Shown: positions 1-64,000, numbered from the stretch's first letter. The stretch: 64,000 nt of DNA from Macrostomum lignano (GCA_002269645.1 NIVC01000460.1:372001-436000), one strand, 5' to 3'. Program-made: numbers and translations. The notes: generated by a model from the sequence alone, not told the origin.

Positions 1-525
1 GTATTTATGTTACCGATATGACTCAAATTGGTTTGCTAAAATGCAATTTTTCAATCTTAACGTCAGCCTGTAAATATGACTTTTGTGCATTCCTCTTCTG
101 AACTAATAATTTTTGTTATTAGCATATCTACAAGTCTACTAGCCTGATAAAAGATGTTTATGTCCTCAATATTGCGTTTTTTTCGTTCTAGCTTTATGTG
201 CTCGTATTTAATTATCGATGATAACTTGTTTAAGTAATATTTTCAGAGCATTGCAAATTGGAAGGCTCTTTGCTTAAATATTTATTTATTAATCTGCTAT
301 CTGATAGGGGCATAGGGTAGATTTCCGAATCTTCTGGTGCGTTTCAGATTGAAAAAATGTGTGCAAGCTCTGCAATTGGAGTTGCATTGTGTCTGGGCGC
401 CACTTTCCTAAATTTTTCTGGCGTCAATATTTATTTTAGGTATTAACTAAGATCTGTTTGAGTTCATTATTTCACTCTTATTATTTAGTTTAGTTATTAT
501 AGACTGCAAATGCAGGGTTGCAGCC

Positions 526-835
526 CTTAGTTAATCCCTCAGAATTAGCGCCGTTTCTTAGTTAATCCCTCAGAATTGGCGCCGTTTCTTAGCTAATCCC
601 TCAGAATTGACGCCGTTTCTTAGTTAATCCCTAAGAATTGGCGCCGTTTCTTAGTTAATCTCTCAGAATTAGCGCCGTTTCTTAGTTAATCCCTCAGAAT
701 TGGCGCTGTTTCTTAGTTAATTCTTCAGAATTGGCGCTGTTTCTTAGATAATCCTTCAGATTTAGCGCTGTTTCTTAGATAATCCTTCAGATTTAGCGCT
801 GTTTCTCACAGTCTCTCAGAATTAGCGCCGTTTCC
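526..835. repeat. Minisatellite, ~31-bp unit (gtttcttagttaatccctcagaattggcgcc), ~10 copies
   Basis: Tandem unit read directly. Confidence 0.9.
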
Positions 836-1864
836 CAGCTCATACTTGTGTTGCTTTCTGCTCCGCTGTCAACTTTTCAGTCCAATCGAAGTACCAAGTT
901 GCTGATCTACCAAATGCTTCAGAAATGTTCTCTCTTTATTTTCATTAGTTCTTTGTTCTGGTTCCGTCACATAGGCATGCAAAAGAGAGCCTCGGCTGTA
1001 GCTTGAATTATTTAGTGTGGCTGGTACCGGGCACATTTTTCAGTAATGTTTTTCATACACTATAATAATAACAGACTAGACAGAAATTAGTGCAGTCGCA
1101 GCTGTAGTGTACTTTTAATGTTGATTTTCTGCCAGACTATTCAGTTGAAGAGCTGCAGATGAATTGGGAATCTGCGGCACTCTCAATCTCTGTGCACTCA
1201 GAGCAGTCAGTCTCCTGACTCAAACACTCCCTGCCCTCTGTGCTGCTCATTTTATTTATGTTAAATAGCCTTCAACCTCTCGCCCATCTCAACCGCTATT
1301 CTCTGCTCCTAGAGTAGATGCTTTTCTACTTCTATTGTCATTGGAGCATCATTTGAAATCCGATCTTCATCTTTCTACTCTCTTCAGCCGCACAGCCTCT
1401 CTCTTCCTAAATACTGCGCCCTCATCACCGCCATACAACTCGTACTGGGTGTGTGAACCGCTGCTTTGCATTCAGTCTAAGTAGCTTAGGGCTTTATTGT
1501 GTATTAATACTTCTGCTTCTAATCAAATTCGCTCGAACAATTGCACCTGTCTGAAGCTCGCTCATCAATCATGCAACTGTATTTCTATAGTATTCTTTGA
1601 AAGTCCATCGGCCTACGCGCGTGAGTTTACTCTGATTTTTTTCGGAAAATGTGTGTTTACTTTCTGTCTACCGTAATTGCCATTCGGCCCTGACTGCAGG
1701 CCCAGGGACACCTTTTGAGGGGGATGCCTGGACTGGAAACCAGATTTGTCATCCGCCTTAAGATATAAAATTATAGTTTTTCCTGTCAAGAAGCACAAAT
1801 ATCAAACTCAGCTCAATAAAGTCATCTCAAGTGGATATGATTGATTGACTGACTGGCGCATTTG

Positions 1865-2024
1865 AGCGATTGTCTAGTGGTCTGGCGCGTCGCTCTGATG
1901 TGCCAGCGACCCAGGCTCGATTCCAAGTTGCAGTCGCATTAATCTGGGACTAAATTGGAATCTCAGCTTAAGTCTCCTCATCAAATTAACGCCACTGAGA
2001 GCCAACCCCCAAGGCACAGTGAAG
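1865..2024 (+). mobile_element. tRNA-derived SINE, 5' portion (copy A)
   Basis: A-box-like TGTCTAGTGG and B-box-like GGCTCGATTCC; ~150 bp clearly similar to 55360-55517. Confidence 0.7.
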
Positions 2025-2720
2025 TTTAAAAGTGTAGATTACCAGTCCAGATAATCCAAAGGTCCCTGACTGCTCACTCTCCTCTCCCTTTAAGCAATAT
2101 ATTGTAGAGCTTCTTTCCTTCCCCATCCAGCATCACGCTTTCCGTTCTTCATCAAGTCGCATTTTTTATTTTCTCCCATTCTTCTGCAACTCTCTTCCCG
2201 AGCATCGCAGTTCCACTGCTTCCCCCGCCCCCCGGGGTGCTCAGTCTCTCTGCTTGAGCACCTCGGGGGTTGCGCCACTTGTTTCTTAGAAAGCAGCCGC
2301 CACTCAATCCCTCCCCGCCTGACTTGGCAGCATGACAGGCTTCTCTTCCCCTCCCTCTCGTCTCCTTGTTCGTGTCATTCCTCTCCCCTCCGTCACTCTC
2401 ATTGGTGGATATGCGGCTGATATAATTCTAGAAAATAGGGCGCATTTTTGTTGCTCGCAACTCGAAGAGAGCAGAGGGCTTTGCTGGAGAAATTTTCTGC
2501 TGACTACAGTATTGAAGTCTGATCCGATTGTTATCGTCTGACTTCTGGTTGCAACAACTGCTTCCTCCATTTCAGCTGATCCGATCGCGTTGCTGAAGAG
2601 CGGCTGGCTTCGCGCCGCCCCCGCCCCCGTTGCTTCCCTCATTTGCTCTTTTTTCTTCTGCTCTGGTCTTCTTCTTGACTCTTCTTTTCATTTTCGTTTT
2701 GAAAACTTGAAGTCTTCCCG

Positions 2721-4623
2721 ATGCGGCCGCAGCAGCAGCAGCAATTCGGCTTTCGTCAATCTTCTTTAGACAGCAGCAACGGAAGCAGCCGAATCGATGT
2801 TTTGCTTCCGGCCTCTCTTTGGCAGCAGAAGCAGCAACAGCAACAACAGCAGAAACAGCAACAGCAACAGCAACAGCAGCTGCCGCAGTCTCCGCCTCAA
2901 GCATTTGGTAGCGGAAATTCTGGAAGACGACAACAGCGAGCCGTAACTGCTAGCGGCTCGGCAAGCAACGGCTGCGGCGGCGGCGGAGCCTCATTCTACA
3001 GCTTCAAGTCTCTGCTAGGCAACGGAATGCACGGCAGCAATGGCAGTTTTTCTACGGCAGACAATCGCTTCAATGGTCAGGTTTCGTCGTCAAGATTTCA
3101 AGCGATTATTGATCAGTATAATCAGGGCAGCGCGGCTCCGCCTCTGCCGCCTCCGCCGCCCTCTCCTCCGCCTCCGCCTCCGCCTCCGCCGCAGCAGCAG
3201 CAGCACCCGTCTGTTGTAATTGGTGGAGGCGGTGACAGCGGCTCAGGGTTCATCATCAATGCTTTTATGCGGCGCCAGTGGACCATGGCTGACAGGCACG
3301 CATCTGCGTCTCCTCTGGCGCAGCCGGCGCCACCTGGCGCTTTGCCGATCGTCCGCGGCGGCAGCGGCGGCGTGCAGAGCTTCTGCCCTCCAGCTAGGAT
3401 GTACACCTACAACGGCAACGCGGCAGCCGGATCTAACGGCGGTCCAGCCGTGATGTTTGAACTGCTTCAGACTGATCGCAGCTTGCAGCAGCAGCCGCAG
3501 CAGCAGCAGCAGCAACAGCAGCAGCATCGCATGCCAGTGACAGGCACTGTAACAGGCTGCGGCCCGGTCTACAGACCCAGCCAGCTGTCCGATCAGCTGT
3601 GCCGGGCGCCGGCTTCTGTTGGCCGGGGCGAGCCCAGCTTGGTGGGCCCGGCTACGAACGGAGTGGAAGATCCGGAAGATGCCGCTGCTAAGCTGGCCGA
3701 GATTCACAAGAAGCTGCAGCAGCTCAGCCTGCAGCAGCAGCAACAACAGCAGCAGCAGCGCCCATCCATGAGTCCCCAGCTGAGCATCTCCTCCGTTGCG
3801 TCATCGTCTTCCACGACGTTCGCCTCACCGGCCGCCGCTGCTGCAGCCGCAGCCGCCGCCGGGCCAGCAAGCGGCAGCCCGCTGCTCTCCGTCCGGGCTC
3901 GGCTGGCCGCTCAACCCACCGGCCGTCCGGCCACCGCATCAGCCGCAGCCGCAGTCTCCGCCGTGACAACCGCGTCAACCTCGACTGGCGGCGGCTTCTC
4001 CGGTTCTTCATCGGTGCCGGCGGCCACCCTCAGAGCCCGCAGCGCGTCGGCAACTGTGCGCGCCAACAGCCGCGCTCATCTGGCCGGCGCCGGCGCCAGC
4101 GAGTCCCGACCGACCTCGGCCGCCTCGTCCACCCTGACCGCTCGTCGGAGCCGCAGCCGCGGCCGCAGCGCGGGCAGTCGGCGCGGCTCAAGTCGCAGCC
4201 GCAGTCGAAGCCGCGCCTCCTATGAAGCCGACGGCGACAGCGACTTCAACGATGTCGACGACGACAATGACGATAGCGATGATGATGACGTCATCAACTG
4301 TCTGGATGACGACGTGGTGAGCGGTAGCGCCGCTTCGCTGAGCCGCTCATCTTCGGCTAGGAATTCTCGACACAACTCGGCCTCGAGCTCGGGACGAGCC
4401 GCCGCTGCCGCATCCGCTGCTGCTCAATCGTTGAACTGCCTGCCGTCGCAGATCGCGTCTCTGTTCCCCGGCGTGCCGCCTGTGTTGAACTTTGCCGGCG
4501 AAGGCGAGTACTTGGAATCGCTGCCTTCTGAACTTCGTCGACTGTTGAAATGGCGGCTGAGCTCCATCACGCCGCTGGTTGTCAAGCGCGTCATCGGGCG
4601 GAGCGGCTTCAAGATATCGCAGA
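2721..4623 (+). CDS. TTLL4: Tubulin monoglutamylase TTLL4-like, exon 1 (low-complexity Q/P/A/S N-terminus and start of TTL domain)
   Basis: Ends LRRLLKWRLSSITPLVVKRVIGRSGFK; donor GTGAGG at 4624 (phase 1). Join 2721-4623, 6631-6707, 9221-9678, 10905-11444, 11713-11989 = 3255 nt, 1084 aa, in frame. Start codon less certain. Confidence 0.88.
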
Positions 4624-4670
4624 GTGAGGAGTGAATTGCTTTTGTTTTTTGTGCTATTTATGATCCCTGG

Positions 4671-5350
4671 GTGTGGTCTGTGTACAGTAGGTGTGCTCTG
4701 TGTACAGTAGGTGTGTTCTGTGTACAGTAGACGTGCTCTGTGTACAGTAGGTGTGCTCTGTGTACAGTAGGTGTGTTCTGTGCACAGTAGGTGTGTTCTG
4801 TGCAGAGTAGGTGTGCTCTGTGTACAGTAGGTGTGCTCTGTGTACAGTAGGTGTGTTCTGTGCACAGTAGGTGTGTTCTGTGCAGAGTAGGTGTGCTCTG
4901 TGTACAGTAGGTGTGTTCTGTGTACAGTAGGTGTGTTCTGTGTACAGTAGGTGTGTTCTGTGTACAGTAGGTGTGTTCTGTGTACAGTAGGTGTGTTCTG
5001 TGTACAGTAGGTGTGTTCTGTGTACAGTAGGTGTGTTCTGTGCACAGTAGGTGTGTTCTGTGCAGAGTAGGTGTGCTCTGTGTACAGTAGGTGTGCTCTG
5101 TGTACAGTAGGTGTGTTCTGTGCACAGTAGGTGTGTTCTGTGCAGAGTAGGTGTGCTCTGTGTACAGTAGGTGTGTTCTGTGTACAGTAGGTGTGTTCTG
5201 TGTACAGTAGGTGTGTTCTGTGTACAGTAGACGTGCTCTGTGTACAGTAGGTGTGTTCTGTGTACAGTAGGTGTGTTCTGTGTACAGTAGATGTGCTCTG
5301 TGTACAGTAGATGTGCTCTTTGTACAGTAGATGTGCTCTGTGTACAGTAG
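4671..5350. repeat. Minisatellite, 20-bp unit (gtgtg(c/t)tctgtgtacagtag), ~34 copies, TTLL4 intron 1
   Basis: Tandem unit read directly. Confidence 0.95.
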
Positions 5351-5599
5351 TTTTCTCTCTGTAGCTACTTTAAAAAGCTGTAAAACTCTTGTCAACGTGT
5401 TTGCTGTTGCAGAGACTGAACCTGGCGATGATCTGGAATCAGTTGGTAAGCTGTCTGCGATCTGTAATGTCCAATACTCGTAAATGTCAACATGACCCAC
5501 TCATTGCTTTATTGGTAGATCTTTCTAACTCAATTCTCAAAAATGAGAAAAGATTTTCTATATTTCCAGACAATTAGGTTTCACCATCTTGATATCTGC

Positions 5600-6010
5600 T
5601 CATTATCTACCGGTAGATGTCTATCTACTCTCCATCTAGATGTCTACTCCCACAATACAAAATGTCTAATCTTTATCTAGGTGTCTTCTCTCACTGTCTA
5701 GATGTCTGCTCTCACTATCTAGATGTCAACTCTCACTATTTAGATGTATACTCTCACTAGCTAGATGTATACTCTCACTAGCTAGATGTCTACTCTCACT
5801 GTCTAGATGTCTACTCTCACTATCTAGATATCTACTCTCACTATCTAGATATCTACTCTCTCTATATAGATATCTACTATCACCATCTAGATGTCTACTC
5901 ACTATCTAGACGTCTACTCTCACTATCTAGATGTCTACTCTTACTATCTAGATGTCTACTCTCACCAACTAGATGCCTAATCTCACCAAATAGATTTCTA
6001 CCCTCACCAA
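5600..6010. repeat. Degenerate ~21-bp minisatellite (ctatctagatgtctactctca)
   Basis: Tandem unit read directly. Confidence 0.85.
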
Positions 6011-6630
6011 CTCGAGGTAACAATTATCCTATCTTGAGATCTACTCTAATTGTCTTGATGTCGAACCCTGACTAATACCATATCTCAACCAGTGTCCTTG
6101 CATCGTTCCCTCTAATCAGAGTTACCCAGCTTCAAATTTAGACACGGGTGGAAAGATTTATCACGGAATTTGCCTTTCCCGTGTGTCAGGTCCGCACCTC
6201 CATCCCCAGCAACTGCCGCTAAGTCCCGGCCTCGAAGCACGCACCAGGAGACTCAATCCGCCCACGAGTTCCACAATCCTAGCTCATCCTCTTAATCCGC
6301 TTAATCCCTAACCAGCATTGCCTTACCTTCCCGAGGCTGTAAATGAAAAAGAAATCCCCGCCTTGAGCTGCCCAGAGCTCTGGGGCATCAGGCCTGCTCT
6401 GCTAACAATATCTGTCTCACTAATTAATGCGATCGACTGCCCGCTTATTTCGGCAGGTTAAAGAGGAAGGAAATGGAAGAGAGGAAGAGGGAGAGAGTGG
6501 AGAGGCACAGTCTGACTAGGAGAGGCGGCTGGAAAAGTGCAATAACACAAATTATTTTGTTAATATTTGCTTAGTTTTGCACTTTTAAATTATGCATAAA
6601 ATATATATTTATACCATCTCTGCGATTCAG

Positions 6631-6707
6631 AATCTGATGATTGGCTCGGCTACTTTGGCAAGCACATGAAGCCGAACGGATTTCGCACTATTCGAGAATA
6701 CCAAAAG
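6631..6707 (+). CDS. TTLL4: TTLL4-like exon 2 (not in the ORF track)
   Basis: attcag acceptor; encodes KSDDWLGYFGKHMKPNGFRTIREYQK (TTLL4 motif); GTAAAG donor. Confidence 0.92.
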
Positions 6708-6824
6708 GTAAAGAGAATATGAGTTGACACTTTTTTTATAAATTTGCTTTTTATTTTGTGAGAAGTCATGACTGCCTGCGGACACACGATATTGGTCGCC
6801 TAGAATTGCTCTGTTTAAAAAGAG

Positions 6825-7585
6825 GAATCGCCCCTCTCTGAGAATCGCCCCTCCCTAAGAATCGCCCTATCATAGAATCGCCTTTCCCTAAGAATCGCCC
6901 TATCATAGAATCGCCTTTCCCTAAGAATCGCCCTTCCCTAAGAATCGCCCCTCCTTGAGAATCGCCCCTCCCTAAGAATAGCCCTCCCTAAGAATCGCCC
7001 CTCCCTAAGAATCGCCCTCCCATAGAATCGCCCCTCCCTAAGAATCGCCCCTCCCTAAGAATCGCCCTCCCATAGAATCGCCCCTCCCTAAGAATCGCCC
7101 CTCCCTAAGAATCGCCCCTCCCTAAGAATCGCCCTCCCATAGAATCGCCCCTCCCTAAGAATCGCCCCTCCTTGAGAATCGCCCTTCCCTAAGAATCGCC
7201 CCTCCCTAAGAATCGCCCCTCCCTGAGAATCGCCCCTCCCTGAGAATCGCCCCTCCCTGAGAATCGCCCCTCCCTGAGAATCGCCCCTCCCTAAGAATCG
7301 CCCTCCCATAGAATCGCCCCTCCCTAAGAATCGCCCTCCCATAGAATCGCCCCTCCCTAAGAATCGCTCTCCCATAGAATCGCCCCTCCCTAAGAATCGC
7401 CCCTCCCTAAGAATCGCCCCTCCCTAAGAATCGCCCCTCCCTGAGAATCGCCCCTCCCTGAGAATCGCCCCTCCCTAAGAATCGCCCTCCCATAGAATCG
7501 CCCCTCCCTGAGAATCACTTATGCTTAGAACGGCCCCTCCCTAATTAATCGGTCTCTCTTTGAGAATCTCCCCTCTAAGAATCGC
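6825..7585. repeat. Minisatellite, 16-17-bp unit (aagaatcgcccctccct), TTLL4 intron 2
   Basis: Tandem unit read directly. Confidence 0.95.
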
Positions 7586-8154
7586 CGGTCTGTCTGATAG
7601 CGCCAACCGTAGAATTGAAGCTAAAAGGACACACGCATAAATGATTGAATTGGGGGGGGGGGAGAACTGACTGGACTCTGGGAATCCGGATATTTTCGAG
7701 TGGAATTCTAGATGCGGGCAGCTTTAGGTTGTCCAAATTGTCACAGGCCTTTTTTCTCTTCATCACTTGCACTCTCGGCCCGAGTCGGCATCAGAAGGAC
7801 GCTCGATCTTATCTTTAACTATTCTCCTGGCATTCTGCCGCTTCCTAACTGTCCCGCTATTTATCTATCGATTTTTTTAGTCCCATCGCTATGTTAGATG
7901 TTATTCTCTCTCCTAAAGTCAATGTTTGAGCAAAATGATTTGCAAAATTTCCTATCAGCTCTATTATTTCTACCGTAATCTTACTTAGAAAGTGCATTAC
8001 TATTGTTACAGTAATTTCTGAAGAATATTTAAACACCGGGATTGACTTTCTGCTATGGTAAAGTACTCATTCTCTGAAATATAATAAAATGAGATTACTG
8101 GGTAATGGGCTGTTGAATTATTGACCGTAGTTGGGTAATAATATAATACTTGAT

Positions 8155-8450
8155 TCTGTAACACAGCAACTGGATTCTGTAATATTGAAGCAACTGGATT
8201 CTGTAATATTACAGTAACTGGGATTCTGTAATATTGCAGCAACTGGATTCTGTAATATTAGAGTAACTGGGATTCTGTAATATTACAGTAACTGGGATTC
8301 TGTAATATTACAGTAACTGGGATTATGTAATATTACAATAACTGGGATTCTGTAATATTACAGTAACTGGGATTCTGTAATATTACAGTAACTGGGATTC
8401 TGTAATATTACAGCAACTGGAATCTGTGACATTACGGCTACTGGATTCTG
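8155..8450. repeat. Minisatellite, ~25-bp unit containing the 14-bp palindrome ctgtaatattacag
   Basis: Tandem unit read directly. Confidence 0.9.
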
Positions 8451-8774
8451 TATATGTCTTCTATATTACGCATATTTAATTACAAGTTCGCGCGGGCTTG
8501 TGCAATTAATAAAGCAATCCCTCACAGCCCGAGCTTCTTAGCTTACATATCGCTGCAGATTCATCTTTTGATTAAGCCATAATTTAATAATAGTATGCTT
8601 TACATGCATTGTATATCAATTTGCAGCTGATTGGTTATTATTGTAAATCTCAGTAAAGGCATTTAGACCGAATGATAATGTCTTACTCTTATTAAAGAGG
8701 AGTAGCGTTAGTAAAAGTGTACCGCAAGTGTACATGTATGCATTTCCAGATGTAAAAACTGTGTACATTTTCTG

Positions 8775-9200
8775 TTGTTTACAGGGTGTGCATTCCAGGG
8801 TGTACATAGTGCGTACGTTGCCAGTGTACATAGTCGGGTATACATATTATGTACATAGTTGGTTTACATAGTGTGTACGTTGCCAGTGTACATAGTCGGA
8901 TATACATATTATGTACATAGTTGGTTTACATAGTGTGTACGTTGCCAGTGTACATAGTCGGGTATACATTATGTACATGTTGGTTTACATAGTGTGTACA
9001 TCATCAGGTGTGGATATCTTGTACAGTGCCAGATGTACATATCGTGTACAGTGCCATATGTACATAGTGTGTACATTACCGGGTGTACATAGTGCGTACA
9101 TTTCCAGGTGTACATAGTGTGTACATTTCCAGGTGTACATAGTGCGTACATTACCGGGTAAACATAGTGTGTACATTACCAGGTGTACATAATGCGTACA
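8775..9200. repeat. Degenerate TGTACA(T)-core minisatellite ending at the exon 3 acceptor
   Basis: Repeated gtgtacatag / cgtacat units. Confidence 0.85.
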
Positions 9201-9220
9201 TTGCCGCGCCTCTCCCACAG

Positions 9221-9678
9221 GTGAACCACTTTCCCGGCAGCTTCATTCTAGGCCGAAAGGACCGCCTATGGAAGGGTCTGCAGCGAATGCAGCGATTGCA
9301 CGGTCGCAAAGCGTTCGGCTTCGCCCCCACCACCTACTGCCTGCCGGGCGACCTGAAGGAGTTCAAAGCCGCGTGGGACGCCGCCTCAGTCGGCACGGCG
9401 CAGCAACAGCAGCAGCGCTGGATTATCAAACCGCCCGCCAGCGCCAGGGGCATCGGCATCCGGGTGGTGAACAAGTGGCAGCAGATACCCAAGAAGCGGC
9501 CTGTAATAGTGCAGACTTACCTGTCTCGGCCCTACCTGATCAACGGCAGCAAGTTCGATTTAAGAATCTACGTCTATGTTACTTCGTTCGAGCCGTTGAA
9601 GTTCTACGTGCACGAGCAGGGTCTGGTCCGCTTTGCCAGCGTGCAGTACAGCCAGTCCAGCAAGACCCTTGGCAATAG
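9221..9678 (+). CDS. TTLL4: TTLL4-like exon 3 (TTL ATP-grasp core)
   Basis: VNHFPGSFILGRKDRLW, WIIKPPASARGIGI, KFDLRIYVYVTS, GLVRFAS; cccacag acceptor, GTGAGG donor (phase 2). Confidence 0.95.
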
Positions 9679-9779
9679 GTGAGGATTCACCTAATAAGAT
9701 ATTTGCAACTGCTCTCTCAACTTCCTAAATAAGTGACTCTTGCGCCACCAAAGTTCACGCGATTCACGCCGATGATGGT

Positions 9780-10877
9780 CCATGAGAATCGGCCTCTAAT
9801 CTCCATGAGAATCGGCCTCTAATCTCCATGAGAATCGGCCTCTAATCTCCATGAGAATTGGCCTCTTAACTCCATGAGAATCGGCCTCTTAACTCCATGA
9901 GAATCAGCCTCTAATCTCCATGAGAATCGGCCTCTAATCTCCATGAGAATCGGCCTCTAATCTCCATGAGAATTGGCCTCTTAACTCCATGAGAATCGGC
10001 CTCTTAACTCCATGAGAATCAGCCTCTAATCTCCATGAGAATCGGCCTCTAATCTCCATGAGAATCGGCCTCTAATCTCCATGAGAATTGGCCTCTTAAC
10101 TCCATGAGAATCGGCCTCTTAACTCCATGAGAATCAGCCTCTAATCTCCATGAGAATCGGCCTCTAATCTCCATGAGAATCGGCCTCTAATCTCCATGAG
10201 AATTGGCCTCTTAACTCCATGAGAATCGGCCTCTAATCTCAATGAGAATCGGCCTCTAACCTCCATGAGAATCGGCCTCTAATCTCCATGAGAATCGCCC
10301 TCTAACCTCCATTAAAATCGCCCTCTAGTCTCCATGAGAATCGCCCTCTAACCTCCATTAAAATCGCCCTCTAGTCTCCATGAGAATCGGCCTCTAACCT
10401 CCATGAGAATCGGCCTCTAACCTCCATGAGAATCGGCCTCTAACCTCCATGAGAGTCGGCCGCTAATCTCCATGAGAATCGGCCTCTAACCTCCATTAAA
10501 ATCGCCTTCTAATCTCCATGAGAATCGGCCTCTAGCCTCCATTAAAATCGCCCTCTAGTCTCCATGAGAATCGCCCTCTAGTCTCCATGAGAATCGGCCT
10601 CTAACCTCCATGAGAATCGGCCTCTAAACTCCATGAGAATCGGCCTCTAAACTCCATGAGAATCGGTCTCTAACCTCCATGAGAATCTCTTTTTAAACTC
10701 CACGAGAATCACCTTCTCAACTCCATGAGAATCGCCTTCTCAACTCCACGAGAATCACCTTCTCAACTCCACGAGAATCACCTTCTCAACTCCATGAGAA
10801 TCGCCTTCTCAACTCCATGAGAATCGCCTTCTCAACTCCACGAGAATCACCTTCTCAACTCCATGAGAATCGCCCTC
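9780..10877. repeat. Minisatellite, ~23-bp unit (ctccatgagaatcggcctctaat), TTLL4 intron 3
   Basis: Tandem unit read directly. Confidence 0.95.
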
Positions 10878-10904
10878 CAAACTGCCACCCCATTCTCCGC
10901 CCAG

Positions 10905-11444
10905 GTTCATGCACCTGACCAACTACAGCGTGAACAAGCACAGCGCCTCCTACACAAACGGAAACCCAACCGGCTCAGCTAACTCTGGCAGCAAAGGCGG
11001 CGGCGGCAGTGCTGATGGCGAAGGCCACAAGTGGAGCCTGCAATCTCTGTGGGCTTACCTGCGCCGTTGCGGCCAGAGTCCCGAACGAGTCTGGGATTCG
11101 ATCAAGGACCTGGTGGCTAAAACTATGATTAGCGGCGAGTCGCATATAGCCGCTCAAGTTCGGTTGCTATGCCGCAGGCAGTACTGCGTGCACGAACTAT
11201 TCGGTCTGGATGTACTTTTAGATGACCAACTGCAGCCCTGGCTGCTCGAGGTTAATATTTCTCCGTCTCTGCACAGCAACTCACCGTTGGACGTTCGAGT
11301 CAAAGGTGCCATGGTGACCGACTTGATGAGGCTGGCCGGGTTCCAGCTGCCAACTGGGCCGCCCTGGCCAGATGACTACAGCCCGACTGAGGAGGAGAGA
11401 GCGAAGCGAGTCTATCATACGGAGCAGAAGGCCTGGCAGGATAG
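10905..11444 (+). CDS. TTLL4: TTLL4-like exon 4
   Basis: FMHLTNYSVNK, HELFGLDVLLD, PWLLEVNISPSLH; cccag acceptor, GTTCGT donor (phase 2). Confidence 0.93.
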
Positions 11445-11474
11445 GTTCGTTGTCACGGAGTGTTGTGATCCCTG

Positions 11475-11660
11475 ATTGAGGATTTGGGATGTGTTGCGAT
11501 GTGTTGGGATCCCTGAATGAGTATTTAGAATGTGTTGGGATCCTCAATGAGGTGTTGGGATGTGTTGGGATCCCTCATTAAGGAATTGGGATGTGTTGGG
11601 ATCCCTAATTGAGGATTTGGGATCTGGGAGGCTGGCCCAGCAACTGAGGATCTGGGACGT
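11475..11660. repeat. Short degenerate repeat (gaggatttgggatgtgttgggatccct), TTLL4 intron 4
   Basis: Read directly; shares the TGAGGATTTGGGAT core with the 17520-18350 array. Confidence 0.7.
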
Positions 11661-11712
11661 GAGAAAACTCACGCCATCGCGCCACCAGCTCTGCACCCTT
11701 CGATTCCCGCAG

Positions 11713-11989
11713 ACTGGGCAGCCTGCTGGACTGCCTGACGCCGTCCGACATTCGCTGTCTGGCGCACTCGCTGGACGAGTTCGGCCGGGCCGGTGGCTTC
11801 CAGCGAATCCTGCCGGTTGGCGGGGACCGGGGCCTGCAGTACCTGCGCTACATGGACCAGCCCAGGTACTCCAACCTGCTGCTGCACTGCTTTCTCACCT
11901 GTCACGGCCGGCGCGAAGGAATCGAACTCGTATCGGCTTTATGGCGCCGAGGCGCGCACCTGCCAGGCGGCGCCAGCAGGTCGTCTTGA
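11713..11989 (+). CDS. TTLL4: TTLL4-like exon 5 (C-terminal region)
   Basis: ttcccgcag acceptor; LLDCLTPSDIRCLAHSLDEFGRAGGFQRILP...YLRYMDQPRYSNLLL matches the TTLL4 C-terminal motif; TGA 11987-11989. Confidence 0.85.
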
Positions 11990-12104
11990 AGCGCGCCGAG
12001 AAATGGCGCCATTGGATGAAAAAGAATCTCAACGAGTTGGCTTCAACTGCGTGAATCCTCAGTGCCGAATTTTCAGATTAAGTGCGACTTGGGATCAGAG
12101 CGTG

Positions 12105-12520
12105 AATGAGGATCAGGTGTGAATGGGGGATCAGTGGTGTGAATGGGGGATCAGTGGTGTGAATAGGGGATCAGTGGTGTGAATGGGGGATCAGTGGTGT
12201 GAATGGGGGATCAGTGGTGTGAATGGAGGATCAGTGGTGTGAATAGGGGATCAGTGGTGTGAATGGAGGATCAGTGGTGTGAATAGGGGATCAGTGGTGT
12301 GAATGGAGGATCAGTAGTGTGAATAGGGGATCAGTGGTGTGAATGGGGGATCAGGGTGTGAATGGAGGATCAGGGTGTGAATGGGGGATCAGGGTGTGAA
12401 TGGAGGATCAGGGTGTGAATGGGGGATCAGGGTGTGAATGGGGGATCAGGGTGTGAATGGGGGATCAGGGTGTGAATAGGGGATCAGGGTGTGAATAGGG
12501 GATCAGGGTGTGAATGGGGG
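12105..12520. repeat. Minisatellite, 18-20-bp unit (gtgtgaatgggggatcag(tg))
   Basis: Tandem unit read directly. Confidence 0.93.
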
Positions 12521-12790
12521 GTCAAACCAGATTTCGAAACGACCTTTTGCAGTTAGTATATTTTGACACAGAATTCAACTATGATTTGCGATGATTTCCT
12601 GTCTTTCGAAGGATCCAGTTATCTCGTGAATCTCAGCTTTCCCCTCGGCACTGTGAACAGATCCTAGCCGAGTTATGTGTGATGACCTTCTCTTGTATCT
12701 AAAGGGCTTTCAACCTCTTGTTATTTAAGAAAAGTATGCATTGCAGATTCCAAGTGAATTTTGCTGGTACACGTACGCTCAGATTTTATT

Positions 12791-12957
12791 GCAATCGTTA
12801 CTCTCTGAGTAAGGGGTGTTAGACGCGCCGGAGGGTGCCGCTGTACATATCGCTGTACTTTGGCGGGGGGTTGAGGTGTGGGGGTTGGCCACGCCAGCCA
12901 GCTTAAAGCCTCTGCACCCGGCCCGGCTTGGCTCCGCCGCCATTTCTCAATTTTTTT
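12791..12957 (+). repeat. Split direct repeat A1
   Basis: Identical to 16861-17027. Confidence 0.95.
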
Positions 12958-12971
12958 GCTCAGCCACCGCC

Positions 12972-14087
12972 ATGAGTGCCAGCCCAAAGCGACTAACCGT
13001 GCGCCAACTCAAGGCTGAGCTGCGAAACAGAGGCCTGCCTACTACGGGCCGCAAACAACAGCTTGCCAAGCGCTTGTCTACTGCACTCGGTTTAGAGCAA
13101 GCTGACGAAGACTTCAACAACTCCGAGATGACTTCTGCTCCGGACGCCGAAGACGGCATCGGCAGCGCGGGCGAGGCGCCTCCGGGGGCGGGGAGCGACC
13201 GTCTGGCTGCGTTGCGGCAGGAGGTGGAGCTGCTCGAACTGCAAGTCCTGGAAGGCCGTCGTCGTGATCTTCAGCAACAGCTTCACACTCAGCAGCGCTT
13301 GACGGCTCAGCCCCAGCCAGCATCATCATCAGGTGAGCATAACGCACATGCCAGTCTGCAGTTGCCCGAGGTTTTTGAATCTGGGATGAGGGAGGCGGCT
13401 CAGCTTCAGGCCGCTAATTGCCAGGCTCCGACTCGCAAGTTGCATCTCGTCAGAGACCACATCAAGCTAGCCAGAGGATCCGGCTCAGCCAGTCAGGAGC
13501 AGTTGATCGCCACTATGGAGAATGGCTCGCTCACATTCAGAAAGCAGGAGCCGAAGCTGTCTAGTATCTCTGCTGGTCAGTGGATCGCGGCCAACTCGAT
13601 CATCTTGCAAAAGCTGATCAAGGAAAAACTCCCGGTGGCTGCTGGAAGCACTGATGGTCTCCTGACTGACGTCCTTGGCTACCTTGACTACAATCGCAAG
13701 ATCGGAGAGCTGCTGGCTGCTGACTACCCAGAGTCCGTAATCTGGGAGTTTGACGAGGACTACCGGAGGCTGGTGGCGGAGTCGGGCATGGCGTGGGGTG
13801 AGGAGCCCCCTCAGTTGTACCACAAGCACCTCAACGCCCCCAGAAACCTGCGGTTCACGTTCGCTAAGCAGCCCAGCCAGCAGCAAATCCCGGCAGCAAC
13901 CAGGCCGATCTGTCTGCGCTTCAACTCCGAGTCCGGATGCAACCGCCAGAACTGCAAGTTCCGCCACGTCTGCAAAATCCAAGGCTGCCTGGCAGCGCAC
14001 CCGGCTCATGCTCACACGCAGTCGCCGCAGTCATTTCTCACCGGACAGCTGCCGGGTCACGTGACTGGTGCAAGTGCAAAAAACTGA
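12972..14087 (+). CDS. Gag-like ORF1 (371 aa): N-terminal SAP-like domain, coiled coil, DIRS/Ngaro gag core, C-terminal Cys/His zinc fingers
   Basis: ATG in context GCCACCGCCATG; LTVRQLKAELRNRGLPTTGRKQQLAKRL; WEFDEDYRR...W; CLRFNSESGCNRQNCKFRHVCKIQGCLAAH. Confidence 0.88.
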   Translation: MSASPKRLTVRQLKAELRNRGLPTTGRKQQLAKRLSTALGLEQADEDFNNSEMTSAPDAEDGIGSAGEAPPGAGSDRLAALRQEVELLELQVLEGRRRDLQQQLHTQQRLTAQPQPASSSGEHNAHASLQLPEVFESGMREAAQLQAANCQAPTRKLHLVRDHIKLARGSGSASQEQLIATMENGSLTFRKQEPKLSSISAGQWIAANSIILQKLIKEKLPVAAGSTDGLLTDVLGYLDYNRKIGELLAADYPESVIWEFDEDYRRLVAESGMAWGEEPPQLYHKHLNAPRNLRFTFAKQPSQQQIPAATRPICLRFNSESGCNRQNCKFRHVCKIQGCLAAHPAHAHTQSPQSFLTGQLPGHVTGASAKN

Positions 14088-15943
14088 TGCCATTTTATCC
14101 AGCTGACTGCTCTGCTTTTAATTCCGATTTTTCTGCTTTTACTTCTTCGCTGCCCATCTCGTCTGACCTGCAACCTGACGCCTGGAGTGCTCTGCTCAGC
14201 GACGACCCAGACCGCGACTTTCTGATGCAAGGCGTCGTCAACGGTTTCGCTCTCACCAATGCTGGCCAGCCACCTTTGACTTCGTCCAAGAACCACGCCT
14301 CCGCCCTGCTGCACCGCTCTGCTGTGGAAGCCCAGGTCGAGGAGGAGCTGCGCCTTGGGAGGTACATCCGGTGGAGCGGCCCGATCAAAATCAACCCCAT
14401 CGGTGCCCTTCCCAAGTCCGACGGGCGGGTCCGCCTGATCCATGACCTGTCCTATCCGACCGGCCAGTCTGTCAACGACTTCTACGACCAACAGAAGCAC
14501 ATCAAGTACTGCACTGTCCAGCAGCTGGTTCGTCATCTCCATCCGGGACACTACATGGCCAAAATTGATCTCAAAAGCGCCTACAGGTCCGTGCCAATCA
14601 GGCCTGCTGACTACCGGCTCGTCGGCCTCGCCTGGCGGTTTGACTCGGACAGCCAGGACAGTCTGCTCTGCGACACCAGGCTTCCCTTCGGCGCCAAAGC
14701 TGCTTGCGAAGTTTTTCACCGTCTTTCAGCCGCCGTTACCCGGCACATGCACCGGCTTGGCTTTTCTGCTACGGTGAACTACCTGGATGACTGGGCAGTC
14801 GCTGGGAAATCCGAGTTCGAGGCTTTCGCTGCTTTCAATTGCCTGCTGGACATCCTGCAGCGCCTCGGCTTTGCCATCAACTGGGACAAGGTTGTCAGAC
14901 CTACGCAATGCATCGACTTCCTTGGCGTGCGCATCAACACCGCTACCGGCACCAAGTCGCTGCCCGAGGAGAAAGCTCTCGAGACGACAAAGCTGCTGAC
15001 TCAAACCTGCTCGGAGACTCGGGTGCACATGCGCTCTGCTCAGAAGCTGATTGGCAAGCTTGGCTGGTTCTGTCAGATTGTCCCTCATGTCAGAGTCTTC
15101 CTGCGTCCGCTCTTCGACTGGCTGACAACTGCTGTTGACTGCAAGCTTTGGGTGACCGATGAGACCCGCGCCAACCTGTCCTGGTGGCTCAGAGCCCTGG
15201 CTTGGCTCCCCCCGGTGCCTTTGTGGCCGCGCTTTGATGAGGAGTTTGCCATGGAGACTGACAGCAGCCGGTCGGGCGCAGCCGCAGTCATCTGGGGTGC
15301 CGAGAGTTTCTGGAGTGTCATCGACTGGGAGCTGGACTGCGGTGGTGTGTTCAAGGATGTTCATATCAACTTCAAGGAGGCTCTGGCACCTTTGCTGATC
15401 ATCCTGCACCGTCGCTCTCAGCTAAAGAACTGCAAGATTGTCATCTACACCGACAGCACCGCTGCGGCTGGCATGATCAATCGACTGAGCTGTCGTGACC
15501 CGCGGTTCCTGCAGGTGTACCAGACTGTGGCTCTGCTGTGCATCAGGAACAGCATCAGTTTGGAGGCCTTTCACCTTCCTGGTCGCATGCAGATTTTTGC
15601 TGATGCCGCCTCCCGCATGTTTGCCTCGCAGTCTGAGCTCATTAACTTTTGCTGCCGCTACTACCGTACGCTCGTGATCTGCCCGCTTGAGTTCGCGTCG
15701 CACGCGCTCTCTGCCGCTTCCCAATCTCGCCTCCTTTTGCAGGTCGCCCTCGCCCTCCGGAGACGCCGCCCGCCCGCCGCGCTGTGTCTGCCAGACACCT
15801 GTGCCGCCTCGGCCTGGCGGAGAACTCCTGGCGATCCTACCTCAGCCAGCTGCGCTCCTGGGAAGCCTTCTGTGTTAGCGCAGGCCGCCCTTCATCTCCA
15901 GCTGACGGTGACCTGCTCTGCCGCTACATTGCGCACCTGGTGA
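14087..15943 (+). CDS. Reverse transcriptase / RNase H (ORF2; frame open from at least 13937, first ATG after the gag stop at 14087)
   Basis: PKSDGRVRLIHDLS, KIDLKSAYR, LPFG, YLDD; RNase H acidic residues in ETDSS, INFKEA, YTDS, ADAASR; no methyltransferase domain seen. Confidence 0.95.
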   Translation: MPFYPADCSAFNSDFSAFTSSLPISSDLQPDAWSALLSDDPDRDFLMQGVVNGFALTNAGQPPLTSSKNHASALLHRSAVEAQVEEELRLGRYIRWSGPIKINPIGALPKSDGRVRLIHDLSYPTGQSVNDFYDQQKHIKYCTVQQLVRHLHPGHYMAKIDLKSAYRSVPIRPADYRLVGLAWRFDSDSQDSLLCDTRLPFGAKAACEVFHRLSAAVTRHMHRLGFSATVNYLDDWAVAGKSEFEAFAAFNCLLDILQRLGFAINWDKVVRPTQCIDFLGVRINTATGTKSLPEEKALETTKLLTQTCSETRVHMRSAQKLIGKLGWFCQIVPHVRVFLRPLFDWLTTAVDCKLWVTDETRANLSWWLRALAWLPPVPLWPRFDEEFAMETDSSRSGAAAVIWGAESFWSVIDWELDCGGVFKDVHINFKEALAPLLIILHRRSQLKNCKIVIYTDSTAAAGMINRLSCRDPRFLQVYQTVALLCIRNSISLEAFHLPGRMQIFADAASRMFASQSELINFCCRYYRTLVICPLEFASHALSAASQSRLLLQVALALRRRRPPAALCLPDTCAASAWRRTPGDPTSASCAPGKPSVLAQAALHLQLTVTCSAATLRTW

Positions 15944-16740
15944 GCACCCGGCTCCGGTCTTTCTCTAGCCTCCGATCCTACATCCATGCCGTCTCTTTTC
16001 TGCACCAAGCCACCGGCGCCCCCGACCCAGCGAAAGACTTCACCGTGCAGCTGGCCCTTCGCGGCGCCAAACGTCATCTCGGCCTGCGATGCAAACAGGC
16101 GAAGCCGCTGACCATCGAGCACCTCAAGAGCATCCATCAGCAGCTCCCGCGCTCCATCTCAAGCGCAGATCTCAGGGCCGCCTTCTGGGCGGCTCTTCTG
16201 GTGGGCTGGTGGGGCATGTTGCGCCTTGGCGACTTCCTATCGACCCGCGGCAGCCGCTCTGTCTCACGGGCCTGCCTGTCGGCTTCACCTGGCTGCTGGA
16301 AGTTGACCCTCCCTAAGTCCAAGACCAACCAGTTCGGGTCGACGCCGCATGTCGTTCTTCTGCCACCTGTTCAAGAGTCACCGCTCTGCCCTGTGCGCGC
16401 TCTACTGTCTCACCTGCACCTGTCACCAGCCAGCGACCCAAGGGCGCCGTTCTTTGGCTACGGCCACGGAGGCGAGCTCTCAGCCAGCCAGTTCATCAGC
16501 TGTCTTCGTGCGTGTCTGGCTGCGTGCGGCCTTCCAGCTGCTGGTTTCTCCGGCCACAGCATCCGGCGTGGGGGTGCCAGCTTCTGCCATCAAATCGGCT
16601 TGTCAGAATCAGACGTTCGGGCTCTTGGGGGCTGGAGATCGGACGCTGTTCTCCGCTACTTTTCTGCCAGCTCTGCCCTGTCGCGCCGCCAGCGCTCTGC
16701 TTCTTTCATGGCTTCGCAGCTGCAGGCTGCGTCCACCTGA
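15743..16740 (+). CDS. Tyrosine recombinase (ORF3); no in-frame ATG before 16216, start placed at the candidate splice acceptor
   Basis: Catalytic set intact: MLR(LGDF), KSKTNQ, HSIRRGGA, GGWRSD, LRY; N-terminal LAENSWRSY core-binding region. Frame open from 15691. 5' boundary is inferred. Confidence 0.9.
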
Positions 16741-16783
16741 CTGCCTTCCCGCTTTTACTCCTTCCCTTCCCCATCATTGGGGT

Positions 16784-16860
16784 TGGGATCCGCTTTCTCG
16801 GCCGCTGCCTGCTTTTCGCAACTGACTTTGTCTCGTTTGGCTCCTTCCGGCGTGTTTAAT
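16784..16860 (+). repeat. Split direct repeat B1
   Basis: Identical to 17098-17174; abuts A2. Confidence 0.95.
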
Positions 16861-17027
16861 GCAATCGTTACTCTCTGAGTAAGGGGTGTTAGACGCGCCG
16901 GAGGGTGCCGCTGTACATATCGCTGTACTTTGGCGGGGGGTTGAGGTGTGGGGGTTGGCCACGCCAGCCAGCTTAAAGCCTCTGCACCCGGCCCGGCTTG
17001 GCTCCGCCGCCATTTCTCAATTTTTTT
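16861..17027 (+). repeat. Split direct repeat A2
   Basis: Identical to 12791-12957. Confidence 0.95.
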
Positions 17028-17070
17028 TATCTTCTTTTTACAAACCAGTAAATATTAACTCATTTAAACT

Positions 17071-17080
17071 AATAAATAAA
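17071..17080 (+). terminator. Candidate poly(A) signal of the retrotransposon (overlapping AATAAA hexamers) in the A2-B2 spacer
   Basis: aataaataaa in a 70-bp AT-rich spacer. Confidence 0.45.
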
Positions 17081-17097
17081 CGCTTCGCTTGATCCAC

Positions 17098-17174
17098 TGG
17101 GATCCGCTTTCTCGGCCGCTGCCTGCTTTTCGCAACTGACTTTGTCTCGTTTGGCTCCTTCCGGCGTGTTTAAT
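17098..17174 (+). repeat. Split direct repeat B2 (3' terminus)
   Basis: Identical to 16784-16860. Confidence 0.95.
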
Positions 17175-17519
17175 GAATATTTATAACTGTTCTTGCATCG
17201 AATTATGTGATTGATATTTTCTCTTCTTGTTTTCCACTTGAGATAGCTTTTACTATATATGAAAGGTATGAGATAATGCTTTAAACTTTTTTTGGAAAAT
17301 AAATTGACGAACTTATAAAAAAGAAGTGCACAATTTACTTACTCAATTAAGAGATAATTAATAATTGTAATAAAAAACAACCCAGGATTTGACATGAACA
17401 TTTGATTATATTTGAAGTAAACGCCATGGGTAACTATGCCTCTATTTTAGTAAGTATTCGGCTCGTCACCTAATTGGCGCTTTGCTTATATAAGCTATAG
17501 GTTGCGAGAGGCTTCAGAA

Positions 17520-18350
17520 TAATTTGGATCCTTGTCTGAGGATTTGGGATATTTTGGATCGGTAACCGAGGATTTAAGATATTTGGAATCACTATATCTG
17601 AGGATTTGAGATATTTGGAATCGCTATCTGAGGATTTGGGATATTTGGGACCGCTGACTCAGGATTCGGGACATCTAGGATCGCTATCTGAGGATTTGGA
17701 ATATTTGGGATTGCTACGAGTTAACTGAGGATTTGGGATATTTGGGATCGCTATCTGAGGATTCGGGATATTTGGGATCGCTATCTGAGGATTCGGGATA
17801 TTTGGGATCGCTATCTGAGGATTCGGGATATTTGGGATCGCTATCTGAGGATTTGGGATATTTGGGATCGCTATCTGAGGATTTGGGATCGCTATCTGAG
17901 GATTTGGGATATTTGGGATCGCTATCTGAGGATTCGGGATATTTGGAATCGCTATCTGAGGATTTGGGATATTTGGGATCGCTATCTGAGGATTTGGGAT
18001 CGCTATCTGAGGATTCGGGATATTTGGGATCGCTATCTGAGGATTCGGGATATTTGGGATCGCTATCTGAGGATTTGGGATATTTGGGATCGCTATCTGA
18101 GGATTAGGGATATTTGGGATCGCTATCTGAGGATTCGGGATATTTGGAATCGTTATCTGAGGATTTGGGATATTTGGGATCGCTATCTGAGGATTTGGGA
18201 TCGCTATCTGAGGATTCGGGATATTTGGGATCGCTATCTGAGGATTTGGGATATTTGGGATCGCTATCTGAGGATTTGGGATCGCTATCTGAGGATTAGG
18301 GATATTTGGGATCGCTATTTGAGGATTCGGGATTGCTAACCGAGAAGTTA
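17520..18350. repeat. Minisatellite, 30/21-bp units (gggatatttgggatcgctatctgaggattt)
   Basis: Read directly; reverse complement of the 32040-32590 array. Confidence 0.95.
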
Positions 18351-18617
18351 GGATATTTGGCAGAAAAGCAGGTAGCCAACCTACATTTCAAACCTACAGC
18401 TCAATAACTCACCACCCGAAAAAATGTAAAAGGCGCAGAGATAACTGTTTAATTACAAGGCGCGAGGGGAACTGAGCACTCACAGTTTGAGCACAACTGA
18501 CACACCTATTATTAATCAACTACGCACCTACAAGCCTGAGCACCCGAGACAAGAAAATGCATTAGAAAAATTGCGAGGTACAACAATGCGCATGGATTGG
18601 CCAAGGTCACCACAAGG

Positions 18618-19136
18618 TCACAGATCCAGGACGCCCGAATCGGCAGAGCTGGCCTTCAAGCCGGCATTTGGAGGCGGCGGCGAGATCAAACGGACAGCCA
18701 GCCGGCCGCTGTTCCACGGAGCCTGTAGCAGCAGCGGCCGGAAGTCCTGCGGCAGCGGCCTCTCGACGCCTTCGTCGGTGGCCACCACGAGCTCGTAGGC
18801 GGAGGCCGGCGGCGAGTCCAGGCCGGCGGTTTCCACTGCCAGCCGGCAGACGTCGCGAGCTCGAGTCGTCTGGCTAAGCGACAGAGCCAGTTCGAGGTTG
18901 TCGAATTGGACTCGGAAACTGCGAGACTGTGGCTCGGCAGCTGGAGGCGGGGGAGGCGGTTGCGCGGGTTTCAATGTGGCTACTTGCAGTAGCGAGCTGA
19001 GCGAAATGCAGCACCGACTGCCGGCCCGCCTGGAGTCGGCGATGGCGTCGGCGGTCCAGCCAGCTGCCCGGGTCATGGCCTCGGCCTGGGCCTGCAGCGC
19101 CTGGATGAGCAGGTTTAGAGTGTACAATTGTCTGCG
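18618..19136 (-). CDS. ANKFN1: ANKFN1/wide-awake-like, last exon (Ras-association-like domain)
   Basis: ctctag acceptor, phase 0; GWTADAIADSR motif; FRVQFD...TTRARDVCRLAVETAG...YELVV...ERPL ubiquitin-fold RA pattern; TGA. Confidence 0.72.
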   Translation of the reverse strand, partial: RRQLYTLNLLIQALQAQAEAMTRAAGWTADAIADSRRAGSRCCISLSSLLQVATLKPAQPPPPPPAAEPQSRSFRVQFDNLELALSLSQTTRARDVCRLAVETAGLDSPPASAYELVVATDEGVERPLPQDFRPLLLQAPWNSGRLAVRLISPPPPNAGLKASSADSGVLDL

Positions 19137-19175
19137 CTAGAGTCTACTAATAAACAGTAGTAACTGAGGAATTCC

Positions 19176-19218
19176 CTAACTAACTAACTAACTGACTGAC
19201 TAACTAACTAACTAACTG

Positions 19219-19269
<51 letters not shown>

Positions 19270-19290
19270 GACTAACTAACTAACTAACTG

Positions 19291-19353
<63 letters not shown>

Positions 19354-19354
19354 G

Positions 19355-19425
<71 letters not shown>

Positions 19426-19430
19426 GACTG

Positions 19431-19477
<47 letters not shown>

Positions 19478-19510
19478 GACTGACTAACTAACTAACTAAC
19501 TAACTAACTG

Positions 19511-19549
<39 letters not shown>

Positions 19550-19586
19550 GACTAACTGACTAACTGACTGACTAACTGACTAACTG

Positions 19587-19617
<31 letters not shown>

Positions 19618-19618
19618 G

Positions 19619-19674
<56 letters not shown>

Positions 19675-19746
19675 GCTAACTAACTAGCTAACTAACTAAC
19701 TGACTAACTAACTAACTAACTGACTAACTAACTAACTAACTAACTG

Positions 19747-19785
<39 letters not shown>

Positions 19786-19812
19786 GACTAACTAACTAAC
19801 TAACTAGCTAAA

Positions 19813-19857
<45 letters not shown>

Positions 19858-19878
19858 GACTGACTAACTAACTAACTG

Positions 19879-19933
<55 letters not shown>

Positions 19934-19998
19934 GACTAACTGACTAACTGACTGACTAACTGACTAACTGACTAACTAACTAACTAACTAACTAACTG

Positions 19999-20042
<44 letters not shown>

Positions 20043-20114
20043 GCTAACTAACTAGCTAACTAACTAACTGACTAACTAACTAACTAACTGACTAACTAAC
20101 TAACTAACTAACTG

Positions 20115-20157
<43 letters not shown>

Positions 20158-20158
20158 G

Positions 20159-20206
<48 letters not shown>

Positions 20207-20264
20207 GCTAACTAACTAGCTAACTAACTAACTGACTAACTAACTAACTAACTAACTAACAAAC

Positions 20265-20302
<38 letters not shown>

Positions 20303-20374
20303 GCTAACTAACTAGCTAACTAACTAACTGACTAACTAACTAACTAACTGACTAACTAACTAACTAACTAACTG

Positions 20375-20410
<36 letters not shown>

Positions 20411-20499
20411 GCTAACTAACTAACTGACTAACTAACTAACTAGCTAACTAACTAACTAACTAGCTAACTAACTAGCTAACTAACTAGCTAACTAACTAG

Positions 20500-20546
<47 letters not shown>

Positions 20547-20571
20547 GCTAACTAACTAGCTAACTAACTAG

Positions 20572-20629
<58 letters not shown>

Positions 20630-20726
20630 TAACTTAACTAACTAACTGACTAACTAACTAACTAACTAACTAACTAACCTAACTAACTAACTAACTGACT
20701 AACTAACTAACTAGCTAACTAACTAG

Positions 20727-20769
<43 letters not shown>

Positions 20770-20818
20770 GCTAACTAACTAGCTAACTAACTAGCTAACT
20801 AACTAGCTAACTAACTAG

Positions 20819-20864
<46 letters not shown>

Positions 20865-20956
20865 TAACTAACTAACTGACTAACTAACTAACTAACTAAC
20901 TAACTAACCTAACTAACTAACTAACTGACTAACTAACTAACTAGCTAACTAACTAG

Positions 20957-21019
<63 letters not shown>

Positions 21020-21104
21020 GCTAACTAACTAGCTAACTAACTAGCTAACTTACTAACTAACTAACTAACTAACTAACTAGCTAACTAACTAGCTAACTAA
21101 CTAG

Positions 21105-21150
<46 letters not shown>

Positions 21151-21219
21151 TAACTTAACTAACTAACTGACTAACTAACTAACTAACTAACTAACTAACC
21201 TAACTAACTTAACTTAACT

Positions 21220-21252
<33 letters not shown>

Positions 21253-21262
21253 TAACTTAACT

Positions 21263-21307
<45 letters not shown>

Positions 21308-21321
21308 GACTAACTAACTAA
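19176..21321. repeat. (TAAC)n microsatellite, ~2.1 kb, with TGAC/TAGC variants; fills almost all of intron 3
   Basis: Read directly. Confidence 0.98.
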
Positions 21322-21322
21322 C

Positions 21323-21929
21323 CTGCAGCCTTGCAAGCCGCTCTTTAGCCGCCGCCGTCTCCCGCTGGGCCAGCGCTCTTCGCACGCTGAGCTGAGCCGC
21401 TCCGACCAGCAGATCGAGATTGGCGGAGGTGGCGCAGGCGTCGGAGAACCAGCGGCAGCTGTAGGTGAGGCCCTGCAGCTGGTCAAAGGCGGCCACCGGC
21501 AGCATCACAGTGTCAGCAGCTGCTTCCTTGCGCAGCTCAACTGCTGAAGCCGCGAACACAGCCGTGTCCTCCCGCGCCGGCAGCAGCAGCAGGTGCGCCA
21601 CACTGCCGCAGGGCTGGATCACCCGGCCGGTGAACAATCTAAGGCCCGCACGCTGACTCGCCGAGAGCTTCAGCCGGTCAGACAGTGTGTCTGCAGCTTC
21701 CGTCAGTTGGCTAATCAGCTTCATCAGTGCCGGGCACAGCGGACAAGCAACATCGTGAATTCCTCGCAGCAGCCGCATCTCCTCAGCGGTGACGTGCGCG
21801 TTCCGGCGGAGTCGAACGCTCGGCAGGCAGTTCGGCGCCCTAGCGTCGACCTCCAGGCTGAGTCGTTCGGAGGTGCCGCGGAGTCGCAAACTGCTCAAGT
21901 ACAGTCCCGGCTCCTGGGGCGCTTGAGAT
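21323..21929 (-). CDS. ANKFN1: ANKFN1-like exon 3
   Basis: aataatcag acceptor (phase 2) and GTTAGT donor (phase 0) keep the frame. Confidence 0.72.
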
Positions 21930-22029
21930 CTGATTATTGGTGTTGAAAAAAATTAACTTGTTTCTTGTTTTTAATGTACACCGACTCAAGTTCTGGATTC
22001 TTTTTCCACCTAACTTCAGCCACCCGCCC

Positions 22030-22295
22030 GTTTTCCTTCCCTCTCCGTACACTGACAGCCACCACCCCAGTTTTCCTTCCCTCTCCGTACACTGACAGCC
22101 ACCACCCCAGTTTTCCTTCCCTCTCCGTAAACTGACAGCCACCCCAGTTTTGCTTCCCTCTCCGTACACTGACGGTCACCCCAGTTTTGCTTCCCTCTCC
22201 GTACACTGACAGCCACCCCAGTTTTGCTTCCCTCTCCGTACACTGACAGCCACCCCAGTTTTCCTTCACCTCTCCGTACACTGACGGTCACCCCA
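22030..22295. repeat. Minisatellite, ~37-40-bp unit, intron 2 of the ANKFN1-like gene
   Basis: ccccagttttgcttccctctccgtacactgacagcca repeated ~7 times. Confidence 0.9.
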
Positions 22296-22320
22296 ACCAT
22301 GATCACACCTCGGAACCTAC

Positions 22321-22969
22321 CTGGCCGAAAACGCCACAACCTCCGCCAACAGGCGGCCTGTCAAAAGTTCGCCGCCTGACGCTACGGACGCCCATCGACA
22401 GCCGGTGGCGGTCAGCGCCGCAGCAGCTTCTTGGTCGTCGGCGGCGACCCAGCCGACCAGCAGGAGGTGCCGGCTGGTTGCAGTCAGCGGACGAGGAAAC
22501 GCCAGCAGCTGCAGCTGCGCAGTTCCCGGACAGCGCGAGCCACTCAGAGCCGTCTGCAACGCCCGACCGGCCTTGAGAATGGCGGCCCTAGCCAGCAGCT
22601 GCGGCGGCAAAGCTGTTTGATCTGCATCCTTGTCGTCGCAGACAAGCCGCTCTAGCCTATCCAACACGGCACCGAAGCAGGGCGAGTCAGTGAGCAGCCG
22701 GGACAGCCACGGAAGCTCGCCCTGAGCACTCGCCAGATCGCAACCGACAGCCGAGTGGGGCAGGACTTCGTCTTTAGTCAGCAGCACTTTCTCAGCGGCT
22801 TCGAACCCGTGGCGCGGCTCAAGGAAGACTGCGGCGGTCAGGTAGAGCCTGTCAGGCTTGGGCCGGCGTGTCAGCTTGGAGTCGCCAAGGCCCGCGAACG
22901 AGGCGAACAGGCGGCGAAGACCGCCGGCTCTGTGATGCAAACTCGAGTGGTGCTCCACGCCGTTGGGTT
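22321..22969 (-). CDS. ANKFN1: ANKFN1-like exon 2
   Basis: cccag acceptor (phase 1), GTAGGT donor (phase 2); RLYLTAAVF...VLLTKDEVLP motif. Confidence 0.75.
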
Positions 22970-23033
22970 CTGGGCGGGTTGGGAGCGGGTTGTTTGTTTT
23001 CTAATTGGGGCTTGTGACCTCAGAATCTAACAC

Positions 23034-23600
23034 GTCGTGACCTCAGAATCTAACAGGTCGTGACCTCAATCACTAACAGGGCGTGACCTCAGAATCTAAC
23101 ACGTCGTGACCTCAGAATCTAACACGTCGTGACCTCAGAATCTAACAGGGCGTGACCTCAGAATCTAACAGGCTGTGACCTCAGAATCTAACAGGTCGTG
23201 ACCTCAGAAGCTAACAGGTCGTTACCTCAGAATCTAACACGTGACCTCAGAATCTAACACGTCGTGACCTCAGAATCTAACACGTCGTGACCTCAGAATC
23301 TAACACGTCGTGACCTCAGAATCTAACACGTCGTGACCTCAGAATCTAACAGGGCGTGACCTCAGAATCTAACAGGCTGTGACCTCAGAATCTAACAGGC
23401 TGTGACCTCAGAATCTAACAGGTCGTGACCTCAGAATCTAACAGGGCGTGACCTCAGAATCTAACAGGGCGTGACCTCAAAATCTAACACGTCGTGACCT
23501 CAGAATCTAACAGGTCGTGACTTGAGAATGACCTCATGACCTCAGGATGTGAACTCAGGTTGTGACCTCAGGATGTGACCTCAGAATGTGACACGATGTG
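23034..23600. repeat. Minisatellite, 23-bp unit (gtgacctcagaatctaacacgtc), intron 1
   Basis: Tandem unit read directly. Confidence 0.93.
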
Positions 23601-23649
23601 ACCTTGTAATGTGAAACGATGTGACCTCACATCGCACATGTCAACTCAC

Positions 23650-25092
23650 CGTCGCCATCCTGAACGCCGCGGTCTTTCAGCCAGGCGGCCAGCTCAGAGT
23701 TCAACGACACTCTCAACTGGGACACTGCGGCCAGCGGCGGAGGCGCCATCGGTCTGTCGCTGGCAGCAGCCTCGGCCGCATCCGCCTGCCACCAGGCCGA
23801 CGGAACAACGTCGCCCTCGTCAGCGTAGGCGAAGCGACTCCAGCCGGCCAACCCGAAGGCGGACACCCGTACGGACACGGGCAGACCGGACGCGAGGCCG
23901 CTGATCAAGCAGCTGACCGACGGCTGCCTGATGGCCACTTCCCGGCTGCTCCAGTCGGCGCCGACGTCCGGCTGGCGCCAGTCGACTCGAAAAAGCGCCG
24001 CCGTTGGGGCCAACATAGCGACGTCTGTCAGCAGAGTGACTTGAACGGCGTCGGCCGAGACGGCCTCCACGCTGACGCTTGACGGCGGATTCGGCGGCTG
24101 CAGGAGGCGAAGGCAGGACAGGAGGGTTGCGGCGGCCTCGCTGCCGGTCTGGTCAGCCAGGCGGGAGAGATGCCGCTCCATGCCGTCCAGCGGCCGAGGG
24201 TTGTTGGCCCCCGCGGCCGACGCCTCCTGGTTGTTGGCGGACTGCAGAGCCGCTGCTGACGCCCGATGGTCGAGCAGCATGGCCAGCTCCAGCGGGCACA
24301 GCTGCAGCTCGTTGGTGCACCCAGCCAGGTGAGGCCGGCGGGACAGAATCTCGCCAACCGCACTGGCGTCGTTGGATTCCACGGCCTCGAATAGCCTGCG
24401 AGCGTCCTCCTGCAGAGTGGTGGTGACGGCTGGAGCTTCCGTCCTGCCCGGAACTGGTCGGCGAGAATGCTGCCTGGTGCTGCTGCTGCCGCTTCCGGCT
24501 ACGCTTCCGGTCGCGCTTCCGGTGGAACTTCCTGATGGAGCTACTGCTACGGAGCGAAGATTTAGTTCTACATCATGATTGACACTTCCGGTTGCGCTTC
24601 CGGTGGCACTTCCGGAAATTTCAAACGCAGTTGCTACGGAGCGAGGATTGTAGCTTCCATTCTGGCGAGCACTTCCGGCTGCGCTTCCGGTGATATCTGA
24701 TGGCGCGACTACTACGGAGCGAAGATTAAAGTCTACGGCCTGGTTGGCACTTCCGGTGGCATGTCCAGAGCGAAGATCGTAGCTCCCATTCTCGCGAGCA
24801 CTTCCGGTGGTGTTTATCGATGCGGCTCCTGCCTGACGGGCACTTCCGGTGGTGTTTATCGATGCGGCTCCTTCCTGACGGGCACTTCCGGTCCAAGCGG
24901 CTGCATTGGCGGTCATCCCGTTCAGCTGCATCAACTCCCAGCTGCTTGGAAACCAGGGTGGCTGGCGCTGCTGCTGTTGCTGAGTCGCCGTCGTCAACTT
25001 CGACGTCGGGTCGACGTTGCAACTACGGCGAGTCAACGATGACGATCTTTGATGATGCCGAAGTGGCCGGTGCTGATGCTGACGAGGTCTTG

Positions 25093-25123
<31 letters not shown>

Positions 25124-25165
25124 TAGTCTTTGTTGCGGAGCGCCAGAGGCTGGCGGCTGCTGCAT
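23650..25165 (-). CDS. ANKFN1: ANKFN1/wide-awake-like first coding exon (polyQ, TGS repeats, ankyrin repeats, FN3)
   Basis: LFEAVESND...LCPLELAMLLDH (ankyrin); PPNPPSSVSVEAV...FRVDW...ISGLASG...VRVSAFGLAGWS...PSAW (FN3). Join 25165-23650, 22969-22321, 21929-21323, 19136-18618 = 3291 nt, 1096 aa. Confidence 0.8.
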
Positions 25166-25343
25166 GGCGCTACAGTGCCGCTACATTGGTGGACAGTCAG
25201 CTGGGAGTGCCTGCTAGACCTGGCGCGGCGAAGGTTTGAGGAAGAATGCGAGGAAAGCTATAGAAAAGAGCGACTGCCAGATTAAATGCTCTGATTATTT
25301 GGGGTACATGTCAATTAGGGGTTGTGCTCACTAATAGCTAATC

Positions 25344-26052
25344 ATGGGGATTTCTCATGGGTAGCTGATCAGGGGGATTTCTCATTGGTAGCTGATCAGG
25401 GGGATTTCTCATGGGTAGCTGATCAGGTGGATTTCTCATGGATACCTGATCAGGGGGATTTCTCATTGGTAGCTGATCAGGGGGATTTCTCATGGGTAGC
25501 TGATCAGGGGGATTTCTCATTGGTAGCTGATCAGGGGGATTTCTCATTGGTAGCTGATCAGGGGGAATTCTCATTGGTAGCTGATCAGGTGGATTTCTCA
25601 TGGATACCTGATCAGGGGAATTTCTCATTGGTAGCCGATCAGGGGGAATTCTCATGGGAGCTGATCAGGGTGGAATTCTCATTGGTAGCTAATCAGGGGG
25701 AATTCTCATTGGTAGCTAATCAGGGGGAATTCTCATTGGTAGTTGATCAGGGGAATTCTCAATGGTAGCTGATCAGGGGGAACTCTCATTGGTAGCTGAT
25801 CAGGGGGAATTCTCACTGGTAGCTGATCAGGGGGAACTCTCATTGGTAGCTGATCAGGGGGAATTCTCATTGGAAGCTGATCAGGGGGAATTCTCATTGG
25901 TAGCTGATCAGGGGGAATTCTCATTGGAAGCTGATCAGGGGGAATTCTCATTGGTAGCTGATCAGGGGGAATTCTCAATTGTAGCTGATCAGGGGGAATT
26001 CTCATTGGTAGCTGATCAGGGGGAATTCTCATTGGAAGCTGATCAGGGGGAA
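25344..26052. repeat. Minisatellite, 27-bp unit (ggtagctgatcagggggaattctcatt), ~26 copies
   Basis: Tandem unit read directly. Confidence 0.95.
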
Positions 26053-27164
26053 TGCTCACAAGGACTACTCAAAATACATTACGGAGATAAAGTTTTCATT
26101 TTTTCAGCAAAAAAAATTTTTTCGCTTTTGATAGTTACGAGTAAGCAGACCCAATGTTCATCTTTTGATATGTCTTACCCTTCTTATAGCTCTATTGATA
26201 TTCATAAAATTAGTATTCATAAATTCTATATCCTACGTACAACCGTACGTTGTTGCCGAAAAGAATCATAAAAATGGCACATCTCGACCCATTTTTGGTT
26301 TTATGAATCTATTTGATCATTTTTAGCTTGATGATGATTGTCAAGCTAAAAAATAAAACCTCTTACCTGGTTCCAGATTGCAGAGACAGAGAGCGAGTGA
26401 AACAGAAGAATCCAATGGTATCAGTTAGCAGCTGAATGGTATTTCACAGCATTCGGGTGTCACAATATTTTATATAAAAAGGACCGATGAGACTCAACAC
26501 GAACTCAAGAAGATCTGATGAGAGAAGAGACGGACATGACAGCGGGTCAAAACTACCCCCACCTTTTAGCCCGCAGGAGTTTAATGAGAACCCCCAACAA
26601 ACCCCTGCTGCTGTTTCTCTATCTCACAGCTCGCACGCAGCGAGTTTAGCTCGGCCCTCTCAAAGTGTACACAGCAACACAACCCCTGCCCCCCCCCTAG
26701 GACTATACAGAGCCACTGCTTGAGCACGGCGTGCTTTCAATTGTTTTCCTGTCTAGCAAATCTCTTTGCTATTAGTTTTGCAGTTGGGTCTGTTTGATAG
26801 ACAGAAACACATAGCCAGCCTCTCTAAGAATTAAGTACACTCTGATGATGCATATGATATGCTGTGCGTTGAACAGTGAGAATCAGATTTCAATGTTTTT
26901 TCAAGTCCATTGCTTTTAAGATGTTTCAAACAGTTATTATGTTTGCTGCAGCAATTGAGCACGATAAAAATGCATCGATAGCAAAGGCTTTCATTATATT
27001 TGTTGCATAAAAAACTAGACATCGAATGTATTCACAAATTTTCTGTTAAGCCTGATAAAATAGATGAGTAGTTACAAAAGCAAACACCCGCAATTATAAA
27101 GTAACATATTAATTACTCATATGACCCAATTCGGTAGGTCAATGACCCTTTTGAATCACACATG

Positions 27165-27650
27165 TTAATGAACTTTATGACTCACACAAGTAGATCAATG
27201 ACCTTTATGACTCACACAAGTAGATCAATGACCTTTATGACTCACACAAGTAGGACAATGACCTTTATGACTCACACAAGTATGTCAATGACCCTTATGA
27301 CTCACACAAGTAGATAAATGACCTTTATGACTCACACAAGTAGGACAATGACCTTTATGACTCACACAAGTATGTCAATGACCCTTATGACTCACACAAG
27401 TAGATCAATGACCTTTATGACTCACACAAGTATGTCAATGACCCTTATGACTCACACAAGTAGATCAATGACCTTTATGACTCACACAAGTAGGTTAATG
27501 ACCTTTTTATGACTCACACAAGTAGGTTAACGACCTTTATGACTCACACAAGTAGGTTAACGACCTTTATGACTCACACAAGTAGGTTAATTACCTTTAT
27601 GACTCAGACAAGTATGTTAATGACCTTTATGACTCACACCTTTATGACCT
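27165..27650. repeat. Minisatellite, 30-bp unit (atgacctttatgactcacacaagtagatca)
   Basis: Tandem unit read directly; contains TGACTCA. Confidence 0.93.
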
Positions 27651-27719
27651 TTATGGCCCCTGAATGATACGCATAGATAAATGAGCGTATGACCAAGCAT
27701 GGATAACAGACAGAAAGAG

Positions 27720-28013
27720 TCATTTGGCAGAGTCCCCAGTTCCGTCCACTTCCCACAGGTGAATATTCTTAGCCTTAACCGCTCGCATTACGCACTCCTT
27801 ATAGGATGAGAACAACGAGTCGCAGTCGTTAGTTCGCTGGCCCTGAAGAAATCTGGGAAAGAAATCTTTAAAGCAGGCATCGTACTGCTCTTTGAGCTGG
27901 TTGCACTCGGGGCTGAGGCTGGGAACGCTGGGCAGAGTGGCTGGCAGCGAGGGCTCCGTCTGCTGCTTCTGCTTATCTGCTGTCGCCTCGCTTGTTGGCT
28001 GATTGGTTGCCAT
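27720..28013 (-). CDS. TRIAP1: TRIAP1/Mdm35 twin-CX9C mitochondrial intermembrane-space lipid-transfer chaperone
   Basis: SLSPECNQLKEQYDACFKDFFPRFLQG...CDSLFSSYKECV; single coding exon, 97 aa. Confidence 0.93.
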   Translation of the reverse strand: MATNQPTSEATADKQKQQTEPSLPATLPSVPSLSPECNQLKEQYDACFKDFFPRFLQGQRTNDCDSLFSSYKECVMRAVKAKNIHLWEVDGTGDSAK

Positions 28014-28254
28014 GCAAGATTAGAGCATACCGTCCTTTCTTTGGCTATGGACTTTCTAATTAGCTGAGCATTCAGCTGAAATCAAGATTGATAAGTTCAC
28101 CGGGTTAATACAGGTAGTATGACTCTGCTTGAGCAACAGGTGCAGAACTCTTAATGGCCTGTACATAACTCGTATGACCCATGTCAGCGACAGGTCTATG
28201 ACTGAATGACCTCTGTGTCTACCGTGATTATGACTCAAACACTCCCTCTGTTTC

Positions 28255-28850
28255 TGAGATTATGACTCAATCACCTCCTGTGTCTTTGATTATGACTCAA
28301 TCACCCCTGTGTCTTGATTATGACTCAAATCACCCCCTGTGTCTTTGATTATGACTCAATCACCCCTGTGTCTTTGATTATGACTCAAATCACCCCATGT
28401 GCCTTTGATTATGACTCAAATCACCCCATGTGTCTTTGATTGACTCAATCATCCCCTGTGTCTTTGATTATGACTCAAACACTCCCTCTGTTTCTGAGAT
28501 TATGACTCAATCACCCCTGTATCTTTGATTATGACTTAATCATTCCCTGACTTTTATTATGACTCAATCATCCCCTGTGTCTTTGATAATGACTCAATCA
28601 CCCCATGTGTCTTTGATTATGACTCAATCATCCCCTGTGTCTTTGATTATGACTCAATCATCCCCTGTGTCTTTGATTACGATTCAATCATCCCCTGTGT
28701 CTTTGATTACGACTCAATCATCCCCTGTGCCTTTGATTATGACTAAATCACCCCTAAGTTTTTTATTATGACTCAATCACCCCTCTGTTTTTGATTTATG
28801 ACTCAATCACCCCCTGTGTCTTTGATTATGACTCAATCGCCCCTGTGTGG
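28255..28850. repeat. Minisatellite, ~30-bp unit (attatgactcaatcacccctgtgtctttg)
   Basis: Tandem unit read directly; contains TGACTCA. Confidence 0.93.
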
Positions 28851-29125
28851 CAGGTATGACTCTACGAACCCTTTATAGAGAGGCTTCCCAAACTGCTTGA
28901 CTTTCTGAAGCGTGTGTTAAAGATCCATGACTCAACGCACTACCAACCATAAGCAGGTGAGTAGAGATAAAAGATAGCGCCGTAAATAATAAATTTCGGT
29001 AATTACATAACTGTTTACTAACAGCATTACGTCTGACTTAGTTTAATACACAATAGAATAAAAGTAATTTACAAAAGCAGTAGAGTTATTATTAGTACAT
29101 ATTGCAATAAACTGTAATTAGTTAA

Positions 29126-31484
29126 CCCCTAGACTGCGTTGATGAGTTCATGCCATAGACACAGTTTGCGGCTTGGCCTGCCCTGCAGGCCATGAACATT
29201 TTTTAATCTTTGGCTGACACGTCTTTAGTTTGCGGTTGCAGCTCCTACTGAGTATTTAGTCTTTGAAACTTTTGGATTGTATTTGTACAGCTTGTGGCTC
29301 AGTTTTTAAGCTAGAGCAGTTTCTATTAACGTCCTTTTCAATTTTTTAACACTACTTATCGTCATTATGGCTCAAGCGGAGCATTTTGATACTGATACTG
29401 ATCCGAGTTTGAAGAAGGAGACGACAGTTTTTTCACTGATGATGAGGACGAAACCGAACAAGGAGGCATGGAAATGCAAGAGGTAGATGAAGGCTTAGCC
29501 GCTGCCCATGGTGCAACCAATGTTTGGCATGCATGCCACCCTGGCCAAGATCAGAAGCCGAACCAGGACCCGGAGTTCCTTGGCATGCCAGGTGTCAATC
29601 CGGATTTGCCGCAACCCGAGAACGCTGACGAAGATCCAGTAGCTTTCAGCCGAATGTTTCTGACACCCGAATTGCTACAGAAGCTGTGCGACTGGACGAA
29701 TGCTCGAGCGTGGCGCGAGTTCGAAGATCTTCAGGATGAACAGCTACCATCGCGATTTTCCAGCTGGAAGGATGTCACTGTAAATGAGATTTCAAAGTTC
29801 GTCGCAATGTCCCTTTATATGGGAGTAGTAAAAAAACCGGAAGTGACCCACTATTGGTCTAAAAGCGGGTTCTATTCTACGCCATTCTTCCAGCAGCAAG
29901 CATGTCTGCCAAGAGACAGGTTTCAGCAGATCAGCAGTCTACTACGCTTCTATGACTGCTCCAACTTTGACGCCGCTGATCCTCTGGCTAAGGCCAGGCC
30001 CTTCATCAACTGTGTGTCGCGGATCTGCCGGAACGTGTACATGCCAGAGAAGGAGCTAAGCGTAGACGAAGAACTGGTGCTGTTCAGAGGAAGAGTACTG
30101 TTCCGCCAATATATTCCAGCAAAGAAAGCGCGGTATGGCATTAAAATTTATTGCTTGTGCGAGGCAAAAACAGGTTATGTTTGCAACTTTCTTGTGCATT
30201 CGAGCAAAGCCGAGAATGATAAGTTTGGTCAAGATCTGGGATGTGAAGGACTTTCGATGAGCGAGAAGGTGCTGGTTGAGACATGCCGATATGTACTGGA
30301 CCTTGGCTACCATGTCGTTTGCGACAGCTGGTTCGGATCGCATCGCCTAGCAGACTACCTGCTGCATCACGGCACACTGCTGACCTGCACAGTGCGTGCA
30401 AACCGCGGTGTCCCCGTTGAATTGAGAGATCTGGCCGTGCCCGCTCCAGGCTGTGCCTTCATCCGAAGCGGCAGTGTACTTGCTGTGAAGTACGTCGTCA
30501 GAAAGGCATCTGGTACAAAGACGGTGTATTTTATTGACACCAAAAATGCCGCCGCCATTCAACATGTTCACCGCACCATTCAAGGCAATCAGGAAGTTGT
30601 CGAACTCAAGCCTCTAACAGCAACATCGTACAATAGCTTTATGGGCGGTGTTGATAAGCTGGACTCTGGCCTACAGCCGTATAGCCCAAACAGAAGGACA
30701 CAAAAGTGGTTTGCCAAGCTAGGGGCTAGGGGTTGTGTACCAGTCTCGTGGCGGCTCGTACGACTTCCTGAAGTTCCTGGAATTAACCATCAAGGGCTTC
30801 ATCCAGACTACTGGACCTGCACGGAGCCGGCAAATTCAAGCACAACCTGGCACAGGACCCAATAGGCAGCAGCATCTCCTGAAGCGCCTCCGGCCAACAG
30901 GTGCCCAGGCTCGGCCAGCCAAGCGTTGCAGACAGTGTTACAAGAGTGGCCGAGTCAAGAAAACTGTCTATTGTTGCGATCACTGCCAGGGAAATCCAGG
31001 TTTTTGTGCTGTGCCCTGCTTCGGAGATTGGCATGCCAATCAAAATTAATTATAACTATTTGTTAAATTGTGACTCACCTGCTGTTATGCCTATGACTGC
31101 TACTCGTACTTGGTGTTATCGATGTTTGTTGGTCGTTGTTGAATTACTCGCTTATCATTTTAAACTTGTTCGTATTACTTGTTTTCGTAAATTTTTCACT
31201 ATGTCTTTGAACTTTTATTCACTATTCCAATGACTGTTTAGAAAATATATTCACACTTCATAACCCGTTTAGTATCCCTGTTGCGCCATAGTATAGAAAA
31301 AATCAGCTGTTAAAAGGAACAAAAAAATTACTTAAAACAACCGACTTTTTCATGGCCTGCTCTGCAGGCCACAGCCGCAAACTAAGACTCATTAGAAATA
31401 TTTTAACATATCAGCAGCAAATTGAGCCGCAGACCATAGATATGAGACCATGACCTGCAGAGCAGGCCATCCGCAGTCTTGGGG
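29126..31484 (+). mobile_element. piggyBac DNA transposon, 2359 bp, full length
   Basis: TTAA on both sides (29122-29125, 31485-31488); 13-bp TIRs CCCCTAGACTGCG / CCCCAAGACTGCG; subterminal inverted repeats; DDD transposase. Confidence 0.95.
29367..31049 (+). pseudogene. piggyBac transposase with a 5' frameshift (~29404) and a deletion/frameshift at ~30720 separating the Cys-rich domain
   Basis: Catalytic D in SVDEE, VCDSWF, GGVDKLD within 29468-30720; CRD (CRQC...TVYCCDHC...FCAVPCF..WH) in another frame (30735-31049); the region normally following KWxKKL appears to be missing. Confidence 0.85.
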
Positions 31485-31493
31485 TTAAAGGCT

Positions 31494-32016
31494 TCAAAGA
31501 ACGCCAACAAACTGTTGCTCCTTAACTGGCATAGTAACTTCATCATCAACTTCCAGCTGTCCAGCATCCGCCTCATCCTCCTGGCGAATCGGAACCCGAC
31601 AGCTAAGCAGAGGCTCAACATCGGCAGATGCGGCCTCCTTATGCCGAGTCTCCAGGTGCTTGCGCAGGTGACTCTTCTGCTTGAAGCAGAGCCGATTTGG
31701 GCACAGCGGGCACAGCAGCAGGTATTTCGGATGGACATTCTTCCTATGCTGCAGGTACTGATACCGGCTGCTAAACACTTTGTCGCAATGGACACAAGTC
31801 AGCCGATCAATGCTAGTTGAAGTGTTATTGTGCTTAGTAGACAGGTGCTGGGACAGGCCGGACCGACTGCTGAAGGACTTCTCGCACAGGTGGCACACAG
31901 TGGCCGCTGGGCCACCAGACCGGCTGCCGGGCGTGGAGACAGGCAGGATCGGCGGCTCGCAGTCCTCCAGAGCGGGGTGGGCGCTCAGCAGATGGCTGTG
32001 CAGGAGACGGGAAGAT
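31494..32016 (-). CDS. C2H2 zinc-finger protein, exon 2
   Basis: ccaccgcag acceptor completes CEHCGRAYA/SSRLLHSHLLSAH; further fingers CHLC..HLSTKH, CVHC..HRKNVH, CPLC..HLETRH; TGA. Confidence 0.88.
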
Positions 32017-32039
32017 CTGCGGTGGAGGGAAATGAGTTA

Positions 32040-32590
32040 TCCTCGGTTAGCGATCCCAAATATCCTAAATCCTCGGTTAGCGATCCCAAATATCCTAAAT
32101 CCTCGGTTAGTGATCCTAAATATCTTATATCCTCAGATGGCAATCCCAAATCCTCAGATAGCAATCCCAAATCCTCAGATGGCAATCCCAAATCCTCAGA
32201 TAGCAGTCCCAAATCCTCAGATAGCAATCCCAAATCCTCAGATAGCAATCCCAAATCCTCAGATAGCAATTCCAAATCCTCAGATAGCAATCTCAAATCC
32301 TCAGAAAGCAATCCCAAATCCTCAGATAGCAATCCCAAATCCGCTAAATCCCAAATCCTTAGATAGTAATCCCAAATCCTCAGATAGCAATCCCAAATCC
32401 TCAGATAGCAATCCCAAATCCTCATATAGCAATCCCAAATATCCCAAGAACCCAAGGCTAGCGATCCCAAGTATCCCAAAAATCCAAGGCTAGCGATCCC
32501 AAAAATCCCAAGAATCCTCAGCTAGAAATCCCAAATCCTCAGATAGCGATCCCAAATATCCCAAAAATCCAAGGCTACCGATCCCAAATG
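32040..32590. repeat. Minisatellite (agatagcaatcccaaatcctc), zinc-finger gene intron
   Basis: Same family as 17520-18350, opposite orientation. Confidence 0.93.
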
Positions 32591-32607
32591 CTCAGTTTAG
32601 CGCTTAC

Positions 32608-33242
32608 GCATAGGCCCGTCCGCAGTGCTCGCACACGTGAATCGCTCTCAGCTTGGATGAAGCCACGGCCACCGCCGCGGACGCGGAGACGGGCTGCGAG
32701 GCTGGCGCGGCACTGGCGGAGGCCACAGCGGCCAGGGCGCCAGCGGAATCGTCGTGCTGAACCAGCTGATGCTGCAGCAGCTGCCATTTGCGCTGGGCTG
32801 AATGACCGCAGAGTCCGCAGACCAGCAGCTCGAGATGAGTAGCCATATGAGCCGCCAGAGTCGAACCAGTAGAATCTTCGTCAGAAACCACGGTCTGCTT
32901 GCACAGAGGGCAGGTGCCCCGCTGTTGTTGCTGGTGCAGTTGATGAGGCTCAGTAGGAAGCTGGGACACGCTAACTGTAGAATCTGCATATCGAATCTCT
33001 GTGCCATCAAGTCTGATCTGCTCCTCCAGACGCGGCTCTGCGGTCAGTACAGCTCTGCGCCATTTCGGGCGGTGCCGAATTCGAAGCAGAACAATGCAGG
33101 GCAGGCTGCGGCTGGAGAGGCCCCGGGTAATGCCCTCAGTGACCGCCGGTTCGAGACTGTCCAGCGATATTTTCGGTATGTCGTCATAGAAATAGACAAA
33201 TTTGTTTAATTGACGGCCAATGAAAACTCTGCCTACAGCCAT
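32608..33242 (-). CDS. C2H2 zinc-finger protein, exon 1 (385 aa and six fingers in total if ATG 33242 is the start)
   Basis: CPLC..HMATH, CGLC..HQLVQH, CEHC; GTAAGC donor (phase 2). Start uncertain: a possible acceptor lies at 33233-33234. Confidence 0.8.
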
Positions 33243-35380
33243 GAATGCGAGTTGAGGTGGTTTCAATCAGATTTAAGATCTGAAATGCTCTTAATTTATA
33301 AGCTCAAAATGTTTCAAATAGAGTTCCAGGCAGACTAAAATTTTCCTGTATCTATATCTGTTAATCTAACCTATCACTTATTATATTAAGTGTCTTGTTT
33401 ATGTATTGTATAAGACTAATAACCAGGCCTTCATTCCTCTTAACTTTAGTATCTACCATCCTATCCAAATAATGTACATAAGTTAATAATTGCTCTTATC
33501 AAAGCTTTGAAACTAGCAAAGTTCATTTTTATTAAGTCTGAAGCTGTAAAATGGTCTTAAGTATTTTAGGTTTTCAGTTTAGTGGCTAGACTAATTTTAC
33601 TAGATACATGATGACTTGGCCTAGATATTAGTATATTCTACCTAGACCTTTATACCAGTAACTTCCTATAGCTATGACTAGCTAGCTGCTAGCTAATAAG
33701 ATTATAAACAATATGGTCTCTTATTTATAGAATTAACAATATGAAAAAGCCAAAACTTGAGCCTTGAGCCTAACAAATATAAACTTATTATAAACTTTAA
33801 CTTACCATAAGATTAGTATATTAAGTCTCTAGAGTGTTATAGACATTCAAGCATACAAACCTTAGAGATTTCCTATATTTAGATAGAAGAGATTTCATAT
33901 ATTGTGATAACTTTTGCCATGCTACACTGCATTATACTAGGCTGATCTATACTAGACACAGTCTACCAAAATGCCCAGGCCTATTTGCTGCAATTAGGTT
34001 TATATATTTTATCTAAAAAAGGCCCTATGCTTAATAAAAACTTTTTATAGCCACATTTGTAGCTATAATAGGCCCCCTAGTGGAACTCTAAGATATATAA
34101 TATTATTCAAAATTTAAAATTAGAGATTTTTGATAAATATAGAATATAACTTATGTAAGAACTTTATAGGTTTTAATTTATGCCTTTTGAATATTTATTC
34201 CTATTTTAGGCAGTAATAAGTAATTTCTTAGCCAAAATATCATTATAGAAAATTTCTAATCACAAATATAATAGGCCTACCAGTTTAAAAAAATTGGTTA
34301 TAAGCCATTTTTTGAAAATATAAATCAAACACCTAAATAGATAGATATCTAATAACAAACTATTTTTAATATATTAGGATTATAATTTATTTGCTTAGGC
34401 CTCAATCAATTTGTAGGCCTAGGATTTTTTCTTTGACTTAGGACAAAAATTGTTTTAATTTAAAAGACAGAATACAAAATACTTTTTTAATATTAGGCCC
34501 TAATAATTTTATTTATTAACTGTATGCAATTCCATGATATTGTGAATATAATATTGTCCAAAATTAGCATTTTGGTTGTTTGAATCAAATTTTATAAAGC
34601 CTGTTAACAAACATTGTTTGCTTATTTAGATATTATTAATATATGTGGTAGTAGCCTAGTGAATGCAATGGTAAAATTTAAATACAAAATACAAATAGGT
34701 CTATGTGTATGGCTACTATCTAATTAATAAGCCATACCAGTACTGTAAGGTTTAAGTGAAGCTAAAAATACTGTTTGTAAGAATAATTCACATTTTAAGT
34801 CACATTTTAAAACTGGAGTCGACTGTCGAGAAACAGTCTATTGTAAAAACTTTAGAGTCTTACATATTAAAAACCGACATGAATTACTTGGCTATGGCAA
34901 TCGGACTTCAACTGTAATAAAATGCAAATACAAGAAAAGTACGTGAGTGTGACTTGCGTGTCTTGCTTGATATGATGTTTTGACTTGATTCCGAGTTTTC
35001 TTTTAAAAAATTTAAGAACTAAAACAAAAAAAATCGAATAAAGCTTACTTTATAAAGTGATTTGACAATAAAAGTAGCATACAGACTTTAAATATCTTTA
35101 CTAAAATATATTTATATTAATTTTCTATTTTATTTATTAAGTAAAAACTCGAAAAGTTTTTGTATTTTTTTAATTTAGAGAATAAACTAAGAATTGAACT
35201 AGTTCGATTGCATTTGTTCGGTCCCGAAATGGACAAAAAAGACAAAATGTGATTGTGTCTGTGATTAAAGACCAAATTATTTATTTGACATCACTTCTAA
35301 AATAATTTTAGGCTTCTTGGCGTGCCTTCTGCTGACGTCATGCCAATAGTTAGTGTTGCCTTGGTGGATTTCACTGTAGA

Positions 35381-35402
35381 ATGTCATTAATTTGCGTCTG
35401 TG
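35381..35402 (+). CDS. unc-13: unc-13/Munc13 exon 1
   Basis: ATG TCA TTA ATT TGC GTC TGT G then GTAAGT = MSLICVC, matching the Munc13 MSLLCV N-terminus. Confidence 0.88.
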
Positions 35403-35903
35403 GTAAGTCAGTTTTATTTTATTTAAGTAACTTTGGTGATTCGCAGAAAAATCCTGATTACTGTTTTATATATTCAAGCTAGTTTTGCGTTTAAGAGTAA
35501 TACTTCGTTTTATTAGCAATTCAATAATCACCAAGACGTCATATTAAAAATTATTTTTATAGTAAACTGGGACTGTAATGGCTAAACCTAAGGCCCTGTA
35601 AATGTTTTTAGGAGTGGAATATATTCGCTCTATAGCTTCAGACTATAAAAGATGTGTTGAACCTCATTATCATATTTTGAATGCCTTCGTAATTAGCCAT
35701 TGTTAAATTTATGTATATATTTTATTGTAATTCTCAAGCTGGATTTCTGAGCTATTAACAAGATAACTCTTGTAATTTAAAAGCTAAAAATCGAGTTAGG
35801 TTTAGAGAATTCACTGTAAATATTAAAAACTAACTGTCCTGTCTTGTTTATTATATTTATTGAAAGAGAATACACATACTTCCGAACTTGTATGTTATTT
35901 TAG

Positions 35904-36033
35904 TGAAAAAGGCCAGCATCGCTGGTGACGGGTCACAGCTCAACACTTACGTCTGTCTAAAGCTGCAAAATGTGAAGTCCACAACAATCGCAGTGAAAGG
36001 ATGTGTGCCTTCGTGGGAGCAGGACTTTATGTT
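35904..36033 (+). CDS. unc-13: unc-13 exon 2 (C2A)
   Basis: VKKA...[30 protein letters not shown]; tttag acceptor, GTAAGT donor. Confidence 0.95.
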
Positions 36034-36534
36034 GTAAGTATTGGAAATTAATTGCTTTAAAAGTGATGAATTGGGCTTTCAAAGTTGTATTGTCCTTGAC
36101 TAATTTTTAATTAAAACTGCAGTCTGTCGATGCTAGTAAAATAATAAAAGTAAGCAAAGTAAGGATCTTGACTATGAAATCTCAAACCCCAGAGCTGATC
36201 AATTCTGGCAGACTGCCCAGAATAGATACTCGTACATTCCCTCAAAGCTCACTGTCAATCATTTTTGGTTTAGTGTCGTTAGCGCAGTTAAAAAAAGCTG
36301 TTTACCGAACAATTTTCACCGAGATCTTGACTTTGCTATTCATGACTTCGAAGTGGGCCTTCCGTTCTGGTTTAGTTTAATATACCCGCGTAAGTTTTAT
36401 TTGGCTGCAAAGCCAGCAGTCTGGGAATGATTGATAAGTCAGATTTCGTAACTTTACTGCAGTTCCCGAAATCCACATCACTGCTTCTCTCGCCTTTTAA
36501 TAAATGTGAATACATCAATCACGTTACACACACC

Positions 36535-36741
36535 CTGTCTGCCCACCTGTCTGCTTGCTATATGTCATCTTAGTGTCTGTGTATGTCTGGCTGTCTGTCT
36601 GTCTGTCTGTCTGTCTATGTGTCTCTGTCTGTCTGTCTGTCTATGTGTCTCTGTCTGTCTGTCTATGTGTCTCTGTCTGTCTGTCTTAGTGTCTGTCTGT
36701 CTGTCTCTGTCTGTCTATGTGTCTCTGTCTGTCTGTCTTAG

Positions 36742-36772
<31 letters not shown>

Positions 36773-36938
36773 GTGTCTCTGTCTGTCTATGTGTCTCTGT
36801 CTGTCTGTCTTAGTGTCTGTCTGTCTGTCTGTGTCTGTCTGTCTGTTTGTCTATGTGTCTCTGTCTGTCTGTCTGTCTGTCTATATGTCTCTGTCTGTCT
36901 GTCTTAGTGTCTTAGTGTCTGTCTGTGTCTGTCTGTCG

Positions 36939-36969
<31 letters not shown>

Positions 36970-37069
36970 GGTCTTAGTGTCTGTCTGTCTGTCTGTCTGT
37001 CTGTCGGTCTTAGTGTCTGTCTGTCTGTCTGTCTGTCTGTCTTGGTGTCTGTCTGGCTGTCTGTCTGCC

Positions 37070-37105
<36 letters not shown>
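36535..37105. repeat. (CTGT)n microsatellite, degenerate
   Basis: Read directly. Confidence 0.95.
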
Positions 37106-37106
<1 letters not shown>

Positions 37107-37729
37107 TTCTCTGTGACTGTCTCACAACCCTAACCTGCACCGCTCACTCCCTTCAGAGCACCCAACACAATGCTGATTTCAGTGGTGTGACGACCTGTTC
37201 ACTTAAAGCTACAAGACTCAGAAGTCGCCTCCACACTCCTATTCTCCCACTCTCCCGCCCCTTCCATTCCGCCACCCACGGCAGCGGCAGTCTATCAATA
37301 GCCGCCTGAGCTCCCTCCCCATTCCCCAGCGCGCCCTGCTGAAGCCTGGCTGAGCTGTTTTGCGTGACGAAGCACTTTCCCAAATATATTGCCAGTCAGC
37401 TTGTAGCCAACCAAACTGGGACGCCTTGGAGGCTTGGCGCTCCTTATCCCTTTCTGTTCCTCTCCTCCCTCTTTCCCTTGCCCTTCTCTCGCCACTCTGT
37501 CCCCGGACCTGGCAGTGCACAGGTTTGGCACATCTTCGCTCCCATTTTATTCCTTAACTCTCCCATCGGTGTAATTCCCAGTGTGTTATGAAAGTCCTTC
37601 AATACTCTTATTTTTCTCCATGCAGCGCAGCTTTTTTTGATAATTTCTGCCGGCCATTTACTCTGGGATAGTATTTTAGTGGCAAATTGAGAATTTGTAA
37701 TGATCTTTGAAATCCAATTCTCACGATTC

Positions 37730-38385
37730 CATTGACCCAAAATTCCACTGACCCAAGAATTCCACTGACCCACGATCCCATTGACCCACGCTTCCATTTA
37801 CCCACGCTTCCATTTACCCACGATTCCATTGACCCACGCTTCCATTGACTCACGATTCCATTGACCTAAAATTCCACTGACCCACGATTCCATTGACCCA
37901 CGATTCAATTGACCCACGATTCCATTGACCCACGATCCCATTGACACACAATCTTATTGACCCACGATTCCATTGACCTACGATTTGACCGACGATTCCA
38001 TTGACCCACGATCCCATTGACCTACGATTTTACCGACGATTCCATTGACCCACGATTCCATTGACCCACGATTTTACCGACGATTCCATTGACCCACGAT
38101 TCCATTGACCCACGATTCCATTGACCTACGATTTTACCGACGATTCCATTGACCCACGATTCCATTGACCCACGATTCCATTGACCCACGATTTGACCGA
38201 CGATTCCATTGACCCACGATTCCATTGACCCACGATTCCATTGACCTACGATTTGACCGACGATTCCATCTGACCCACTCTACCATCTGACCCACTATCC
38301 CAGCTGACCCACGCTACCATCTGACCCACTATTCCATCTGACCCACTACATGTATACCATCTGACCCACTGTACCATCTGACCCA
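37730..38385. repeat. Minisatellite, ~16-17-bp units (ccacgattccattgac grading into ccatctgacccact)
   Basis: Read directly. Confidence 0.9.
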
Positions 38386-38452
38386 AAATTCGATAAACCT
38401 CCACTTAGGCCCAGCTATAAGAAACACTTAAAACCATTGAAAATGCTTACAG

Positions 38453-38570
38453 CGAGGCCCACACTCTCAACACTGGACTGACAGCGGAACTGTGGAACAA
38501 AGGCGTCTTCTGGGACAGGATGCTGGGCTGCGCATGGATACCGCTTGGCGAGGTGAACGAGTCTGCCAAG
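38453..38570 (+). CDS. unc-13: unc-13 exon 3 (C2A)
   Basis: FEAHTLNTGLTAELWNKGVFWDRMLGCAWIPL. Confidence 0.92.
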
Positions 38571-38654
38571 GTAGCAAAAAGCTTTCTTATAATTTACCTA
38601 ATTTACCAATTTCATAAATTATTTGATACATTTTTTGTTTCAAATCATTCCCAG

Positions 38655-38778
38655 GAGGGTCTCGGCCGATGGGTGAACATGGACAGCGAATACGTGATTC
38701 ACAGAGGTGCCATTGTGGGAACCCGCGGCCCCACAGACCACCGACTGTTGTTGGACATCCGCATGGAGCATGGATACG
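38655..38778 (+). CDS. unc-13: unc-13 exon 4 (end of C2A)
   Basis: EGLGRWVNMDSE...GTRGPTDHRLLLDIRME; GTGAGT donor (phase 1). Confidence 0.92.
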
Positions 38779-39176
38779 GTGAGTTGTTATTAATTTTGAA
38801 GTCATACAGCTTTAGTGACGCCATACTTGGAATGGTCAAGCCGATCTGTCACGCTCTCCATCAGCCAAGCGCTCATTCTGATACAAAAAAATGATCCGAA
38901 AGAAGTCGAAGTTAAAAGTCGTCTGGGCTCGTCGAGGACCGCGGCTTCAACTTACGAGTATTTCCTGGAACTGACCTATCAATAATCCAGCACTCTATTT
39001 GATTTGCTCACTGAGTTCAAGTCCAGATCATTGAGCTGGATAGATCCTGGACAACCCCAGCTCTAACCCCATCAACATTCACCCACTGACAGGAGCTTAT
39101 GAAGTAAAAATTGAGACTGTCTGACTGTCTGTCCGGCTGTCTGGACTCCAGGAGTACTTTAGGTTCCGGGAGAAGT

Positions 39177-39217
<41 letters not shown>

Positions 39218-39289
39218 CTGATGCACTTTTTATACTGATAATTGATGCCCTAATAAAGTTTATTTGAAACTCTGATTTGTAGTGTCCTG

Positions 39290-40045
39290 ATCCTTCAGCG
39301 AGCCCCTCCACCCCTCCCGATCCTTCAGCGAGCTCCGCCACCCCCTCCCGATCCTTCAGCGAGCTCCGCCACCCCCTCCCGATCCTTCAGCGAGCCCCTC
39401 CACCCCTCCCGATCCTTCAGCGAGCCCCTCCACCCCCTCCCGGTCGTTCAGCGAGCCCCTCCACCCCCTCCCGATCCTCCAGCGAGCTCCGCCACCCCCT
39501 CCCGATCCTTCAGCGAGCCCCTCCACCCCCTCCCGATCCTCCAGCGAGCCCCTCCACCCCCTCCCGATCCTCCAGCGAGCCCCTCCACCCCCTCCCGGTC
39601 CTTCAGCGAGCCCCTCCACCCCCTCCCGATCCTCCAGCGAGCTCCTCCACCCCTCCCGATCCTTCAGCGAGCTCCGCCACCCCCTCCCGATCCTCCAGCG
39701 AGCTCCGCCACCCCCTCCTGATCCTTCAGCGAGCCCCTCCACCCCCTCCCGATCCTCCAGCGAGCCCCTCCACCCCCTCCCGATCCTCCAGCGAGCCCCT
39801 CCACCCCTCCCGGTCCTTCAGCGAGCTCCGCCACCCCCTCCCGATCCTCCAGCGAGCCCCTCCACCCCTCCCGATCCTTCAGCGAGCTCCGCCACCCCCT
39901 CCCGATCCTCCAGCGAGCCCCTCCACCCCTCCCGATCCTCCAGCGAGCTCCGCCACCCCCTCCCGATCCTCCAGTGAGCTCCGCCACCCCCTCCCGATCC
40001 TTCAGCGAGCTCCGCCACCCCCTCCCGATCCTCCAGCGAGCTCCG
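39290..40045. repeat. C-rich minisatellite, ~30-bp unit (ccccctcccgatcctccagcgagctccgcca)
   Basis: Read directly. Confidence 0.95.
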
Positions 40046-40609
40046 CCTCCTCTGTGCAACTATTTAGCGAATATTAAATATGATTTATCACGACAGCAGT
40101 AATGCTAACGATATGAAAAATTGAATTCCTCTCTGCCAGAATTCTATTAATCCCCTGTTGCATTGGTGATCCCTTTCTCCCGTCTCGCTCCTCTTGCCTT
40201 CGAAGAGCAGGGCGATAATTATTTGAGGCACGAAATGCTCAAAGTCAGCAGCTCAGAGTCTCAGTGTCCCCCTCCTCAAGTCAGGGAAAGAGGTCTTTCG
40301 GCTCTTGACTCGGGCTTTGAAATCAATTCTCTCGCACTCCTTTGCCATCGCTGCTCCCCCTATTTTGCCCAGTCTGGCTTATGAGAGGCATTTATTATTA
40401 TTCCCTTTCTCTCGGGCTCGCTGCCCTGCCCTGCCCTGGGCCTGGGAACCGGCTCGGGGCCGCGCTGCACTGCGAGAAATTGCTCGTATAGCCGCCCTCT
40501 CTTGCCCTCTATTGCCTCCTGTCCGTTGCCCTGCCCTCTCTGCTTTGCTCCCTTTGCCTCCTTTTATCTTGTAGGGTACAGCGAATCTTGCGTGACCTGA
40601 CCGCTCTCT

Positions 40610-41435
40610 CTTCACCCTTTTTCTCTCTCTTTACCCTCTCTCTTCACCCTCTCTCTCTTCATCCTCTCTCTCTTTACCCTCTCTCTTTACCCTCTCTCTT
40701 TACCCTCTCTCTTCACCCTCTCTCTCTTCACCCTCTCTCTCTTCATCCTCTCTCTCTTTACCCTCTCTCTTTACCCTCTCTCTTTACCCTCTCTCTTCAC
40801 CCTCTCTCTCTTCACCCTCTCTCTCTTCACCCTCTCTCTCTTCATCCTCTCTCTCTTTACCCTCTCTCTTTACCCTCTCTCTTCACCCTTTTTCTCTCTC
40901 TTTACCCTCTCTCTTTACCCTCTCTCTCTTTACCCTCTCTCTCTTTACCCTCTCTCTCTTCAACCTCTCTCTCTTTACCCTCTCTCTCTTTACCCTCTCT
41001 CTTCACCCTCTCTCTCTTTACCCTCTCTCTTCACCCTCTCTCTCTTCACCCTCTCTCTCTTTACCCTCTCTCTCTTCAACCTCTCTCTCTCTTCAACCTC
41101 TCTCTCTCTTCATCCTCTCTCTCTTCACCCTCTCTCTCTTTACCCTCTCTCTCTCTTTACCCTCTCTCTCTTCATCCTCTCTCTCTTCACCCTCTCTCTC
41201 TTTACCCTCTCTCTCTTCAACCTCTCTCTCTTCACCCTCTCTCTCTTTACCCTCTCTCTCTTCAACCTCTCTCTTTACCCTCTCTTCACCCTCTCTCTCT
41301 CTTTACCCTCTCTCTCTTCACCCTCTCTCTCTTTACCCTCTCTCTCTTCAACCTCTCTCTCTTTACCCTCTCTTCACCCTCTCTCTCTTTACCCTCTCTT
41401 CACCCTCTCTCTCTTTACCCTCTCTCTTCACCCTC
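40610..41435. repeat. CT-rich repeat (ctctctctttacc / ctctctcttcacc)
   Basis: Read directly. Confidence 0.93.
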
Positions 41436-42536
41436 TTTTCTCCTGTGTCTCAATCTCTGCGTCAAATTCGTGTCCAATTTCCCTATACTCTCCAGCTTGC
41501 TAATTTCCTCCAGAGGACCCAATAAGCAGCGTGCTTTTCCAGGCAGAAGAAAAAGTTTTATATGGAGAGTTCGTGGGCAGGATTTCGCTGTGTGCTCTCT
41601 CTGTGTTGCATAGAGATGCGTCTAAACAGGCCGCGGCAACACCGCCATGAAACAAGATCGGCGCTCCTCGCCCTTTTCTCGTCTTTGGACCGGGGCCAAA
41701 GTCACGAATTATTCATCAAGGCGCTGCTCTCACCGCATTCATCCCATACACTCTGCGCCTCTCCCCTCCCTCATCAGCATCTTATAAGCGTCATCTATTT
41801 TAGCAGTAACGCGCGCCCGGTTTTGAAAGTCGAGCGTTTCTCGTCCGGCTGTCTTGGAAACTAAGAAAAAAACTTTTCGGAGGAGGCCTTGAGACTTCAC
41901 CATCTCCTCAGCTTCCTGTGTTTCTCTCCGCGCCAAGCCTCCCCATCCAGTGCTCTCCCTTCCCCTCTCTGCACCCTCCACACACACACACACAGTTCCC
42001 ATTCCCTTCTACGCCCTGCGTCCTCCCCATCGCAGCTCTGCCTCGCTCCTTTTTGTGGCTAAATCGATTTTCCCAAGATGGCCCGGCCAGCTCAGGCCCC
42101 TCAGCCTATGGCACACAGCGAGAGTGCCTGGGCACACACAGGGGGAATGGCGAACTTGCACTCTTGTATGTGTCTCTTTTCCTCTGTGTGTGTGCGCGGC
42201 CCGAACTCTCACAGTCACATAACTTTCATTTCCCTTTCTCCTTTGTCGACCCCTGAGCCACTGTTGGTTCATGGCGAGCTGCTTGTCACTGGTGTTATGA
42301 GTATTTTTAGCGTCTTTTTTGTAGTGCAAATAAATCAATCAGGGCGAAGGCTCACTGTTCTCACCTTCAGCTGAAACAACCTTAGGGGTGCTCCACTGCC
42401 TTTGCCCAATTCGTCACGGTTTCTTTATTCTCTTCAAAGAACTGTCGCTTCTTCTGCTCGGCTCTGCGCAACTGACGCATTCAAGCTTTAATAATATTGT
42501 CTTTTCTGGCCAGAATCCATTCGATTTTCTCGTGTC

Positions 42537-42780
42537 TCCTCTCCCCTCCTCTCCTCTCCCCTCCCCTCCTCTCCTCTCCCCTCCTCTCCTCTCCTCTCCC
42601 CTCCCCTCCTCTCCCCTCCTCTCCTCTCCTCTCCCCTCCCCTCCTCTCCCCTCCTCTCCTCTCCTCTCCTCTCCTCCTCTCCTCTCCTCTCCCCTCCTCT
42701 CCTCTCCCCTTCACTCCATCCTCTCCTCTCCTCTCCCCTCCCCTCCTCTCCTCTCCTCTCCTCTCCTCTCCTCTCCTCTC
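42537..42780. repeat. (CTCCT)n-like pyrimidine tract
   Basis: Read directly. Confidence 0.9.
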
Positions 42781-43305
42781 ATCTCTGCCAGATGTGCTCA
42801 GCCAGACAGCTCAAGGATTTCTCAAGGATATGGATTCCGACTCGATACTCGAACAAATATTGTTATTGCTCTGAGACAAGTATCGCAGAGCTAAAACAGC
42901 TCCTCAGTTATCAGCCACTGTCTACTTCCGCTCTGCAGAAGAAAATTTCATTCAATGGCTCTATTACTATGCGTCCTCTCGCCGATTGTGTGCTGGCTAT
43001 AAATTAGAACAGCACCGCCAGCCTACCCTGCCAGCAGTGCCACAGTGGCCTCCGTGTCATTTATTTAGATTTTCTACATATCCTATTCACACACATACAC
43101 AGAATTGTAAAATTCTGTAGAGACTGAGCTGCTGCGCCACACTCACCTCCACTTCATCGGGATGAAGCCAATTCTCGCTACCCGTGGCATTAAAATTCAG
43201 CTCTGTGATTAATTTCCCACTGCACAAATATGAGTTCCATATTTGGGCATGCTGAATTTTTGTTTACCTCTTGGACTGATAATGAATGCATTGTGTGGCC
43301 TGAAC

Positions 43306-43817
<512 letters not shown>

Positions 43818-43835
43818 CCAACTCTCCCATTGCAG

Positions 43836-43897
43836 GGGCAGACCAGCATCAGATGCAGCTGCGCCTATCCCGGCTCAAAGCCTCGCGCGATGAAGAG
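43836..43897 (+). CDS. unc-13: unc-13 exon 5
   Basis: cattgcag acceptor (phase 1), GTAAGT donor (phase 0); GADQHQMQLRLSRLKASRDEE aligns loosely with the post-C2A helix. Confidence 0.78.
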
Positions 43898-44215
43898 GTA
43901 AGTGAGTCTGCTTTCAGTGAAGCAGGGCAGCTCGCAAGTTCCTTTGTTCTATTCGATCTGAGCTTGAGACAAAATGCAGAAGGCAGATAAATGCCGCAAA
44001 CAAGCGTACTTTTGTATTGAATTAGCATTAGCGAGCATTTCCAATATGTATCAACGCTCAGAACCCCGCCAGAGACTGCACTAAATAGCATAAGCTAATT
44101 ACCATATTTCCTCATTACAGCGGAATCATAGTTAGGGGGGATATTCTAGACTTGAGACTCCGCCATCTCCCTCCCACGCCAACTTTCATCACAACTAAAC
44201 TGCTCCCAACTGCAG

Positions 44216-44445
44216 TGCATGAGCGAAGACTCGGACTACACAAGCGACTACAATCTGCCAATGCATCATCAGCATAATTTGCCAGCGTTCCAGTATCGGT
44301 CTGAACTGATGCTGCGGCAGCAGGGGCTCCCCCCGGCAGCGGCTCCGCCTTCCTCTCTGTGGGCAGGGGAAGATCCGGAGCCGATGTCTTATAATAGTCG
44401 GCCCCCTGGCTTGCCTGGCATCTACTCCAGTCGAGGCCAGGGTGC

Positions 44446-44479
<34 letters not shown>

Positions 44480-44562
44480 CATCAGCATCAGCATCAGCAG
44501 CAGCAGCAGCAGTACTCTATGTACAGAGGCGGAGCTGCCATGGAGCCTGGGCGGTATGGAGA
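44216..44562 (+). CDS. unc-13: unc-13 exon 6
   Basis: SEDSDYTSDYN...HQHN motif of invertebrate UNC-13 long isoforms; GTAAGT donor (phase 2). Confidence 0.85.
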
Positions 44563-44644
44563 GTAAGTTTGCGACCTATGTTTCTGACTGCTTTTTGTTG
44601 CTGTATTAGCGCTCTTGATTTGGATTGAGGTTGGTTTTGATTAT

Positions 44645-45810
44645 ATGGCTTCAGTGGATTTAGATTCTGTGGCTTCAGTGGGTTTAGATTCTATGGCTTC
44701 AGTGGATTTAGATTCTGTGGCTTCAGTAGATTTAGATTCTATGGCTTCAGTGGGCTTAGATTCTGTGGCTTCAGTGGGATTAGATTCTGTGGCTTCAGTG
44801 GGTTTAGATTCTATGGCTTCAGTGGGTTTAGATTCTGTGGCTTCAGTGGGTTTAGATTCTATGGCTTCAGTGGGTTTAGATTCTGTGGCTTCAGTGGGTT
44901 CAGATTCTGTAGCTTCAGTGTGTTTAGATTCTGTGGCTTCAGTGGGTTTGGATTCTGTGGCTTCAGTGGATTTAGATTCTGTGGCTTCAGTGGGTTTAGA
45001 TTCTGTAGCTTCAGTGGGTTTAGATTCTATGACTTCAGTGGGTTTAGACTCTGTGGCTTCAGTGGGTTTAGATTCTATGGCTTCAGTGGATTTAGATTCT
45101 GTGGCTTCAGTGGGCTTAGATTCTGTGGCTTCAGTGGGTTTAGATCCTATGGCTTCAGTGGATTTAGATTCTATGGCTTCAGTGGATTTAGGTTCTGTGG
45201 CTTCAGTGGGCTTAGATTCTGTGGCTTCAGTGGGTTTAGATCCTATGGCTTCAGTGGGTTTAGATTCAATGGCTTCAGTGGGTTTAGATTCAATGGCTTC
45301 AGTGGGTTTAGATTCCGTGGCTTCAGTGGGTTTAGATTCTATGGCTTCAATGGGTTTAGGTTCTGTGGCTTCAGTGGGTTTAGATTCTATGGCTTCAGTG
45401 GATTTAGATTCTGTGGCTTCAGTGGGCTTAGATTCTGTGGCTTCAGTGGGTTTAGATTCTGTGGCTTCAGTGGGTTTAGATTCTGTGGCTTCAGTGGGTT
45501 TAGATTCAATGGCTTCAGTGGGTTTAGATCCTATGGCTTGAGTGGGATTAGATTCTGTGGCTTCAATGGGTTTAGGTTCTGTGGCTTCAGTGGGTTTAGA
45601 TTCAATGGCTTCAGTGGGTTTAGATTCTGTGGCTTCAGTGGATGTAGATTATGTAGCTTCAGTGGGTTTAGATTCAATGGCTTCAGTGGGTTTAGATTCA
45701 ATGGCTTCAGTGGGTTTAGATTCAATGGCTTCAGTGGGTTTAGATTCTGTGGCTTCAGTGGATGTAGATTATGTAGCTTCAGTGGGTTTAGATTTAATGG
45801 CTTTAGTGGG
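44645..45810. repeat. Minisatellite, 24-bp unit (ggcttcagtgggtttagattctgt), ~48 copies
   Basis: Read directly. Confidence 0.97.
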
Positions 45811-46342
45811 TTTAAACAACATTTTTATACAAGCCAAATAATGCCTTTTTGAAGAGCCCTTTTAAATTATCCCAGTAACTAAGGATCCCCTAACTTTGGG
45901 GATCCCCTTGGCAACAGCCGTAGGTGATTTATTTTGAAGAGTAACTCTCTGTGGAAACTGCATGACTGAAAGGAATCAACTGGTGAATAGTTAATGAGAA
46001 TGAGGTAGTCCTGAGCTAACGGTTTCTTGGTAAATTATTGATTTAACGGTGAGTAGAAGATAATTCCGCAAGGACGGGGGTTGTTAATTACTCGCAGTTC
46101 TGTTCCTAAGATATGACTAAGCCTGAGCTCATATGCTCATCCATATTATCGCGTGCGGATTAACCCGGCATGAGAGCATGAGCTTCTGAAGATCAGGATA
46201 TTAATCGATTTTAGCGACCGCGGCGGACTCCGGGCCTCCCAAAGTTGAAAGTTTTTTTTCGCTCAAGTTTGTTTGAATAGATCGATAGATTATCATGCGG
46301 CGAAGACTTTGCTCACAATGTGTTTCTTCTGCATTTTTTCAG

Positions 46343-46369
46343 CGTTCCAACCGACGCGTATTCGAGACG
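46343..46369 (+). CDS. unc-13: unc-13 27-nt microexon (candidate exon 7)
   Basis: cattttttcag acceptor, GTGAGT donor, phase 2-2, open frame (D)VPTDAYSR. Confidence 0.65.
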
Positions 46370-46414
46370 GTGAGTGGCCTGCTGTGTGATTGGTGTTGTT
46401 GTTTGGAATGGTGG

Positions 46415-47040
46415 AGAAGAGGGTGTGAGAGGTAGAGAACAGGGTGAGAGAGGTAGAGAAGAGGGTGTGAGAGGTAGAGAAGAGGGTGTGAGAGGTAGAG
46501 AAGAGGGTGTGAGAGGTAGAGAACAGGGTGAGAGAGGTAGAGAAGATGGTGTGAGAGGTAGAGAAGAGGGTGTGAGAGGTAGAGAAGAGGGTGTGAGAGG
46601 TAGAGAAGAGGGTGTGAGAGGTAGAGAAGAGGGTGTGAAAGGTAGAGAAGAGGGTGTGAGAGGTAGAGAAGATGGTGTGAGAGGTAGAGAAGAGGGTGAG
46701 AGAGGTAGAGAAGAGGGTGAGAGAGGTAGAGAATATGGTGTGAGAGGTAGAGAAGAGGGTGTGAGAGGTAGAGAAGAGGGTGAGAGAGGTAGAGAAGAGG
46801 GTGAGAGAGGTAGAGAAGAGGGTGTGAGAGGTAGAGAAGAGGGTGAGAGAGGTAGAGAAGAGGGTGAGAGAGGTAGAGAAGATGGTGTGAGAGGTAGAGA
46901 AGAGGGTGTGAGAGGTAGAGAAGAGGGTGAGAGAGGTAGAGAAGAGGGTGTGAGGTAGAGAAGAGGGTGTGAGAGGTAGAGAAGAGGGTGTGAGAGGTAG
47001 AGAAGAGGGTGTGAGAGGTAGAGAAGAGGGTGTGAGAGGT
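46415..47040. repeat. Purine-rich minisatellite, 21-bp unit (gagaggtagagaagagggtgt)
   Basis: Read directly. Confidence 0.96.
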
Positions 47041-47335
47041 AGGAGAAGTGGGTGTAATATGTGGGAGATGACGTATCAAAAGTACATACCGGAATTGAGA
47101 GCTCTCTTCATGAATATAAAGTGACTCTCCAAGATCCTCATATTGCTCAAAAGCAGAATTCTCTTTGAACTCTGAACTCGTAAAATTCGATTTCTATATT
47201 CCTAGTGTGTTTGTTTCCTGGAGAGCATTTGCTCAAACTTGAGCATCAATGATTAAATTAAGCTGATGTAGCTCTCGATTCGATCCTTAAAAATGATGTC
47301 AATAAACTTCTCAATTCTTAACTCTGAAATTTCAG

Positions 47336-47467
47336 GCAGCAGTTTATGTCCTACTACTACTCAAGCTCGGAGGATGAGCAGTACAGACCGTATCCGTCCT
47401 TTCCTCCACCTCCGCCTTCCCTGACCAACACAGCCACCACGAGTGCAGAAGACCGCGAGAGGCTAGA
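47336..47467 (+). CDS. unc-13: unc-13 candidate exon 8
   Basis: aatttcag acceptor, GTGAGT donor, phase 2-2, QQFMSYYYSSSEDEQYRPYP... Confidence 0.7.
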
Positions 47468-47534
47468 GTGAGTTGCTGGCGTCTGATTTCACTTCAAAAT
47501 ATTTGCTGCTTTTCGTTTTTGTTCAGGAGCAATT

Positions 47535-48003
47535 TCCTGACAGCATTCCCCTTCCTGACAGCATTCCCCACCTCCTGACAGCATTCCCCCACCTCCTGAC
47601 AGTATTCCCCCGACTCCTGACAGTATTCCCCACCTCCTGACAGCATTCCCCCTCCTGACAGCATTCCCCCTCCTGACAGCATTCCCCCCACCTCCTAACA
47701 GCATTCCCCCAACTCCTGACAGCATTCCCCCAACCTCCTAACAGCATTCCCCCAACCTCCTAACAGCATTCCCCCAACCTCCTGACAGCATTCCCCCAAC
47801 CTCCTAACAGCATTCCCCCAACCTTCTGACAGCATTCCCCAACCTCCTGACAGCATTCCCCAACCTCCTGACAGCATTCCCCAACCTCCTGACAGCATTC
47901 CCCAACCTCCTGACAGCATTCCCCAACCTCCTGACAGCATTCCCCAACCTCCTGACGGCATTCCCCAACCTCCTGACAGCATTCCCCACCTCCTGACAGC
48001 ATT
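47535..48003. repeat. Minisatellite, 20-23-bp unit (cctcctgacagcattccccaa)
   Basis: Read directly. Confidence 0.95.
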
Positions 48004-48007
48004 CCTT

Positions 48008-48260
48008 AGCCCTGGGTTCGATGGATTGCCAAGAGATTCACACCCATTGGGGGGGGGGGATTCAAGGCACAGACAGTGTACATGCCTGACGATTGGAAAG
48101 TCAGAACCGCTGTACACCCTGTCTGATCGTGTGTGTGTGTGTGTGCTCAGTGGAGTCAGCGGAATGGGCAGAATTGCCTCAGCGCAGTTTATGAGACCAT
48201 GTCACCGAAAGGCGTTGCGCCAGGGTGGCTTCAGACTTCCTGAAATTCTTATTATTATGA
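48008..48260 (+). mobile_element. SINE copy C (diverged, mostly 3' body)
   Basis: B-box-like CCCTGGGTTCGAT; 48063-48180 similar to 55503-55635 (aaggcacag, gtacatgcct, ccgctgtacac, ggaatgggcag); ttattattat tail. Confidence 0.6.
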
Positions 48261-49149
48261 GCTCGCATTATTACAGGACAAAATTAAATCCAAAATGTTT
48301 CAATTTATTTAAAAAATAACAGAACGTCCCGACAGGGCTCAGTAGAGTTTCTGGCTGCCCGAATGCATTTGGGAATTGCCAGAATTGGAAATTTATCTTT
48401 GACATGCACAGCTCTAAAATTACCTTCCACTCTTCGGTAATTAATCATGGATTTCTTTTGCGCTTGAATAAAATCTTGTTCCCTATTTGGGAATCTGAAG
48501 GGTCCTTGCTAAAAGAAGATTATTTTTTTAATAAGATTCGTGCTATTTGTTTTAACTGTTGATTTTCGCGTCAGTTCAAATTGACAATCACAACAAGATC
48601 GCTCTGTCTGGCCGCGTGGGCGCACTAAAGTACATCGGGTCTCGAATCCGATGAGAGATCAGCTTTAATGCCCATATTTTTCCTTTCTTATCGCTGCATC
48701 TCCTTGATGCTATCCCGCTGGGAGACTGGGGATAATCTTCCCTATTTTTCCGTCTCCTACTGTAGCGAGTTCTCATTAGCAGCAGCCTCAAGATAGGCCG
48801 GTGTTCGACTGATCGGGAAACTTTTTATCCCAATCCCCTATTCCCCTACACACTCGCGCATCCCTCATATCCCGTGTACGGATGAGCCTTCTCCCTGTGA
48901 GCCTAGTGAAATATATTTTAGAAAACTATCTGTTTTTGTAGCAAAGCAAAATTGAAAAACAGATACAAAAAATTGATCTATACAGCGCCTCTACTCTAAG
49001 CAGATTGGGATTTAGTGGCAAAAACACAGAATGATTGAGATTAGCCTTTGGACGCACTGTCAATAATTTATGAGCACTGCGAGATCTCTGGGAAAGTGGC
49101 AATTGGCGTGAGAAGCTACGAGCATTAGGTAGTGTCAAATTGGTAAATG

Positions 49150-49810
49150 GGTTTAGATGGCGCCGCATGGGTTTAGATGACGCCAAATGGGTTTAGATGG
49201 CGCCAAATGAGTTTAAATGGCGCCAAATGAGTTTAAATCGCGCCAAATGGGTTTAAATGGTGCAAAATAGGTTTAGATGACGCCGCATGGGTTTAGATGG
49301 CGCCAAATGGGTTTAGATGGCGCCAAATGGGTTTAGATGGCGCCAAATGGGTTTAGATGGCGCCAAAAAGGTTTAGATGACGCTAAATGGATTTAAATGG
49401 TGCCAAATGGGTTTAGATGACGCCAAAAAGGTTTAGATGACGCTAAATGGATTTAGATAGCGCCAAATAGGTTTAGATGACGCTAAATGGGTTTAGATAG
49501 CGCCAAATAGGTTTAGATGACGCCAAGTGGGTTTAGATGACGCCAAATGGGTTTAGATAGCGCCAAATAGGTTTAGATGACGCTAAATGGGTTTAGATAG
49601 CGCCAAATGGGTTTAGATGACGCCAAGTGGGTTTAGATGACGCCAAATGGGTTTAGATAGCGCCAAATAGGTTTAGATGACGCTAAATGGGTTTAGATAG
49701 CGCCAAATGGGTTTAGATGACGCCAAGTGGGTTTAGATGACGCCAAATGGGTTTAGATAGCGCCAAATGGGTTTATATGACGCCAAATGGGTTTAGATGA
49801 CGCTAAATGG
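49150..49810. repeat. Minisatellite, 20-bp unit (gggtttagatgacgccaaat)
   Basis: Read directly. Confidence 0.95.
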
Positions 49811-50229
49811 GTTCACTAAAGATGGCACTCAATTAGAGCAGTGCAAAGCTCTAAAGTGCTCACAACTCAAGCTGTGGTTTGAGCAATTAAGACTGGGAAC
49901 GCTGAGGCCAAGAGAAACTGCCCATCGGAAGCGCTTTTTTCATGTACTTTTACAGCTCACCTGCCGTCAAAGCTGGAGTTTCTTTGCATTTTTTAAATGC
50001 CCATCCCCTCAGCCTTCCATTCTCTTTTGTCTACTCCAGAGTTGCTTTGTGCTTGGCGGAGCCTCAAGAAGCTAGTTAATTTTATTGTCTTTCTTTGCCG
50101 CTTCCTGCAACTCTCAAGACCCTTCGCTGTGTCAAGTTTTTGTTTTTAAACTTATCTTTGCGTTCAAAATGGAATTGGTTGTCTTCAATTGATTAGTAAT
50201 ATTTTAAAGAGTTCGTTTTGTTCCGAGAG

Positions 50230-50850
50230 AAGAGGAGAGAGAAAGGACTGTAAAGAGAGAGAGAGAGGGAGAGGGAGAAAGGGAGAGAGAGAGGGAGAGA
50301 GGGAGAGAGAGAGAGAGGTGATAGAGGATGCCGAGGTAAGGGAGGTGAGAGAGGGAGAGATGATAGAGAGAGGTAAGAGAGGAGAGAGGCGAGAGAGGAG
50401 AGAGAGGTAAGCAAGGAGAGAGGAGAGAGAGGAGAGGTGAGAGAGAGGTGTGAGAGGTGAGAGGTGAGAGAGGAGAGAGGTGAGAGAGAGAGAGAGGGGA
50501 GAGAGGAGAGAGGTGAGAGGTGAGAGAGGAGAGAGGTGAGAGAGAGAGGAGAGAGGAGAGAGGAGAGAGGTGAGAGAGATAATAGGTCAGAGAGGAGGGA
50601 GGAGAAATGAGAAAGAGAAGTGAGGAGAGGGGGGAGGAGAAAGGTGAGAGGTGAATGGAGAGAGATGAGAGAACTGAGGTGAGAGAGGAGTGAACTTAGA
50701 AGTGAGAGGAGAGAGGAGAAATGAGAGAGAGAAGTGAGGAGATGGGGTAGAGAAGAGAGACTAGAGAGGAGAGATGAGGAAGGATGGAGATGTGAGAGAA
50801 GGGAGGTGAGAGCGGTGAGATAAGAGTTCAGTGGAAGTACAGAGAGGCAG
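50230..50850. repeat. GA-rich low-complexity tract
   Basis: Read directly. Confidence 0.9.
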
Positions 50851-51985
50851 TGAGACGGCCCAGTGGCTCAAACCGACAGAGCGGTCATGAAGTTCGATAA
50901 CTAGGAGTGTAGATTAAGAACATTTTCAAGCTCTTTTCTGGACCAGCGATGGCTTAATTGATTCAACGTGTGTAACTACATGTATATCCCAGCTGTTGAA
51001 AAGTTTGGTAAAAATCTGTTACAAAACCGTCACGATTACTTCTAACTCCAAACTCTAATATTAGAACTCCACTACAGAGCCTGTCAGCCTCTCTCAATAT
51101 TTGTTTTGCCAAGTCATTCACCCGCAGCCTCGCAATTTCCCCCATGATTTGCTATTCACTCCACTCTCTCAGATCCCGCCCACACAGAGCTCCCAGTCTC
51201 AGCTCCTCCGTTACCCGCGGTTTCACCTGCTAACTATCTGTAACTAATTACAATGGGCCGCCCGTGTCCGGCCGGCTGGACAAATTTGTGCTAATTGAGT
51301 GAGTAGAGTAGCCCGAGTGAGTAGCCCGTCAGCAGCTGCGCTCCCTCTGATGGGGCTTCAATGCTGGGAGTCTGATGATAATACCGAAGCAGACTGACGA
51401 CATGAAAAAAAATGAAATACTGCTGTTGTCACGGCAACTGGGGGGGGGATAAGTTTGATCGGGATTTTTCTCCTCTCTCCCTCGCGAGTCTCCCTTTCTG
51501 ACCCCTCGGCTCTGCTGCATGGGATTTAGAAATGAAAAAAAATGTATAAAAGTGGGAGTCCAGCCCCCCCCCCCCCCCGGCTGAGATTGGGAGATTGGAG
51601 CACATCCGCTGAAAGGCATAAAATAATTTTCAAGTCCTCCAGTCAGGCCAGCCCCCCTCCCCTACCCCAGTTCGATCCCCAGTTCAGTTTTGTGGCACCG
51701 GGCCAAGAACTGAGAATAACCGTTTTCAAGGGCATGAATGATTAATTTTTTCGCGTATTTTTGCAAAAATAACAAAAAATCCTAACCGTTCTACTTGCAG
51801 CGGCAGTACGCTGATAATGCGCTAATTTTTAACTATTTTTCATTTCAAAATTCCAGTTCTTATGGCAGCTTGTTCGGAAAGGAGCCGAGAAATTTCTATT
51901 GCAACAGGTGGGCGAGAATTAATTGCTTCGCTAATTATGGACTTACAAACAGCCAAATAAATCAATTTGATGTACTCTTATACAG

Positions 51986-52042
51986 GTACGATGAGTATCG
52001 CTATGGACAGAGCAGTCCTCAGAGCTCCAGCTGCGATAGAAG
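51986..52042 (+). CDS. unc-13: unc-13 candidate exon 9
   Basis: cttatacag acceptor, GTAAGG donor, phase 2-2, YDEYRYGQSSPQSSSCDR. Confidence 0.7.
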
Positions 52043-52407
52043 GTAAGGATCTCGATCCACTCCGAACAATTTGTGGCCTTGAGCAAGACACTTGCTTCAG
52101 TTCACCCAGCTGTAAAATGGGTGCCAGCATTAGCTGGGGTAATTGAGGGTGTGTGGCGGCCCCCCCCCCAGTCCTTGGACTGAACAGCCGTACGCAGCCT
52201 TCAGATGCGCCGCGCAATAGCTGCGGCTGAGCTGTCGGTTGCACACCTGCCGATTAGGTCAGCTGTAATTAATTATTAATTTAACAAGAAGTGATGCTTA
52301 CTTCGTAATAATTCGGCCTATGGGGATTATTCCAGTTTCAACTCTCATTGCTCATTTTTTCTACCTAAAATTGACAGAGAATTGCTCATCTCTTCCTTCC
52401 ACTCCAG

Positions 52408-54570
52408 CCCCGGCTACAGCCGCCGCATTCTCCAGCCGTCTCCTCAAGAGGATTCCGACGCACTCGCCAGTGCTTTGCCGCCGTTCGGCCGCCATCGGCA
52501 GCAGCAGCGGCAGTACATCTACGGCAGCAGTCCTGAGGACGAGCTGGCGGACCTGGTCAGCCCGACCATGTCCCTCCTTGACCCGAACGAAGGAGTCGGC
52601 ATTGTCGGCATCGATCCGTACGCCAAGTTCGCCAGCCCGGTGCTGCACCGGCGCGCCGGCTACCCGACGCCCGAGGCGGCCATCGCAGCCGCCGGTGTTA
52701 TGAGTTCGCCGGTGTGCTCAGCCGAGGACGAGCCGTTGGACGATTTGGCGTCAAGCAGCCTGGCAGGTTTAAGCCGGAGCGACTCCTTCTACGAGAACCA
52801 CCGGCCCTTGGCCGTGATGGCGCCGCGCCGTGGCCACCTGCGCTATCCACCAGCCGACTACGACTACAGCGCCGAGGACTACGAGGAGGCCGCGGTGACT
52901 CGGACGGGGGGTCGAAACGCTGCCTACCAGAGCAGCTTCTCGTCCGAGGACCAGCCGCTCAGCAGCGACTTCTCCAGCGCCGCTGGCGTCCACCAGCAAC
53001 AGCTGCAGCAGCCGCAGCCGCAGAGGCACCGGAGGCAGCAGCGCCACCTGCCAACGCCGCAAACTGCCGAGCAGCGGCAGCGCCGATTCGAAGCGACCTC
53101 GGCCGGGGTCAGCCAGGAGACGGACACCACCGTCAGCGACGCGAGCGGCGCCAACCTGGTTGGAGGAGGTCGCCCCAACAACCGACGGCTTCCTGGCGGC
53201 ATCCGGGAGGAGGAGGAGGAGCTGAGCGCGGCGTCCTCGCTGCAGCAGCTGCACCAGCGGGGCTCTGACGAGGCCAGCGGAAGCTACGAGCGAAACCTGA
53301 TCGCCCCGCCAATCGTTGATCGGCGATTCGCTAGCAGTGCTCGGCCGCCGTCCATCAGCAACCTGCGCGGCCAGAGTGCCATCACGGACGAAGACGACAT
53401 CCCGCTTAGAGCAGAAGAAGCGATAGCGGCAGCCGGGGAAGAGTTTGAAGCAGAGGAGGCCGGCTTCGCCCCGCTGCAGACGGATTCGTTCGACAACAAC
53501 TTCAATCGGAGCTTCGAGGACGAGGCCGGTCTGGACTTCGACGACCAGGAGCCGCCGGAACGAGAGCTGCTAACGCCGGTCGGTCAGCGAGGCGGCGTCG
53601 ACCTGGACATCGACTATGACGGTCGGTTGACGCCCAGAGCAGGTGGCCAGTTCAGTGACGAAGAGCTACGGCCAGAGATGGGACGTGACGAAGCGGCGCC
53701 AATTCCGCGACCGATTCGACACGAACGCTTGACAGACGACGGCTTCAACGGACGACAATCTGCTATTGAAGAGCTCGAGCCCGACCTTGACGATGGGAAC
53801 TACTTTGAGCAATCGAGTCGAGAGGTTTCATTTGACCGCGGGCCGCCACCTCCGCCGCCGCTGCAGCGCTCGGAGGAGGACGAACTGGTGCTCGATGGGG
53901 ACGCCGATTTTCAGTCAGGCGCAGCTGAGGAGGCGCCGTACGACCGCTCGGCGGGCTACCGGCAGCGGGCTCGGACACTGTCTCGAGTGTCCGGTTTCGA
54001 AGAGGAAGTGGAAGAGGAGGAGGACGAGGCGCTGATGGTAAACAATCGAGACAGTCAAGACGCAGACGATGACGAGCTGCTGTACGAGGAGACGGAAAGG
54101 CGGAGAGACGACAGCCGCGACTTTGACGAGCCTCAAGACGGAGCAGAGCAGGACTTTGACGAAGAAGAGGAGGAGGATGATGAGGGCGGCAGCGGGATGT
54201 TTCGGCGACGAACTTCGCTGCCAGATCGACGCTTGCTGTCGCCGACGGAAGGCGGCGGCGAGGACGCCGAGCTGGACGACGAGGCGGTCGAGGGCGAGGG
54301 CGAGTTGGATCCGTTCTCGGAGTACCGCGATTTCGAGCGCGAATTCGATGACGAGGCGGCTGCTGCTGAGGCCGCGGCTGCCGACGCCGAAGACGCCGCG
54401 GCGCAGGCGGCCGAGGAAGGCGACGAGCAGCCGGGAATCGAGGAGGAGGCTCTGTCACCCTCGACGCCGCCTCCTCGGCCCGAGTCACCGGTTGCTCGGC
54501 CGAAACTGTCCGACGAGGACGAGCGAGAAGCGGAGGATGAGTTTGACGAGAATCGGTTCGGGCGGCCGGG
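52408..54570 (+). CDS. unc-13: unc-13 large acidic low-complexity exon (2163 nt)
   Basis: Open 721-codon GC-rich exon; ccactccag acceptor, GTGAGC donor, phase 2-2; lies between the C2A exons and the CaM-binding exon. Confidence 0.8.
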
Positions 54571-55109
54571 GTGAGCTGGGGCTCTTTGGTGAGGTCATTT
54601 GGGATGGATGGGGTTATTAAGGTGGATGGGGTCATTTGGGGTCGGATGGGGTCATTTGGGGTCGGATGGGGTCATTTGGGGCTATATAGAGTTTTAAGGT
54701 TACAGTTACGAGCGTATATTGACGTCACCAGATGAGACGTAATATCATTAACAAGAATTTTTACTTTGTGAATTTTACAGCAATGGAAAGAATATTGAGG
54801 TATAAAAATATTTTGGCTTTACTACAGTGTAAAGCTTTTTAATCTATGCTGAAACCAATTATAATTAATAAGATAATGGCTTTCTACTCTCTTTTCTCAG
54901 ATTTTACTTGCTCTGGTGGCGGAATTATAAAAAAATTTCCCTTTTTGTTTACATTCTCTCTCAGTCCATGAGAATCTGCCTCTCCGCTCTCTGAGTCCAC
55001 GAGAATCTGCTTTTTTGGATTGAGCTTACTCACTGCCTTGGCTATTTAAGCTACTCGCACAGTCAGTAGTCACAGTGGAGCACAATCACTATTAAATTTC
55101 CAAATGCAG

Positions 55110-55332
55110 CGCAAGCAACGGGGCCTACTATCCGTCCAGAGAAGACAAAGCGGCATCGCCAGGCGAGGGCACCGGCGGGTCAGGCGCCGCGTCGGTGGAC
55201 ACCCCGACCACGTCGACATCTCGACAGCGGCCGGGCAGCGGCGCCGGTTTCAGCGGCTCTATCGGTGGTGTCAGCTGCGCTAGAAAACGCTGGATTGAGG
55301 CGTTCAACAGGGTTTGCGCTCAGCTCAGCGAG
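55110..55332 (+). CDS. unc-13: unc-13 exon carrying the calmodulin-binding motif
   Basis: ARKRWIEAFNRVCAQLSE resembles the Munc13 CaM site (W..AFNKV..QLQE); GTGAGT donor (phase 0). Exons 1-11 total 3405 nt, in frame; the C1/C2B/MUN region lies beyond the window. Confidence 0.85.
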
Positions 55333-55351
55333 GTGAGTGAGGTGGCCGCGA

Positions 55352-55690
55352 TGGCTTGCCGTAGCCCAGTGGTCTCGCATGGCGCTCTGATGTGCCAGCG
55401 GCCCAGGTTCGATTCCAAGTTGCAGTCGCATTAATTTGGGGCTAAATTGGAATATCGGCTTGGCTCTGCTCGTGCAATTATCTCCTCTGAGGGCCAACCC
55501 CCCAAGGCACAGTGAAGCGTACATGCCTAACGATAAATAAAGTTAGGGCCGCTGTACACTCCTGTGTGAGTGTGTGCCTGTGCGTATGACTCGGGGGCTC
55601 AGGGGAGTCGGTGGAATGGGCAGTAATGCCTCTCGCCGGTTGTGTAACAATGTCGCTTGAAGTGCGCAAGAGTCCACACAGCCCTCCTTC
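55352..55690 (+). mobile_element. tRNA-derived SINE, most complete copy (B)
   Basis: A box TAGCCCAGTGG, B box GGTTCGATTCC; 5' half shared with 1865-2024 and 3' half with 48063-48200; cttcttct tail. Confidence 0.75.
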
Positions 55691-55779
55691 TTCTACTAAA
55701 TTAATGGTGGTCGCTTGACTGGTTCAATTGGGTCAGAATTCCACTGGCCAATCAAAAAGCACGGAGGGGGTAGAGTTTT

Positions 55780-56035
55780 TATTAGGGGAGTCTCGGCCGT
55801 CCAATAAGAATGCGCGGATAGTGAAGGCCTTTTTATGGGGGGTTTCGGCTGTCCAATAAAAATGCGCCAATAGGAAAGGGCGATTTTTATGGGGGTTTCG
55901 GCGGTCCAATAGAAATGCGCCAATAGGAAAGGGCGATTTTTATGGGGGTTTCGGCGGTCCAATAAAAATGCGCCAATAGGAAAGGGCGATTTTTATGGGG
56001 GTTTCGGCTGTCTAATAAAAATGCGCGGATTGGAA
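55780..56035. repeat. ~51-bp tandem repeat, 4-5 copies
   Basis: tttatgggggtttcggc(g/t)gtccaataaaaatgcgccaataggaaagggcgatt. Confidence 0.85.
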
Positions 56036-56886
56036 AGGGCCTTTTTGAGACCTTCAAGTGTCTAGCTTACGTTAGCTTTTTTAGATTTTTTTCTAATTTA
56101 GCACAGAAAAACTTTTAACAATGTCCAACTTCCAGCTGTCAAGAGGGCTATTTCGAGTTGACTTACTCGTAGATTTATTTATAGGGCGAGTTGTAAAATT
56201 CTTATTTTTTTGCATATCAGCTTTGCCGGCACCTTTTCAACTGTAATCGCTGAGTGACTCAACATTCTGTCCCGCTCTTCTGCTATTCGTTCCGCCCCAA
56301 CTCTGTCAATGTAAATCTTCCCTATTGCCGGGAATTTTATCTGAAACTTTTTGTGAGCTATTTCCTGCAATCGGACGCGTTAAAAATGGCGACAGGCCCG
56401 CCAGAACCCCGCCTTGTTGGTGGGAACTCAACATATGAGTGCGGCAAATGACGGGCCTGAAGACCTGAGAGACCAGTCAGCCAATGCGAGTGCAGCTCGG
56501 CTAGGCAAAGTCTTTAAACTACAATGCGGAGAACGAGGCCGAGCTTGAGAGTGGATTAGCAACTCAGTATAGTGGATAAACACAGCCCTCCATACTATCC
56601 ATAGTCTATCCCAGCAATAATTTTCCCCACGCCGAATAATAGCAGCCAACGATTTTCGAGTCCGGGGGTGCGCACATCCGGTGTGGAGGGAGTCGCGGTC
56701 TGAACTGTTGAGCAGTTTTGGCTGATTCACGAGAAAATATTAACTATATAGAGAGCGAAAGTTGGAGTTTAAAAATTTGCTTGAACCCAGTAAGGGGTAT
56801 ATTGTAGGTCAATAGAACAGTAAACCTGCTCAGCCAGGAGTCTGGCTCAGTTTCTGCTTTGCTAAAGAAACCCTGAAAGACAAAGA

Positions 56887-57159
56887 ATGTCGACAGTAAA
56901 CAAGAAGGCGGACAACTCCGATCCAGTCTCTGCGCCTCATCTAGGAGCTCTGGTCAAGCGCTACTCTGAGCACATCCTGGCTGCCGAGTCTGGAGCGACA
57001 GCAACATCTCGCGGGCATCGGGGCAGTCTGGACAGCAGCGGCACCATCAGCAGCAGCAGCAGCAGCAGTGGCGTCACTCTTCTTGAACTGGCTAACAGAG
57101 CCGCTGCCGCAGCAGCAGCTTCGAAGCAGAAAACTCGACAGAAAGCTGAGCAGAAAACT
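56887..57159 (+). CDS. unc-13: Candidate alternative first coding exon of a short unc-13 isoform
   Basis: ATG with an in-frame TAA upstream (56863), 91 codons, GTAAGG donor in phase 0 (same phase as exon 11). Assignment to unc-13 is inferred. Confidence 0.5.
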
Positions 57160-58596
57160 GTAAGGAATCTGAGCTATGCAACTACAGGAAAATTAGGATT
57201 GAAAAGTGTTGTTTGAATGCGTGCATCTGACAGGTCTGGCTGGCTCTGGATGCTAGAATAACTAGATGGGCCACTCAGCACATTTGCGTGTAAGCTACTC
57301 TCAGTTCAGTAGTAAGTTAAACAGAAGCATTTAAATGCATGTTTAAAGCCAAGGCTCATTTATTGGCTCTTAACCCCCCCCCCCCAGCTTAAACCCTCCA
57401 GCCGCGCCACAAAACACTTAAACACTCCCCCCGCCCCAATTTTTATTGCCTTTCTCGGAATTCCAGCCTAAAGCGGCCATGTACATTTCAGTGGACTGGC
57501 CAATGTACATTATGGCTGAACCAATTAGCAAGTTGTTCACGCCTGCAAGCAAGCTCGGGCTTCTAAACCTATCAAAGTCATTTCAGCCGCCTTTATTTTT
57601 ATAAAATAACTTATGCATTCTTTTTTGCTACTGAACTGAAAGTAGAAAGCTGTTTTACTAAGCAAATATGCCTAGTAATTTTAGTATCTGTGGGTCTGAC
57701 TATCGAGGACTTCTTGAAGTGGAAGTGTGTGTGTGTGGCAACTTCAAATTACTTTAAGCCTACATTTCCACTTTAGCAGTCCTTGACTGACGCTTCCGAA
57801 CCATTGTACCCATTCGATAGGCAGCGTACAGATCGCCCTAGATCAGCCCAGAACCAGCCAGCATCAGATATCGCAAATGAAAGATAAAATCCCAAGAAAA
57901 TTTAGCCAAAAAGCAATTACGCGATTATACGAGTATCCTGAGGGCTAGCCACGGTTGCCTCACAAGTATTACTTAGACTAGTAAAACAAAAGAAGTGCTT
58001 CCATTTCCGTTGCAACTAAAAATGTCAATTACGTTATTAAAAACAACAAAAGGCCGAAGCCAGTCGCAGCCGTTGGACTCAGTCGATCAGGCAAAGAGTC
58101 GTTGCCGCCTCGCTGTTTGTAAGTTTCTTCTTCCGCTTCGCTTGCTCCAAATTTACCAAAGTCACTCAGCGACTACACACTGTACTGTATTTTTGTGCCA
58201 AAAAACATTTGCATTTTTGTCCACCTTGCTCTACTAACAGTAGAGTGAAATGCGGTCGGAAATAATTTTTGCTTAAAATTAATTCAAGTTAATTCAGGAT
58301 TTGAGTAGAAGAGAAAAGTGAGTCTGTTGCCTTCACGTGGAGAATTGCCTCCCCCCTCCCCACCTAAATCATCCCACAGCTCTTACTCGCTCTCTCTACC
58401 CAGTGCCGTATCTCTTCCCCTTCTCATTTCCTTCCTCTCTCTATTATGAAACCGAAATCTTTAAGCTGATAAAAAGTGCACCGCACTCCCCGGTGATTGG
58501 GAAGAATATTGTGAAAAACTGCTGGGCTCGTCAGGGGTTGCGCTTGAATAGATATTAACCGCTGTGGTAGAGGCTGGCACAGCTGCCTACCTGCCC

Positions 58597-59545
<949 letters not shown>

Positions 59546-59997
59546 TTGTGAATCGCTCCTATATCCTCTGAGCCCCGACTTGTCATCCATCAGCAGTGCA
59601 GCAGGCAGTTTTTTCAGCAAACAATCGTTTCCCCCTCTCAACATCGTGGCCTGTCTATTGGCAGGGCGATTTTTGCTAGCTAGTTCTAACTACATGTGGT
59701 ACAGAGTACCTGGCATTTATTCCCCCGGCTCCTGCTGAGTAGTTTTGTATCCAAATTCCTCGTCTGCCATCGCCCACTCACTCTGCCTCCCTCTCTGCTC
59801 CTATTAGTCTCAACCCAACTCACTCAAACGTGAAAACAGCAGCTCTGCACTCTCCAGCTGTGAGTCGTGCAGGTCGCCCAGTCTCTGCTGACAGAATTGA
59901 AGTTGTTCTCAACTAAACTCAACTGTAATTTTGAGTGATAGCTGTTACTTTAACCTGTTTTAATCGAGGGGTAGTTTTTAAGCTTTATAAGATCAGG

Positions 59998-60690
59998 GAC
60001 CAGAGACCACAGAGAGACCACAGAGACCACAGAGACCACAGAGACCACAGAGACCACAGAGACCACAGAGACCACAGAGACCACAGAGACCACAGAGACC
60101 ACAGAGACCACAGAGACCACAGAGACCACAGAGACCACAGAGACCACAGAGACCACAGAGAGGACAGAGACCACAGAGACCACAGAGACCACAGAGACCA
60201 CAGAGACGACAGAGACCACAGAGACGACAGAAACCACAGAGACCACAGAGACCACAGAGACCACAGAGACGACAGAGAGGACAGAGAGGACAGAGACCAC
60301 AGAGACCACAGAGACCACAGAGACCACAGAGACCACAGAGACGACAGAGAGGACAGAGACCACAGAGACGACAGAGACCACAGAGACCACAGAGACCACA
60401 GAGACCACAGAGACCACAGAGACCACAGAGACGACAGAGACGACAGAGACGACAGAGAGGACAGAGACCATAGAGACCACAGAGACCACAGAGACCACAG
60501 AGACCACAGAGACGACAGAGAGGACAGAGACCACGGAGACCACAGATACGACAGAGACCACAGAGACCACAGAGACCACAGAGACCACAGAGACGACAGA
60601 GACCGCAGAGACCACAGAGACCACAGAGACCACAGAGACCACAGAGACCACAGAGACCACAGAGACCACAGAGACCACAGAGACCAGTCA
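59998..60690. repeat. 9-bp minisatellite (cagagacca)n with gacga/gagga variants
   Basis: Read directly. Confidence 0.97.
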
Positions 60691-61081
60691 GAGATGCCAG
60701 TCAGAGATACCAGTCTCCCAGTTAACTGCAACAGTATATTCCGCCATTTGCTGACTTAATTGCTTCGTATCCATAAAATATTATTTTCTGCTTTATTCGC
60801 CTTCCGTAGCGATTCAGAAATCCAGCTGCCTCACAGGTTCTGTCTCTCACCCTGTGGCTCCCATATTTTGTGCAGCGGAGTAATTTGATAGCGAGGTGAG
60901 CAAACAGCCATGGAACTTTTTTATCTTTCAGCTGAAACCCCCAGCACTCCCGCCTTCTCCAGTTGCAGCTGGTGGCTTCTCTATTCGTAATCGATTAGAG
61001 CTGCACGGCTGGGCAAAACAGACTGATATGGTTGGGCTGAGGGGATACAGACTGCTGTTTGCGCTTGCCTGTACTGCTGAC

Positions 61082-61512
<431 letters not shown>

Positions 61513-63408
61513 GTTACAGCAGCCGCCAGTACCAGCCAGCAAGCATCGCAGTGCTCATCTGATTGAGTTACCGCTTCATCTCACCCAAATGCCTGCAGAC
61601 TTTTCTGATCTCTCCAATGCACGGACCGCCGTTTGGGTAGCCGAGCTGAGCTGATGGAGAGGCTGGGAGAGCTGTGAGCAGTTTGAGCTCAGTTTGCCGG
61701 GCCTGTTCCTGGCACTCATCCCTGGCCATATATTTGCCGTCATGCCCTCCCCCTGTGTCTCTCGCCCTCTTCCTGCTTGTTCTCTTAAGGGCTTTGGGGA
61801 CCCCACGCTGTTTATGAATATTAATTACCGTGGGGAGGGGGCCGCATCTCTTATAGTCTTTTATTTTTCTCGTCCGTCCCCGCTCCCGTGAATCGGGATT
61901 CACCGTACTGTAATTTCCGCACATATCGGCTTTGTACTTTTGCCTGCTGGCTTGTTTTTTTTTAAATGTAGCTTGTAATTAAAAATCGCGTCAATTTAAA
62001 TTTCTATTGTATTATAGTACAACAGTGAGATGCCAGCCTGCAGACCATTTACTGTTTGGTCTGTCACTGGATTAGGGTAATAAATTAATATCCGGGAGAG
62101 CTTCCGGTCCGCGGTACTCTATCTACTCGTAGCTGGTACCTTGAGCCTGGTGCAAACTTCACCTGTAGTTTCTACTGCTCATTGCTGCGCTATCTTAACC
62201 TTATTTCTATTAAGGAATGCTCTTAGGAAAAAAATTGCCAGACTGAAAGTTGATTCTCCCCACTGGATTACCTTTGAGATTAGAATTGCACTCTGGCTTC
62301 CCAGCTCATTGATATATTCTCCAGAGACGATGGGGCTGATAGTGCAAACAGGAGGCTGTTTGCCTCATCAAAAAAAACTAAACTAGAGAGGAGGCAGACA
62401 AGGGGATGGGAAGAGCGAATGGCAAAGCAGTTGGGATCCCTTGGAGTTCTTCGATATCCTTGGGCGATTTCTGCTATTGGAGCAAAATTCTAAGAAAAAT
62501 ATGCAGAACAAGCGGGAGCCAGACAGGCAGCTGGGACAGAGAGGGGATCAGTCTGAGTGGGGAGAAAAGAGTTGGGAAACTCTGTGGCAGCAGGGGCCAA
62601 GACGGCATCAAGTTCCCGCAGTCTGCCGAATCTCGAAATTAAGATTCGAGTTGGGGGGATGTCAACGCGCATCTGGAGTTCGATGCCACGGGCCTACAAG
62701 ATATTATTTCAAGCCCGCCTGAGATAGCTGCTCAGGGGTCGGCGAGGGAGCGCGCGTTTGCACTTTGGAGAATTAGAATGAAATGAACGATGGAGAGATA
62801 GATAGAGAGTGAGGAGGGAAGTTGAGGCTTTAAGGCCGGGTTAGGGAGGTCGGGAATTGTCCGAGAGGAGAACTGAGACGGGTCGGGGGGGAGCCAGCGG
62901 CTACCGAGGTCCCCGCGCGCTCGGAGTGATTGGCTTGGGCGACACGCTGCTTTCAGAATGGGACTTTGGGATTTCGCAGGAGGGTTGGGAGCAGGCCTCC
63001 AGAGCTCCTCGCAGTCTGCACTTCTCACCGCTGGATGCAGCCACGCGATTGGGCGCCCCCCGACTGTCTGTGGACTGGGCGGATTTGGCTCCAGGTCTCC
63101 TCGGTGCTCTCCATCCCTCGGCCACCCCAAGCCTCCTGCCCTTTCTTTCTCCGTCCACAGCCTGCATGGGCCAGCAGGGGCTGTTCGTCCGCAACCCCTC
63201 CGCTGTACTTAACTTTGCCCCTCCTGGGGTCTCCCGCCACGCGATGAACAACCAGAAAGAATTTTCTCTCGACACTGTCGCGAGACCCAACTAGAGGGAC
63301 AAGCGACACAGAATCTCTCGACACCAAGTCACTGGGATCGGCTGAAATGACAGCTGCGGGCGAGGCAGCGAGGCTGCCACCAGCTTGAACTCCTCCGCTA
63401 GCAGAAGC

Positions 63409-64000
63409 ATGGGCGCAGGTGCCAGCTCGCTGTGCCCCCCGCTACAGTCGATGTCTTCCGGCATTGTGGCGACCGGCGTTGGCAGCGCCGGTGGCTTCTC
63501 CTTCGCTGTCAGGCCGAGGGCAAGGTCGCACGCCCGTCGCGGCAGCAGCAGCAGCGGCGGCAGTAGCGATGTCGGCAGTGTCAGCAGCGACTGTGCAGAG
63601 CGGAGACGACGAATCAACTCGACTGTCGCCCCTGCCGCGGCCCAGCAAAACTCGCCTTCGCCCGGGAAAAGCCGGCAGTCGCGAACGCAGCAAAGAACAA
63701 CGGCGACCCGGCGGCCGCAGCCGCAGTCGCCGTCTCAGCAGCAGCCGCCACCGACACCTGTCGCTGAGGAGATTCGCCGGGCCAGCACAAAGTCAATCCA
63801 CCTGCAGAACCATCCACTCAGCCCGCGGCCCTCCCGATCGCCAAGTCCTTGCCGCCAGCAGCAGCAGCAACCCGCGCTTCCAACGCCCACTTTCATATTT
63901 TCCGACGAATCAGAAGATCAAAATTTTAGTCTAAAACAGCAGCGACAGGAGCAGCAGAAGCAGGAGGACTCCATGCTGCCAAAGCCGTACACCGGTGGCA
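63409..64000 (+). CDS. Coding exon open to the window end, starting MGAGASSLC; possibly another alternative unc-13 first exon (not in the ORF track)
   Basis: ATG 63409 follows an in-frame TGA (63343); no stop through 64000; S/Q/R/P-rich composition like the other exons here. Confidence 0.55.
   Translation, partial: MGAGASSLCPPLQSMSSGIVATGVGSAGGFSFAVRPRARSHARRGSSSSGGSSDVGSVSSDCAERRRRINSTVAPAAAQQNSPSPGKSRQSRTQQRTTATRRPQPQSPSQQQPPPTPVAEEIRRASTKSIHLQNHPLSPRPSRSPSPCRQQQQQPALPTPTFIFSDESEDQNFSLKQQRQEQQKQEDSMLPKPYTGG

Follow-up and report, generated by a model that had tools for sequence, protein, structure and literature searches.

Conserved splice sites predict a Gag-tyrosine recombinase fusion in an Ngaro-type retrotransposon of Macrostomum lignano

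Within a 64,000-nucleotide stretch of the Macrostomum lignano genome (GCA_002269645.1, NIVC01000460.1:372001-436000; hereafter the window), we find a retrotransposon whose tyrosine recombinase (YR) is very probably made from a spliced RNA that joins Gag residues 1-120 in frame to the YR frame. This reading, put forward in a first-pass annotation of the same DNA, gains support from the conservation of both splice sites and their phase and from one intronless genomic copy; the RNA junction was not seen in assembled contigs. We propose that unspliced RNA would serve as the copying template and would yield Gag from the ATG at 12972 and Gag-Pol by a predicted -1 frameshift, and that spliced RNA would yield Gag(1-120)-YR, in which a SAP domain, a linker and a predicted coiled coil precede the recombinase. 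The resulting 452-aa protein would act as the integrase, and the N-terminus that it shares with Gag may bring it to the particle of Gag and cDNA or else to AT-rich DNA, the ligand of SAP domains.

The element and its reading frames

Repeat comparison delimits a complete retrotransposon with split direct repeats at 12785-17175, on the plus strand like all features described here. Repeat A1 (12785..12957; 173 nt, 99.4% identical to A2) opens with a 7-nt target or crossover core; B1 (16784..16861) and B2 (17098..17175) are 78 nt long and 100% identical; the junction of B1 with A2 (16855..17027) is the predicted circle junction, and AATAAA occurs at 17071 and 17075, ahead of B2. The order A1-ORFs-B1-A2-B2, with a gag-like ORF1, a reverse transcriptase (RT)/RNase H ORF2 and a YR ORF3 overlapping the end of ORF2, is that described for the Ngaro superfamily (order DIRS) in excerpts of three papers (PMC8547959, PMC9210276, PMC3783388), as are the His-x-x-Arg motif, the catalytic Tyr and the lack of a methyltransferase. 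In our alignment the catalytic residues R..H-x-x-R..W/H..Y are present, with R, H, W and Y invariant and the RR residues near-invariant. Domain search (E up to 0.1) gave no methyltransferase match after RNase H, unlike DIRS-like and PAT-like elements (in three sister families described below, B, I and J, pol ends 17-21 codons past the splice acceptor), and the repeats are direct only, without the inverted terminal repeats of a DIRS1-like element. From these sequence features we class the element as an intact, multi-copy Ngaro-type YR retrotransposon. Its own genome holds at least 50 matches to it, of which 17 are close to full length (92-100% identity), a lower bound obtained from 37 scored candidates out of 214. 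In nine flanks (eight distinct) the left side closes with A[ATC]TG and the right side opens with TTTAA, resembling the B1/A2 junction, and an empty-site contig was seen among the sequencing-run contigs; the flank pattern is consistent with integration by recombination at a target that resembles the circle junction.

The gag ORF (12972..14087, 371 aa) encodes a SAP domain, an acidic linker, a predicted coiled coil, a gag core and a C-terminal Cys/His finger-like motif. Of the two features that the first-pass annotation had placed within Gag 1-120, the SAP domain is borne out by a profile match (residues 6-37, 12987..13082; PF02037, E 6.9e-11), while the coiled coil is suggested by sequence pattern and one low-confidence predicted helix at residues 73-111; single-sequence structure prediction was uninformative (pLDDT 45). 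The pol frame (14078..15943), -1 relative to gag, matches RVT_1 (E 3e-11) and, weakly, RNase H (E 0.026) in a domain search. A slippery heptamer, A AAA AAC, lies immediately 5' of the gag stop (14078..14087); gag ends in A AAA AAY plus a stop, the -1 frame reading on into pol, in nine of ten families from this genome, and 8/17 gags from metagenomes have an in-frame heptamer near the stop. A strong hairpin follows the gag-end heptamer in three of the ten families and is absent from the window's own. Since the gag stop in the window overlaps an ATG at 14087, reinitiation is a rival route to Pol. Pol is likely a Gag-Pol fusion produced by -1 frameshifting at 14078, a point missing from the earlier proposal that Gag and Pol come from unspliced RNA, which is otherwise retained. 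A second acceptor leading from the same donor into pol was considered at a phase-1 CAG at 14102 and rejected as a general trait, such a site lying just past the gag stop in only two of ten families.

The YR frame poses the question of how translation reaches it. As first annotated, it is open from 15691 (to 16740), with ATGs only at 16216 and 16708, and the former stands two codons ahead of the catalytic Arg (codon 16222-16224, the invariant R of the alignment). The YR profile match to Cre begins at residue 33, so initiation at 16216 would lose the whole core-binding domain. The annotated lack of a canonical slippery heptamer in the pol/YR overlap was likewise confirmed: only two heptamers occur within 13800-16000, at 14078 and 14804. 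Cre recombinase is the closest solved structure (PDB 1xns, 7rhz and others; E about 1e-19) and shares the core-binding and catalytic domains, which here begin directly past the acceptor; unlike the element's YR, Cre is translated from a start codon of its own and lacks a SAP/coiled-coil extension.

Splice sites and their conservation

Recomputation returned exactly the donor, acceptor, phases, intron length and joined 452-aa frame originally reported. The coding part of exon 1 (12972..13332), common to Gag and the predicted fusion, spans 361 nt, or 120 codons plus one nucleotide (phase 1), and ends at the 5' splice site CAG/GTGAGC (13330..13338, cut 13332/13333). The 2410-nt alternative intron (13333..15742) takes in what remains of gag and almost the entire pol, and closes with a pyrimidine tract and the 3' splice site CAG/G (15725..15743, cut 15742/15743), in phase 1 to the YR frame. 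The coding part of exon 2 (15743..16740) comprises the whole Cre-like recombinase, core-binding and catalytic domains included. In gag, no other site fits the consensus better than the donor (8/9 positions, best among 47 GTs), and the acceptor is second of 79 YAG sites in pol plus YR. Within the window's family, in which some loci are one copy fetched twice, every one of the 30 loci that reach the donor has the GT, and every locus that reaches the acceptor has the CAG.

Conservation beyond this family was assessed in the same genome, where 130 YR matches led to 40 fetched loci and one representative for each of ten families. YR identity between families is mostly 29-49% and gag identity mostly 26-44%, with one pair at 70% in each case; being related by sequence, the families are not fully independent. 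Protein alignment revealed Gly-Glu past the coiled coil in 9/9 gags and [ATS]G[RP] ahead of YR in 10/10, and at the aligned Gly-Glu all nine families spell a phase-1 donor, G/GTGAG followed by C or T, a spelling found at 0/15 other Gly-Glu pairs (Fisher p 7.6e-7). This position falls outside any ORF overlap. By simple match count the donor ranks top in 7/9 gags (G and H being the exceptions), and by a weight matrix it ranks top in 9/9 tested, with family K included and E left out. A pyrimidine tract with CAG/G in phase 1 precedes YR in 10/10 families, ranking first among YAGs in seven, second in two and eighth in one. The held-out family K (L112, fetched later) has both sites in phase 1, bringing the totals to 10/10 families for the donor and 11/11 for the acceptor; a search for the acceptor motif found the site in seven of ten loci, and the three misses (L104, L113, L122) look decayed or frame-broken. 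GT-AG ends in consensus context, conserved in position and phase, are what a spliceosomal intron should present, and the site-and-phase conservation on which the first-pass annotation had staked its reading thus holds in related families. All eight further gags of this genome also match SAP, six of them above the curated cut-off.

One confound is real: the acceptor CAG doubles as a pol Gln codon in 8/10 of these families (of the other two, one has no mapped pol and one is represented by a copy whose pol stops earlier). Metagenome relatives bear on this point. Of 80 loci, 77 could be aligned at the YR N-terminus, and for 75 the upstream 200 nt were available; in these we scanned blindly for the best YAG with a pyrimidine tract within -120..+30 of the YR start, a procedure that found the right acceptor in 11/11 own-genome families. 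The best acceptor was in phase 1 in 68 loci, phase 0 in four and phase 2 in three, as against an even spread in control windows (123/127/134), and 65 of the 68 phase-1 acceptors lay within -21..+3 of the YR start. After clustering at 50% identity, phase 1 held in 27/30 clusters (p 2e-10), with 43/48 and 51/56 at other clusterings. Where pol could be mapped (55 phase-1 loci), the YAG was a pol codon in 16, pol ran in another frame in 20 and had ended in 19; moreover, 10/68 acceptors read TAG instead of CAG. With the YAG coding in pol in only 16/55 loci and TAG in 10/68, the acceptor signal tracks the YR frame and not pol.

These counts also weigh on the proposal that YR is made as Gag-Pol-YR or Pol-YR by a second -1 frameshift, with the pyrimidine tract acting as slippery sequence. 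YR does lie in the -1 frame relative to pol in M. lignano families, families D and F have T TTT TTA 9-15 nt ahead of the acceptor and family I has it where the frame opens, a -1 shift at the gag end is apparently in use already, and contigs from sequencing runs show only the unspliced form; but 8/11 families, the window's own included, have no heptamer, pol stops before the site in 19/55 metagenome loci and overlaps it in a different frame in 20/55, and the conserved gag donor would go unexplained, as would the exact deletion described below, which would have to be a chance microhomology event. We consider this highly unlikely. Initiation within YR could use GTG 15784, some other near-cognate codon or ATG 16216, on either the full-length or a separate RNA; it draws on the in-frame GTG/CTG/ACG codons near the domain start and on nearby in-frame ATGs in family B (upstream of the acceptor) and 27/75 metagenome loci. 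Against it, no start codon position is conserved over the 11 families, in 48/75 metagenome loci no ATG in frame lies close to the YR start, a protein begun at ATG 16216 would lack the core-binding domain, and the phase-locked donor and acceptor are left without a role, which together make internal initiation extremely improbable.

The donor side of the splicing model was examined in metagenome gags by two tests. Phase alone was not significant (18/22 in phase 1 against 14.7 expected, p 0.08), phase 1 being favoured by stops and Gly codons. By position, a phase-1 donor scoring at least 7 occurred in the 60-codon stretch ahead of the gag core in 14/17 gags, compared with 5/79 other windows and an expectation of 3.1 under synonymous shuffling, and in 7/9 clusters (p 1e-4); the window and score of this test were set after seeing the phase-only output, and the 17 are what was left of 22 ORFs once five with no credible core motif had been removed. 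SAP was found in 0/14 metagenome gags scanned, and two gave weak SAM matches. Judged from these sequences, SAP is a host-clade-specific N-terminal module of the M. lignano families alone, and the general pattern is that YR is joined to a Gag N-terminal module of varying kind. Extending this, we somewhat favour the broader proposal that across a large, animal-wide clade of Ngaro-like elements "ORF3" would be an ancient alternative last exon of gag and every active integrase a Gag-N-terminus fusion, whose lineage-swapped front module (SAP here, SAM-like elsewhere) would load the enzyme into the particle or steer target choice.

An intronless copy, sequencing-run contigs and gene models

A second line of evidence comes from a genomic copy (L031, contig C3137 of assembly G000) that has the full A1..B1A2B2 structure, carries exon 1 and exon 2, lacks 13333-15742 to the base and encodes an open 452-aa SAP-YR ORF. 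The junction 24-mer had one match in the genome, allowing up to two mismatches, and a control had none. Both halves of L031 are nearest to another copy, L007 (99.6%; 2 and 4 mismatches); L007 retains the intron, carries the stronger donor variant GTAAGC and sits between other flanks. As the closest relative lies at a different site, L031 is a separate insertion, as expected if it is the reverse transcription product of a spliced RNA that retained the terminal repeats. According to excerpts of a study of DIRS-1, marked DIRS-1 RNA that has been spliced undergoes retrotransposition, and the RT of DIRS-1 is able to work in trans (PMC7192593); this makes the proposed origin of L031 plausible. With both terminal repeats retained, a spliced copy could itself be mobilised in trans.

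Donor and acceptor share 5 nt, CAGGT, so a template switch or repair deletion could yield the same junction. The 43 loci of the window's family contain 20 distinct internal deletions, compared with 8384 possible pairs sharing at least 5 nt of homology, so that microhomology deletion would hit the exact pair by chance with a probability of about 20/8384, or 0.002. The exact junction occurs once in G000, and no intronless copy was found among the donor-spanning matches of the other families searched, D, B, H, E and C (22, 19, 38, 24 and 36 matches, respectively). Other candidates, among them gag/YR neighbours (L108-L111) and copies with deletions (L079, L091 and L073, for example), have different deletions with no GT-AG join and were set aside.

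The first-pass annotation had proposed looking for the junction in RNA data. The element is present in eighteen runs, none of them recorded as RNA, and RNA type was guessed. In Logan contigs of all four runs searched (X1, X2, X9 and X15, from four studies, among 24 listed) the 13332-to-15743 joint was absent, and the contigs cover the full element, nearly identical to the window copy and unbroken across both sites; the exact junction was met in DNA instead, in the intronless copy. Because contigs drop rare variants and RNA type was guessed, the missing joint does not show that the spliced form is absent, and these data suggest that it was probably not dominant in the four samples.

A UniRef protein 95% identical to YR is labelled Macrostomum lignano, and a public M. 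lignano gene model, A0A1I8J2F9, joins the gag of family C to its YR at the predicted point. With no intronless family C copy in G000, this join is probably an intron call, and it may be pure prediction from the same splice signals. Two further models begin at the exon 2 acceptor (P0006) or join the acceptor to a donor in pol (P0007). These, together with other phase-1 donors in gag (13576), are what would be expected if the acceptor were real and its main partner another donor, such as a 5' leader exon, a second gag donor or a host trans-spliced leader, leaving the SAP fusion a minor product. The sole captured spliced copy, however, uses the 13332 donor, which is also the conserved one, and a trans-spliced leader, unless it supplied an ATG itself, would depend on one near the beginning of exon 2, where none occurs; we therefore regard a different main donor as exceedingly unlikely, and the Gag(1-120)-YR join as the preferred reading.

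Outside this genome, RefSeq YR models from a limpet, a scallop and a hemichordate carry 140-180 extra N-terminal residues (XP_050388701.2, XP_077986280.1, XP_069129437.1). The limpet model (P0018) matched a gag N-terminal profile weakly (E 0.003, no match by the reversed decoy) and is no more than a lead, and the hemichordate and scallop models did not match it. Protein searches with the N-terminal extensions of the limpet and hemichordate models returned only the queries themselves, a word-indexed search with the 452-aa fusion returned five matches, all YR-only, and the nearest ESM Atlas clusters are eukaryotic YR proteins in which SAP is not shown.

Relation to known systems and consequences

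Retroviral env and foamy-virus pol are expressed from spliced subgenomic RNAs. The gag RNA of Ty1/Copia elements is likewise described as a spliced subgenomic RNA in excerpts of PMC5580714 and PMC3735527. Like LTR elements and retroviruses, the element would obtain several proteins from the balance of spliced and unspliced RNA, the latter also being its genome. In those systems, splicing gives Gag, Env or Pol and integrase resides within Pol, whereas here the integrase itself would be the spliced product and would bear the N-terminus of Gag; also in contrast to them, the spliced RNA would keep all terminal repeats and could be re-inserted.

In Ngaro descriptions YR is an ORF3 of its own, overlapping pol or "frameshifted", whereas here it is likely an alternative 3' exon of gag; the string "splic" does not occur in the excerpted texts concerned (PMC8547959, PMC9210276, PMC3783388). 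ALOG-containing DIRS1-like retroposons (excerpts of PMC3537659) likewise have a YR with extra N-terminal domains; these are described as part of the recombinase protein, and neither "splic" nor "SAP" appears in that text. Among the literature searched we found no description of splice-based YR expression, including, in excerpt, PMC7192593, PMC9341512, PMC4157794, PMC6681497, PMC4495291, PMC9940879, PMC9210276, PMC8547959, PMC3537659, PMC3212892, PMC3783388, PMC5633606 and PMC5890265; a prior mention is possible in literature beyond this search, whose scope did not extend to the founding Ngaro paper, the 2015 review or Repbase.

In its excerpts, the literature examined does not address how YR retrotransposons express an overlapping third ORF that has no ATG. 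Splicing offers an exact answer, and one that appears to hold in at least 27/30 divergent lineages from other hosts. If it is correct, the annotated recombinase changes, the real protein being about 110-230 residues longer, which would bear on the biochemistry and structure of eukaryotic Cre-like integrases and on repeat annotation, and would add a case of splicing that yields the integrase instead of Env or Gag. The use in targeted recombinase engineering that the first-pass annotation raised is speculative. Should ORF3 indeed be the last exon of gag, the rate of splicing would set the rate of transposition, and spliced RNAs would seed non-autonomous copies that donate recombinase.

Insertion site and genomic surroundings

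Contigs assembled from two sequencing runs, X9 and X15, join window position 12791 directly to sequence beyond the right end of the element (window 12785–12791 and 17172–17200), revealing an empty allele; the insertion of the Ngaro-type element in the window is thus polymorphic and recent. The core of the target resembles the circle junction, the predicted joint of repeats B1 and A2.

Just 5' of the element, on the same strand, lie one or more exons of a tubulin-tyrosine-ligase-family gene (PF03133; window 10909–12120). The element may sit within the 3' UTR of this gene, in which case part of its RNA may be host read-through. On its 3' side, an exon encoding a Ras-association domain (PF00788) occupies window 18618–19136 on the opposite (minus) strand, and long minisatellite arrays flank both the exons and the element (window 9800–10870, 12100–12520, 17500–18340 and 19020 onward).

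The gag–pol boundary

Immediately 5' of the gag stop is the heptamer A AAA AAC (window 14078–14089), and the arrangement of A AAA AAY followed by a stop at the end of gag is retained in nine of the ten divergent sister families of the same genome. The heptamer likely directs a programmed -1 frameshift yielding Gag-Pol. In the family I copy L092, gag and pol instead share one frame, with a single TGA between them. Most families also have T-rich sequence 3' of the gag stop (window 14088–14160 and its counterparts), in which the motif TTTTAA recurs; this stretch may be a frameshift stimulator or a coding motif.

Related and rearranged copies

The nearest relatives of the intronless copy (L007 and L009, on contigs C2322 and C150 of the M. 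lignano assembly G000) have GTAAGC as their donor and lack 38 nt of pol, so their lineage looks non-autonomous. In the family D copy L079 (G000 C462), the T-run ending repeat A1 is fused to the T-run of the acceptor, with gag and pol deleted; the result is a YR-only element that arose by microhomology.

At L068/L093, L070/L096 and L078, elements of different families directly abut, the end of one being the start of the next, which suggests insertion at or beside the ends of existing elements. In the metagenome loci L141 and L145, the YR frame is open for 187–462 codons upstream, partly in frame with pol, and a phase-1 acceptor is present despite this long open frame.
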